From: Euprymna scolopes
Taxonomy: Eukaryota
Reading direction: 5' to 3' (one strand)
Assembly: GCA_053919585.1 (NCBI GenBank)
Contig: CM132791.1
DNA: 64,000 nucleotides
Under the pieces are notes generated by a model, which was not told where the DNA came from, did not search any database, and saw nothing but the letters and a program-made list of their open reading frames with translations. Both the position numbers and the translations under genes were made by a program. The stretch's first letter is position 1, and each line of letters starts with the position of its first letter. Shown piece after piece: positions 1 to 64,000 of the stretch.

Positions 1-222
1 GAACGTCAACTTTAGCTGTGTCACCCTTCTCAGTGCAGATTGTGACTGTCCCTTCACCACAACATACCCGTGATAAGCCATTAATGGTCATAACGCCAAC
101 TGGGTTCCTCCGCCACACCGGACAGCAATGGGCACTAACTATAGACCGGGAACACCCCGTGTCTATAAGTGCTGAACACTGCACATCATCAAGTTTAACG
201 CTAATGACAGGCAATCCTGTGT

Positions 223-981
223 TTATTGGTTGGCAGGGGGCAAGGGTAGCGATAGTACCTTGCCCCCAACTTCGTTTCCCGAACAGTTGCGAGATATGTG
301 CCCAAACTTATTGCAGCGATAGCATTGCACTGGTCTCTTTGATTGTGGATATACACCTCTCCTATCACTCCGGCACTCTTTAGCAAAATGATTGGCCTCC
401 CCACATTTATAGCACACTGGGGTGGCATGCTTATTACTATCTGGAAGAGAGTCCACATTGCCTCCATGTCGAAAACGAGCTGCTGCTGCAATTGGTTCCT
501 GTTCCTTACAGATGTTTCGAGCTCGGGCCAATAACTCATCAGTTGACAATTCATCGATTCTTGATGATGCCCGCAACAGTTTACTGACCTCCTCGGGTAG
601 GCCTACCAAAAAAGCACAGCTTAATATTTTATCGTTGACCCCACCAAACGGTACAGATAATTTTCGCAGGTCGGCTAGGTACACGTCGACTGTTTCTTTG
701 GGTTGAAGTGTCCGGCTCGTGAACTGTTGCCACGCAACAAATGGATCTGTACCAAACGCTGTATACAGGCTCTGCTTGATTTCATCCCAGTCTGGTTCAT
801 CCCCGAGTTGTTGGTAGACTGCATAGGCCCCTCCGGTTAGCCTCAAAGGGATAACTGTGGCTGGTTCTTTAATTTTGCACAGTTTACAGATTTTCTCTGC
901 CTTTTCAATCCATTCAACGACAGCCGGTCCAGTGGTAGATCCGTCGAACTCGGGTATTAAGCGAATGTCGAATCTGTCCAT
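223..981 (-). CDS. gag: Gypsy Gag (252 aa from ATG at 981)
   Basis: FDIRLIPEFDG N-terminus; CYKCGEANHFAKEC and CYRCNKFGHISRNC zinc knuckles; no internal stops. Confidence 0.88.
   Translation of the reverse strand: MDRFDIRLIPEFDGSTTGPAVVEWIEKAEKICKLCKIKEPATVIPLRLTGGAYAVYQQLGDEPDWDEIKQSLYTAFGTDPFVAWQQFTSRTLQPKETVDVYLADLRKLSVPFGGVNDKILSCAFLVGLPEEVSKLLRASSRIDELSTDELLARARNICKEQEPIAAAARFRHGGNVDSLPDSNKHATPVCYKCGEANHFAKECRSDRRGVYPQSKRPVQCYRCNKFGHISRNCSGNEVGGKVLSLPLPPANQ
236..280 (-). promoter_or_regulatory. -1 programmed ribosomal frameshift signal (gag-pol)
   Basis: G GGA AAC in gag phase (280-274), 6-nt spacer, 10-bp stem GGGGGCAAGG/CCTTGCCCCC; -1 frame open into protease. Confidence 0.85.
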
Positions 982-1339
982 TGTTAGTAACCGCACACCA
1001 AGCGCCGAGATAGCTTAAAACCAACACAAAGTCAAGTATCTGCAGAATGTCTTCTTGGTTCCTCCTCTTCTCTTTTCTCTCTCCTAACAATCGAACACAG
1101 CGTATAATAACAAAACTCTAAAGCACGTCTGACAGCACTGACTTCTGCCAACAGTCTCGTCCTCCTCTTAACAACACAGGCTTTTTATATCGCAAAATCG
1201 TTCACCTCTATTTGCATATTCTTCTAACTCACGTGATCACTACTCTATAAATAAGAGTCTTGACCGTTTCTTTTCTTTCTTTTTATTTATTTTCGGTGAC
1301 CGACCCGCACGTGGTCTATCCAGGTAAGTCACGCATTTC

Positions 1340-2050
1340 TCCACATAAACATTTAAAATTATCTGAGTTTAAAATCGTCGCAATGCTTGTTCACTATACT
1401 TGCATAAGTAGTGTGGTCGGCTTCCTCTCTTCTAGTAACATTCATACATTTATATCGCCTACGGAAAAGAGACGTTTTTGCAGAAAACAGTTCTGTAAGT
1501 AGCATAACTGTTTCTTGGAAGCTCAACTCACTGGTCTTTTTTGGGAGAATAAAATTCACGAACTTTGTATGCTCGGCTGTTCCCAATTTCCTTAGCAAAA
1601 GTCTAACTTTATTCGCATCTGACCAGGTATCCAATATAAAAATATCCTCATATCATCTATAGTACTGGACGAAAGTGACATCGTCTTCTGGATTATAATT
1701 GAAATTTTCAATAGCGGCCCAGACAGCTGTTTGAGAAAATGCGTTATGATTATCGCCCGCTTTAGTTAACTGTGTCGTCTCCAGAAATTTTCTTTGTTGC
1801 TCCTATGTTTTCATCAATATTTCCTCGAAGCGTTTCTGTTGTTGAAGGATTTTTTCTTCAAATGCTTGTTTAAATCTCTCTTTTCTTTCTACTTGTTGTT
1901 GAATTTGCTGCTTTTGCAACGCAAGACTTTGCTCTGCCGGAATTGAAACAATTCCAATAGTGAATTTTTGAATTTCGCATCCATCATACGAATTCAATTT
2001 ACAATTTACGTTTGTATTAAAGAAATATTCCTTAGTAAAAAAAATCAATC
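1340..2050 (-). mobile_element. Decayed Gypsy gag fragment (K02A2.6-like type)
   Basis: WSDANKVRLLLRKLGTAEHTKFVNFILPK...SLFRRRYKC preceded by a Q-rich coiled coil; stops and frameshifts. Confidence 0.7.
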
Positions 2051-2399
2051 AAGTTTTCTTTCTCAATTCTTTTGTTTGAAGAACAACAGTTCAGCAGTCC
2101 TTTTGTAACTTAATTTTTTGAACGCTATATTTCTAGTCTTACTAGAAATAATCCAGCGAAATAACATTTTTTTATTTGCACGCGTTTTTACGTAGCAAAA
2201 TAAAATCCGTCGCTTTAAATATCCGACGAATTCGTATGGGAAACTTTTAGTTTTTTTGTTTTTTTTTTACCCTCTTTGCCTTTTGCAAAAAATGACTTGA
2301 TTCTTTACGTGTTTGCTAAGCACAAATGACGTACACAAATAATTATTTTTCACGGTCTGTCTCTTTTTCTTGTGTTTTTTCCTCTGTTCAAGGAAGGCC

Positions 2400-2780
2400 G
2401 GTATAACACTAACTTAGGCAATTATGCTGATATGCATGTTCTCATGGGTGTTATTGTATGAAGTGATGTGTTTCTAGAAGGAGGAAATATGGGTGCTTAA
2501 GTGTTTCTTGGTGCGTATGTGTAAAAGTCTAGTGGTCCTACCTATGTAAGAGTTATTATATTTAATACATTGCAGGTCTAGACAATATTAGTGTGTAGGC
2601 ATAACTCCATGTTAGAAATTGGGCAATTGGTTGTGTTTTTTGGAAAGGTATTGTCGAAATGAAGTACTAGTGTGAATTAGTTGTATGTGTAAGTTCTCAT
2701 TAGAAATGGCCTTGTTGATGGCAGTAGGAGTTCTATCATTAAGGAAAGGTAGTTTAAGGAAGCAGATTTTAGAGAGTGTG
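2400..2780 (-). mobile_element. Penelope-like element fragment (GIY-YIG endonuclease region)
   Basis: Minus strand reads NIV*...NSYIGRTTRLLHIRTKKHL; degraded. Confidence 0.55.
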
Positions 2781-2906
2781 TGTTACCTTGAAATGAAACT
2801 GGACATAAAATCAATAGTATTATGTTTTTAAAAAATCAGCATTTTTTCTCAATAATATATAATTGATTGAATTACATAAAAAACAAAATTCTAAAAAATA
2901 ATTAAT

Positions 2907-3210
2907 TCTTTATCTGTGCCTAAACCTAAATGTAGATTACATGAAGAAAGCTCCTTTTTTAGAACTGCACGCCTGTGGAACTCTGCTCCGTATGCCTGCT
3001 TCCCACTTGACTACAACTTGATTGTCTTCAAGTTCAACATAAACAAGTTCTTGATAAACAGCCCCTCCAAGTAATCCAATTTACAAAATTCCCACTACTT
3101 ATGATTACTACGTTATACTCCCATTGGCTACTGACTTATGTATACCCATTAGCCATTATCCTTGAGTGGCCTCTGGGCCTTGATCAGTGGTGACTCCTTT
3201 GTAAAAAAAA
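2907..3210 (+). mobile_element. CR1-group (Zenon-like) LINE 3' end with poly(A)
   Basis: FFRTARLWNS...FPLDYNL..FKFNINKFL, 3' UTR and A8 tail; homologous to the copies at 7129 and 55334. Confidence 0.8.
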
Positions 3211-3639
3211 TATATAATGGAATAAAATAAGTGTTAAGTTTTAAACATAGATTTTTGAGTAAGGGTTTACAATTTTAAAAAAATATTTTCATATAATATA
3301 AAAAGTGACTACAGCAATTTTAAAATAGCTAATTCAACTACAACTTAATATTAATTGTAAGGCTATGAAAAAAGACCCAGTGATTTCAGGTTCCGTGAGA
3401 GTAGTAAATGAAAATAGGGGTAAATATTTGCTACTACCTATTAGAGATTACATATCTGAGAGATTGATTATTATATTGGACCCAATATATAGTAGTGGTC
3501 ATCCGGAATAGTAAAATACACTGAAATAATATTTTAATTCATGCAGATTTCATATTCATTATTATAGAGCCAATATTATATTGATTATTATATTGTGCCA
3601 ATATATAGTAGTGATTTCAAAAGTTTTTAAAAAATGACA

Positions 3640-3712
3640 GGTGCCATCAGTTAGAATCGAAATCAAAATATTAAGCACTCCAACCTTAGCCGTTACCACT
3701 TGCGCCATCATC
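3640..3712 (-). mobile_element. tRNA-derived SINE head (degenerate)
   Basis: A-box TGGCGCAAGTGG and B-box-like GATTTCGATTC at tRNA spacing. Confidence 0.45.
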
Positions 3713-3829
3713 AGATGGATAAGAAAACGTTAAAATTTAACTGAGTTTAACATACATAAATGTACAAGAGCACTATAAGTCAACTTATGCCTGATCAAAA
3801 TTTGACAGAGGAGTTTGGTAGAGACAGGC

Positions 3830-3920
3830 AGGCAAAAAGACAGATAAAAAAATTAAATAAAATACTAAAATTAAAAAGATCCAAGACCATTTTCAAATTT
3901 TGACGAGAGAAAATATGCCA
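3830..3920. repeat. Dispersed repeat, inverted copy of 19073-19160
   Basis: AATTAAATAAAATACTAAAATTAAAAAGATCCAA...AATATGC is the reverse complement of 19073-19160. Confidence 0.7.
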
Positions 3921-3934
3921 TGACTGACGTGAAG

Positions 3935-3972
<38 letters not shown>

Positions 3973-3974
3973 TT

Positions 3975-4353
3975 TAAAAAAGGGAGTAGTCACCAACAAT
4001 GTGTATTTTTTAACATTATTTTATTATTCCGTGTCTTGGTTTTTCATTGAGAATTATGTTTGGATCATTGTAATAATGTTTTTAAGTCATTGAAATCGTT
4101 TACGCGCGTTTCAGACGGTCTGTGATGCGTCTTCGTCAGAAATTATTTTCAAATGTGTAAAAATGTCGATTTTCGTAGTTAGTTTGAAGTTTTTCCAAGG
4201 GGTGGAGGCTTGTAAGTGTTTATTATACATTGGTATGCTGAATTTTTATTGCTTTTTTATTTGGTTTGTCCAGGGAGATTTTGACCTCTCTGTAATCAGT
4301 CGCTATCTCTTTCTGCTAATGTGTTTTTCTTTTCCTTTAGGGTGGGGTAGGGT

Positions 4354-4440
<87 letters not shown>

Positions 4441-4786
4441 AGTGTGTTTGCTTTTATTGGTTTGGGAATGTGTATATTGTTTTATAGTATTTTGGGGTTA
4501 TTTGCTTCCTTAGGAAGGCGACTGTGGTCCGAGGTCGTTACTAATGTGTATGTGTGGGGAGGAGGGACTGGCTCTTCTGAAGTAAGGGTAGGGGTGCTTT
4601 CATTCTATTTTGATATTTATTTTTTGGATTCTTGGATTTTAGTATTGTGATTTTTCGTTTTAGTCTTATATTATGTTGGTTTAGAAAGAGGGGTGTATTT
4701 AAAATAGGGGATTTTTAATGTTTCTATTTATTTGTCTCCCTATGTGGGTATGGCCAGACCCAGGATCGGTTCCTAGTGTGGGGAAG

Positions 4787-4790
<4 letters not shown>
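3975..4790 (-). mobile_element. Penelope-like element 3' fragment / pseudo-LTR with hammerhead motif
   Basis: Minimal hammerhead at 4090-4152; strand-biased composition; bounded by (TA)n on both sides; internal (GT)n 4357-4433. Confidence 0.5.
4090..4152 (-). ncRNA. Minimal type I hammerhead ribozyme motif (stem I degenerate)
   Basis: CUGACGA, stem II AGACG/CGUCU, GAAA, palindromic ACGCGCGU stem III, GUA cleavage triplet. Confidence 0.7.
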
Positions 4791-4847
<57 letters not shown>

Positions 4848-4850
<3 letters not shown>

Positions 4851-6686
4851 TCATGATCATATTTATTGGCACAGTTCAATAAAAAACTCATTTTGTTTTT
4901 AAAATCCTCCAGAAAAGGGTTAAATCAAAGGAACTCAAAAAGTATAATTTATATTTTGAACTGCTCTTTTCAACTCAACAATCGAATAAAAAAAAAAATG
5001 AATAATAAAGGAATTACAAACGATATTTCAAAATTCCCTTGTTCAAATTTATTGGCACCGTAATTCTAATGATCGATTGTATGGCCTTTCGCCTTAATTA
5101 CTTGCTGTAGTCGTTTATTATAGTTTTCCACTAACTTGTAGCATTCTTCAGCAGTAAATTTAGTCCATTCCTCCAGACAATAATCCTCTAACTGAGTGAG
5201 ATTTTTAGGCTTCCTTTCCATTACCCTCAATTTTAAAATCCTCCACAAATTTTCAATGGGATTGAGGTTCGGGCTCTGGGATGGCCACTCCAAAACATTG
5301 ATATTGTTGTCCTCAAGCCATTTCTTAGATTAGCCGAATGCTTTGGGTTGTAGCGCCTACACCGGAACTAAAATTTGTCAGGGACTTTTTGATATGTCAC
5401 CGTTTCCGGAGAGCTCTAAAAAGAGAACAAAAAAAAACTGTAGCGCGAAATTTGAGGTGTTTCTCTTTCTCTTTCTTCCCACTGAACTTCATGAGGTAAG
5501 ACGTGCTTTTCACCGCTGCGCCGGCTGCGGCCTTTTTTTTTTTTTTTCGCACGCGCCCGAACCAAAGACATTATTATAATTTCTTTTAAACAAAACAAGA
5601 AAAAAATATTTTCTTTATGTCTTTGCTCTACTTTTTACACGAAATGCATTCCCAAAGAAAAACATTAATTTCTCTTTTCTGTTCTAATTATTTTACACTC
5701 AAAAGGAACATTTACCCAGTCCATAAGGATTTCTTTGTTTTCAATGGACAGAAACATATGAGTGTAACGGAACGCCGAGACATGTTAAATAAATTTACAC
5801 TTCCTTTAATGTACCAAGTCTGAATATTTAATTTTATTAATTTTTTTTCTAAAAAAAAAAAAAAATATTCGTCATTTTGTCTGGCGACCAGCTCGCTTCA
5901 GGATCATTATCTTGCATGAAGCACCAACGTCGACTAAGTGACACCTCTCTAGCAGAGTCCTTTAGGTTTTCATTCAGGATAACATAATCCTCATTTTTCA
6001 TGATGCCTGTGACCTTAACATCAAACTGCCTCCACCGTACTTCACAGTTGGCATGGTGTTCTTAGTCAAGAAGGCTTTACCAGATTTCCTGTAAGCAGAA
6101 GAACACTATTATGACCGATTAACTCAAATTTCGTTTTGTTAGTCCATATAACATGTTTCCAAAAGGCAGCATCTTTATCAATATGACGCTTTGCGAACTC
6201 TAGCCTTGCTTTCAGATGCACAGGTGTCAATAAGGGAGACTTTCTCGGGTGATATGCTTTCAAACCAGCTCTCTTCAAAACTCTACTAACTGTGTGTCAA
6301 GACACGTTCACTCCAGACCTTTTCTGTTCCTCTACAATCTCCCCAGTGATCCTTGGGTTTTGGTTGACACGTCAAACTATTTTTCACTCTGCCCTCGCAA
6401 ACAGTAGCCTTTTTCTCCCCCGAGCTTCCAAATTTATAATGTGACCTTGTGATTTGAACTTCTTTACGATGGACCAAATGGTGGATTTGGGAAGGTTTAG
6501 CTCCTTAGAAATCTTATCATAGCCCTCCTCTTTGAAATGACACGCTATCACACGCTTCCTGAAGTCTTTGCTGTGTTTCTTAGTCTTAACCATAACGAAA
6601 GTTCTTTGATTTCAATTAATTCAAAACAAACGCTGTCTAAAAATTATCTGAAAAAGAAAAAAATTTTAAATTAACATTAAATAAGC

Positions 6687-6690
<4 letters not shown>
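4848..6690 (-). mobile_element. Tc1 DNA transposon, decayed (transposase 5066-6593)
   Basis: [30 protein letters not shown] motifs and N-terminal HTH; TIR starts TA|CAGT at 4848 with internal direct repeat TTTATTGGCAC (4863, 5048). Confidence 0.9.
5349..5900. mobile_element. Solo LTR (552 bp) inserted in the Tc1 transposase
   Basis: TGTAGCG...CGCTTCA termini; 4-bp TSD GGGT/GGAT; removing it restores DNDPKH. Confidence 0.75.
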
Positions 6691-6772
<82 letters not shown>

Positions 6773-6864
6773 AGTAACATTTTGGAGTAATTGCACCAAA
6801 TAAAATAAGTGCTCTTTATATGAATGGTTGCCTAGTTAGCGCAATTACCCTGGACTTGGCACAA

Positions 6865-7128
6865 NNNNNNNNNNNNNNNNNNNNNNNNNNNNNNNNNNNN
6901 NNNNNNNNNNNNNNNNNNNNNNNNNNNNNNNNNNNNNNNNNNNNNNNNNNNNNNNNNNNNNNNNNNNNNNNNNNNNNNNNNNNNNNNNNNNNNNNNNNNN
7001 NNNNNNNNNNNNNNNNNNNNNNNNNNNNNNNNNNNNNNNNNNNNNNNNNNNNNNNNNNNNNNNNNNNNNNNNNNNNNNNNNNNNNNNNNNNNNNNNNNNN
7101 NNNNNNNNNNNNNNNNNNNNNNNNNNNN
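6865..7128. other. Assembly gap (N run)
   Basis: Run of N. Confidence 1.
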
Positions 7129-8455
7129 TATCAAGGCCGATCGGCCACTCAAGGATAAGGGTTAAAGAGTGTAGAGTAGTCAAAAGGACAATATAGTAAT
7201 CAATAGTAATGGAAGTTTGGTAAATTTGTTAACTTAAGTGGAACGGCTCATCAGAAACTTGTTCACGTTGGACTTGAAGACAACCATATTATAGACAGCT
7301 GGAAAGCAGGAAAAAGGAAGACAATTCCACAGGCGTGCAGTTCTAAGAAAGAAGCTTTGATCATGGAATCTATGTTTAGGTTTAGGCACAGATAAAGAGT
7401 GGGGAAAATTATTGATAATGTTTTCAGCTAGTCTAGTGTTTCTTGTGAAAGTTTGGCGAGGGGAGACCATAGATTGAAGTAGATTGAAGCTCAGTCGAAC
7501 ACTTTCCATGAAAATAACGATACATCAGAGACAAACTCGCAACATCTCTTCTGTGAGATAGAGGTTGCAGCGAAGAGAAAAGGACATTTCCCACCAGGCC
7601 ACAAAGTCTATTTTGAACCCTATCAAGGCAGGACAAGTCTTTTCTAGCAGCTCCTGCCCAGATGTGGCAACAGTATTCCATCCTTGGACGTATCTGGCTC
7701 TTATATAGATAGAGAATTGCATCAGCAGTGAGATATCTACTGGATCTATAGAAGGATCCGACCATTTTTCCAGCGGCCTTGACAACAGATTTAATGTACG
7801 TATTCCATTTAAGATCAGGAGTAAAGGTCAAGCCCAGAAGCCTGTCAAAACTTGAGGCCTCCCCAAGACGAGAGCCATTCATTTTAATTCATGCCAGATG
7901 GGGATCAGAACGTTGATGATGTAAAGATAGAAGCTTGGTTTTAGATGCATTAAAAGTAAGCAGCCACTCCTTTCCCCATTGTACAACGTGATCAAGATCA
8001 GAGGAGAGAGAATTGGAGAGAACTTGGTCGTTAACTGTCTTAGATGTGCTACCATAGATGGTAGTGTCGTCAGAAAAAATGTCTACAAATGATGTAAGGA
8101 TGTGATTTGGAAGATCATTAATGTAGATCAGGAAAAGAGTTGGGCCCAGGATGGACCCCTGAGGGACTCCAGCATTTATACTTTGAGCTTCTGATTTTTG
8201 CCCCTCAACTACTACTCTTATGAACCTATCAGAGAGAAATGATTTAATAATTGAGAAGACATTTCCAGCTATACCATAGCTGGAGATCTTGTGAAGTAAA
8301 CCTTTATGCCATACCCTATCAAAGGCCTTTGATATGTCAAGAGCAATTTGCCCTAGAAAGGTTGCTTCTGTCGAGAGATTCACTAATCCCATGAGATATA
8401 ACTGTAAGCACATCTGCTGTAGATCTAGTAGAACGGAAACCATATTGTGTGTCAC
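7129..8455 (-). mobile_element. CR1-group (Zenon-like) LINE RT, 5'-truncated and frameshifted
   Basis: QYGFRS, LDISKAFDRVWH, GVPQGSILGPTLF, FSDD, YKSQIRPRMEYCCHIW. Confidence 0.92.
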
Positions 8456-8456
8456 T

Positions 8457-8504
<48 letters not shown>

Positions 8505-8507
<3 letters not shown>

Positions 8508-9413
8508 ACATAATATTCCAAATATCATGACGCTTCCACCCCCAAACTTGACAGTTTTCTTACTACACTTTGCACTTAATCTTTCACCAATACGTCTCTT
8601 TACATTGCTTTTTTCCATCATTTCCAAATAAACTTGCTTTCATCAATGAAAAATACTTTCGCCCAATTTTCATATGTCCAAATTACATATCTGTTTGCAA
8701 ACTCTAATCTCATCTTCTTATTCTTCAAACTAACAAGTGGTTTCTTCCCTGGGGTTTGATTAAACAGCCCTATTTCTTGCAGTCGTCTAGAAACAGTCTG
8801 TCTTCACACATTAACACATAAGGTACTATTAATAATCCTTTTAATTTCTGTGCAAGACTTAAAATAGTTCTTTAATGACATACGCTGCATTATTTGATCT
8901 TTTCTTGCAAAAGTTTTGCGGGGTTTGCCGGTTTTAAAACACACTAACTATTTTGCCAATATCATTGTAGGATTTAACAACCCAGCCTACAACACTCTTG
9001 GAATGTTTCACTTTCTCTGAAATCTCTCTAATGGTGTGCTTTTCCTTGTGTAGCTTCACAATAGCTTGTCTTACAGAGTAATAAAATTTTTGGCGTTTCG
9101 ACATGGTGCTGGCTGATGTAACGTTTACAAATGACTAAGTATGACTTATTCCTGAGAAGAAATCCAAAAATTTGAAAATAGCATACTGTTTACATTGTTT
9201 TTCTCAATTTTGTCCCTTACTTTTAGACGTTCCTATTCTGAAAATAAATAAATAATTGTTATATTTCTTTTTCTATCCTTTGCAAATGATTCAAATTTTA
9301 GTATGATATTATGGATGATAACGACTACCAGTTGTCAAAATTTCAGCTTTTCACAGTTGTTATTTCTTACAAATATTAGGTTTTAAAACTTTGTCCCTTA
9401 GTTTTGGACTATA
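8505..9413 (-). mobile_element. Second Tc1 family, 5' half
   Basis: KKTVKFGGGSVMIFG and N-terminal HTH remnant; TIR direct repeats TTGTCCCTTA at ~9211 and ~9391. Confidence 0.8.
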
Positions 9414-9419
9414 TCCGAT

Positions 9420-9662
9420 GGTGAGGCCGCAGCTAGCGGGCTTTGGGGAGTGTGGAGCCACCCTTTAATTGCCATTGCTCGCAGGTCCATTCTGACTCGG
9501 AGTGGTAGTACCTGTTAGGGTCCCAACTATGGGTTAAATAGAAACCGACTTGCAAAAAAAAATATATTCTATTAAAAAAATTGTCTTCAAAATCACCGGA
9601 TTCGGCATTAAATAACCTGGAAAGGATTGATATGCCATAAAACAAAAGCAACCAACCAACCT
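9420..9662 (+). mobile_element. SINE-like short repeat with (AACC)n tail
   Basis: GC-richer body ending in AACCAACCAACC; family not identified. Confidence 0.4.
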
Positions 9663-9735
9663 TAGTTTTGGATGCTACTGTGTATATAAAGAGAAAGAAA
9701 ATTACAACTGAATACTCCAAAAAATAATGTACAAA

Positions 9736-9794
9736 GTCCTTATTTCGCAGAGTTTCAAAGAATGCTATTCTTGTTATTCTTCTCATCAGAGGTA
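9736..9794 (-). ncRNA. Degenerate hammerhead motif (Penelope pseudo-LTR remnant)
   Basis: CUGAUGA, 7-bp stem II GAAGAAU/AUUCUUU, GAAA; stem III broken; stem I only 3 bp. Confidence 0.5.
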
Positions 9795-9882
9795 TAAAGA
9801 AATCAGCAAATTATATTTGTAGCAATGCTAGAATTTGCTAGTTAAGGCATTAAGTGAAATAATGGCATAGATATGTAAATAT

Positions 9883-9955
<73 letters not shown>

Positions 9956-9959
<4 letters not shown>

Positions 9960-10505
9960 AAACTGCGCATAATATTTCAGCTTGCTTCAAAATCCTCTCC
10001 AGTTGATCCGAAATGCAAAATAGTTCTTTAGAGAGAATTAATTCCAAAATAAGTCCAGCATGGCGATGCATATAATCCGATTGCAAAGTCTTCAGAACAA
10101 TTGAAATAATGAAAATTGTTTCTTTTTCGGGCAGTGCAATAGCCGAAAGAGAAGTAATACAAGCTTTCATGGACTGATCCCACCCCCCGCCGCTTAGCCT
10201 GCACTTAATTACTTTAAAATTTAATTTGAAATCACTTTTTCTAATTAAGCCGATGATGAAGGATCTCATACTGGTTTTCTCTCTTTTTACTATTAGGTCC
10301 CATTTGATTGAGGACAGACTTCTCTTTTGGCTCGAAAAAAAAGAAACAATTTTCATTATTTCAGCTGTTTTGAAGACTTTCCAATCGGATTATATGCATC
10401 ATTATACTGGACTTATTTTGGAATCCATTCTCTCCAAAGAACTATTTTGCATTTCAGATCAACTTGAGAGGATTTTAATGCAAGCTGAAATATTATGAGC
10501 AGTTT

Positions 10506-10509
<4 letters not shown>
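9956..10509. mobile_element. Foldback/MITE with ~175-bp terminal inverted repeats inside (TA)n
   Basis: 9956-10132 is the diverged reverse complement of 10330-10509; no coding capacity. Confidence 0.85.
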
Positions 10510-10559
<50 letters not shown>

Positions 10560-11323
10560 TTGTTTATTGTTATATAAACATGCTCACATCCCGCTGCTAC
10601 AAACAGCCACTTGTTTCAATCAAACAACAGATATCATCAGGCAGCGACTTGACTATTCAAATGTTCATTGAATAATGGATTTTTATTTTTTTATTTTAGG
10701 TAGGAACTCTTTAAAAGTTGGAGTTAAAAAACCTTAAAACACAGAACTTTAATTATAAGATGCAAAGAGGGAGGGGCAATCTAAATAAAGTTAAACAATA
10801 ATAATGGAGAGAGAATGATTAAGAGGAGAAAAAAAGAAATAGAGAAAGAAAATAAATAGAGAAGGAAAATAGAGAAAAAATATAATATGGAGGAGAAAAA
10901 AAAAGATATAAAGGGTTATTATAAAGAAGACAAGGGCTAGAAGAGAAAAGAAAGAATGATGAAATATAGTTAAAGAGAGAAAGAGAGAAAGTAAGAATTA
11001 ATGTAGAGAGGATTGAGAAAAAGAAAAAGATCTGCGTGTCAACCAATTTATGAACAATTATACATTTCAGTAACGAGACACGTTATTACAAAAACAAACA
11101 GAACATACAATCTAAGCGCTATAAGTGTACATGCCAAAAATGACATCGAATGTAACCAACCAACATATTTATCATCTCACATACGTCCACGAGTAATATC
11201 AATGCAGTTCAAACATACGTCTACAATTAATTAAGCCCTTTATACTAAATGATATAAGTTCAAACTTTTCGCGTTTTTATTAAATAAATATATAAAAAAT
11301 AATGATAAAACAATATTAAAATT

Positions 11324-11361
<38 letters not shown>

Positions 11362-11428
11362 TAAAAGTAATATTAATAATAATAGTAGTAATAAAAATAA
11401 AAGTAATATTAATAATAATAATAATGAC

Positions 11429-11485
<57 letters not shown>

Positions 11486-11969
11486 CAGAAAAAAAAATGG
11501 AATAAAAATAAATATTTATTATCTTTTTAATATAACCTATTTAGCCATAAGAGGGGATTAAAGAAATTAAATAGGACTAATAAATTATAAAGAATAATCT
11601 ACTAATATATATGCATATAAAAAGAATACCATACATATATATATACACATATATATACATATATATATACATATATATATATATATACACATGCATATAA
11701 GTAAAAGTGTAACTCTATACTATTAAGTTGAAAGTTTAAGCTCGTTAAGTATAAATATAAAGTCATATTAAATCACATATTAACACATTCAAGACAGTAT
11801 TATTAAAAACATAGATACAAGTACACTTACATATAAATATATATATTCAGGCAAAAGAAGTAATTAAATCAACAAAATACTCAAAAGTAACATCACACAG
11901 GTAGATAGTAACAAAATTAAAAATAGTAAAATACATATGTATATACCCACAGAGAACCAACAGACACAC

Positions 11970-12000
<31 letters not shown>

Positions 12001-13030
12001 ATTTTATGTATACACATGCATACAAAAAAGTACACAAATATATGCACACAGTCATATACTAATATACAACAACGCACACACACATATATATACGCACACA
12101 TAAATATGTATAATTCACATAAACCATATATATATAAATACATACGAATAAGAATTATTTGACAAGAGTACAGATAGATGCATACACACATAAAAGCAAA
12201 CAAATGGATTGAATAAACATTATTATGGGAGTACACAACAAAGGAGGGTATACAAAATAACATAGAAATATATAAACATAAGTACACACGGTCATAAAAT
12301 AAACACATAGACACTTACATATTCACATAGACACACAGGTATATAAGATAGGGGAAGTTAAGAATGAAATCAGGCGAGGAGAAAGTATATTAATAGTATT
12401 TTAGTAAATTATAGAAATCAGTGACAATTTTAAATTTATTTAAATTTTATATCTAAACTAAATTACTTAAAAGATGGCTTTTATAATGTTTGCAATTAAT
12501 TGAATTTTCGTGCTTCTTATTTAATAATTTATCTCTTTCTCTAAACGTAAGTATAAACAATTTCTCATAAAGACATAGGTAACAAGGTGAGTTTAAAGAT
12601 GAACAGGTTTTAGCTTTCTTTAAAATTTTCCAATTTACTATTGGGGAGTAACCTTGCTCTACTAGTTCATTGTAATATTTAGACAGGGAAGTTCTATTTT
12701 TGTACTTATTATTTTCAAAAGAGCACTTGTGACCGGTAAATCTTTCTTTAAATTTGTTATTTGTCATTCCTATGTAATATTTTTTTTCGTTAGGATTTTC
12801 CTTAGTAGAAATAGTTGCTTGGTACACTACAGAATTAATTTGACAATTTTCTTTAAGAGGGCATTTAGATTTAATTCTACAGTTACACCCTTCGGTAGCA
12901 ATGGGTTGCTATTTTTGTTTAATATTTTGTTATTATGCTTTTTAATTATTTTTTCAAGGTTTTCATTACAGCTATAACTAAGTTTTATTGTATTTTTATT
13001 AAAAATTTTATGTAGTATGTTACTAATAGG
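10560..13030 (-). mobile_element. Penelope-like element (Neptune-type) 3' part: GIY-YIG ORF end 12453-13030 plus long low-complexity 3' region
   Basis: FPISNILHKIFNKNTIKLSYSC, YYIGMTNNKFKERFTGHKCSF, CYLCLYEK, CKH; left boundary inferred from the hammerhead. Confidence 0.75.
10591..10647 (-). ncRNA. Type I hammerhead ribozyme
   Basis: UCGCUGC-CUGAUGA-UAUC..GAUU-GAAA-CAAG UGGCUG UUUG-UA-GCAGCGG: 7-bp stem I, 5-bp stem III, U.U mismatch at the base of stem II. Confidence 0.75.
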
Positions 13031-13859
13031 GAAACTCCGCAGAATAAGGACTTTGTAAATTGTTTTTTGGAGTATTCAGTTGAACAACAAAAAGTTGATT
13101 TTGTATATGAGGAATCTGGTGTTTGAGGAAAAGAAATTCCATCCCCACGTTGTTACAACTCGGCTATCTAGGGCGTCATGCTAACCAAAATTTCTGTTTT
13201 AAACCTTAATTTTGTTTTTTATTTTTTGTTTTAATTTCCAATTTTTTTCATATTATTCATTCTTTCCTATTTTTTTATAATTTTATTTCTACATTTATGC
13301 ATATGTGTTCTAATCATTTTGTTTTGTTTTGAATTCTTATTTATTAGTTAATGTCTTTGTTTCAAGGGGATGTAACTCTCATGCAATATATTTTTATTAC
13401 TACAGTTACTTCCCTTACATCCTTTTTCTTTACCTATATTATATGTTTTGTCTTTTTCTTTTCTTTATTTAATTGTTTCTTTCTTTTTCATTTTATTTAT
13501 TCTTAATGATATTTATCCAGTTTTTTAAATTATACTCTTACGTTCCATTTGTTGTTTTATTTATGTTAACATTATTTTTACATGGTCGATTGACCTATGC
13601 TTTTTTATGTTACTCGCTCTACATTTCTCTTTATGTTGTTGTTTTTTAATCTGGTTTAATGCGTGAAATTATCGATTTCTATGCAGACATCCGTGAATTA
13701 CATCTTGTCGTCTGTTTAATAATTTTCTTCTGATATTAGTATATGGTATGCTTCTAGTATACAAAAGTTGCATCTTTTTGATTTGCTTGGTTTATATTTT
13801 TTCGCTCTATCTACTATGGATCATCTTAATTTATATTCAATTTTATTTTTCTTTAATTC

Positions 13860-14960
13860 CTTAACCCATACTACTAATGTGATTGAGTTTTTCTTAGTTT
13901 TTTCTTGTTATTTTCGTTATTACTATTGGTTCTGTTGCTATCTTCATTATTGTGATTGTCTCTGTTGTTTTCATTTGTATCTGCGTTGTTGTTGTTGTTG
14001 TTGTTGTTGTTTTTGTTATTTGTAGTGTTATTTTCTTTCTCAGTGTCTTGTTTAAACGATGTTAGGTGATTATGATATCTGTCCTTAAAGCAAGTTCCAG
14101 TGTTCCCAAGATATAATTTCACATTTGTATACTACGTTTGAGGTTAAACAGTTCTCCCCCTTCCCCCAGTGAACATTCAGTAGGGTTCCGGCAGTTACAT
14201 TCTTTTCCGTCATTAGATTCATTTTCGGTCTTATCTCTATTTTTCAAACATTTGTTTAATTTTGTGTTGTTGGGGTCAATTATGGTATTTGTTAAGTTAG
14301 CAGATGTTGATAAGGATGCTTTAACAGTGTTTTCATTAATTATTTTACTTAGTTTATTACCTTACGGGAAATTTTTTCTATAATTTGGTAAAATTCCCTT
14401 GGGATGTTATTTTTTATGTGGTGGCTGAACGATGGATTAAACCATGTTTAGCTCTTCCTTCTATTTTTCTTTTTTTTTTTTACATCTCTTTCGTTATTAG
14501 GGTCTAGCTTTTCATTTTTCTTTTTAGTGTTTATTGTATTTTCTATTTGTTCGTTGGTTTTTGCTCTTTTTTTACTTTTTTATATTTCTTCATAGACATG
14601 TTGTAAGATATTACATTTGCGTTGTTTGTTGTTCTTTCTATACTTGTATTATTATTTTGAGTTCCCTTAACAAAATGGATTTGTTCTTTATATCCTGATC
14701 TGTATACCGGGCTTTGTAATAATATTCTTTATTTTTATTAAATAATTCTTCATTTTGTGATATTTTAGATATTCTTTTTGAGGTGTTAGGTATAATTGCT
14801 TTTTTCATACTATTCAGATGGTTGGACATGTGATCTATGTAGAATAACATTTGGTTAGGTTTATGGTAGGGTTCATAAGTGTTGTTGTCTAGATTCAAGG
14901 TCATGTCTAAGAAGTTTACCCATTTATGGTTTGGGTCTATTATTATATCTAGGTTCAGAA
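13860..14960 (-). mobile_element. Second Penelope-like (Neptune-type) fragment: RT C-terminus to endonuclease
   Basis: VNFLDMTLNL..TYEPYHKPN...YIDHMSNH, WFNP, CNCR, LYLGNTGTCFKDRYHNHLTSF. Confidence 0.8.
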
Positions 14961-15149
14961 GAATTGTTTAACTTTTTTCTTTGTTTGAATTTCAACAAAG
15001 TTTTGTACTATATATGCTCTGCACCTGTAAAATAGATACATTGAGCTTGACTCGAAATTAACAGTGATTCAGTTTATATCATAACAGTCTCAAACCATTA
15101 AATGAAAACGGTATACATTGAAATGAACAAATATTTCAAAAATAAACAT

Positions 15150-15197
<48 letters not shown>

Positions 15198-15311
15198 CTG
15201 TTTCTTGCTTTATTGCAGATCATAATTTTGTTAATAACTTCAATAATATTAATGATAAAAATTGAAGTTTTGCACACTGATAGTACTCTGACAAAGATAA
15301 ATGTAGCAAAA

Positions 15312-18300
15312 TGTAGTAGGCAAAAGTCAGGAACAAAGATAGGAAATAGTCAGTTTCGCCCTGGATCGCCCACCTCTAGAAGAGAGGGATTTCTTGGCTG
15401 TAATGACCGTAGATAAAGAAGAAGGAGACAAAAACAACAAAAAAAGGCAGAAGAAAACTCGCTTCTCACAGATACGTGGTTCGTTACAAAGAACAATCCA
15501 ACCGCCAGAACCACCTACACACAATCTGCAGGATACTGACTGACTGCTTTCCAGCATCCTGCCTTTTTAGCAGCTGGGAATTATATATTTGCATAATCGT
15601 GCGAGAGCAGATGCGATTCTGTGAGAATTGCATGGGGTCAACGCCAATAAAAACCCATGGACGCCATCTTGGAACTTTCTTCCGCTCAGCCCACAATACA
15701 GACATATCCAAGGTAAGCTCATTATTTCCCCTCATTCCGGTTATTGCTAATTCTGCTACACTCCCTCCTGATCTCATGATCACAAACAGGGCAGGGGGCA
15801 GTCGTCTTTGTCGGGTACTTCTTCAAAGAAACAGAGGCAGCACTTCCTCCTTGCCATCTTCCTCATTACCACCATTATTGCCACCAGTCTGTTCCATAGG
15901 CGGTGTTTCACAATCAGGGCAGGGGAGCAGTATCCATCTTTGTCGGGTACTTCTTCATAAAGGCAAGATGGGTGGTCTTTCTTCCGCTTCTTCAGTATGT
16001 GCATTATATGGCTCAAAATCCTCTCCGTCGTCCTGCATCATACTCTCTGTCCTTTCAGAAGACATTGTACTATCTGAGTCTTCCTCTTCTTCCGATGTAA
16101 CAACATAATGGTGAGGGTGCAGATCCTTCAGATCGCGAAGCACACCGTCCACCAAAATCGATTGAAGGCTAATTACCTTGGTCACCTCATCCTTGCCGAA
16201 CCTTGTGTACATTGATTTTGCGGTCTTTTGACCCACACGCGATCTCCAACCTGGTAAGAGCTGTTGTTGGGACCTGTGGACGCAGTTGCAAGATTGATCT
16301 CCTTTACTCAAACTTTGTATCGATAAATCCTGTTGGCAGGCGCAGTGAAGGGAGATGTGTCGTCTCTTGGTGTGATGTTATACCAGTAGACAGCCTCCTG
16401 TATGGGACAGTGCATTCTAGCCACTATTTGTTTCACTGTACGGTGACAACGCTCCACTATGCCATTCCCGTATGCACAACGGAATCGCAAGTGAACTCCC
16501 CATTTATGTGCAAATGCTTGAAACATGTTGCTGCAGAAAGCCGTGCCATTGTTAAAAAGGATTTCACGCTCGAGGAACACTGCCTCCAACTGATGAATCA
16601 CGCTTGCCGAGTCCTGCCTCGCCAATTTCCTCCAAATGGAGAAATGCGATGGACCACAGTCTGTTAGAGTTAAAAAATGGAAGGTGCCATAATGCGTAAT
16701 ATCCATGCCAATTCTCGTTCACTTCCAGCTTTCCCTTCTCCCACTTTACCGGTGCTGGGTCAATGGCAACATTCCTCACATTTCCGTATGACCATTTTAG
16801 TGGTTGCTTTTGTCGTGGTTGGGCAACTTCTCCTGACAAAGTAGGTAGTGCGTCGCACCTCCAGATGTCCACTACCTTTGTGAATAGCCATGATTTGACT
16901 CTCCTTCAGCTCGTCTGTGTGAACCGTGCCTATCACCGGGTCAAGCTTGTTTTTCTTTTCTATTGCCTCAAACCACCGCTGTGGTACTCGTGTCAATCAG
17001 TCAGCAATGTTTCGTGTTGATGGAACCAGCGTCACGTCCACTGTCAGCCCATACTCTTTCACAAGCTCTTTGAGAATGCTTAGTTGCCTCCTAATAAGCA
17101 TCTTGCTTGCTGCTTTGGTGTGTACTCACACCTTTCTAGTTAGCGTGTCTGAGACCCAATGATATACGCAGACAGAATCTGGCCGGATCGTTCTGCTGCA
17201 CAGATTCTAAGGTTTCAAACATCATACAATGCAGTACGACGTCCCTTGCTTATCATCCCAGCCCTTCTTTACTGAACTTACTCTCCTTCTGAGTATTCCA
17301 CAAGCCACAAAAAGCCAACCGCACAACGGAAAGTGGCCGACAAGTCGACCACTCAGGGAGAACAGTGTTCATCGCGTAACAATGCGGGAGCCTCTGGAAT
17401 TGCATTTCCTTGCTTCCATCGCAGTTTACTGTGTTCCATCCTGACCGCCAATCCCAGCACCCATGCACCATCCTTCAACCGCTCTGGGTTCTTGCACTCC
17501 AACCCGAACTGCAGTAGGAGTTCTCTTACACGAGTCGCGGACACCACGTCTTCATTGACAAAAATGTCATCAATGTAAGCAGATGCTGTGCAACTTAGAA
17601 CTTCTTCCTGAGATAATACTATGCTGACAATTGCTCTCATTATCAGGGAGCCACATTCAAACAGAACCCCAGACGGGTCCAACAGTATTTTTTCTCGTCG
17701 ATTTCCACAATCTAGTATGGCCACAGTGTCTCATGGACCTGGAGTTGTAGGTATGCTCTCCTGAGGTCCAGTAGAGACACGTTAGCACCTTTTTGTCTCC
17801 ATTCGCGCAGCTTAGTCGCACAAACATCTGCGTTGGCTATAAACGCATCTACGTAATGATTTAGCTCCCGGTAATCCATCACGGGCGCACTTTGGCTTTG
17901 TTCTGCTGTATCACATCCATCAGGGGAATTAGGCCTGGGGGGGGGTCCCAATTAATCCTCTGGGTATGGCACGAGCCAACCATTATCTATCCAGGTGCGA
18001 AGCTCCTGCGTGTATTCTTCACGGATTTCTGCCGGCACTGGGTATTCTGACACTCAATTATATAGACTTTCAGGGAGGTGGTCCTCAGACCACTTCCATG
18101 ATGCGGTCCACGTTCGGTTTTGATGATCAAAGGTGGCGGTGAAATCTGATTCATTAATAGAAATGGCTGCGCATTTAATATGTTTCCTGCTGCCCAGCCG
18201 CACTGATCCTGTAGACAATAAAACCTCCCAGAGCTTTTATGGCATCAATCCCTAGAAGTAAGTCAAACCCCAGCGGTTTGCCACGCACCACCAACATATT

Positions 18301-18640
18301 CTGGCAGACACCCCTTCATCAGTGGAAACAGAGACTGCTCCAACACCGCAGCACACATGGGATATTCCACCAATCGTTTCGACATTCACATTCGTTTTTC
18401 TCCAAGACCGGCACCGGTCTGCATGTAAAATCATCCTAGAGCATCCTGTATCAATAAGCACCAAACATTGCGTCTTGTCAACATGAATGCCTGTCACCGG
18501 GAGCATCATGTTCGCATCTTGGTGGGGAAGGAGACTGGCACTTATGCGTCCTTCCCTTGCTCGTTTCCCGAGCAGTTCCGAGCCCAGTGTCCACTCTCAC
18601 TGCACCGGTAACACCGTCTTCCACGTTTTCGAAAGTCCTT
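15312..18640 (-). mobile_element. Gypsy element related to 1-1153: gag end, PR, RT, RH, IN, PPT, putative 3' LTR (15312-15556); decayed
   Basis: LIDTGCSR, LLDLRRAYLQ, YIDDI, GNGIVERCHRTVK; purine tract AAAAAGGCAGGA precedes TGCTGG at 15556. Confidence 0.9.
18525..18569 (-). promoter_or_regulatory. -1 frameshift signal
   Basis: G GGA AAC (18569-18563), 6-nt spacer, stem GGGAAGGA/TCCTTCCC; -1 frame open into protease. Confidence 0.8.
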
Positions 18641-18727
18641 CAGGGAACCCAGTGACGAAAGTCAATTTTGTGAATCTCTCTAAGACATCTCTTGTGAACA
18701 CGGCCAATCTATATGCATTAGTTTATA

Positions 18728-19072
18728 NNNNNNNNNNNNNNNNNNNNNNNNNNNNNNNNNNNNNNNNNNNNNNNNNNNNNNNNNNNNNNNNNNNNNNNNN
18801 NNNNNNNNNNNNNNNNNNNNNNNNNNNNNNNNNNNNNNNNNNNNNNNNNNNNNNNNNNNNNNNNNNNNNNNNNNNNNNNNNNNNNNNNNNNNNNNNNNNN
18901 NNATATGTTTAAAACACTTTGAAATGAGTTAAAAACATNNNNNNNNNNNNNNNNNNNNNNNNNNNNNNNNNNNNNNNNNNNNNNNNNNNNNNNNNNNNNN
19001 NNNNNNNNNNNNNNNNNNNNNNNNNNNNNNNNNNNNNNNNNNNNNNNNNNNNNNNNNNNNNNNNNNNNNNNN
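18728..19072. other. Two assembly gaps (18728-18902, 18939-19072)
   Basis: N runs. Confidence 1.
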
Positions 19073-19225
19073 GCATATTTCCTCTCCTCAAAATTTGAAA
19101 ATGGTTTTGGATCTTTTTAATTTTAGTATTTTATTTAATTTTTGTATTTTTCCTGCCTAATGATATCAAATATGATTGAAACGGTCTGCACATCATAGCA
19201 AGATATGACTGTATTTACATAAAGA

Positions 19226-19262
<37 letters not shown>

Positions 19263-19290
19263 ATTATTTTTTTACTATAATAATTAAATA

Positions 19291-19336
19291 CCTACAGACA
19301 CTAGTGTTTCATCCTTTCGGGATTCTTCAGTGCAGG
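19291..19336 (-). ncRNA. Type I hammerhead ribozyme, intact
   Basis: CCUGCA-CUGAAGA-AUCC CGAAA GGAU-GAAA-CACUAGUG-UC-UGUAGG; all core nucleotides and three stems present. Confidence 0.9.
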
Positions 19337-19627
19337 GTGTCACGATTACTACCAGTCGAACGATTCGAACCCCACGACATCTCTGGCTCGATTAGCGGGG
19401 GCCGTATCCATTCGGCTACCATTAACCGTGTGAAATAGCGTTGAATTTTAAACATTTTAATTTAAATGTTCATTACGTCAGACAGACAGTGATCAAATCG
19501 TTATACGATGATCTACGCATAAGAGCTAAATTGACCAACTTTTAATTCAACTGAAAGTGCTCAACGATAAGAAACGAATTTCTTAAAGGGGCTGTCATAA
19601 TTATTTTTTTACTATAATAATCAAATA

Positions 19628-19673
19628 CCTACAGACACTAGTGTTTCAACCTTTCGGAATTCTTCAGTGCAGG
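19628..19673 (-). ncRNA. Type I hammerhead ribozyme, second copy (weakened stem II)
   Basis: Same core; stem II reads AUUC/GGUU. Confidence 0.8.
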
Positions 19674-20230
19674 GTGTCACGATTACTACCAGTCGAACGA
19701 TTCGAACCCCGCGACACGAGACATCTCTGGCTCGATTAGCGGGGGCCGTATCCATTCGGCTACCATTAACCGTGTGAAATAGCGTTGAATTTTAAACATT
19801 TTAATTTAAATGTTCATTACGTCAGACAGACAGTGATCAAATCGTTATACGATGATCTACGTATAAGAGCTAAATTGACCGACTTTTGAGAGAGAGAGAG
19901 AGATATAATACTCAAGTAATTTGTAATATATTTTCATTTTGCACTCAGTGCTGAGATCAAAATGTCGATAAATTTACAAGAAATATTTCAGCAAAAAATT
20001 TCTCACAAATATTCAACATTTTACACAGTTTTGTATTTGGAGTAGCTTATCGACATAGGATAGATATTAAGCAAAATGAACAATAAGTAATAAAACTTCA
20101 AAATATTAACCTACATTCTAAGAGTTGCTTTAATGTCTTTTAAACTTGGTCATTAAGAATATCTACTCATTAAATATCAATTTTATTAAATTTAATTTTA
20201 TCTTCAGTAAATTGAGGATTTTTGTCATAA

Positions 20231-23200
20231 TGTCGCACAGTGCATTGTGCGGAAACACTTGCAGGCGTGCAATTGTCAATATTAGCGGAGGCCGGATGTA
20301 CTCATTGATGGGGTCACAGGTTAAAGTTGTTTACATCGCAGGTCCATCAGCAAAACTCGAGACTGATATAAAAAAAAAAAAAGCGGGTAGCTTGTCAGGC
20401 AAAAGGAGGCAAAACCAGACACGTGCCCGGCTGTTGAAACGCCGCTCGATTGTTTCGACCACCGTCAACCCCCCCCCCCGTTCCACGTCGTCACTAAATT
20501 TTCTCGTGCTATACGCGAACAGTGATTTTAGGAGTTGCAGCATTTTCTGAAAAAAGGAATAAAGACATTTCTTTTTTCTACAAGTTTTTTCACGTCATTT
20601 TGGCTGGAGAGCACTGTGGAACACATCATTGGTTCCGTTTATGACCAGCTATTCTAGCAAAGAATAAGAGAATGTGGGTGAACGTGTGAACGTGATCACA
20701 ATTGAAGGAGGGGTCCTAATAAGAAAAAACTAAAAAACAACAGAACAAGAGTACTCAGAACTGGACGAACGGGGAAAAAAGAAAAAAAGCCTTAGCTGAA
20801 GTAAAATGGAAGATCCTGCTCAACGCAAGCCAGGAGTATGAGGATGAGCCCATGAAGGTTTGTCACTATGGGTCCAGCCAATTCCCTAAGATATGGAGAC
20901 CAACGTAACAGAGGGGGGTCAAGTAAAGAGTAGGGGTCCGATATATAAAACTAGGTAGAAAGAGGAAGGCAGGCAGAGCATTAGGTGCTACTGCTGTTGC
21001 GAAGTTGGTCACATAGCAAGATTTTGCAACAGGCCCATTCAGGGAAACAGAGGCGCTCTTTTCGTGCAATGCCCAACAAGTGGAACAAGAACATACCGAC
21101 GCACATAGTCCGTAATATGGGCGCATCAAATTCCGTTTTAATTAGAATAGAAGGGAAAAATTATAGGTCCCTAGTAGATACGGGAGCAGAAGTGTCAGTT
21201 ATACACAGCAGTATTTTTAAGGCACTTAGGCAGGGTCCCAAACTACGCGATAAAAGGGTTAGTCTTAGAACAGCAAATGGGTCCCCATTAATTGTAGAAG
21301 GAATCGTTCAATTAAGAGTAGGGATAGAGAGTCAGTCTAATCACCAGGAATTCTTTGTTGCAGAAAATCTGAACAGAAGTGTAATACTAGGACGCGATTG
21401 GCTTCAGAAAAATAGGGTTAGAATGTACTTTGATTTGGGAGTGATAAGAATAGGTGACGAGTATATAGCTCTGAAGGATGATGCCCATATTTCATTGATA
21501 GGTTAACACGTAAGGTTACATTAAAACCTTAGCATCTGCATACGTGCATGGCTCATGCAGGTTTTAAACATGGGAAAGGTTCGGAATATGAGGTAGAACA
21601 AATAAGTAGTGGTTTTGTTAGCAACCTTAGTGGTATATCAGTAGCTAATGCGGTAGTGAAAGTGCAAAGGTCTGGTAGGTTTCCGTTATTGATAATGAAC
21701 AACATGACCCAGACTGTCACCCTACAAAGAGGCTGCAAAATAGTTACGTGTAGTGTGCTGGTAGCATTACAGAAATTACCATGCTGAAGGAAAATGGAAG
21801 CAGAGCTTCGGAAAATAATGTGAAGGAAATAAAAGTACCTGAAGAGTTTAAGTTGGAAGTTGGTAGGGTGCTGAAGCGGAATAAAGATATATTTGTTACG
21901 GACGATAAAGACTTGGGCAGAACCGATACCGTGGAGATGCGTATTGAGACCGGTACAGTGTACACAGGAGCCCATACGTAAATGTCCGTACCAAACACCG
22001 CTAAAGCAAAGGAAAGTAGCAGATTCGGCATTAGACGAGATGATGCGCCGATGCGGGCTGGAGTAATTGAAAGGTCGAATAGCCCGTTGAGCGTTCTGAT
22101 AGTGTTAGTCGAAAAGAAAGATGGTACCAAAAGATTTTGCGTAGATTTTAGGATAAAGTCACGAAGAAGTATGCCAGAGCGTTACCAGTTATCGACGATA
22201 TATTAGCCTTGCTCGGATCAGCGAAATACTTGTCAAAATTGGATCTAAAGTCAGGCTACTGGCAGGTTAGACTGAATAGGAGCGATAGAGAGAAAACTTC
22301 GTTCGCCTGCCACCAGGGTTTATTTCACTTTAACGTGATACCGTTCAGACTTGCGAACGCCCTTGAGGTTTTCCAAGAATTGATGTCCATAGTTCTACAG
22401 GGACAGGAAGACTATGCATTACCGTATCTGGATGATATTCCTCTTGGGGTTCGTTTCATGGATGTCGCTTGGAAAGATGACTGTGGCTATCGTTTCGACA
22501 GAGTATGCGAGACGTTAAGATTGAGTTACATACGATAAAAAAAAATATTAAATTGAAATAAAAATAAATTAAAAATAAAAATATAAATGTAAGGATATGC
22601 ATATTTTCCCCCCTTTTTTTATCATTGTTAGTTCGAGCAGAGCACGCACGGGCTCATAGAATGTCACCAGCTGATGTTGTTTTTTTTTTTAATTACAATG
22701 CGATTAACGTCGAATGGTCTTCTTCACCATGCATCGGATGTTTTCGGGTTAGGACAATATAATGATAACGGACAGAAAAAAAGAACAAAGAAAAATTAGA
22801 AGGATCTGATGATAAAACGGTAACAAGCATAATTGTATATATGACTATTTTGTACGCGGCTGCGGAGTGCAGAATCTAAAAAAAAAAAAAATTAGGTGAA
22901 AAAAAAAGAAAGAGAGGAATATTTTATATTTTTTCTCCTCCTTTTTTTCCTTTTCTTGCGTGTAAGACAATTAATTGTTCATTGTTGTTTTGTGATGTGG
23001 AAATACATGTATAAAAGCGCTTGTTTTTTATTACATTTTTGTTGTATAATTGAAAAGAAAAAATAGAGAGAGAGAGAAACGGTGGCGACGATGGAAAGAA
23101 AAAAAGAAGAGAGATATGTATATATCTTTTTTTTTTAAATGGTGGGGGAGGGGTGTCGCACAGTACATTATGCGGAAACACTTGTAGGTGTGGATTGTCA

Positions 23201-23551
23201 ACGGTAGTGGAGGCTGGATGTATTCGTTGATGGAGTCATAGGTTAAAGTCATTGACATCGCAGGTACATCGACAAAACTGGAGACTGATATAAACAAAAG
23301 CGGGTAGCTTGTCAGGCAGAAACAGAAAAAAAAACAGACACGCACCTAGCTGTTGAAATGCCGTTCGATTGTCTCGACCACCATCAACCCCCACCCCCCT
23401 GTTCCATGTCGTCGCTAAGTTTTCTCGTGCTATACGCAAACAGTGATTTTAGAAGTTGCAGCATTTTTGAAAAAAAGGAATAAAGACATTTATTTTTTCT
23501 ACAAGTTGTTTCGCATCTTTTTGGCCAGAGAGCGCTGGGGGGAATGCATCA
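20231..23551 (+). mobile_element. Two-LTR Gypsy element, internally deleted (no RH/IN)
   Basis: 398-bp LTRs 20231-20628 and 23154-23551 (TG...CA); TSD ATAA; TGG PBS at 20630; PPT 23141-23153; CCHC, LVDTGA, RFCVDFR, LDLKSGYWQV, YLDD. Confidence 0.93.
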
Positions 23552-23789
23552 ATAAGATTTTCATTATTAGAAATATCTAAAGAACTTCAACATAAATGCC
23601 ATTAAATTAGAGCTTTTCAAAGCGTGTTGCATTTGCAGCAAAAGAAGACAGTAACGGCAAAGATCCCTGTAAGAGGAAAGACAACAGAATCTAAACATGT
23701 GAAATGGAGGATATTGAAGGCTTCTTTCTCTCTTATCTGAATGAAATGTAACTTTCTCATATCACCTATATTTGTTTCTGTTATGACAG

Positions 23790-23891
23790 GTTATACTTTG
23801 GGAATTCCCGACACAGTGATGGGTCTAACATTTGTGGCATTTGGTGTCAGTGTACCAGATGCAATTGCCAGCCTTATTGTAGCCAGAGAAG
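23790..23891 (+). CDS. SLC24A: SLC24/NCKX Na+/K+/Ca2+ exchanger internal exon (alpha-2 repeat, first half)
   Basis: cag|GTTAT...GAAG|gttagt, 102 bp, phase 1-1; [34 protein letters not shown]; paralogue not assignable. Confidence 0.93.
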
Positions 23892-24129
23892 GTTAGTCTG
23901 TTGTTTTATCCATTTTATTTCTGCTTCTATTGTATTAAAATATTTACATCTAAACATTAACTATCTTAATTAGAATGCAGAAAATAAATTTAAGCATAAA
24001 CAAAATACAAATTGATTATAAATACACAGAAAAATAAATAAGTGAAATAAAATATAAAAAAGAACTAAGATTAAATATTATTGAATATCAACACAAGTTC
24101 TACATTATTAAGTTTAAAGAATAATAATA

Positions 24130-24500
24130 AAAAATTTAAAACTCCAGCAATAAATGCACATTATAGGCAAACGGAACCACAAGCCTACGTACTCTGCCAA
24201 AAGGACATTGACGATTTGACCTGGTTGAAGGTGGCACGCTGCAAACTGCTTCCATACAGTAGAGGAATATAAGGCTAAGGCTGTGTACAGTGTTTTCTTC
24301 ACACAATCGAAATCTGTATACATTTCCTCAGTTAATTGCTGTGCACAGCACATACATCGCCTGAAAGTACATTGTGATAACACCTTCTAGATGCTTCACA
24401 CCACTAAGATGACATACTAGCCATTCCACTATTAACTGCCTGGCGTCACTGCCATCAAACACCGAAGTGAAGGTCACAATGCTTGAAATAACTTGTAACT
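24130..24500 (-). mobile_element. Heavily decayed Gypsy gag fragment (same group as 223-981)
   Basis: QQL...KKTLYTAL...WKQFAACHLQPGQIVNVLLAE aligns by eye to the intact gag. Confidence 0.65.
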
Positions 24501-24745
24501 TTATTAGGGAAAAGAGATAAACCCCCCTTTAAACAATATCTATCTATCTATAAATATAAATTCTTAATTCGAATATATGTGTCTATATGTTGTTTTTTCA
24601 GAGCGCTGAAAACCACTAAACTTATATATTGCTCTATTCTTAAATATTGAGTGTCTCCTTTTTGGCTAGGATCGCCCTGAAAGTATTACTTCAAGTAATA
24701 TCTATCAGGATTTTTCATCTGATTTCTAATCAGTGTCTTACCTCG

Positions 24746-24822
<77 letters not shown>

Positions 24823-24918
24823 ATTACATGTGGCAGTATGACTGCAGCAGCTGTCAAGTCAACCGAACAACAAACGTAAACTGAATGCTTCTTTCTACAT
24901 GACACAACACTGACAGTA

Positions 24919-25215
24919 CCGTCAATGCAATTTGACATGGTACCAAACATTTCTGCCAACATGATCCAGCATGGTATCAAACAATTCTGTTGACATGATT
25001 GGTAGGATCCCAAATGATTCCGTCAACATGATCGAACATGATTCCAAATAACTTTGTTGATATGACCTGACACAATGCAAACAATTCCACTGATAAGACT
25101 CAGCACAGTCCTGAACAATTCCATCGACATTGACCTGATATGATCCCAAACAACTTCATTGATAGAACCTGACACGATCCTGAACAACTCTGTCAATACA
25201 ACCTAACACGTTACC
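24919..25215. repeat. Degenerate ~34-bp minisatellite, ~9 copies
   Basis: Recurring ...AACAATT|CYRTYRAYAYGA... at 33-35 bp spacing. Confidence 0.7.
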
Positions 25216-25792
25216 AGAGCAACCTTGGCTGTTACTTGCTGAATGACTCAGGTATCGTCTTTTTGTAGCCCTTGGACAAACTTCCTTTTCTGCTGTAGGT
25301 AGGCCCAACTAAGACATTGGCACACAAGTCCTAAGTACTTCCACGCATGCTCATCACATTTTGAATTACAATGTTAACCAGTATTATCTGTAGAAAGAAA
25401 TTAATCAACGCTGAAGCTCCAGATCTTAGCCACTTATTAATTATAAATTTAAGAACTAAAAAGAAAGTATTTATGTGATTTAAATTTCAGCATTTCGTGA
25501 GACGTCAAAAAAATTTTTAAATATATTTTGAAAAACAAAAATACAAAAAACTGCAGCATAGTTTAAAAAGAAATGTAATTTAAAAAACAAAAATACACAG
25601 ACAACTAGTTATCAAAAATGTTTAACTATGGATTACTGTCAGTTTCCCATAATTCTAACGTCTTGTTTTCCATCTAAGATTAGATGCCAAATAAAAAGCA
25701 TAGAAAACAATGCTTTAGAAATAGCTTAAGTAAACATGACTTTCTCATGATAGATTTTAAATCATTATTTTTTGTTATCTTTTTTATTTTAG

Positions 25793-25918
25793 GTTATGGA
25801 GACATGGCCATTTCGAATGCTGTGGGCAGTAATATATTTGATATACTCCTTTGCATGGGTTTTCCATGGCTGCTGTCCACACTATTCTACCAAAGAGATG
25901 TTCTTGTTTATAGTGAAG
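25793..25918 (+). CDS. SLC24A: SLC24/NCKX internal exon (alpha-2 repeat, second half)
   Basis: tttag|GTTAT...GAAG|gtgagc, 126 bp, phase 1-1; [28 protein letters not shown]; joins the previous exon in frame. Confidence 0.95.
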
Positions 25919-26879
25919 GTGAGCAAAATAATAATCAAGTACTAATTTCAAACCAATTCAACTACTTTTACAAATTAAAATTGAAAATAAAAAAATCATC
26001 TTTTCCAAATGATATTTTATTTATTTCCAACTCCAAAATTTCAATATCCAAAACATCTACGAAAAATTCAAAATATTTTTTTTTACAGAATTCTAAGCAT
26101 TTTTTAGATTCAAACTCATAATATTGATGAATTAGAACTTCACATTTAAAATAAAAGTTTTGAAATAATTTTGCCTTCGAACTTTTACTGATGTTTTAGG
26201 GGTCTGTCATTTTTTACCTGGTCTCAGTTTTTCTCACTCGGTAAAAAAAACTGGCAAAAGAACTGACTTTATTCCCTTGATTAACTATTAATTAATAAGT
26301 AACTAATTAAAAAATATTTAATCAAGTTCTTCATAAATTTGCATTAGTGATTAGACTCATGATTATATTTTCTTTTTTTAAAGAAATGCATTTCTTAGTA
26401 AAAGACATCTTTAATTTGAATAATTTAATCTTTTTTTTACTAAATTTCTGTAACATGATAAATTTCCCAAATTTTCTTTATTCAACACAATAAGATTCTT
26501 CAAAATGAATTTTTCAAAATGCTTGATTACTATCAATAAACACTATAAAATACGTTTGAAAATGAAAATAAAATCCTTTAACAAAAGCGATAATAATATG
26601 ATTGAACGAACAAGGTGATTCACCCATATAAAAGATATTAAATATTAACAAGAACATAAGTCATGAGATTTCATAGTTCTACTTGACAACATAAGGATAG
26701 GACAAAATCTCATCTATTCCTCACTGAAATTTACTGTTATCAAAGAGTATCATACGAATACATAGAAAAATGAGAAGCTGTGTTAGAATTAACAGCGCAT
26801 TTAGCAACAGCTTTGCTTTTAAAGTCAATTTACTGCTTTTGTTGCTCTTAAAATCATTGTCCAGGTTGTCTAGCAGAGA

Positions 26880-27600
26880 TGCTTTATGTTAATCGTTTGT
26901 TTGTAAAACAATGCAAAGTCTACATGTTAAGTTAAAAACTTGCAGGAATTGCATGGAAAGAGTCTGAGAGTAAATGTTAACAAAAACAAAGTGATGATCG
27001 GTGTTTGTAGTGTTGAAAATTCCTCAGAGAAAAGTTCCTTTACTCAAGTTTCTGGAATGTTGGGAGCAACTCAATTTTTTGTTGCACACAAAAATTGCAG
27101 TAAAATTAGAGGTTGTGAGATAATATCCAGTTTGTTTGCAAGAAGTGTAAGATAGTATGTTTGGAGGACGAGTCTATTGAGATTGTTTACAAGATTTTTA
27201 GTGTGATAATATCATTGGAGCACAGAGAAGCAATGGTGCTAATGTGATTGCAAGAATTATTGGAGCAAATTCAGAGAACTTCCACTATTACTGACATTAT
27301 TATTGATTACTATCGAGCAAGGGAGTGTAGGAAGGATGATGTATAAAAGTGAAGCCTGACCAATAAGAGTTGAGAATATGTGTTGCATAGAGAGAAATGA
27401 TATAAAAAATTATTTGATGCATGTAAAGGCTTAGATCAGGTGACTTCAGAGGAAGGTTAAATCTGGACAGGGAGCTGCCTGGTTATCTTAAAAGCACAGA
27501 TGAAAATGCTTGGATTAGAAGATGTAGAACCGTTGCTGTAGCAGGATTAAAAAGGTCAAGAAAAACATGGGAAGGAGTGATAAAAACTGATTTCTAAAAG
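26880..27600 (+). mobile_element. Decayed RTE-type LINE 3' fragment
   Basis: SLRVNVNKNKVMI, GSNSIFC, HKNCSKI, WSKFREL, RSRKTWEGVIKTD remnants. Confidence 0.65.
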
Positions 27601-27670
27601 CCGTTGTTACAGCGATGATACCAATGATAACATAATAAAAAGCATGAATTCAAATGAATAATTAAAGGAT

Positions 27671-30600
27671 TTCTTTATAATTCGATATTACACATGATTA
27701 TTTATGCAAGAAATTCTTTATAATTCGATATTACACATGATTATTTATGCAAGAAATTCTTTATAATTCGATATTACACATGATTATTTATGCAAGAAAT
27801 TCTTTATAATTCGATATTACACATGATTATTTATGCAAGAAATTCTTTATAATTCGATATTACACATGATTATTTATGCAAGAAATTCTTTATAATTCGA
27901 TATTACACATGATTATTTATGCAAGAAATTCTTTATAATTCGATATTACACATGATTATTTATGCAAGAAATTCTTTATAATTCGATATTACACATGATT
28001 ATTTATGCAAGAAATTCTTTATAATTCGATATTACACATGATTATTTATGCAAGAAATTCTTTATAATTCGATATTACACATGATTATTTATGCAAGAAA
28101 TTCTTTATAATTCGATATTACACATGATTATTTATGCAAGAAATTCTTTATAATTCGATATTACACATGATTATTTATGCAAGAAATTCTTTATAATTCG
28201 ATATTACACATGATTATTTATGCAAGAAATTCTTTATAATTCGATATTACACATGATTATTTATGCAAGAAATTCTTTATAATTCGATATTACACATGAT
28301 TATTTATGCAAGAAATTCTTTATAATTCGATATTACACATGATTATTTATGCAAGAAATTCTTTATAATTCGATATTACACATGATTATTTATGCAAGAA
28401 ATTCTTTATAATTCGATATTACACATGATTATTTATGCAAGAAATTCTTTATAATTCGATATTACACATGATTATTTATGCAAGAAATTCTTTATAATTC
28501 GATATTACACATGATTATTTATGCAAGAAATTCTTTATAATTCGATATTACACATGATTATTTATGCAAGAAATTCTTTATAATTCGATATTACACATGA
28601 TTATTTATGCAAGAAATTCTTTATAATTCGATATTACACATGATTATTTATGCAAGAAATTCTTTATAATTCGATATTACACATGATTATTTATGCAAGA
28701 AATTCTTTATAATTCGATATTACACATGATTATTTATGCAAGAAATTCTTTATAATTCGATATTACACATGATTATTTATGCAAGAAATTCTTTATAATT
28801 CGATATTACACATGATTATTTATGCAAGAAATTCTTTATAATTCGATATTACACATGATTATTTATGCAAGAAATTCTTTATAATTCGATATTACACATG
28901 ATTATTTATGCAAGAAATTCTTTATAATTCGATATTACACATGATTATTTATGCAAGAAATTCTTTATAATTCGATATTACACATGATTATTTATGCAAG
29001 AAATTCTTTATAATTCGATATTACACATGATTATTTATGCAAGAAATTCTTTATAATTCGATATTACACATGATTATTTATGCAAGAAATTCTTTATAAT
29101 TCGATATTACACATGATTATTTATGCAAGAAATTCTTTATAATTCGATATTACACATGATTATTTATGCAAGAAATTCTTTATAATTCGATATTACACAT
29201 GATTATTTATGCAAGAAATTCTTTATAATTCGATATTACACATGATTATTTATGCAAGAAATTCTTTATAATTCGATATTACACATGATTATTTATGCAA
29301 GAAATTCTTTATAATTCGATATTACACATGATTATTTATGCAAGAAATTCTTTATAATTCGATATTACACATGATTATTTATGCAAGAAATTCTTTATAA
29401 TTCGATATTACACATGATTATTTATGCAAGAAATTCTTTATAATTCGATATTACACATGATTATTTATGCAAGAAATTCTTTATAATTCGATATTACACA
29501 TGATTATTTATGCAAGAAATTCTTTATAATTCGATATTACACATGATTATTTATGCAAGAAATTCTTTATAATTCGATATTACACATGATTATTTATGCA
29601 AGAAATTCTTTATAATTCGATATTACACATGATTATTTATGCAAGAAATTCTTTATAATTCGATATTACACATGATTATTTATGCAAGAAATTCTTTATA
29701 ATTCGATATTACACATGATTATTTATGCAAGAAATTCTTTATAATTCGATATTACACATGATTATTTATGCAAGAAATTCTTTATAATTCGATATTACAC
29801 ATGATTATTTATGCAAGAAATTCTTTATAATTCGATATTACACATGATTATTTATGCAAGAAATTCTTTATAATTCGATATTACACATGATTATTTATGC
29901 AAGAAATTCTTTATAATTCGATATTACACATGATTATTTATGCAAGAAATTCTTTATAATTCGATATTACACATGATTATTTATGCAAGAAATTCTTTAT
30001 AATTCGATATTACACATGATTATTTATGCAAGAAATTCTTTATAATTCGATATTACACATGATTATTTATGCAAGAAATTCTTTATAATTCGATATTACA
30101 CATGATTATTTATGCAAGAAATTCTTTATAATTCGATATTACACATGATTATTTATGCAAGAAATTCTTTATAATTCGATATTACACATGATTATTTATG
30201 CAAGAAATTCTTTATAATTCGATATTACACATGATTATTTATGCAAGAAATTCTTTATAATTCGATATTACACATGATTATTTATGCAAGAAATTCTTTA
30301 TAATTCGATATTACACATGATTATTTATGCAAGAAATTCTTTATAATTCGATATTACACATGATTATTTATGCAAGAAATTCTTTATAATTCGATATTAC
30401 ACATGATTATTTATGCAAGAAATTCTTTATAATTCGATATTACACATGATTATTTATGCAAGAAATTCTTTATAATTCGATATTACACATGATTATTTAT
30501 GCAAGAAATTCTTTATAATTCGATATTACACATGATTATTTATGCAAGAAATTCTTTATAATTCGATATTACACATGATTATTTATGCAAGAAATTCTTT

Positions 30601-33600
30601 ATAATTCGATATTACACATGATTATTTATGCAAGAAATTCTTTATAATTCGATATTACACATGATTATTTATGCAAGAAATTCTTTATAATTCGATATTA
30701 CACATGATTATTTATGCAAGAAATTCTTTATAATTCGATATTACACATGATTATTTATGCAAGAAATTCTTTATAATTCGATATTACACATGATTATTTA
30801 TGCAAGAAATTCTTTATAATTCGATATTACACATGATTATTTATGCAAGAAATTCTTTATAATTCGATATTACACATGATTATTTATGCAAGAAATTCTT
30901 TATAATTCGATATTACACATGATTATTTATGCAAGAAATTCTTTATAATTCGATATTACACATGATTATTTATGCAAGAAATTCTTTATAATTCGATATT
31001 ACACATGATTATTTATGCAAGAAATTCTTTATAATTCGATATTACACATGATTATTTATGCAAGAAATTCTTTATAATTCGATATTACACATGATTATTT
31101 ATGCAAGAAATTCTTTATAATTCGATATTACACATGATTATTTATGCAAGAAATTCTTTATAATTCGATATTACACATGATTATTTATGCAAGAAATTCT
31201 TTATAATTCGATATTACACATGATTATTTATGCAAGAAATTCTTTATAATTCGATATTACACATGATTATTTATGCAAGAAATTCTTTATAATTCGATAT
31301 TACACATGATTATTTATGCAAGAAATTCTTTATAATTCGATATTACACATGATTATTTATGCAAGAAATTCTTTATAATTCGATATTACACATGATTATT
31401 TATGCAAGAAATTTTTTATAATTCGATATTACACATGATTATTTATGCAAGAAATTCTTTATAATTCGATATTACACATGATTATTTATGCAAGAAATTC
31501 TTTATAATTCGATATTACACATGATTATTTATGCAAGAAATTCTTTATAATTCGATATTACACATGATTATTTATGCAAGAAATTCTTTATAATTCGATA
31601 TTACACATGATTATTTATGCAAGAAATTCTTTATAATTCGATATTACACATGATTATTTATGCAAGAAATTCTTTATAATTCGATATTACACATGATTAT
31701 TTATGCAAGAAATTCTTTATAATTCGATATTACACATGATTATTTATGCAAGAAATTCTTTATAATTCGATATTACACATGATTATTTATGCAAGAAATT
31801 CTTTATAATTCGATATTACACATGATTATTTATGCAAGAAATTCTTTATAATTCGATATTACACATGATTATTTATGCAAGAAATTCTTTATAATTCGAT
31901 ATTACACATGATTATTTATGCAAGAAATTCTTTATAATTCGATATTACACATGATTATTTATGCAAGAAATTCTTTATAATTCGATATTACACATGATTA
32001 TTTATGCAAGAAATTCTTTATAATTCGATATTACACATGATTATTTATGCAAGAAATTCTTTATAATTCGATATTACACATGATTATTTATGCAAGAAAT
32101 TCTTTATAATTCGATATTACACATGATTATTTATGCAAGAAATTCTTTATAATTCGATATTACACATGATTATTTATGCAAGAAATTCTTTATAATTCGA
32201 TATTACACATGATTATTTATGCAAGAAATTCTTTATAATTCGATATTACACATGATTATTTATGCAAGAAATTCTTTATAATTCGATATTACACATGATT
32301 ATTTATGCAAGAAATTCTTTATAATTCGATATTACACATGATTATTTATGCAAGAAATTCTTTATAATTCGATATTACACATGATTATTTATGCAAGAAA
32401 TTCTTTATAATTCGATATTACACATGATTATTTATGCAAGAAATTCTTTATAATTCGATATTACACATGATTATTTATGCAAGAAATTCTTTATAATTCG
32501 ATATTACACATGATTATTTATGCAAGAAATTCTTTATAATTCGATATTACACATGATTATTTATGCAAGAAATTCTTTATAATTCGATATTACACATGAT
32601 TATTTATGCAAGAAATTCTTTATAATTCGATATTACACATGATTATTTATGCAAGAAATTCTTTATAATTCGATATTACACATGATTATTTATGCAAGAA
32701 ATTCTTTATAATTCGATATTACACATGATTATTTATGCAAGAAATTCTTTATAATTCGATATTACACATGATTATTTATGCAAGAAATTCTTTATAATTC
32801 GATATTACACATGATTATTTATGCAAGAAATTCTTTATAATTCGATATTACACATGATTATTTATGCAAGAAATTCTTTATAATTCGATATTACACATGA
32901 TTATTTATGCAAGAAATTCTTTATAATTCGATATTACACATGATTATTTATGCAAGAAATTCTTTATAATTCGATATTACACATGATTATTTATGCAAGA
33001 AATTCTTTATAATTCGATATTACACATGATTATTTATGCAAGAAATTCTTTATAATTCGATATTACACATGATTATTTATGCAAGAAATTCTTTATAATT
33101 CGATATTACACATGATTATTTATGCAAGAAATTCTTTATAATTCGATATTACACATGATTATTTATGCAAGAAATTCTTTATAATTCGATATTACACATG
33201 ATTATTTATGCAAGAAATTCTTTATAATTCGATATTACACATGATTATTTATGCAAGAAATTCTTTATAATTCGATATTACACATGATTATTTATGCAAG
33301 AAATTCTTTATAATTCGATATTACACATGATTATTTATGCAAGAAATTCTTTATAATTCGATATTACACATGATTATTTATGCAAGAAATTCTTTATAAT
33401 TCGATATTACACATGATTATTTATGCAAGAAATTCTTTATAATTCGATATTACACATGATTATTTATGCAAGAAATTCTTTATAATTCGATATTACACAT
33501 GATTATTTATGCAAGAAATTCTTTATAATTCGATATTACACATGATTATTTATGCAAGAAATTCTTTATAATTCGATATTACACATGATTATTTATGCAA

Positions 33601-36600
33601 GAAATTCTTTATAATTCGATATTACACATGATTATTTATGCAAGAAATTCTTTATAATTCGATATTACACATGATTATTTATGCAAGAAATTCTTTATAA
33701 TTCGATATTACACATGATTATTTATGCAAGAAATTCTTTATAATTCGATATTACACATGATTATTTATGCAAGAAATTCTTTATAATTCGATATTACACA
33801 TGATTATTTATGCAAGAAATTCTTTATAATTCGATATTACACATGATTATTTATGCAAGAAATTCTTTATAATTCGATATTACACATGATTATTCATGCA
33901 AGAAATTCTTTATAATTCGATATTACACATGATTATTTATGCAAGAAATTCTTTATAATTCGATATTACACATGATTATTCATGCAAGAAATTCTTTATA
34001 ATTCGATATTACACATGATTATTTATGCAAGAAATTCTTTATAATTCGATATTACACATGATTATTTATGCAAGAAATTCTTTATAATTCGATATTACAC
34101 ATGATTATTTATGCAAGAAATTCTTTATAATTCGATATTACACATGATTATTTATGCAAGAAATTCTTTATAATTCGATATTACACATGATTATTTATGC
34201 AAGAAATTCTTTATAATTCGATATTACACATGATTATTTATGCAAGAAATTCTTTATAATTCGATATTACACATGATTATTTATGCAAGAAATTCTTTAT
34301 AATTCGATATTACACATGATTATTTATGCAAGAAATTCTTTATAATTCGATATTACACATGATTATTTATGCAAGAAATTCTTTATAATTCGATATTACA
34401 CATGATTATTTATGCAAGAAATTCTTTATAATTCGATATTACACATGATTATTCATGCAAGAAATTCTTTATAATTCGATATTACACATGATTATTCATG
34501 CAAGAAATTCTTTATAATTCGATATTACACATGATTATTCATGCAAGAAATTCTTTATAATTCGATATTACACATGATTATTTATGCAAGAAATTCTTTA
34601 TAATTCGATATTACACATGATTATTTATGCAAGAAATTCTTTATAATTCGATATTACACATGATTATTTATGCAAGAAATTCTTTATAATTCGATATTAC
34701 ACATGATTATTTATGCAAGAAATTCTTTATAATTCGATATTACACATGATTATTTATGCAAGAAATTCTTTATAATTCGATATTACACATGATTATTTAT
34801 GCAAGAAATTCTTTATAATTCGATATTACACATGATTATTTATGCAAGAAATTCTTTATAATTCGATATTACACATGATTATTTATGCAAGAAATTCTTT
34901 ATAATTCGATATTACACATGATTATTTATGCAAGAAATTCTTTATAATTCGATATTACACATGATTATTTATGCAAGAAATTCTTTATAATTCGATATTA
35001 CACATGATTATTTATGCAAGAAATTCTTTATAATTCGATATTACACATGATTATTTATGCAAGAAATTCTTTATAATTCGATATTACACATGATTATTTA
35101 TGCAAGAAATTCTTTATAATTCGATATTACACATGATTATTTATGCAAGAAATTCTTTATAATTCGATATTACACATGATTATTTATGCAAGAAATTCTT
35201 TATAATTCGATATTACACATGATTATTCATGCAAGAAATTCTTTATAATTCGATATTACACATGATTATTCATGCAAGAAATTCTTTATAATTCGATATT
35301 ACACATGATTATTTATGCAAGAAATTCTTTATAATTCGATATTACACATGATTATTTATGCAAGAAATTCTTTATAATTCGATATTACACATGATTATTT
35401 ATGCAAGAAATTCTTTATAATTCGATATTACACATGATTATTTATGCAAGAAATTCTTTATAATTCGATATTACACATGATTATTTATGCAAGAAATTCT
35501 TTATAATTCGAAATTACACATGATTATTTATGCAAGAAATTCTTTATAATTCGATATTACACATGATTATTTATGCAAGAAATTCTTTATAATTCGATAT
35601 TACACATGATTATTTATGCAAGAAATTCTTTATAATTCGATATTACACATGATTATTTATGCAAGAAATTCTTTATAATTCGATATTACACATGATTATT
35701 TATGCAAGAAATTCTTTATAATTCGATATTACACATGATTATTTATGCAAGAAATTCTTTATAATTCGATATTACACATGATTAGTTATGCAAGAAATTC
35801 TTTATAATTCGATATTACACATGATTATTCATGCAAGAAATTCTTTATAATTCGATATTACACATGATTATTCATGCAAGAAATTCTTTATAATTCGATA
35901 TTACACATGATTATTCATGCAAGAAATTCTTTATAATTCGATATTACACATGATTATTTATGCAAGAAATTCTTTATAATTCGATATTACACATGATTAT
36001 TTATGCAAGAAATTCTTTATAATTCGATATTACACATGATTATTTATGCAAGAAATTCTTTATAATTCGATATTACACATGATTATTTATGCAAGAAATT
36101 CTTTATAATTCGATATTACACATGATTATTTATGCAAGAAATTCTTTATAATTCGATATTACACATGATTATTTATGCAAGAAATTCTTTATAATTCGAT
36201 ATTACACATGATTATTTATGCAAGAAATTCTTTATAATTCGATATTACACATGATTATTTATGCAAAAATTCTTTATAATTCGATATTACACATGATTAT
36301 TTATGCAAGAAATTCTTTATAATTCGATATTTAACATGATTATTTATGCAAGAAATTCTTTATAATTCGATATTACACATGATTATTTATGCAAGAAATT
36401 CTTTATAATTCGATATTACACATGATTATTTATGCAAGAAATTCTTTATAATTCGATATTACACATGATTATTCATGCAAGAAATTCTTTATAATTCGAT
36501 ATTACACATGATTATTCATGCAAGAAATTCTTTATAATTCGATATTACACATGATTATTTATGCAAGAAATTCTTTATAATTCGATATTACACATGATTA

Positions 36601-39600
36601 TTTATGCAAGAAATTCTTTATAATTCGATATTACACATGATTATTTATGCAAGAAATTCTTTATAATTCGATATTACACATGATTATTTATGCAAGAAAT
36701 TCTTTATAATTCGATATTACACATGATTATTTATGCAAGAAATTCTTTATAATTCGATATTACACATGATTATTTATGCAAGAAATTCTTTATAATTCGA
36801 TATTACACATGATTATTTATGCAAGAAATTCTTTATAATTCGATATTACACATGATTATTTATGCAAGAAATTCTTTATAATTCGATATTACACATGATT
36901 ATTTATGCAAGAAATTCTTTATAATTCGATATTACACATGATTATTTATGCAAGAAATTCTTTATAATTCGATATTACACATGATTATTTATGCAAGAAA
37001 TTCTTTATAATTCGATATTACACATGATTATTTATGCAAGAAATTCTTTATAATTCGATATTACACATGATTATTCATGCAAGAAATTCTTTATAATTCG
37101 ATATTACACATGATTATTCATGCAAGAAATTCTTTATAATTCGATATTACACATGATTATTTATGCAAGAAATTCTTTATAATTCGATATTACACATGAT
37201 TATTTATGCAAGAAATTCTTTATAATTCGATATTACACATGATTATTTATGCAAGAAATTCTTTATAATTCGATATTACACATGATTATTTATGCAAGAA
37301 ATTCTTTATAATTCGATATTACACATGATTATTCATGCAAGAAATTCTTTATAATTCGATATTACACATGATTATTCATGCAAGAAATTCTTTATAATTC
37401 GATATTACACATGATTATTCATGCAAGAAATTCTTTATAATTCGATATTACACATGATTATTCATGCAAGAAATTCTTTATAATTCGATATTACACATGA
37501 TTATTCATGCAAGAAATTCTTTATAATTCGATATTACACATGATTATTTATGCAAGAAATTCTTTATAATTCGATATTACACATGATTATTTATGCAAGA
37601 AATTCTTTATAATTCGATATTACACATGATTATTTATGCAAGAAATTCTTTATAATTCGATATTACACATGATTATTTATGCAAGAAATTCTTTATAATT
37701 CGATATTACACATGATTATTTATGCAAGAAATTCTTTATAATTCGATATTACACATGATTATTTATGCAAGAAATTCTTTATAATTCGATATTACACATG
37801 ATTATTTATGCAAGAAATTCTTTATAATTCGATATTACACATGATTATTTATGCAAGAAATTCTTTATAATTCGATATTACACATGATTATTTATGCAAG
37901 AAATTCTTTATAATTCGATATTACACATGATTATTTATGCAAGAAATTCTTTATAATTCGATATTACACATGATTATTTATGCAAGAAATTCTTTATAAT
38001 TCGATATTACACATGATTATTTATGCAAGAAATTCTTTATAATTCGATATTACACATGATTATTTATGCAAGAAATTCTTTATAATTCGATATTACACAT
38101 GATTATTTATGCAAGAAATTCTTTATAATTCGATATTACACATGATTATTTATGCAAGAAATTCTTTATAATTCGATATTACACATGATTATTTATGCAA
38201 GAAATTCTTTATAATTCGATATTACACATGATTATTCATGCAAGAAATTCTTTATAATTCGATATTACACATGATTATTTATGCAAGAAATTCTTTATAA
38301 TTCGATATTACACATGATTATTCATGCAAGAAATTCTTTATAATTCGATATTACACATGATTATTCATGCAAGAAATTCTTTATAATTCGATATTACACA
38401 TGATTATTCATGCAAGAAATTCTTTATAATTCGATATTACACATGATTATTTATGCAAGAAATTCTTTATAATTCGATATTACACATGATTATTTATGCA
38501 AGAAATTCTTTATAATTCGATATTACACATGATTATTTATGCAAGAAATTCTTTATAATTCGATATTACACATGATTATTTATGCAAGAAATTCTTTATA
38601 ATTCGATATTACACATGATTATTTATGCAAGAAATTCTTTATAATTCGATATTACACATGATTATTTATGCAAGAAATTCTTTATAATTCGATATTACAC
38701 ATGATTATTTATGCAAGAAATTCTTTATAATTCGATATTACACATGATTATTCATGCAAGAAATTCTTTATAATTCGATATTACACATGATTATTCATGC
38801 AAGAAATTCTTTATAATTCGATATTACACATGATTATTTATGCAAGAAATTCTTTATAATTCGATATTACACATGATTATTTATGCAAGAAATTCTTTAT
38901 AATTCGATATTACACATGATTATTTATGCAAGAAATTCTTTATAATTCGATATTACACATGATTATTTATGCAAGAAATTCTTTATAATTCGATATTACA
39001 CATGATTATTTATGCAAGAAATTCTTTATAATTCGATATTACACATGATTATTTATGCAAGAAATTCTTTATAATTCGATATTACACATGATTATTTATG
39101 CAAGAAATTCTTTATAATTCGATATTACACATGATTATTTATGCAAGAAATTCTTTATAATTCGATATTACACATGATTATTTATGCAAGAAATTCTTTA
39201 TAATTCGATATTACACATGATTATTTATGCAAGAAATTCTTTATAATTCGATATTACACATGATTATTTATGCAAGAAATTCTTTATAATTCGATATTAC
39301 ACATGATTATTTATGCAAGAAATTCTTTATAATTCGATATTACACATGATTATTTATGCAAGAAATTCTTTATAATTCGATATTACACATGATTATTTAT
39401 GCAAGAAATTCTTTATAATTCGATATTACACATGATTATTTATGCAAGAAATTCTTTATAATTCGATATTACACATGATTATTTATGCAAGAAATTCTTT
39501 ATAATTCGATATTACACATGATTATTTATGCAAGAAATTCTTTATAATTCGATATTACACATGATTATTTATGCAAGAAATTCTTTATAATTCGATATTA

Positions 39601-42600
39601 CACATGATTATTTATGCAAGAAATTCTTTATAATTCGATATTACACATGATTATTTATGCAAGAAATTCTTTATAATTCGATATTACACATGATTATTCA
39701 TGCAAGAAATTCTTTATAATTCGATATTACACATGATTATTCATGCAAGAAATTCTTTATAATTCGATATTACACATGATTATTCATGCAAGAAATTCTT
39801 TATAATTCGATATTACACATGATTATTTATGCAAGAAATTCTTTATAATTCGATATTACACATGATTATTTATGCAAGAAATTCTTTATAATTCGATATT
39901 ACACATGATTATTTATGCAAGAAATTCTTTATAATTCGATATTACACATGATTATTTATGCAAAAATTCTTTATAATTCGATATTACACATGATTATTTA
40001 TGCAAGAAATTCTTTATAATTCGATATTTAACATGATTATTTATGCAAGAAATTCTTTATAATTCGATATTACACATGATTATTTATGCAAGAAATTCTT
40101 TATAATTCGATATTACACATGATTATTTATGCAAGAAATTCTTTATAATTCGATATTACACATGATTATTTATGCAAGAAATTCTTTATAATTCGATATT
40201 ACACATGATTATTCATGCAAGAAATTCTTTATAATTCGATATTACACATGATTATTCATGCAAGAAATTCTTTATAATTCGATATTACACATGATTATTT
40301 ATGCAAGAAATTCTTTATAATTCGATATTACACATGATTATTTATGCAAGAAATTCTTTATAATTCGATATTACACATGATTATTTATGCAAGAAATTCT
40401 TTATAATTCGATATTACACATGATTATTTATGCAAGAAATTCTTTATAATTCGATATTACACATGATTATTTATGCAAGAAATTCTTTATAATTCGATAT
40501 TACACATGATTATTTATGCAAGAAATTCTTTATAATTCGATATTACACATGATTATTTATGCAAGAAATTCTTTATAATTCGATATTACACATGATTATT
40601 TATGCAAGAAATTCTTTATAATTCGATATTACACATGATTATTTATGCAAGAAATTCTTTATAATTCGATATTACACATGATTATTTATGCAAGAAATTC
40701 TTTATAATTCGATATTACACATGATTATTTATGCAAGAAATTCTTTATAATTCGATATTACACATGATTATTTATGCAAGAAATTCTTTATAATTCGATA
40801 TTACACATGATTATTCATGCAAGAAATTCTTTATAATTCGATATTACACATGATTATTTATGCAAGAAATTCTTTATAATTCGATATTACACATGATTAT
40901 TTATGCAAGAAATTCTTTATAATTCGATATTACACATGATTATTTATGCAAGAAATTCTTTATAATTCGATATTACACATGATTATTTATGCAAGAAACT
41001 CTTTATAATTCGATATTACACATGATTATTTATGCAAGAAATTCTTTATAATTCGATATTACACATGATTATTTATGCAAGAAATTCTTTATAATTCGAT
41101 ATTACACATGATTATTTATGCAAGAAATTCTTTATAATTCGATATTACACATGATTATTTATGCAAGAAATTCTTTATAATTCGATATTACACGTGATTA
41201 TTTATGCAAGAAATTCTTTATAATTCGATATTACACATGATTATTTATGCAAGAAATTCTTTATAATTTTATATTACACATGATTATTTATGCAAGAAAT
41301 TCTTTATAATTCGATATTACACATGATTATTTATGCAAGAAATTCTTTATAATTCGATATTACACATGATTATTTATGCAAGAAATTCTTTATAATTCGA
41401 TATTACACATGATTATTTATGCAAGAAATTCTTTATAATTCGATATTACACATGATTATTTATGCAAGAAATTCTTTATAATTCGATATTACACATGATT
41501 ATTTATGCAAGAAATTCTTTATAATTCGATATTACACATGATTATTTATGCAAGAAATTCTTTATAATTCGATATTACACATGATTATTTATGCAAGAAA
41601 TTCTTTATAATTCGATATTACACATGATTATTCATGCAAGAAATTCTTTATAATTCGATATTACACATGATTATTCATGCAAGAAATTCTTTATAATTCG
41701 ATATTACACATGATTATTCATGCAAGAAATTCTTTATAATTCGATATTACACATGATTATTTATGCAAGAAATTCTTTATAATTCGATATTACACATGAT
41801 TATTTATGCAAGAAATTCTTTATAATTCGATATTACACATGATTATTTATGCAAGAAATTCTTTATAATTCGATATTACACATGATTATTTATGCAAGAA
41901 ATTCTTTATAATTCGATATTACACATGATTATTTATGCAAGAAATTCTTTATAATTCGAAATTACACATGATTATTTATGCAAGAAATTCTTTATAATTC
42001 GATATTACACATGATTATTTATGCAAGAAATTCTTTATAATTCGATATTACACATGATTATTTATGCAAGAAATTCTTTATAATTCGATATTACACATGA
42101 TTATTTATGCAAGAAATTCTTTATAATTCGATATTACACATGATTATTTATGCAAGAAATTCTTTATAATTCGATATTACACATGATTATTTATGCAAGA
42201 AATTCTTTATAATTCGATATTACACATGATTATTCATGCAAGAAATTCTTTATAATTCGATATTACACATGATTATTCATGCAAGAAATTCTTTATAATT
42301 CGATATTACACATGATTATTCATGCAAGAAATTCTTTATAATTCGATATTACACATGATTATTTATGCAAGAAATTCTTTATAATTCGATATTACACATG
42401 ATTATTTATGCAAGAAATTCTTTATAATTCGATATTACACATGATTATTTATGCAAGAAATTCTTTATAATTCGATATTACACATGATTATTTATGCAAG
42501 AAATTCTTTATAATTCGATATTACACATGATTATTTATGCAAGAAATTCTTTATAATTCGATATTACACATGATTATTTATGCAAGAAATTCTTTATAAT

Positions 42601-45600
42601 TCGATATTACACATGATTATTTATGCAAAAATTCTTTATAATTCGATATTACACATGATTATTTATGCAAGAAATTCTTTATAATTCGATATTTAACATG
42701 ATTATTTATGCAAGAAATTCTTTATAATTCGATATTACACATGATTATTTATGCAAGAAATTCTTTATAATTCGATATTACACATGATTATTTATGCAAG
42801 AAATTCTTTATAATTCGATATTACACATGATTATTTATGCAAGAAATTCTTTATAATTCGATATTACACATGATTATTTATGCAAGAAATTCTTTATAAT
42901 TCGATATTACACATGATTATTTATGCAAGAAATTCTTTATAATTCGATATTACACATGATTATTTATGCAAGAAATTCTTTATAATTCGATATTACACAT
43001 GATTATTTATGCAAGAAATTCTTTATAATTCGATATTACACATGATTATTTATGCAAGAAATTCTTTATAATTCGATATTACACATGATTATTTATGCAA
43101 GAAATTCTTTATAAGTCGATATTACACATGATTATTTATGCAAGAAATTCTTTATAATTCGATATTACACATGATTATTTATGCAAGAAATTCTTTATAA
43201 TTCGATATTACACATGATTATTTATGCAAGAAATTCTTTATAATTCGATATTACACATGATTATTTATGCAAGAAATTCTTTATAATTCGATATTACACA
43301 TGATTATTTATGCAAGAAATTCTTTATAATTCGATATTACACATGATTATTTATGCAAGAAATTCTTTATAATTCGATATTACACATGATTATTTATGCA
43401 AGAAATTCTTTATAATTCGATATTACACATGATTATTTATGCAAGAAATTCTTTATAATTCGATATTACACATGATTATTTATGCAAGAAATTCTTTATA
43501 ATTCGATATTACACATGATTATTTATGCAAGAAATTCTTTATAATTCGATATTACACATGATTATTCATGCAAGAAATTCTTTATAATTCGATATTACAC
43601 ATGATTATTCATGCAAGAAATTCTTTATAATTCGATATTACACATGATTATTCATGCAAGAAATTCTTTATAATTCGATATTACACATGATTATTCATGC
43701 AAGAAATTCTTTATAATTCGATATTACACATGATTATTCATGCAAGAAATTCTTTATAATTCGATATTACACATGATTATTTATGCAAGAAATTCTTTAT
43801 AATTCGATATTACACATGATTATTTATGCAAGAAATTCTTTATAATTCGATATTACACATGATTATTTATGCAAGAAATTCTTTATAATTCGATATTACA
43901 CATGATTATTTATGCAAGAAATTCTTTATAATTCGATATTACACATGATTATTTATGCAAGAAATTCTTTATAATTCGATATTACACATGATTATTTATG
44001 CAAGAAATTCTTTATAATTCGATATTACACATGATTATTTATGCAAGAAATTCTTTATAATTCGATATTACACATGATTATTTATGCAAGAAATTCTTTA
44101 TAATTCGATATTACACATGATTATTTATGCAAGAAATTCTTTATAATTCGATATTACACATGATTATTTATGCAAGAAATTCTTTATAATTCGATATTAC
44201 ACATGATTATTTATGCAAGAAATTCTTTATAATTCGATATTACACATGATTATTTATGCAAGAAATTCTTTATAATTCGATATTACACATGATTATTTAT
44301 GCAAGAAATTCTTTATAATTCGATATTACACATGATTATTTATGCAAGAAATTCTTTATAATTCGATATTACACATGATTATTTATGCAAGAAATTCTTT
44401 ATAATTCGATATTACACATGATTATTTATGCAAGAAATTCTTTATAATTCGATATTACACATGATTATTCATGCAAGAAATTCTTTATAATTCGATATTA
44501 CACATGATTATTTATGCAAGAAATTCTTTATAATTCGATATTACACATGATTATTCATGCAAGAAATTCTTTATAATTCGATATTACACATGATTATTCA
44601 TGCAAGAAATTCTTTATAATTCGATATTACACATGATTATTCATGCAAGAAATTCTTTATAATTCGATATTACACATGATTATTCATGCAAGAAATTCTT
44701 TATAATTCGATATTACACATGATTATTTATGCAAGAAATTCTTTATAATTCGATATTACACATGATTATTTATGCAAGAAATTCTTTATAATTCGATATT
44801 ACACATGATTATTTATGCAAGAAATTCTTTATAATTCGATATTACACATGATTATTTATGCAAGAAATTCTTTATAATTCGATATTACACATGATTATTT
44901 ATGCAAGAAATTCTTTATAATTCGATATTACACATGATTATTTATGCAAGAAATTCTTTATAATTCGATATTTAACATGATTATTTATGCAAGAAATTCT
45001 TTATAATTCGATATTTAACATGATTATTTATGCAAGAAATTCTTTATAATTCGATATTACACATGATTATTTATGCAAGAAATTCTTTATAATTCGATAT
45101 TACACATGATTATTTATGCAAGAAATTCTTTATAATTCGATATTACACATGATTATTTATGCAAGAAATTCTTTATAATTCGATATTACACATGATTATT
45201 TATGCAAGAAATTCTTTATAATTCGATATTACACATGATTATTTATGCAAGAAATTCTTTATAATTCGATATTACACATGATTATTTATGCAAGAAATTC
45301 TTTATAATTCGATATTACACATGATTATTTATGCAAGAAATTCTTTATAATTCGATATTACACATGATTATTTATGCAAGAAATTCTTTATAATTCGATA
45401 TTACACATGATTATTTATGCAAGAAATTCTTTATAATTCGATATTACACATGATTATTTATGCAAGAAATTCTTTATAATTCGATATTACACATGATTAT
45501 TCATGCAAGAAATTCTTTATAATTCGATATTACACATGATTATTCATGCAAGAAATTCTTTATAATTCGATATTACACATGATTATTTATGCAAGAAATT

Positions 45601-48600
45601 CTTTATAATTCGATATTACACATGATTATTTATGCAAGAAATTCTTTATAATTCGATATTACACATGATTATTTATGCAAGAAATTCTTTATAATTCGAT
45701 ATTACACATGATTATTTATGCAAGAAATTCTTTATAATTCGATATTACACATGATTATTCATGCAAGAAATTCTTTATAATTCGATATTACACATGATTA
45801 TTCATGCAAGAAATTCTTTATAATTCGATATTACACATGATTATTCATGCAAGAAATTCTTTATAATTCGATATTACACATGATTATTCATGCAAGAAAT
45901 TCTTTATAATTCGATATTACACATGATTATTCATGCAAGAAATTCTTTATAATTCGATATTACACATGATTATTTATGCAAGAAATTCTTTATAATTCGA
46001 TATTACACATGATTATTTATGCAAGAAATTCTTTATAATTCGATATTACACATGATTATTTATGCAAGAAATTCTTTATAATTCGATATTACACATGATT
46101 ATTTATGCAAGAAATTCTTTATAATTCGATATTACACATGATTATTTATGCAAGAAATTCTTTATAATTCGATATTACACATGATTATTTATGCAAGAAA
46201 TTCTTTATAATTCGATATTACACATGATTATTTATGCAAGAAATTCTTTATAATTCGATATTACACATGATTATTTATGCAAGAAATTCTTTATAATTCG
46301 ATATTACACATGATTATTTATGCAAGAAATTCTTTATAATTCGATATTACACATGATTATTTATGCAAGAAATTCTTTATAATTCGATATTACACATGAT
46401 TATTTATGCAAGAAATTCTTTATAATTCGATATTACACATGATTATTTATGCAAGAAATTCTTTATAATTCGATATTACACATGATTATTTATGCAAGAA
46501 ATTCTTTATAATTCGATATTACACATGATTATTTATGCAAGAAATTCTTTATAATTCGATATTACACATGATTATTTATGCAAGAAATTCTTTATAATTC
46601 GATATTACACATGATTATTTATGCAAGAAATTCTTTATAATTCGATATTACACATGATTATTCATGCAAGAAATTCTTTATAATTCGATATTACACATGA
46701 TTATTTATGCAAGAAATTCTTTATAATTCGATATTACACATGATTATTCATGCAAGAAATTCTTTATAATTCGATATTACACATGATTATTCATGCAAGA
46801 AATTCTTTATAATTCGATATTACACATGATTATTCATGCAAGAAATTCTTTATAATTCGATATTACACATGATTATTCATGCAAGAAATTCTTTATAATT
46901 CGATATTACACATGATTATTTATGCAAGAAATTCTTTATAATTCGATATTACACATGATTATTTATGCAAGAAATTCTTTATAATTCGATATTACACATG
47001 ATTATTTATGCAAGAAATTCTTTATAATTCGATATTACACATGATTATTTATGCAAGAAATTCTTTATAATTCGATATTACACATGATTATTTATGCAAG
47101 AAATTCTTTATAATTCGATATTACACATGATTATTTATGCAAGAAATTCTTTATAATTCGATATTTAACATGATTATTTATGCAAGAAATTCTTTATAAT
47201 TCGATATTTACACATGATTATTTATGCAAGAAATTCTTTATAATTCGATATTACACATGATTATTTATGCAAGAAATTCTTTATAATTCGATATTACACA
47301 TGATTATTTATGCAAGAAATTCTTTATAATTCGATATTACACATGATTATTTATGCAAGAAATTCTTTATAATTCGATATTACACATGATTATTTATGCA
47401 AGAAATTCTTTATAATTCGATATTACACATGATTATTTATGCAAGAAATTCTTTATAATTCGATATTACACATGATTATTTATGCAAGAAATTCTTTATA
47501 ATTCGATATTACACATGATTATTTATGCAAGAAATTCTTTATAATTCGATATTACACATGATTATTCATGCAAGAAATTCTTTATAATTCCAAGAAATTC
47601 TTTATAATTCGATATTACACATGATTATTTATGCAAGAAATTCTTTATAATTCGATATTACACATGATTATTTATGCAAGAAATTCTTTATAATTCGATA
47701 TTACACATGATTATTTATGCAAGAAATTCTTTATAATTCGATATTACACATGATTATTTATGCAAGAAATTCTTTATAATTCGATATTACACATGATTAT
47801 TTATGCAAGAAATTCTTTATAATTCGATATTACACATGATTATTTATGCAAGAAATTCTTTATAATTCGATATTACACATGATTATTTATGCAAGAAATT
47901 CTTTATAATTCGATATTACACATGATTATTTATGCAAGAAATTCTTTATAATTCGATATTACACATGATTATTTATGCAAGAAATTCTTTATAATTCGAT
48001 ATTACACATGATTATTTATGCAAGAAATTCTTTATAATTCGATATTACACATGATTATTCATGCAAGAAATTCTTTATAATTCGATATTACACATGATTA
48101 TTATGCAAGAAATTCTTTATAATTCGATATTACACATGATTATTTATGCAAGAAATTCTTTATAATTCGATATTACACATGATTATTTATGCAAGAAATT
48201 CTTTATAATTCGATATTACACATGATTATTTATGCAAGAAATTCTTTATAATTCGATATTACACATGATTATTTATGCAAGAAATTCTTTATAATTCGAT
48301 ATTACACATGATTATTTATGCAAGAAATTCTTTATAATTCGATATTACACATGATTATTTATGCAAGAAATTCTTTATAATTCGATATTACACATGATTA
48401 TTTATGCAAGAAATTCTTTATAATTCGATATTACACATGATTATTTATGCAAGAAATTCTTTATAATTCGATATTACACATGATTATTTATGCAAGAAAT
48501 TCTTTATAATTCGATATTACACATGATTATTTATGCAAGAAATTCTTTATAATTCGATATTACACATGATTATTTATGCAAGAAATTCTTTATAATTCGA

Positions 48601-51600
48601 TATTACACATGATTATTTATGCAAGAAATTTTATAATTATTATCAAGAAATTCTTTATATTCAGATATTACACAACTGATTATTTATGCAAGAAATTCTT
48701 TATAATTCGATATTACACATGATTATTTATGCAAGAAATTCTTTATAATTCGATATTACACATGATTATTTATGCAAGAAATTCTTTATAATTCGATATT
48801 ACACATGATTATTTATGCAAGAAATTCTTTATAATTCGATATTACACATGATTATTTATGCAAGAAATTCTTTATAATTCGATATTACACATGATTATTT
48901 ATGCAAGAAATTCTTTATAATTCGATATTACACATGATTATTTATGCAAGAAATTCTTTATAATTCGATATTACACATGATTATTTATGCAAGAAATTCT
49001 TTATAATTCGATATTACACATGATTATTTATGCAAGAAATTCTTTATAATTCGATATTACACATGATTATTTATGCAAGAAATTCTTTATAATTCGATAT
49101 TACACATGATTATTTATGCAAGAAATTCTTTATAATTCGATATTACACATGATTATTCATGCAAGAAATTCTTTATAATTCGATATTACACATGATTATT
49201 CATGCAAGAAATTCTTTATAATTCGATATTACACATGATTATTTATGCAAGAAATTCTTTATAATTCGATATTACACATGATTATTTATGCAAGAAATTC
49301 TTTATAATTCGATATTACACATGATTATTTATGCAAGAAATTCTTTATAATTCGATATTACACATGATTATTTATGCAAGAAATTCTTTATAATTCGATA
49401 TTACACATGATTATTTATGCAAGAAATTCTTTATAATTCGATATTACACATGATTATTTATGCAAGAAATTCTTTATAATTCGATATTACACATGATTAT
49501 TTATGCAAGAAATTCTTTATAATTCGATATTACACATGATTATTTATGCAAGAAATTCTTTATAATTCGATATTACACATGATTATTTATGCAAGAAATT
49601 CTTTATAATTCGATATTACACATGATTATTTATGCAAGAAATTCTTTATAATTCGATATTACACATGATTATTTATGCAAGAAATTCTTTATAATTCGAT
49701 ATTACACATGATTATTTATGCAAGAAATTCTTTATAATTCGATATTACACATGATTATTTATGCAAGAAATTCTTTATAATTCGATATTACACATGATTA
49801 TTTATGCAAGAAATTCTTTATAATTCGATATTACACATGATTATTTATGCAAGAAATTCTTTATAATTCGATATTACACATGATTATTTATGCAAGAAAT
49901 TCTTTATAATTCGATATTACACATGATTATTTATGCAAGAAATTCTTTATAATTCGATATTACACATGATTATTTATGCAAGAAATTCTTTATAATTCGA
50001 TATTACACATGATTATTTATGCAAGAAATTCTTTATAATTCGATATTACACATGATTATTTATGCAAGAAATTCTTTATAATTCGATATTACACATGATT
50101 ATTTATGCAAGAAATTCTTTATAATTCGATATTACACATGATTATTTATGCAAGAAATTCTTTATAATTCGATATTACACATGATTATTTATGCAAGAAA
50201 TTCTTTATAATTCGATATTACACATGATTATTTATGCAAGAAATTCTTTATAATTCGATATTACACATGATTATTTATGCAAGAAATTCTTTATAATTCG
50301 ATATTACACATGATTATTTATGCAAGAAATTCTTTATAATTCGATATTACACATGATTATTTATGCAAGAAATTCTTTATAATTCGATATTACACATGAT
50401 TATTTATGCAAGAAATTCTTTATAATTCGATATTACACATGATTATTTATGCAAGAAATTCTTTATAATTCGATATTACACATGATTATTTATGCAAGAA
50501 ATTCTTTATAATTCGATATTACACATGATTATTTATGCAAGAAATTCTTTATAATTCGATATTACACATGATTATTTATGCAAGAAATTCTTTATAATTC
50601 GATATTACACATGATTATTTATGCAAGAAATTCTTTATAATTCGATATTACACATGATTATTTATGCAAGAAATTCTTTATAATTCGATATTACACATGA
50701 TTATTTATGCAAGAAATTCTTTATAATTCGATATTACACATGATTATTTATGCAAGAAATTCTTTATAATTCGATATTACACATGATTATTTATGCAAGA
50801 AATTCTTTATAATTCGATATTACACATGATTATTTATGCAAGAAATTCTTTATAATTCGATATTACACATGATTATTTATGCAAGAAATTCTTTATAATT
50901 CGATATTACACATGATTATTTATGCAAGAAATTCTTTATAATTCGATATTACACATGATTATTTATGCAAGAAATTCTTTATAATTCGATATTACACATG
51001 ATTATTTATGCAAGAAATTCTTTATAATTCGATATTACACATGATTATTTATGCAAGAAATTCTTTATAATTCGATATTACACATGATTATTTATGCAAG
51101 AAATTCTTTATAATTCGATATTACACATGATTATTTATGCAAGAAATTCTTTATAATTCGATATTACACATGATTATTTATGCAAGAAATTCTTTATAAT
51201 TCGATATTACACATGATTATTTATGCAAGAAATTCTTTATAATTCGATATTACACATGATTATTTATGCAAGAAATTCTTTATAATTCGATATTACACAT
51301 GATTATTTATGCAAGAAATTCTTTATAATTCGATATTACACATGATTATTTATGCAAGAAATTCTTTATAATTCGATATTACACATGATTATTTATGCAA
51401 GAAATTCTTTATAATTCGATATTACACATGATTATTTATGCAAGAAATTCTTTATAATTCGATATTACACATGATTATTTATGCAAGAAATTCTTTATAA
51501 TTCGATATTACACATGATTATTTATGCAAGAAATTCTTTATAATTCGATATTACACATGATTATTTATGCAAGAAATTCTTTATAATTCGATATTACACA

Positions 51601-54600
51601 TGATTATTTATGCAAGAAATTCTTTATAATTCGATATTACACATGATTATTTATGCAAGAAATTCTTTATAATTCGATATTACACATGATTATTTATGCA
51701 AGAAATTCTTTATAATTCGATATTACACATGATTATTTATGCAAGAAATTCTTTATAATTCGATATTACACATGATTATTTATGCAAGAAATTCTTTATA
51801 ATTCGATATTACACATGATTATTTATGCAAGAAATTCTTTATAATTCGATATTACACATGATTATTTATGCAAGAAATTCTTTATAATTCGATATTACAC
51901 ATGATTATTTATGCAAGAAATTCTTTATAATTCGATATTACACATGATTATTTATGCAAGAAATTCTTTATAATTCGATATTACACATGATTATTTATGC
52001 AAGAAATTCTTTATAATTCGATATTACACATGATTATTTATGCAAGAAATTCTTTATAATTCGATATTACACATGATTATTTATGCAAGAAATTCTTTAT
52101 AATTCGATATTACACATGATTATTTATGCAAGAAATTCTTTATAATTCGATATTACACATGATTATTTATGCAAGAAATTCTTTATAATTCGATATTACA
52201 CATGATTATTTATGCAAGAAATTCTTTATAATTCGATATTACACATGATTATTTATGCAAGAAATTCTTTATAATTCGATATTACACATGATTATTTATG
52301 CAAGAAATTCTTTATAATTCGATATTACACATGATTATTTATGCAAGAAATTCTTTATAATTCGATATTACACATGATTATTTATGCAAGAAATTCTTTA
52401 TAATTCGATATTACACATGATTATTTATGCAAGAAATTCTTTATAATTCGATATTACACATGATTATTTATGCAAGAAATTCTTTATAATTCGATATTAC
52501 ACATGATTATTTATGCAAGAAATTCTTTATAATTCGATATTACACATGATTATTTATGCAAGAAATTCTTTATAATTCGATATTACACATGATTATTTAT
52601 GCAAGAAATTCTTTATAATTCGATATTACACATGATTATTTATGCAAGAAATTCTTTATAATTCGATATTACACATGATTATTTATGCAAGAAATTCTTT
52701 ATAATTCGATATTACACATGATTATTTATGCAAGAAATTCTTTATAATTCGATATTACACATGATTATTTATGCAAGAAATTCTTTATAATTCGATATTA
52801 CACATGATTATTTATGCAAGAAATTCTTTATAATTCGATATTACACATGATTATTTATGCAAGAAATTCTTTATAATTCGATATTACACATGATTATTTA
52901 TGCAAGAAATTCTTTATAATTCGATATTACACATGATTATTTATGCAAGAAATTCTTTATAATTCGATATTACACATGATTATTTATGCAAGAAATTCTT
53001 TATAATTCGATATTACACATGATTATTTATGCAAGAAATTCTTTATAATTCGATATTACACATGATTATTTATGCAAGAAATTCTTTATAATTCGATATT
53101 ACACATGATTATTTATGCAAGAAATTCTTTATAATTCGATATTACACATGATTATTTATGCAAGAAATTCTTTATAATTCGATATTACACATGATTATTT
53201 ATGCAAGAAATTCTTTATAATTCGATATTACACATGATTATTTATGCAAGAAATTCTTTATAATTCGATATTACACATGATTATTTATGCAAGAAATTCT
53301 TTATAATTCGATATTACACATGATTATTTATGCAAGAAATTCTTTATAATTCGATATTACACATGATTATTTATGCAAGAAATTCTTTATAATTCGATAT
53401 TACACATGATTATTTATGCAAGAAATTCTTTATAATTCGATATTACACATGATTATTTATGCAAGAAATTCTTTATAATTCGATATTACACATGATTATT
53501 TATGCAAGAAATTCTTTATAATTCGATATTACACATGATTATTTATGCAAGAAATTCTTTATAATTCGATATTACACATGATTATTTATGCAAGAAATTC
53601 TTTATAATTCGATATTACACATGATTATTTATGCAAGAAATTCTTTATAATTCGATATTACACATGATTATTTATGCAAGAAATTCTTTATAATTCGATA
53701 TTACACATGATTATTTATGCAAGAAATTCTTTATAATTCGATATTACACATGATTATTTATGCAAGAAATTCTTTATAATTCGATATTACACATGATTAT
53801 TTATGCAAGAAATTCTTTATAATTCGATATTACACATGATTATTTATGCAAGAAATTCTTTATAATTCGATATTACACATGATTATTTATGCAAGAAATT
53901 CTTTATAATTCGATATTACACATGATTATTTATGCAAGAAATTCTTTATAATTCGATATTACACATGATTATTTATGCAAGAAATTCTTTATAATTCGAT
54001 ATTACACATGATTATTTATGCAAGAAATTCTTTATAATTCGATATTACACATGATTATTTATGCAAGAAATTCTTTATAATTCGATATTACACATGATTA
54101 TTTATGCAAGAAATTCTTTATAATTCGATATTACACATGATTATTTATGCAAGAAATTCTTTATAATTCGATATTACACATGATTATTTATGCAAGAAAT
54201 TCTTTATAATTCGATATTACACATGATTATTTATGCAAGAAATTCTTTATAATTCGATATTACACATGATTATTTATGCAAGAAATTCTTTATAATTCGA
54301 TATTACACATGATTATTTATGCAAGAAATTCTTTATAATTCGATATTACACATGATTATTTATGCAAGAAATTCTTTATAATTCGATATTACACATGATT
54401 ATTTATGCAAGAAATTCTTTATAATTCGATATTACACATGATTATTTATGCAAGAAATTCTTTATAATTCGATATTACACATGATTATTTATGCAAGAAA
54501 TTCTTTATAATTCGATATTACACATGATTATTTATGCAAGAAATTCTTTATAATTCGATATTACACATGATTATTTATGCAAGAAATTCTTTATAATTCG

Positions 54601-55062
54601 ATATTACACATGATTATTTATGCAAGAAATTCTTTATAATTCGATATTACACATGATTATTTATGCAAGAAATTCTTTATAATTCGATATTACACATGAT
54701 TATTTATGCAAGAAATTCTTTATAATTCGATATTACACATGATTATTTATGCAAGAAATTCTTTATAATTCGATATTACACATGATTATTTATGCAAGAA
54801 ATTCTTTATAATTCGATATTACACATGATTATTTATGCAAGAAATTCTTTATAATTCGATATTACACATGATTATTTATGCAAGAAATTCTTTATAATTC
54901 GATATTACACATGATTATTTATGCAAGAAATTCTTTATAATTCGATATTACACATGATTATTTATGCAAGAAATTCTTTATAATTTGATATTACACATGA
55001 TTATTTATGCAAGAAATTCTTTATAATTCGATATTACACATGATTATTTATGCAAGAAATTC
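27671..55062. repeat. 43-bp satellite array, ~637 copies, 27.4 kb
   Basis: Unit TTCTTTATAATTCGATATTACACATGATTATTTATGCAAGAAA; no spacers, no ORFs. Confidence 0.99.
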
Positions 55063-55099
55063 AATTGATGTTTTATTAATAATCCTATAGAATATCTCA

Positions 55100-55158
55100 C
55101 AAAAAAAACAAAAAAAACAAAAAAAACAAAAAAAAACAAAAAAAACAAAAAAAAACAA
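55100..55158. repeat. (A8-9C)n simple repeat
   Basis: Direct reading. Confidence 0.9.
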
Positions 55159-55333
55159 AAAAAACAAAAAAAACAAAAGGCTAAACAATAAGCAAAAATG
55201 TCATTAACATAAAGTTTGGTAGAAATAAAGAAAAAGTCATTTCGTATTGTTTTAAATATGGAAACAGTCAACACATGTTCGCCACCAATTTCTATGTGTC
55301 TTATTGTGTCTGTCGGTTTTATTTTTATTTTTA

Positions 55334-55930
55334 TTTTTTTACAAGGAAGTCACCACTTATCAAGGCCCAGAGGCTACTCGGTGATAAGGGTTATTGCGTG
55401 TACAGTAATCAATGGGATAATATTGTAGTAATAGCTAGTAATGGCGATCTGATAAAGTGTCTTACTTAAGGGGGCGGCTCAACAGGAATTTGTTTATGTT
55501 GGACTTGAAGACATCCAAGTTGTAGTCAGGTGGGAAACAGGCAAATGGAAGAGAGTTCTACAGGCGTGCACTTCTAAGAAAAAAGCATTGTTCATGTTTT
55601 GATTTAGGCACAGATAAAGAGTGGGGAAAATTACTGACAGTGGTTTAAGATAGATGGGTGTTTTTCATGAAAGATTGGCGAGGGGGACCAGAGATTTGAG
55701 CCCAGAGGAGAACTTCCCATGGAAATAATGATAAAACAAAGACAGGCTCGCAACGTCCCTTCTGTGGGAGAGAAGTTGTAGGGAAGAGAAAAGGGCATCC
55801 CCCACCAGTCTATGAAGTCTATTTTGTACTCTGTCCAGGCAGTATAGGCTGTTTTTAGCAGCTCCTGCTCAGATATGGCAGCAGTACTCCATCCTTGGAC
55901 GTACTGGGCTTTTATATAGATAGAGTAGAA
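55334..55930 (-). mobile_element. CR1-group LINE 3' fragment with poly(A)
   Basis: YKSPVRPRMEYCCHI remnant; 3' UTR matches 3160-3210 and 7130-7160. Confidence 0.85.
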
Positions 55931-56069
55931 TATCCGCAAGACAGTTAAAGGTAAATTTAATGAGATCTCCACCAATTAACAGAAGTTTTTCACCAAATCA
56001 CATCCTCACATACATAAAATAAAAACATGAATAACTCCGGATAACAACGACACTTGACAAAGAACTCGA

Positions 56070-56313
56070 GATTGCTGTATTGAAATGAAATAACATTTAT
56101 TTATGTGAAATGATTGCTGTATTGAAATGAAATAACATTTATTTATGTGAAATGATTGCTGTATTGAAATGAAATAACATTTATTTATGTGAAATGATTG
56201 CTGTATTGAAATGAAATAACATTTATTTATGTGAAATGATTGCTGTATTGAAATGAAATAACATTTATTTGTGTGAAATGATTGCTGTATTGAAATGAAA
56301 TAACATTTATGTG
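56070..56313. repeat. 42-bp tandem repeat, ~5.7 copies
   Basis: ATTGCTGTATTGAAATGAAATAACATTTATTTATGTGAAATG. Confidence 0.95.
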
Positions 56314-56427
56314 GTTAAGAAACATTAATTCAAATCATTCCAAAGTTAAGTTTTTTTGCAATGAGTGTTCATTAGGCAGGCTTAGCTAAATGAGGGTCTC
56401 GTGAAAAGAGCATGAAGCTTAAGATTT

Positions 56428-56521
56428 TTACTGATTTTTATGGTGAGAGTACCACACATTACTGATTTTTATGGTGAGAGTACCACACATTACTGATTTT
56501 TATGGTGAGAGTACCACACAT
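56428..56521. repeat. 31-bp tandem repeat, 3 copies
   Basis: TACTGATTTTTATGGTGAGAGTACCACACAT. Confidence 0.95.
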
Positions 56522-56529
56522 GGTTATTT

Positions 56530-57690
56530 TCTGAAGGGAAGAAAATAGTAAACGATGTAAGCAGAATGCATGCATGTGTGTTCATCACATAAGAAAACAG
56601 TAGTTCAAAATAACATTTAAAGAAGAATTAATTCTAATTCGACATGGTAATGTTCCATGATGAGAATTTAGGTGCATATTTCGCGGCATTCCCAGTGAAG
56701 CTGTTTTATGTCTAAATAAACGGAGTCCGGCGTATATGATGAGAACAGGCAGTAGTGATGTTTATTCATAGAACTGCATCTTGGACTGGTTGAATTTTGG
56801 TGGGTAAAACTTTATATACAGGTGTTCTGAATATTCTAGCCTGTTTGTTGTATCACTGCACATGGAGCGCAACATAGTTCCTTTATCGCAAATTATAATG
56901 TTGTAATCCTGCGTGTTCTGATATCTGTATCGAAACAGTGATTGCTATGAAAATATCTCTACTGAAGATTTGTTCCAGCTGTATGTAGGGATCGCTACAA
57001 GATTCCTAGACGAAAAGTTGGTCTAAGGAGAAAGAATACAATTATTGCAAGTTGATGGCAGTCCGAAAGAAAAGTGACATTGAGTTGCACGGTTGCCTGG
57101 GTACGATGAATTGTGTAATTTCAAAAGAAATGAGCCGCCTGGGTTTGGGATTATGGACATCTGTATCCGTTTGGAGTAAACTGAGGAGCTGAGCGAAAAC
57201 AGAATATCATAGCTAATAATTTCTTGTCATTCATGGCGATCTGTCATAGATCCATATATCTGCAAGTGGGCCTGCAGAGTCCAAGTGCAAGTGAATCTGT
57301 ATTGGTGCATCGGCATAGCATAAGAGTGTGATTTATTTATAAGAAGATCCCTTATGCATACATGAAAATGAACCGGGATTGTTTAAGAATCCGAGGTGCT
57401 TGTAATGAGCTCATTCTGAAGTGGGGGGGGGCAGTATTAAATTCCACACATGCGAAAAATGGTAATATCTCCGATATGTCCTGCATGACCATGGTTGACG
57501 CAAGAACATTTGTCTGCATTGTATTGCGAGTTTCATAGGAAATTTGGCATGAAATAGACATTGATAATCACCACAGGCAACAATATAAGTAAAATTCTGT
57601 TGATTGGAGACTCGTCCAACGTGCTGGCTACAGGACTATTGATCTATAGGAGGACTTGTGTTTGGTACCAATTTGCTGTAGGGAAATCAT
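56530..57690 (-). mobile_element. Possible highly decayed non-LTR retrotransposon
   Basis: Only short motifs (SYRSIVL, YKHLGF) and TE-like composition. Confidence 0.3.
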
Positions 57691-57833
57691 GTTTCATTTA
57701 ATTTTCGATTTTTGAGCGATTATTCACATAAATCGATAATTTTATTGAGACCAGTGTCGATAGTTCATAAAAAGATCCGTGAATATATGTGGTTCATTTA
57801 CTGACATCATATTAGATGATTGGAAAAGAAAGA

Positions 57834-59415
57834 TTAGTTTTGTTCTTTTTTCTTTTTCTTTGAATTGAATAGTCTGCAAGCATGGTGGCATCCCAAATGA
57901 TCTTGATAGCAAACTTTCATATTGCTAATGTCTTGATAGAAGCGCTCCCTTTGCTCGTAGCTCACACCACCTAGATTTTCTGGAAAACGAGCAAGATGGC
58001 TGTGCAAAACATGTAACTTGATGCTCATATTTGCACCTTGTTGATGGAGACTTATGAGTAATGCTTGAAGTTCTTTGTAGTTGAACACTTTTATTTTTCC
58101 CACAAAAAATATTACTACATTCATAAACACTGTCCAGACACTCAATTCTGCAGGATTCATAAGATTACAGAAATTTGCTCATTCATTAAATTTCGAATCT
58201 GGGATCCATCAAAAATTACAGCTTTTAATTTCTCTGTGGTTGGGCCTGGTAATTTCATGCAAATATATTTGAAACAGTCGCCAACTTTCTCAAGAACCTT
58301 CACAAACTGTTTCATGATGCAAAGCTTTATGTGAAGAGGAGGAAATACAACTTTGGAACTAAAGGAGAAGCCAAAACATTGAGAGAGCTAGAAATCAGTT
58401 CACTGCATACAGGCCAATCTTTCTTTATCCCGTGCTGTTTTTGCCCTGCTATCCCACAAACACAAGAAGCAAGGAAATATTGTGTAGCCACCTTGTGGCC
58501 CGAGGAGAAACCTAACCATTTTCAAATCAACACATATGATCCATTGGTGTTGTCTGTATGAAATCTTTTCCACAATAAATTTGATTTCATCATATTTTTC
58601 TTTGAGGATCATTGAATGGCCAAGAAGAACTGATCCATATGTTGCCATTGTGAAAAACATATTTTAAACTTCTTTTGGAACTATCTATAAAACGGTGCCA
58701 ATCTTAAGAATAACATTGTTCAACACCAAACTCCTGCAGCCGACAACATCATTGCAATACCAAAACAGAGTGACTTTCTATCCCTTTTTTGTCCAAAAAT
58801 GCTCAACACATTGCTTGCGTACAATATGGGGTGTCCATGCCTTATCTTGATCACCCATCATTACTTTGAAGTAAGCAAGTTAAGCACGCTTCACAAATTC
58901 ACTGATCCATTTCCTGTTGGATTGCAATGTGTATTGCCCAACAGATATAGCAAAACACATTTGGATTGTTTAAACAATGTCACCTGATGATGTAGCCGTG
59001 CTTAAATTTTGCTTAAAAAATCTGCAATGAAAGTAAAATAATGCAGCTTAATTATTTCCTGATTGACTTATAAATGAATGCCTAACATTTAGAGAATACA
59101 CCTTTTAAAGCAAATCCACCCAGAAATTTATGATGATCCTTTATTTGACAGCATGGGCATGATCTATATGCACTGAGTTCACACTGGAATACACTGGAAT
59201 CAACAAGGAATACTGTTGAACTGGAACCTCCTTCGGTCGGTGCACTAAGTAACCATCTGTCTTGTAACGTCACCTGTTTAGCAAAACACATTTGGATTGT
59301 TGAAACAACGTTTCCTAGGAGATGATGTAGCCATGCTTAATTTTTGCTCTAAAAATTTGCAACAAAAGTCAAATAATTCAGCTTGATTATTTCCTGTCTG
59401 ACTTATAAATGAATT
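57834..59415 (-). mobile_element. CMC-superfamily (Chapaev3-like) transposase remnant with duplicated N-terminus
   Basis: FIDSSKRSLK, ICVDLK, GYTIFPCFLCLWDSRA, PPLHIKL, MSIKLHVLHSH, FPENLG: the C2C/LH/H4H signature. Confidence 0.75.
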
Positions 59416-61593
59416 TTCGGTCGATCAACAGTAACTACTAATCTCTATGTCTTCTGGGAGGCTACTAATCTCAGAGTCACTGTCTGATGGTGGTGCTGCA
59501 ATCCAGAGTGATGCTTCGCTAGATTCTGACTCTGATTCGTTTGTATCGTCTAGTGATGGTTGTGTTACTAACTGTATGTCTTTAACATGACAGGGTGTGC
59601 CATCAACTCGCACCACTTGTGGGCTGATTATTTCAGTGACTCGCCCGACTCCATACCTTGTCGTGCACTTTCTTCACGGGTTTTGATCCACACAACATCC
59701 CCTTTCCTCACTCTCTCTCCGGCTACTTCCAGTTCAGGCAGCGGGTTCGTCTCTCTGCCCTTCACTCTGATGTGATACCTATGCAATGTATCAGCCGGCA
59801 CCGTAGAGGGTGAAACATCATCTTTCGGGGTTACATTGTACAAATAAATTGCCTCGAACACTGTGCAGCCTGATCTAGCCACGATTGTTTTGACGGTTCG
59901 ATGATTCCGTTCAATGATCCCATTTTCACTAGGTACATGGGTGCATCGAAACCTCAGACGTATTCCCCAGTGGTTAGTAAACTTCGCACTCCTGGTTCAA
60001 CCAACTTAGCGAAATATAGGGTCTGCTTGACTCCAGGATGCCCGCTTTGTTGGTGGATTTCCTTAATCCGATTAGATTGACCAGGGATCATAGATGTGGC
60101 ACAGGGAGGTTGCGTAGGTTCAACAGTTCTTTTTATGGCATCAAGCCATCTTTGAGGTACTCTTGTTAAACAATCTACCTTATTTATGCTGGATCTGACC
60201 AGGGACACCTTCATTGGTTGTGCATATTCATTCACCAGGCTCATGATCGTGTTGAGCCGCCGACGGATGAGCATCTCGCTCGTTGCTTTGGTTCATACTC
60301 TTAGCCCGTCCGGTAAGAATGTCTGAAATCCACTTATGGACGCAAGCAGAATCTGTAAATAGTCACAGGGTGTTTATTCCCTTGATCACTGCATCGAGTT
60401 CTGCCAGGTTTATGTATTGGGAGTCCTTTTCTGGGCATAACCAGCAAGCGTCTTCCACTACGGCTCCATCATGGTCCTGGCTGTCAACACACCATCTGCC
60501 TTGTGCTGGATCTTCTTTGTGCACTCTGGTGAGGACCTCTCTGACCATTGTATTGAGGTGGGGGGGCGTCATAAATTTTGTCATCCCATCCGGTGGTGAC
60601 GTCAGAGGCTCTCCATTTGATGAATTCCACTGCAATACGAAGCCAGCCACCCACAGGAAGGTGTCCAACCAACTTTCCGCACAATGAAAATACGTTCTGT
60701 TGCGTGAAAACACAGGGCATACCTGGGATTTCATTGCCTCGTTTCCAACACAGGACATTATCTTCTTCCCAGACCTGCAAACCGAGCACTTTTGCATCAT
60801 CTTTCTGGTTCCACGCTGAGAAGGCCAAAGTTGTGAAGATGTTCTTTTACACGTGTTTCAGGCACAATTTCTTCATCCACATACACATCATCAATATATG
60901 CAGATGTTGTCTGCTGAATGCGCTCATCCTTAGTCAATATAGCGTCAACAATCCTTTGCATAATTGATGGCGCCACATTAAGTCCAAATCCCGTGCGAGT
61001 TAAGCAATACCTTTTTCCCTTGATGAGCACCGTTTGATAGGGCCATAGTGACTGATGTACATGCACTTAAAGGTATGCTTTACGAAGATCCCGCACAGAT
61101 ACATTAGATCCTGCTTGCCGCCATTCCCTCAACTTCTCGGTACGTACATCCGTGCGGGCTGTAAAAGGAGTTACATGCTCGTTTAGTTCCTGATAGTAAA
61201 GTACCGGCCTCAACTTCTGTTTATTATACTGGATAACTGCCATTAATGGGATCAGACACTTTGGGGGGGGGGCCCAATTCCTTCTTCGGATAGAGAACTA
61301 GCCATCCATTTTTTTATCCAAGTCTGTAGTTCCTTATCGTATTCTCCATGAGCTCCAGGTCGATCAACAGGCAAAAATCACACAAATTCTCCCAACTGAT
61401 GTTTCCGCTTCTCAAACGTCAAATGATTTCTCGATCCTCTGCCACCGACAAGTGACCTGTTTTTATAAAGCACGCACACATGATCTTGATTTCTTTCATT
61501 TACAGCCACCATGATGGACTCTTTCTTTCTTTCCTGATGCATGCGACTCACAGGACAGACAGACACGAGGACGTTTGTACAGTAAGCCCCACA
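59416..61593 (-). mobile_element. Deleted Gypsy element (5' LTR, RT, RH, IN) with GAATT TSD
   Basis: FGLNVAP, YIDDV, INLAELDAV, GHPGV; TGTGGGG start at 61593; GAATT at 59411-59415 and 61594-61598. Confidence 0.85.
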
Positions 61594-62499
61594 GAATTCT
61601 TAACATTAAGAGAATAAACTTTACTTTTACCCAGAAATCAACAAAAACATGCTAACATCGTCCTATTTACCAATTTTCTTACCAATTACATACCTCATTG
61701 TATACAAATTTAACTTTTTCTGTAAGGTTTGTGATGTCATAATCAATTAACATCCAACACAATAACAACCTACAAATGAAGCTAGAATGTATATAGAAAC
61801 ACGATTAATATACTGACGTGGCACACACCTATGCTTCACAGTCAAATAAACTATTCTAAAAATAACGATTATGAAGCAAGGAAATATTGTGTAGCCACCT
61901 TTACATAATCCACAGACATATTTATTTCAAGAGAAAAAGTAAAAACTGGAAAAGAAAAAATTATGAGCATGGAAAAGGGAAAACAATAACAGACGAGAGT
62001 AAGAAAGTTAAAGAAATCGAAAGACTGAATAAGTTTGTAAAAAAATAAAACATAAAATATCACGAAGAAGATGCCAGGAATGGGAATGGATAAAGAAGAA
62101 AGAGGAGTGTCGATAGTCGGGTTGCAAAAAGGAAATAAAGACCAACCAATTAGGAAGAAGGAAAGTTTTTAGTCAAGAGTAACTTTAAAGGAGATAATAG
62201 GTTCAAAACACGGAGGCAAAACACCTAATTTGAAGATAACAAAAATAGTAAATATTTCAACAACTTGACCTAATGAGAAAAAATGAATATGATTTTCAGA
62301 ATCAGCACCCCCAAATTAGTCTAAATCAGGGTACCAAAAAGTGTGTTGACCAGTGTAATAATAATAATAATGTAAATGGAGGAAAAACAACAGAAAACCG
62401 AACCTGACAGAAAGAAAGCTTGACTGGAGTAAGATATGGGAAGAACAACAAAATCACAATAGAAATGCTGAAAAAAATGCCGAAAGACATGAAAGAAGA

Positions 62500-63455
62500 G
62501 TTATAGCAAATCAAAGAATCCCTTCTTCGATTTGTTGTAACTCTGACTGAGAGAATGAAATCAGCAAAGAAACCTTCAAGAAAACCCTGTGAAAAATGGC
62601 AAACTGGTGAACACTAGGTCTCAGCAGAATACACACAAAAATTTCATGACACTACATGAAAGGCTAATTCAACCTGAAAAGATGTACCCATGAAGCAGAA
62701 GTGCCAGAATGGATGACCACAGAGAAAACCACACTAGTACAAAAAGACACAGAAAAGGGAACCGCCTCCAGCAACTACAGGCCTATAGCATGCTTATCTG
62801 TCATGTGGAAAATCTATAGCATGCTTATCTGTCATGTGGAAAATCTATAGCATGCTTATCTGTCATGTGGAAAATCTATAGCATGCTTATCTGTCATGTA
62901 GAAAATACTAACAGTACAATCGAAGGAACAAATTTACCACTCCCCTAATAATCAAATGAGGAAAAGAAAGGATACCATAAAAGAAAACAGAGGATTTACT
63001 ATGCACCAATCAAAGATCTTGAAGGAGGTAAAATGTAGAAAAAAGTATATAACCATGGCATGGATCGACTACAACAGGATTCCACAAGCATGAATAATAG
63101 AATGCCTTGGAATGTACAAATTTCCATATATTTACAATTCAATTGAAAATGCAATGGAGACTTGAACTAAATGCTGATAACTGAGGTAAAAATACAAAGA
63201 TGTATCTTCCCTATCACCACTACTGTTCATCATAGCCAATAACAATATACTAAGAAAGTGCCAAGTCAGATACAAATTCACCAATACAGATGAAAGAATG
63301 AACCATCTAATTTATATGGACGACCTGAAACTTTTTGCAAGAACCAAAAAGGAACTAGAGATGCTTATAAAACCAACCAGAATCTTCAGCGAGGATATCT
63401 GAATGGGATTTGTTATGGAAAAGTGCACACTGGTAGTTATGAGAAGGGGAAAACT
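62500..63455 (+). mobile_element. Decayed R4/Dong-like non-LTR RT fragment
   Basis: PEWMTT.KTTLVQKD, NYRPIACLSVMWKI, MAWIDY, NHLIYMDDLKLFA. Confidence 0.75.
62783..62906. repeat. 31-bp tandem repeat, 4 copies, inside the LINE RT
   Basis: CTATAGCATGCTTATCTGTCATGTGGAAAAT. Confidence 0.95.
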
Positions 63456-63459
63456 GGCG

Positions 63460-64000
63460 GCAATGAAAGGAAAGCATCTTTGTTTTAGATGCATTAAAAT
63501 TAACCTACCGCCCATTTCCCCATTGTAACATGTTCTCAAGATCAGAAGAGAGAGACTCAGACATACCTTGGTCATTGCTGGCCTTTGATGCGTTGCCATA
63601 GATGTTAGTGTCATCTGCATAAATGTCTACAAATGATTTAAAAATGTGATTTGGGAGATTATTGATGAAAATCAGGAAGAGAGTTGAACCCAGGATGGAA
63701 CCTTGAGGGACACCAATGATTTCTGCTCATCAGCCACTACTTTTATAAATCTATTAGAGAGAAAGGATTTAATAATTGAGGACATTTCCAGCTATTCCAT
63801 AGCTGGTGATCTTGTAAAGGAAACCTTTATGCCATACTCTATTAAAAGTGTTTGCTATGTTAAAAGCTATTGCTCTAGAAATTAAGCCCCTGTCGAGAAA
63901 TTCATTACTCCTGTGTGATATAACAGTAGTACATCAGCTGTAGATCTTGTAGAATAGAAACGATATTGAATGTCACTGAGCAGATTATGTTTGCTGAGAT
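63460..64000 (-). mobile_element. CR1-group LINE RT fragment; continues off the right edge
   Basis: Homologous to 7920-8455 (VPQGSILGSTLFLIFINNLP, FNASKT). Confidence 0.85.

What the first reader, a model, noticed from the sequence alone, without database searches (positions are those of the whole stretch)
19260..19887. Retrozyme-like dimer: tRNA-type Pol III promoter fused to an intact hammerhead ribozyme in a 337-bp tandem unit
Seen: on the minus strand each unit has an A-box (19418-19408), a D-stem GCCG/CGGC and a B-box (19371-19361). About 25 nt later comes CCUGCA CUGAAGA AUCC-CGAAA-GGAU GAAA CACUAGUG UC^UGUAGG, a type I hammerhead with a GUC cleavage site. Stem III (ACACUAGUGU) is a 10-nt palindrome. 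The two copies are nearly identical (a few substitutions, one 7-bp indel) and sit between (TA)n and (GA)n. Known: non-LTR retrozymes, Schistosoma SM-alpha and newt satellite 2 are short tandem repeats with type I hammerheads, and palindromic stem III favours dimeric folding. Inference: this is a young, non-coding, probably Penelope-mobilised self-cleaving RNA element. Whether the family is new cannot be judged without a search.
Basis: partly seen in the sequence, partly recalled or inferred. Interest (0 to 1): 0.9.

Follow-up and report, generated by a model that had tools for sequence, protein, structure and literature searches.

The report
Self-cleaving ribozyme SINE in TA microsatellite
This is one copy of a very young, highly repeated, non-coding jumping element that carries tRNA-gene-like promoter boxes and a hammerhead self-cleaving ribozyme, and its genomic copies carry footprints showing that ribozyme-cut RNA was copied back into (TA)n microsatellites.

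Summary
Window 19260-19887 (sense on the minus strand) holds 1.86 tandem units. Each has A and B boxes at the stated coordinates and a type I hammerhead with GUC cut sites at 19297/19296 and 19634/19633. Caveats: Rfam scores the 3' hammerhead below its gathering threshold (25.6 vs 34 bits). The 5' copy has two uncompensated stem II changes. No tRNA is detected.

The locus is not unique. The 46-nt ribozyme occurs 18,834 times in this 5.9-Gb genome, and sampled units lie about 0.7% from their consensus. All 27 distinct sampled loci, and at least 5,155 genome-wide, end at the same base, 37 nt past the cut, followed by (AT)n. Only 3 end at the cut itself. Insertion 5' ends pile up at the cut (9 of 27; at least 269 genome-wide vs about 20 at a control position). 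At least 105 insertions consist of the tail alone. Ribozyme-cleaved RNA was therefore reverse-transcribed from a fixed site into (TA)n.

An abundant young Penelope-like element with the same target and end geometry is the likely helper. This link and Pol III transcription are both unproven.

The closest known relatives are Schistosoma Sm-alpha and non-LTR retrozymes, so this is a new member of a known kind. First-stage notes of this scan report similar elements elsewhere in this genome.

The parts
19260..19596 (-). Complete 337-nt unit (the 3' unit): AT-rich body, A/B-box head, hammerhead and 37-nt tail. It differs from the family consensus at 3 positions.
19597..19887 (-). 5'-truncated upstream unit (unit positions 54-337) of the 344-nt form, which carries the 7-nt insertion.
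19408..19418 (-). A box TAGCCGAATGG (10 of 11 to TRGCNNAGTGG) in the 3' unit. The D-stem GCCG/CGGC flanks it.
19361..19371 (-). B box GGTTCGAATCG (10 of 11 to GGTTCGANNCC) in the 3' unit, 35 nt after the A box.
19752..19762 (-). A box of the upstream unit.
19698..19708 (-). B box of the upstream unit. The gap from the A box is 43 nt because of the 7-nt insertion.
19291..19336 (-). Canonical type I hammerhead, identical to the family consensus. The predicted cut lies between 19297 (C17) and 19296.
19628..19673 (-). Upstream hammerhead with two uncompensated stem II substitutions, probably impaired. The predicted cut is 19634/19633.
19260..19296 (-). 37-nt AT-rich tail between the ribozyme cut and the fixed 3' end of the element (...AATAATTAT), which is the inferred start of reverse transcription.
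19597..19633 (-). Tail of the upstream unit, joined directly to position 1 of the next unit.
19717..19723 (-). 7-nt segment TGTCTCG present in the 344-nt form and absent from the 337-nt form. It is flanked by TGTC direct repeats.
19342..19429 (-). The head region folds as one long imperfect hairpin that pairs the A-box half with the B-box half, with a GC-rich apex CUCCGC/GCGGGG. It is not a cloverleaf.
19226..19259 (.). (TA)n microsatellite abutting the 3' end. It is the target or tail repeat shared by all 27 distinct sampled copies.
19888..19903 (.). (TC)8 on the minus strand, which is (GA)n on the plus strand, at the 5' junction and preceded by TATTATAT. It is filler or a second microsatellite at the truncated 5' end.

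Best explanation
The 628-bp feature is one insertion of a very young, high-copy, non-autonomous retroelement. Its nearest descriptions are an Sm-alpha-like SINE or a non-LTR retrozyme.

Anatomy. A unit is 344 nt, or 337 nt after a 7-nt deletion. It consists of:
- an AT-rich body;
- a head with tRNA-gene-type A and B boxes (unit positions 179-189 and 226-236);
- a canonical type I hammerhead (261-306, cutting after C300);
- a 37-nt AT-rich tail ending in AATAATTAT.

Shown by genomic footprints:
- Copies are dispersed into (TA)n microsatellites.
- The 3' end is fixed 37 nt downstream of the ribozyme cut. A minor alternative lies 17 nt downstream, at a second AAUUAU. The 3' end is almost never at the cut itself.
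- 5' ends are variable, as in target-primed reverse transcription, and insertions often exceed one unit.
- 5' ends stop sharply at the first base after the predicted cut.
- Mini-insertions of only the 29-37-nt tail exist.

Inferred mechanism:
1. Arrays are transcribed through several units. This may start from the internal Pol III-type promoter of an upstream unit, as proposed for Sm-alpha.
2. Adjacent ribozymes pair through the palindromic stem III into a double hammerhead and cut after C300.
3. A reverse transcriptase/endonuclease nicks (TA)n and starts cDNA synthesis at the AAUUAU site of the tail. The template is an RNA whose last ribozyme site is intact, either an uncut multimer or a religated circle.
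4. Synthesis runs off at a ribozyme-made 5' end or stalls earlier.

The enzyme is most likely that of the abundant young Penelope-like element that has the same target. The window copy itself has a damaged upstream ribozyme and is probably a dead copy.
For: Family size and age:
- 18,834 matches to the 46-nt ribozyme at up to 3 mismatches, with 0 for the reversed control.
- 7,910 heads.
- 40 scored full-unit matches at 97-100% identity on many contigs.
- Mean 0.71% divergence from the consensus.

Fixed 3' end in (TA)n:
- All 27 distinct sampled loci end at unit position 337 followed by (AT)n.
- Genome-wide there are 5,155 such termini, 190 at position 317 and 3 at the cut, position 300.

5' ends at the cut:
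- 9 of 27 loci start at positions 301-311 (binomial P about 1e-7).
- 269 genome-wide junctions join (TA)n to position 301 within a few nt, against 43 hits (about 20 true junctions) at control position 102.
- In the listed hits, at least 40 start at 301 but only 4 at 300 and about 5 at 298.
- 105 insertions consist of the tail alone.

Longer-than-unit structure: 3,828 tail-to-head junctions and arrays of 1 to 4 or more ribozymes on C1.

Ribozyme:
- Full-length match to Rfam Hammerhead_1 with every core position present.
- Double-hammerhead fold predicted for the dimer and for a tandem transcript.

Promoter boxes: two A+B pairs in the window against 0 in 100 shuffles.

Candidate helper:
- 14,709 GIY-YIG candidates, dominated by one family at 91-99% identity, with RVT_1 plus C-terminal GIY-YIG ORFs of up to 808 aa.
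- Each copy ends with a hammerhead-like motif, then 41 or about 66 nt, then (AT)n.

Literature:
- Penelope-like elements have a 30-40-bp 'tail', partial tandems and a (TA)n bias (PMC8557442).
- Their reverse transcriptase initiates internally, downstream of the ribozyme (PMC11167929).
- Sm-alpha is a Pol III-type SINE with a hammerhead that needs tandem copies (PMC6765202, PMC2770079).
Against: - SINE and Penelope-like element share no BLAST-detectable sequence. Their ribozyme modules only resemble each other (CUGAAGAAUCCCG... vs UUGAAGAAGCCCG...). The usual proof of a SINE-helper pair, a shared 3' end, is therefore missing.
- The Penelope-like element shows almost no 5' ends at its own predicted cut (11 hits).
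- No tRNA is detected by ARAGORN or Rfam, and the head folds as a rod rather than a cloverleaf.
- No insertion 5' ends map near the expected Pol III start, about position 161-167 (0 of 27).
- The absence of TTTT in the unit is not significant (P about 0.10).
- The ribozyme scores below Rfam's gathering threshold.
- Copies are too alike to give covariation, and the two old copies found (66-80% identity) have decayed stems.
- RNA-library contigs show presence only. They give neither ends nor circles.
- The second 5'-end cluster at positions 217-228 is explained only by an assumed structural stop.
Confidence: 0.72

Rival explanations
1. Classical retrozyme route. The cleaved 337/344-nt monomer is ligated into a circular RNA, and rolling-circle reverse transcription of that circle generates the tandem copies. 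Linear multimeric transcripts are not the template.
For: - The template must carry an intact 300/301 bond upstream of the start site at 337, because only 3 copies end at 300 against 5,155 at 337. A religated circle meets this condition naturally.
- A single hammerhead is less stable than the competing fold (-6.3 vs -8.0 kcal/mol). A monomer circle would therefore resist re-cleavage.
- Units within one array are more alike than units between arrays (0.85% vs 1.37%).
- Metazoan retrozyme RNAs accumulate as circles made by tRNA ligase (PMC7229834).
Against: - A circle has no 5' end, so it does not by itself predict the sharp pile-up of insertion 5' ends at 301 or the tail-only insertions. These need linear, cut RNA.
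- Eight of ten sampled arrays that contain a 337-nt unit pair it with a 344-nt unit. The indel lies between TGTC repeats, however, and could recur.
- No circular junction reads are available.
Confidence: 0.3
2. It is an ordinary LINE-dependent SINE with an (AT)n tail, mobilised by a microsatellite-targeting non-LTR element such as the R4/Dong type. The hammerhead is a passenger.
For: - The element ends in a simple repeat and sits in the same repeat, as LINE/SINE pairs with microsatellite tails do.
- It shares no sequence with the Penelope-like element.
- Dong-R4 LINEs are reported to be common in some large invertebrate genomes (PMC8967140).
Against: - No LINE carrying the 37-nt tail was found. 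This was not searched exhaustively.
- A ribozyme followed by a short tail, insertions longer than one unit, and two alternative start sites 20 nt apart match the Penelope signature (PMC8557442, PMC11167929).
- The same signature appears in the abundant Penelope-like element of this genome.
Confidence: 0.15
3. The A and B boxes are relics of the sequence the head derived from and do not drive transcription. The element is expressed by read-through from neighbouring genes or Pol II, as proposed for other retrozymes.
For: - A review of retrozymes states that metazoan retrozymes seem to lack promoters (PMC7761336).
- The head is not recognisable as a tRNA and folds as a rod.
- No 5' ends lie at the expected Pol III start.
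- T-run depletion is not significant.
- The element is present in poly(A)-selected libraries.
Against: - Both boxes match the consensus at 10 of 11 positions, with tRNA-like spacing and an intact D-stem, and none occurs by chance in the window.
- The layout, with the promoter just upstream of the ribozyme, is that of Sm-alpha, which is reported to be Pol III transcribed (PMC6765202).
- Hammerhead cutting would remove a Pol III 5' leader, so missing ends at the start site are expected.
Confidence: 0.35
4. It is a local tandem duplication or satellite with a chance hammerhead-like motif, and it is neither mobile nor catalytic.
For: The Rfam score is below the gathering threshold, and only 1.86 units are present at this locus.
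Against: - There are thousands of dispersed copies with identical ends.
- Every core nucleotide and all three helices are present.
- Insertion ends coincide with the predicted cut.
Confidence: 0.01

Closest known systems
Schistosoma Sm-alpha / Sj-alpha SINE-like hammerhead elements (Ferbeyre et al. 1998; Laha et al. 2000; summarised in PMC6765202 and PMC2770079)
   Same: - Unit of about 330-340 nt, dispersed and also in short tandems, in thousands of copies.
- tRNA-type Pol III promoter boxes lie just upstream of a type I hammerhead, so the cleaved monomer carries the promoter near its 3' end.
- A single copy cannot regenerate a full unit. Here that fits the tail-only insertions.
   Different: - Different host lineage. 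Sequence homology could not be tested because no Sm-alpha sequence was available to the tools.
- tRNAscan calls the Sm-alpha head tRNA-Gln-like (PMC2770079). This head is not called a tRNA at all.
- Strict (TA)n targeting and a fixed 3' end 37 nt past the cut are shown here. The texts I could read do not report them for Sm-alpha.
Metazoan non-LTR retrozymes (Cervera and de la Pena 2020, PMC7229834; Li et al. 2026 preprint, 10.64898/2026.07.22.740005)
   Same: - Short (170-400 bp) tandem repeats of low GC content (38% here).
- One type I hammerhead per unit and no coding capacity.
- Proposed dependence on Penelope-like elements.
   Different: - Retrozymes are described as lacking promoters (PMC7761336). 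This family has A and B boxes.
- Circular RNA, the defining intermediate, could not be tested.
- The footprints here point to linear, ribozyme-cut templates for at least part of the insertions.
Penelope-like elements: pLTR hammerheads, the 30-40-bp 'tail' and internal initiation of reverse transcription (PMC4209133, PMC8557442, PMC11167929)
   Same: - A ribozyme a few tens of nt upstream of the cDNA start site.
- Two alternative start sites (positions 337 and 317 here; two ends about 25 nt apart in this genome's own Penelope-like element).
- A 37-bp terminal extension and 5'-truncated partial tandems.
- A preference for AT-rich or (TA)n targets.
   Different: - No ORF and no sequence shared with the resident Penelope-like element.
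- The ribozyme is a full canonical hammerhead with C3-G8 and a 10-nt helix III, not the minimal variant. The resident elements have U3.G8 or U3-A8.
- For the anole element, no RNA ends at the ribozyme cut were found and cleavage was dispensable in vitro (PMC11167929). Here, cut ends are recorded in the insertions.
Newt satellite 2 and viroid-type double hammerheads (Forster et al. 1988, cited in PMC4209133)
   Same: A weak or palindromic helix III, so that two ribozymes of a tandem transcript pair into an active dimer. This is predicted here at -30 kcal/mol.
   Different: - Here helix III can also form a 3-bp hairpin with a CUAG loop, so monomer activity is not excluded.
- The newt repeat is reported to be Pol II transcribed (PMC6765202).
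Canonical tRNA-derived, LINE-dependent SINEs
   Same: An A/B-box head, small size, 5' truncation, high copy number and a simple-repeat 3' end.
   Different: - No LINE-derived tail was identified.
- It carries a ribozyme.
- Insertions are typically longer than one unit.
- Target-site duplications cannot be read inside (TA)n.

Membership tests
Hammerhead ribozyme, type I (Rfam RF00163) | Conserved core: CUGANGA, GAAA, and UH at the cleavage site | tested here: met
   CUGAAGA ... GAAA ... GUC^U, aligned full length (model positions 1-45 of 45) by cmscan. Identical in 48 sampled units.
Hammerhead ribozyme, type I (Rfam RF00163) | Three helices around the core, with helix I open-ended | tested here: met
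   Helix I is 6 bp (CCUGCA/UGUAGG). Helix II is 4 bp with a CGAAA loop. Helix III is ACACUAGUGU.
Hammerhead ribozyme, type I (Rfam RF00163) | Score at or above Rfam's gathering threshold | tested here: not met
   25.6 bits against 34 (E 8.5e-4 over 851 nt). The whole-window gathering scan returned nothing.
Hammerhead ribozyme, type I (Rfam RF00163) | Self-cleavage at the predicted bond | tested here: inconclusive
   No biochemistry was possible. Indirect support: insertion 5' ends step up exactly at the predicted bond (at least 40 at 301 vs 4 at 300 among listed hits), and there are 105 tail-only insertions.
Hammerhead ribozyme, type I (Rfam RF00163) | Compensatory base changes that preserve the helices | tested here: inconclusive
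   Copies are about 99% identical. The two diverged copies found are decayed.
Non-LTR retrozyme | Short tandem repeat unit (about 170-400 bp), low GC, one type I hammerhead per unit, no ORF | tested here: met
   Unit of 337/344 nt and 38% GC. Arrays of 1 to 4 or more units. No ORF above 44 aa.
Non-LTR retrozyme | Expression as a circular RNA monomer | not testable with these tools
   Only assembled contigs of RNA libraries were available. They show presence but no ends or back-joints.
Sm-alpha-like Pol III SINE with hammerhead | tRNA-type A and B boxes upstream of the ribozyme in the same unit | tested here: met
   Each box matches at 10 of 11 positions, with a 35-nt gap, and the ribozyme starts 24 nt after the B box. 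None in 100 shuffles.
Sm-alpha-like Pol III SINE with hammerhead | Transcription by RNA polymerase III | not testable with these tools
   No run with read ends was available. No TTTT occurs in the unit, but P is about 0.10.
Sm-alpha-like Pol III SINE with hammerhead | Sequence homology to Sm-alpha | not tested
   No Sm-alpha sequence is available in the tools, and the primary paper is not held.
Penelope-dependent non-autonomous element | Penelope-type insertion signature: 30-40-bp tail, partial tandems, AT-rich or (TA)n target, cDNA start internal to the RNA | tested here: met
   A 37-nt tail, 5'-truncated insertions longer than one unit, (TA)n on both sides, 3' ends at 337 or 317 and never at the cut.
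Penelope-dependent non-autonomous element | Sequence shared with the pLTR or 3' end of an autonomous Penelope-like element of the same genome | tested here: not met
   No BLAST hit between the unit and 30 Penelope-like loci. Only a loose resemblance of the ribozyme modules was seen. Only the dominant family and one 72%-related family were sampled.
tRNA gene or tRNA-derived head | Cloverleaf recognised by tRNA finders | tested here: not met
   ARAGORN finds none. There is no Rfam tRNA hit at E up to 10. The minimum-energy fold is a long hairpin. Only the D-arm and the two boxes are tRNA-like.

The most novel reading that the evidence does not exclude
This family is a self-promoted (Pol III) retrozyme whose insertions preserve a step-by-step record of its own mechanism.
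- The ribozyme cuts in vivo.
- The cut RNA is the template.
- cDNA synthesis starts at a fixed AAUUAU site 37 nt past the cut, on (TA)n-primed DNA.
- Single-unit copies can therefore only spawn 37-nt 'tail-only' insertions, while tandems spawn full units.

If true, it would be the first case in which the long-debated role of hammerheads in Penelope-type retrotransposition can be read directly from thousands of young insertions. It would also show that the ribozyme shapes which copies stay competent. It further implies an unannotated, possibly still active SINE-like family of about 10^4 loci in a genome class reported to have almost no SINEs. That last point holds only if the host is what its size suggests, which I did not establish.
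Probability: 0.45. Interest if true: 0.7.

Novelty: new member of a known kind. Interest (0 to 1): 0.55.

Why it matters
The function of hammerheads in Penelope-like elements and retrozymes is an open question. In the only reconstituted Penelope system, cleavage was dispensable and no cut RNA ends were seen in vivo (PMC11167929). Reviews state that animal retrozymes lack promoters (PMC7761336).

This family is young (under 1% divergence), abundant (about 19,000 ribozymes, at least 5,000 insertion sites) and targeted to a single sequence context. Its insertion ends can therefore be read cleanly. They show a fixed cDNA start 37 nt past the cut, a hard stop at the cut, and abortive tail-only products.

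That makes several questions directly testable in one natural system:
- template choice, linear versus circular;
- the rule governing the priming site;
- the 'needs a tandem to propagate' logic proposed for Sm-alpha.

The family is also a practical annotation issue. It interrupts thousands of (TA)n microsatellites and is likely to be filed as 'unknown repeat'.

Tried and rejected
- Rfam at gathering thresholds over the whole window gave nothing.
- ARAGORN on the region and on the window gave no tRNA.
- cmscan of 20 Penelope-like loci was swamped by false microRNA hits on (TA)n/(TG)n repeats and was useless for finding their ribozymes. My own descriptor found no canonical hammerhead in them. 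The UUGAAGA variant was found by eye.
Whole-genome pattern counts were used instead.
- RNA libraries were available only as assembled contigs. Summed depth on the unit is very high (up to 677,000) and near zero on the flanks. There are no ends, no strand and no reliable back-joints, so neither expression from the element's own promoter nor circular RNA is shown.
- The shuffle z-score of the homodimer energy was -1.6 and is uninformative for self-dimers.
- The absence of TTTT in the unit as a Pol III signature gave P about 0.10, which is not significant.
- I first read mixed 337/344-nt arrays as evidence against rolling-circle copying, then withdrew this. My sample was selected on the 337-nt form, the 344-nt form is the majority, and the 7-nt indel lies between TGTC direct repeats and may recur.
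- A test for ribozyme-defined 5' ends in the Penelope-like element itself gave only 11 hits. The element's own variant motif therefore leaves no such footprint.
- The primary Sm-alpha paper is not held.
- I did not try to identify the host species. The run labels are coded.
Full report
**What is at the locus**

The sense strand is the minus strand. Window 19260-19887 holds a complete 337-nt unit (19596-19260). It is preceded by a 5'-truncated unit (19887-19597, unit positions 54-337) that carries an extra 7 nt. The array sits between (TA)n at 19226-19259 on its 3' side and a (TC)8 run at 19888-19903 on its 5' side.

Each unit has an A box and a B box that match the tRNA-gene consensus at 10 of 11 positions. 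These are the only such pairs in the 64-kb window, and none appeared in 100 shuffles.

Twenty-four nt after the B box lies a type I hammerhead. Its predicted cuts are at 19297/19296 and 19634/19633.

- Rfam reports nothing at gathering thresholds.
- In E-value mode the 3' copy aligns end to end with Hammerhead_1 at 25.6 bits (gathering 34, E 8.5e-4). Every core nucleotide is in place.
- The 5' copy has two uncompensated changes in stem II. Its hammerhead fold evaluates at +0.2 kcal/mol, against -6.3 for the consensus. Only one of the two ribozymes at this locus is intact.
- No tRNA is recognised.
- The head folds as a long hairpin that pairs the A-box half with the B-box half.
- The longest ORF is 44 aa.

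**The family**

The window lies on contig C9 of a 5.9-Gb assembly. A search with the 337-nt unit gave 1,387 first-look candidates. The 40 that were scored were 97-100% identical and lay on many contigs.

Whole-genome counts at up to 3 mismatches, each with a reversed-pattern control of 0:

| Feature (46-nt pattern) | Count |
|---|---|
| Ribozyme | 18,834 |
| A-box head | 7,910 |
| Tail-to-next-unit junction | 3,828 |

The first 100 exact ribozyme hits on C1 fall into about 70 loci with 1 to 4 ribozymes each. Their spacing is mostly 344-345 nt, so the 344-nt form is the majority. The 337-nt form lacks 7 nt that lie between TGTC direct repeats.

For pattern design I took a majority sequence of the sampled non-coding units in scratch. 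Sampled units differ from it by 0.71% on average. The window's 3' unit differs at 3 positions. The ribozyme is identical in 48 sampled units.

**Insertion anatomy**

I fetched 30 loci, of which three (L022, L028, L029) are one array, leaving 27 distinct loci besides it counted once.

- Every one of the 27 ends at unit position 337 (...AATAATTAT) followed directly by (AT)n. Most also have (TA)n on the 5' side.
- Genome-wide, 5,155 termini have this form. Another 190 end at position 317, after a second AATTAT. Only 3 end at the ribozyme cut, position 300.
- cDNA synthesis therefore starts at a fixed site 37 nt (rarely 17 nt) downstream of the cut. It does not start at the 3' end that the ribozyme makes.
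- 5' ends vary, as in target-primed reverse transcription, and insertions usually exceed one unit.

The 5' ends are not random.

- Nine of 27 fall at positions 301-311, three of them exactly at 301, the first base after the cut (P about 1e-7).
- Genome-wide, 269 junctions join (TA)n to position 301 within a few nt. A control position (102) gives 43 hits, of which about 20 are true junctions.
- Among the listed hits, at least 40 start at 301. Only 4 start at 300 and about 5 at 298. This is a step at the predicted bond, not a general excess of short copies.
- At least 105 insertions are nothing but the tail (positions 301, 303-305 or 307-309 to 337) between two stretches of (TA)n. That is what run-off on an RNA beginning at U301 would give.

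A second cluster of 5' ends, at positions 217-228 (8 of 27), lies on the 3' arm of the GC-rich apex of the head hairpin. It may be a structural stop for the reverse transcriptase. This is an inference.

**Folding**

The single ribozyme is not the minimum-energy fold (-6.3 vs -8.0 kcal/mol). Two copies cofold at -30 kcal/mol into a double hammerhead, with an intermolecular 10-bp helix III and helix I formed in trans. The minimum-energy structure of a 483-nt transcript spanning two ribozymes forms the same structure.

**Candidate helper**

Pfam GIY-YIG gave 14,709 candidates.

- Of the 30 loci fetched, 27 belong to one family at 91-99% identity. Copies are often in inverted pairs.
[quoted passage not shown] This is a canonical EN+ Penelope-like element.
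- Each copy ends with a hammerhead-like motif (UUGAAGA-AGCCCG...CGGGC-GAAAC-GUU, that is U3.G8). This is followed by 41 nt or about 66 nt and then (AT)n. The element thus has two alternative ends about 25 nt apart, in the same microsatellite target.
- A 72%-related family has UUGAAAA, the U3-A8 variant described in PMC4209133.
- The unit and these elements share no BLAST-detectable sequence. Only the ribozyme modules look alike.
- The element shows almost no 5' ends at its own predicted cut (11 hits).

The helper assignment rests on shared target, geometry, abundance and age. It also rests on the published Penelope signature: a 30-40-bp tail, partial tandems and (TA)n bias (PMC8557442), and internal initiation of reverse transcription at two adjacent sites downstream of the ribozyme (PMC11167929).

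**Model**

Shown:
- a dispersed, young family targeted to (TA)n;
- a fixed cDNA start;
- ribozyme-defined 5' ends;
- tail-only products.

Inferred:
1. Arrays are transcribed through several units, possibly from the A/B boxes of an upstream unit.
2. Paired ribozymes cut after C300, which removes the promoter-bearing leader.
3. A Penelope-type enzyme nicks (TA)n and starts at the AAUUAU of a tail whose upstream ribozyme bond is intact, on either an uncut multimer or a religated circle.
4. Synthesis ends at a cut 5' end or earlier.

A single-unit copy transcribed from its own promoter could yield only tail RNA after cutting. This fits the tail-only insertions and the 'tandem needed' logic described for Sm-alpha (PMC6765202).

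I could not separate linear from circular templates. Units within an array are somewhat more alike than units between arrays (0.85% vs 1.37%). They often differ by the 7-nt indel, which may recur.

**RNA evidence**

Contigs from RNA or RNA-like libraries of the same organism hold the unit at very high summed depth. One set is labelled poly(A) RNA-Seq. The unique flanks are near zero. Contigs carry no ends or strand, and with about 19,000 copies read-through cannot be excluded. Own-promoter expression and circular RNA therefore remain untested.

**Comparison and novelty**

The architecture matches Schistosoma Sm-alpha/Sj-alpha: a tRNA-type Pol III head plus a hammerhead, in a unit of about 330 nt, dependent on tandems (PMC6765202, PMC2770079). 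It also matches the metazoan non-LTR retrozymes (PMC7229834), which a 2026 preprint links to Penelope-like elements (10.64898/2026.07.22.740005).

It differs from the general description of retrozymes in having promoter boxes (PMC7761336). It differs from the one reconstituted Penelope system in leaving clear cut-end footprints (PMC11167929).

I file it as a new member of a known kind. The mechanistic footprints are the part worth following up. First-stage notes of this scan list similar tRNA-head plus hammerhead units of 286-347 nt in other windows of the same genome. I did not verify them. They may explain why ribozymes outnumber heads.

Noticed in passing
window 27671-55062: A 27-kb array of a 43-bp satellite: about 637 copies at 98-99% matches, with a higher-order period of 129 nt.
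   Followed up: partly
genome-wide, e.g. G000:C2:7194596-7194651 and C2:25060910-25060965: At least 105 'tail-only' mini-insertions, consisting of 29-37 nt of the element's 3' tail, lie inside (TA)n microsatellites.
   Followed up: yes
L032-L060 (e.g. L050:1414-3177, minus strand): A very abundant young Penelope-like element, with 14,709 GIY-YIG candidates and ORFs of up to 808 aa. It has two alternative 3' ends about 25 nt apart in (TA)n. Its hammerhead-like motif has U3.G8. A 72%-related family (L035, L043) has U3-A8.
   Followed up: partly
L031 (G000:C553:29970-33197): The best GIY-YIG hit lies on a small contig. It reads like a bacterial uvrC-type excinuclease gene, not a Penelope-like element. 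The contig is probably from a contaminant or symbiont.
   Followed up: no
window 7889-8521 (-) and 223-996 (-): A reverse-transcriptase fragment (RVT_1, E 1.6e-24) and a gag-like zinc-knuckle ORF (zf-CCHC, E 1e-11). These are remnants of other retroelements.
   Followed up: no
window 9919-10127 and 10338-10546: A 209-nt inverted repeat, 92% complementary, with arms 210 nt apart.
   Followed up: no
window 6865-7128, 18728-18902, 18939-19072: Runs of N. The last two lie about 190 nt beyond the element's 3' flank.
   Followed up: no
L005 (-) 995-1046; L007 (+) 2708-2760 and (-) 639-691; L002 (+) 344-387: My descriptor found other hammerhead-like candidates with different stems in the flanks of SINE loci. 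This suggests further ribozyme families in this genome.
   Followed up: no
L017:1871-2195 (-) and L025:1841-2079 (-): Older copies of the same or a sister family, at 80% and 66% identity. The hammerhead core is retained but the stems have decayed. L017_old has CUGAUGA at core position 7.
   Followed up: partly
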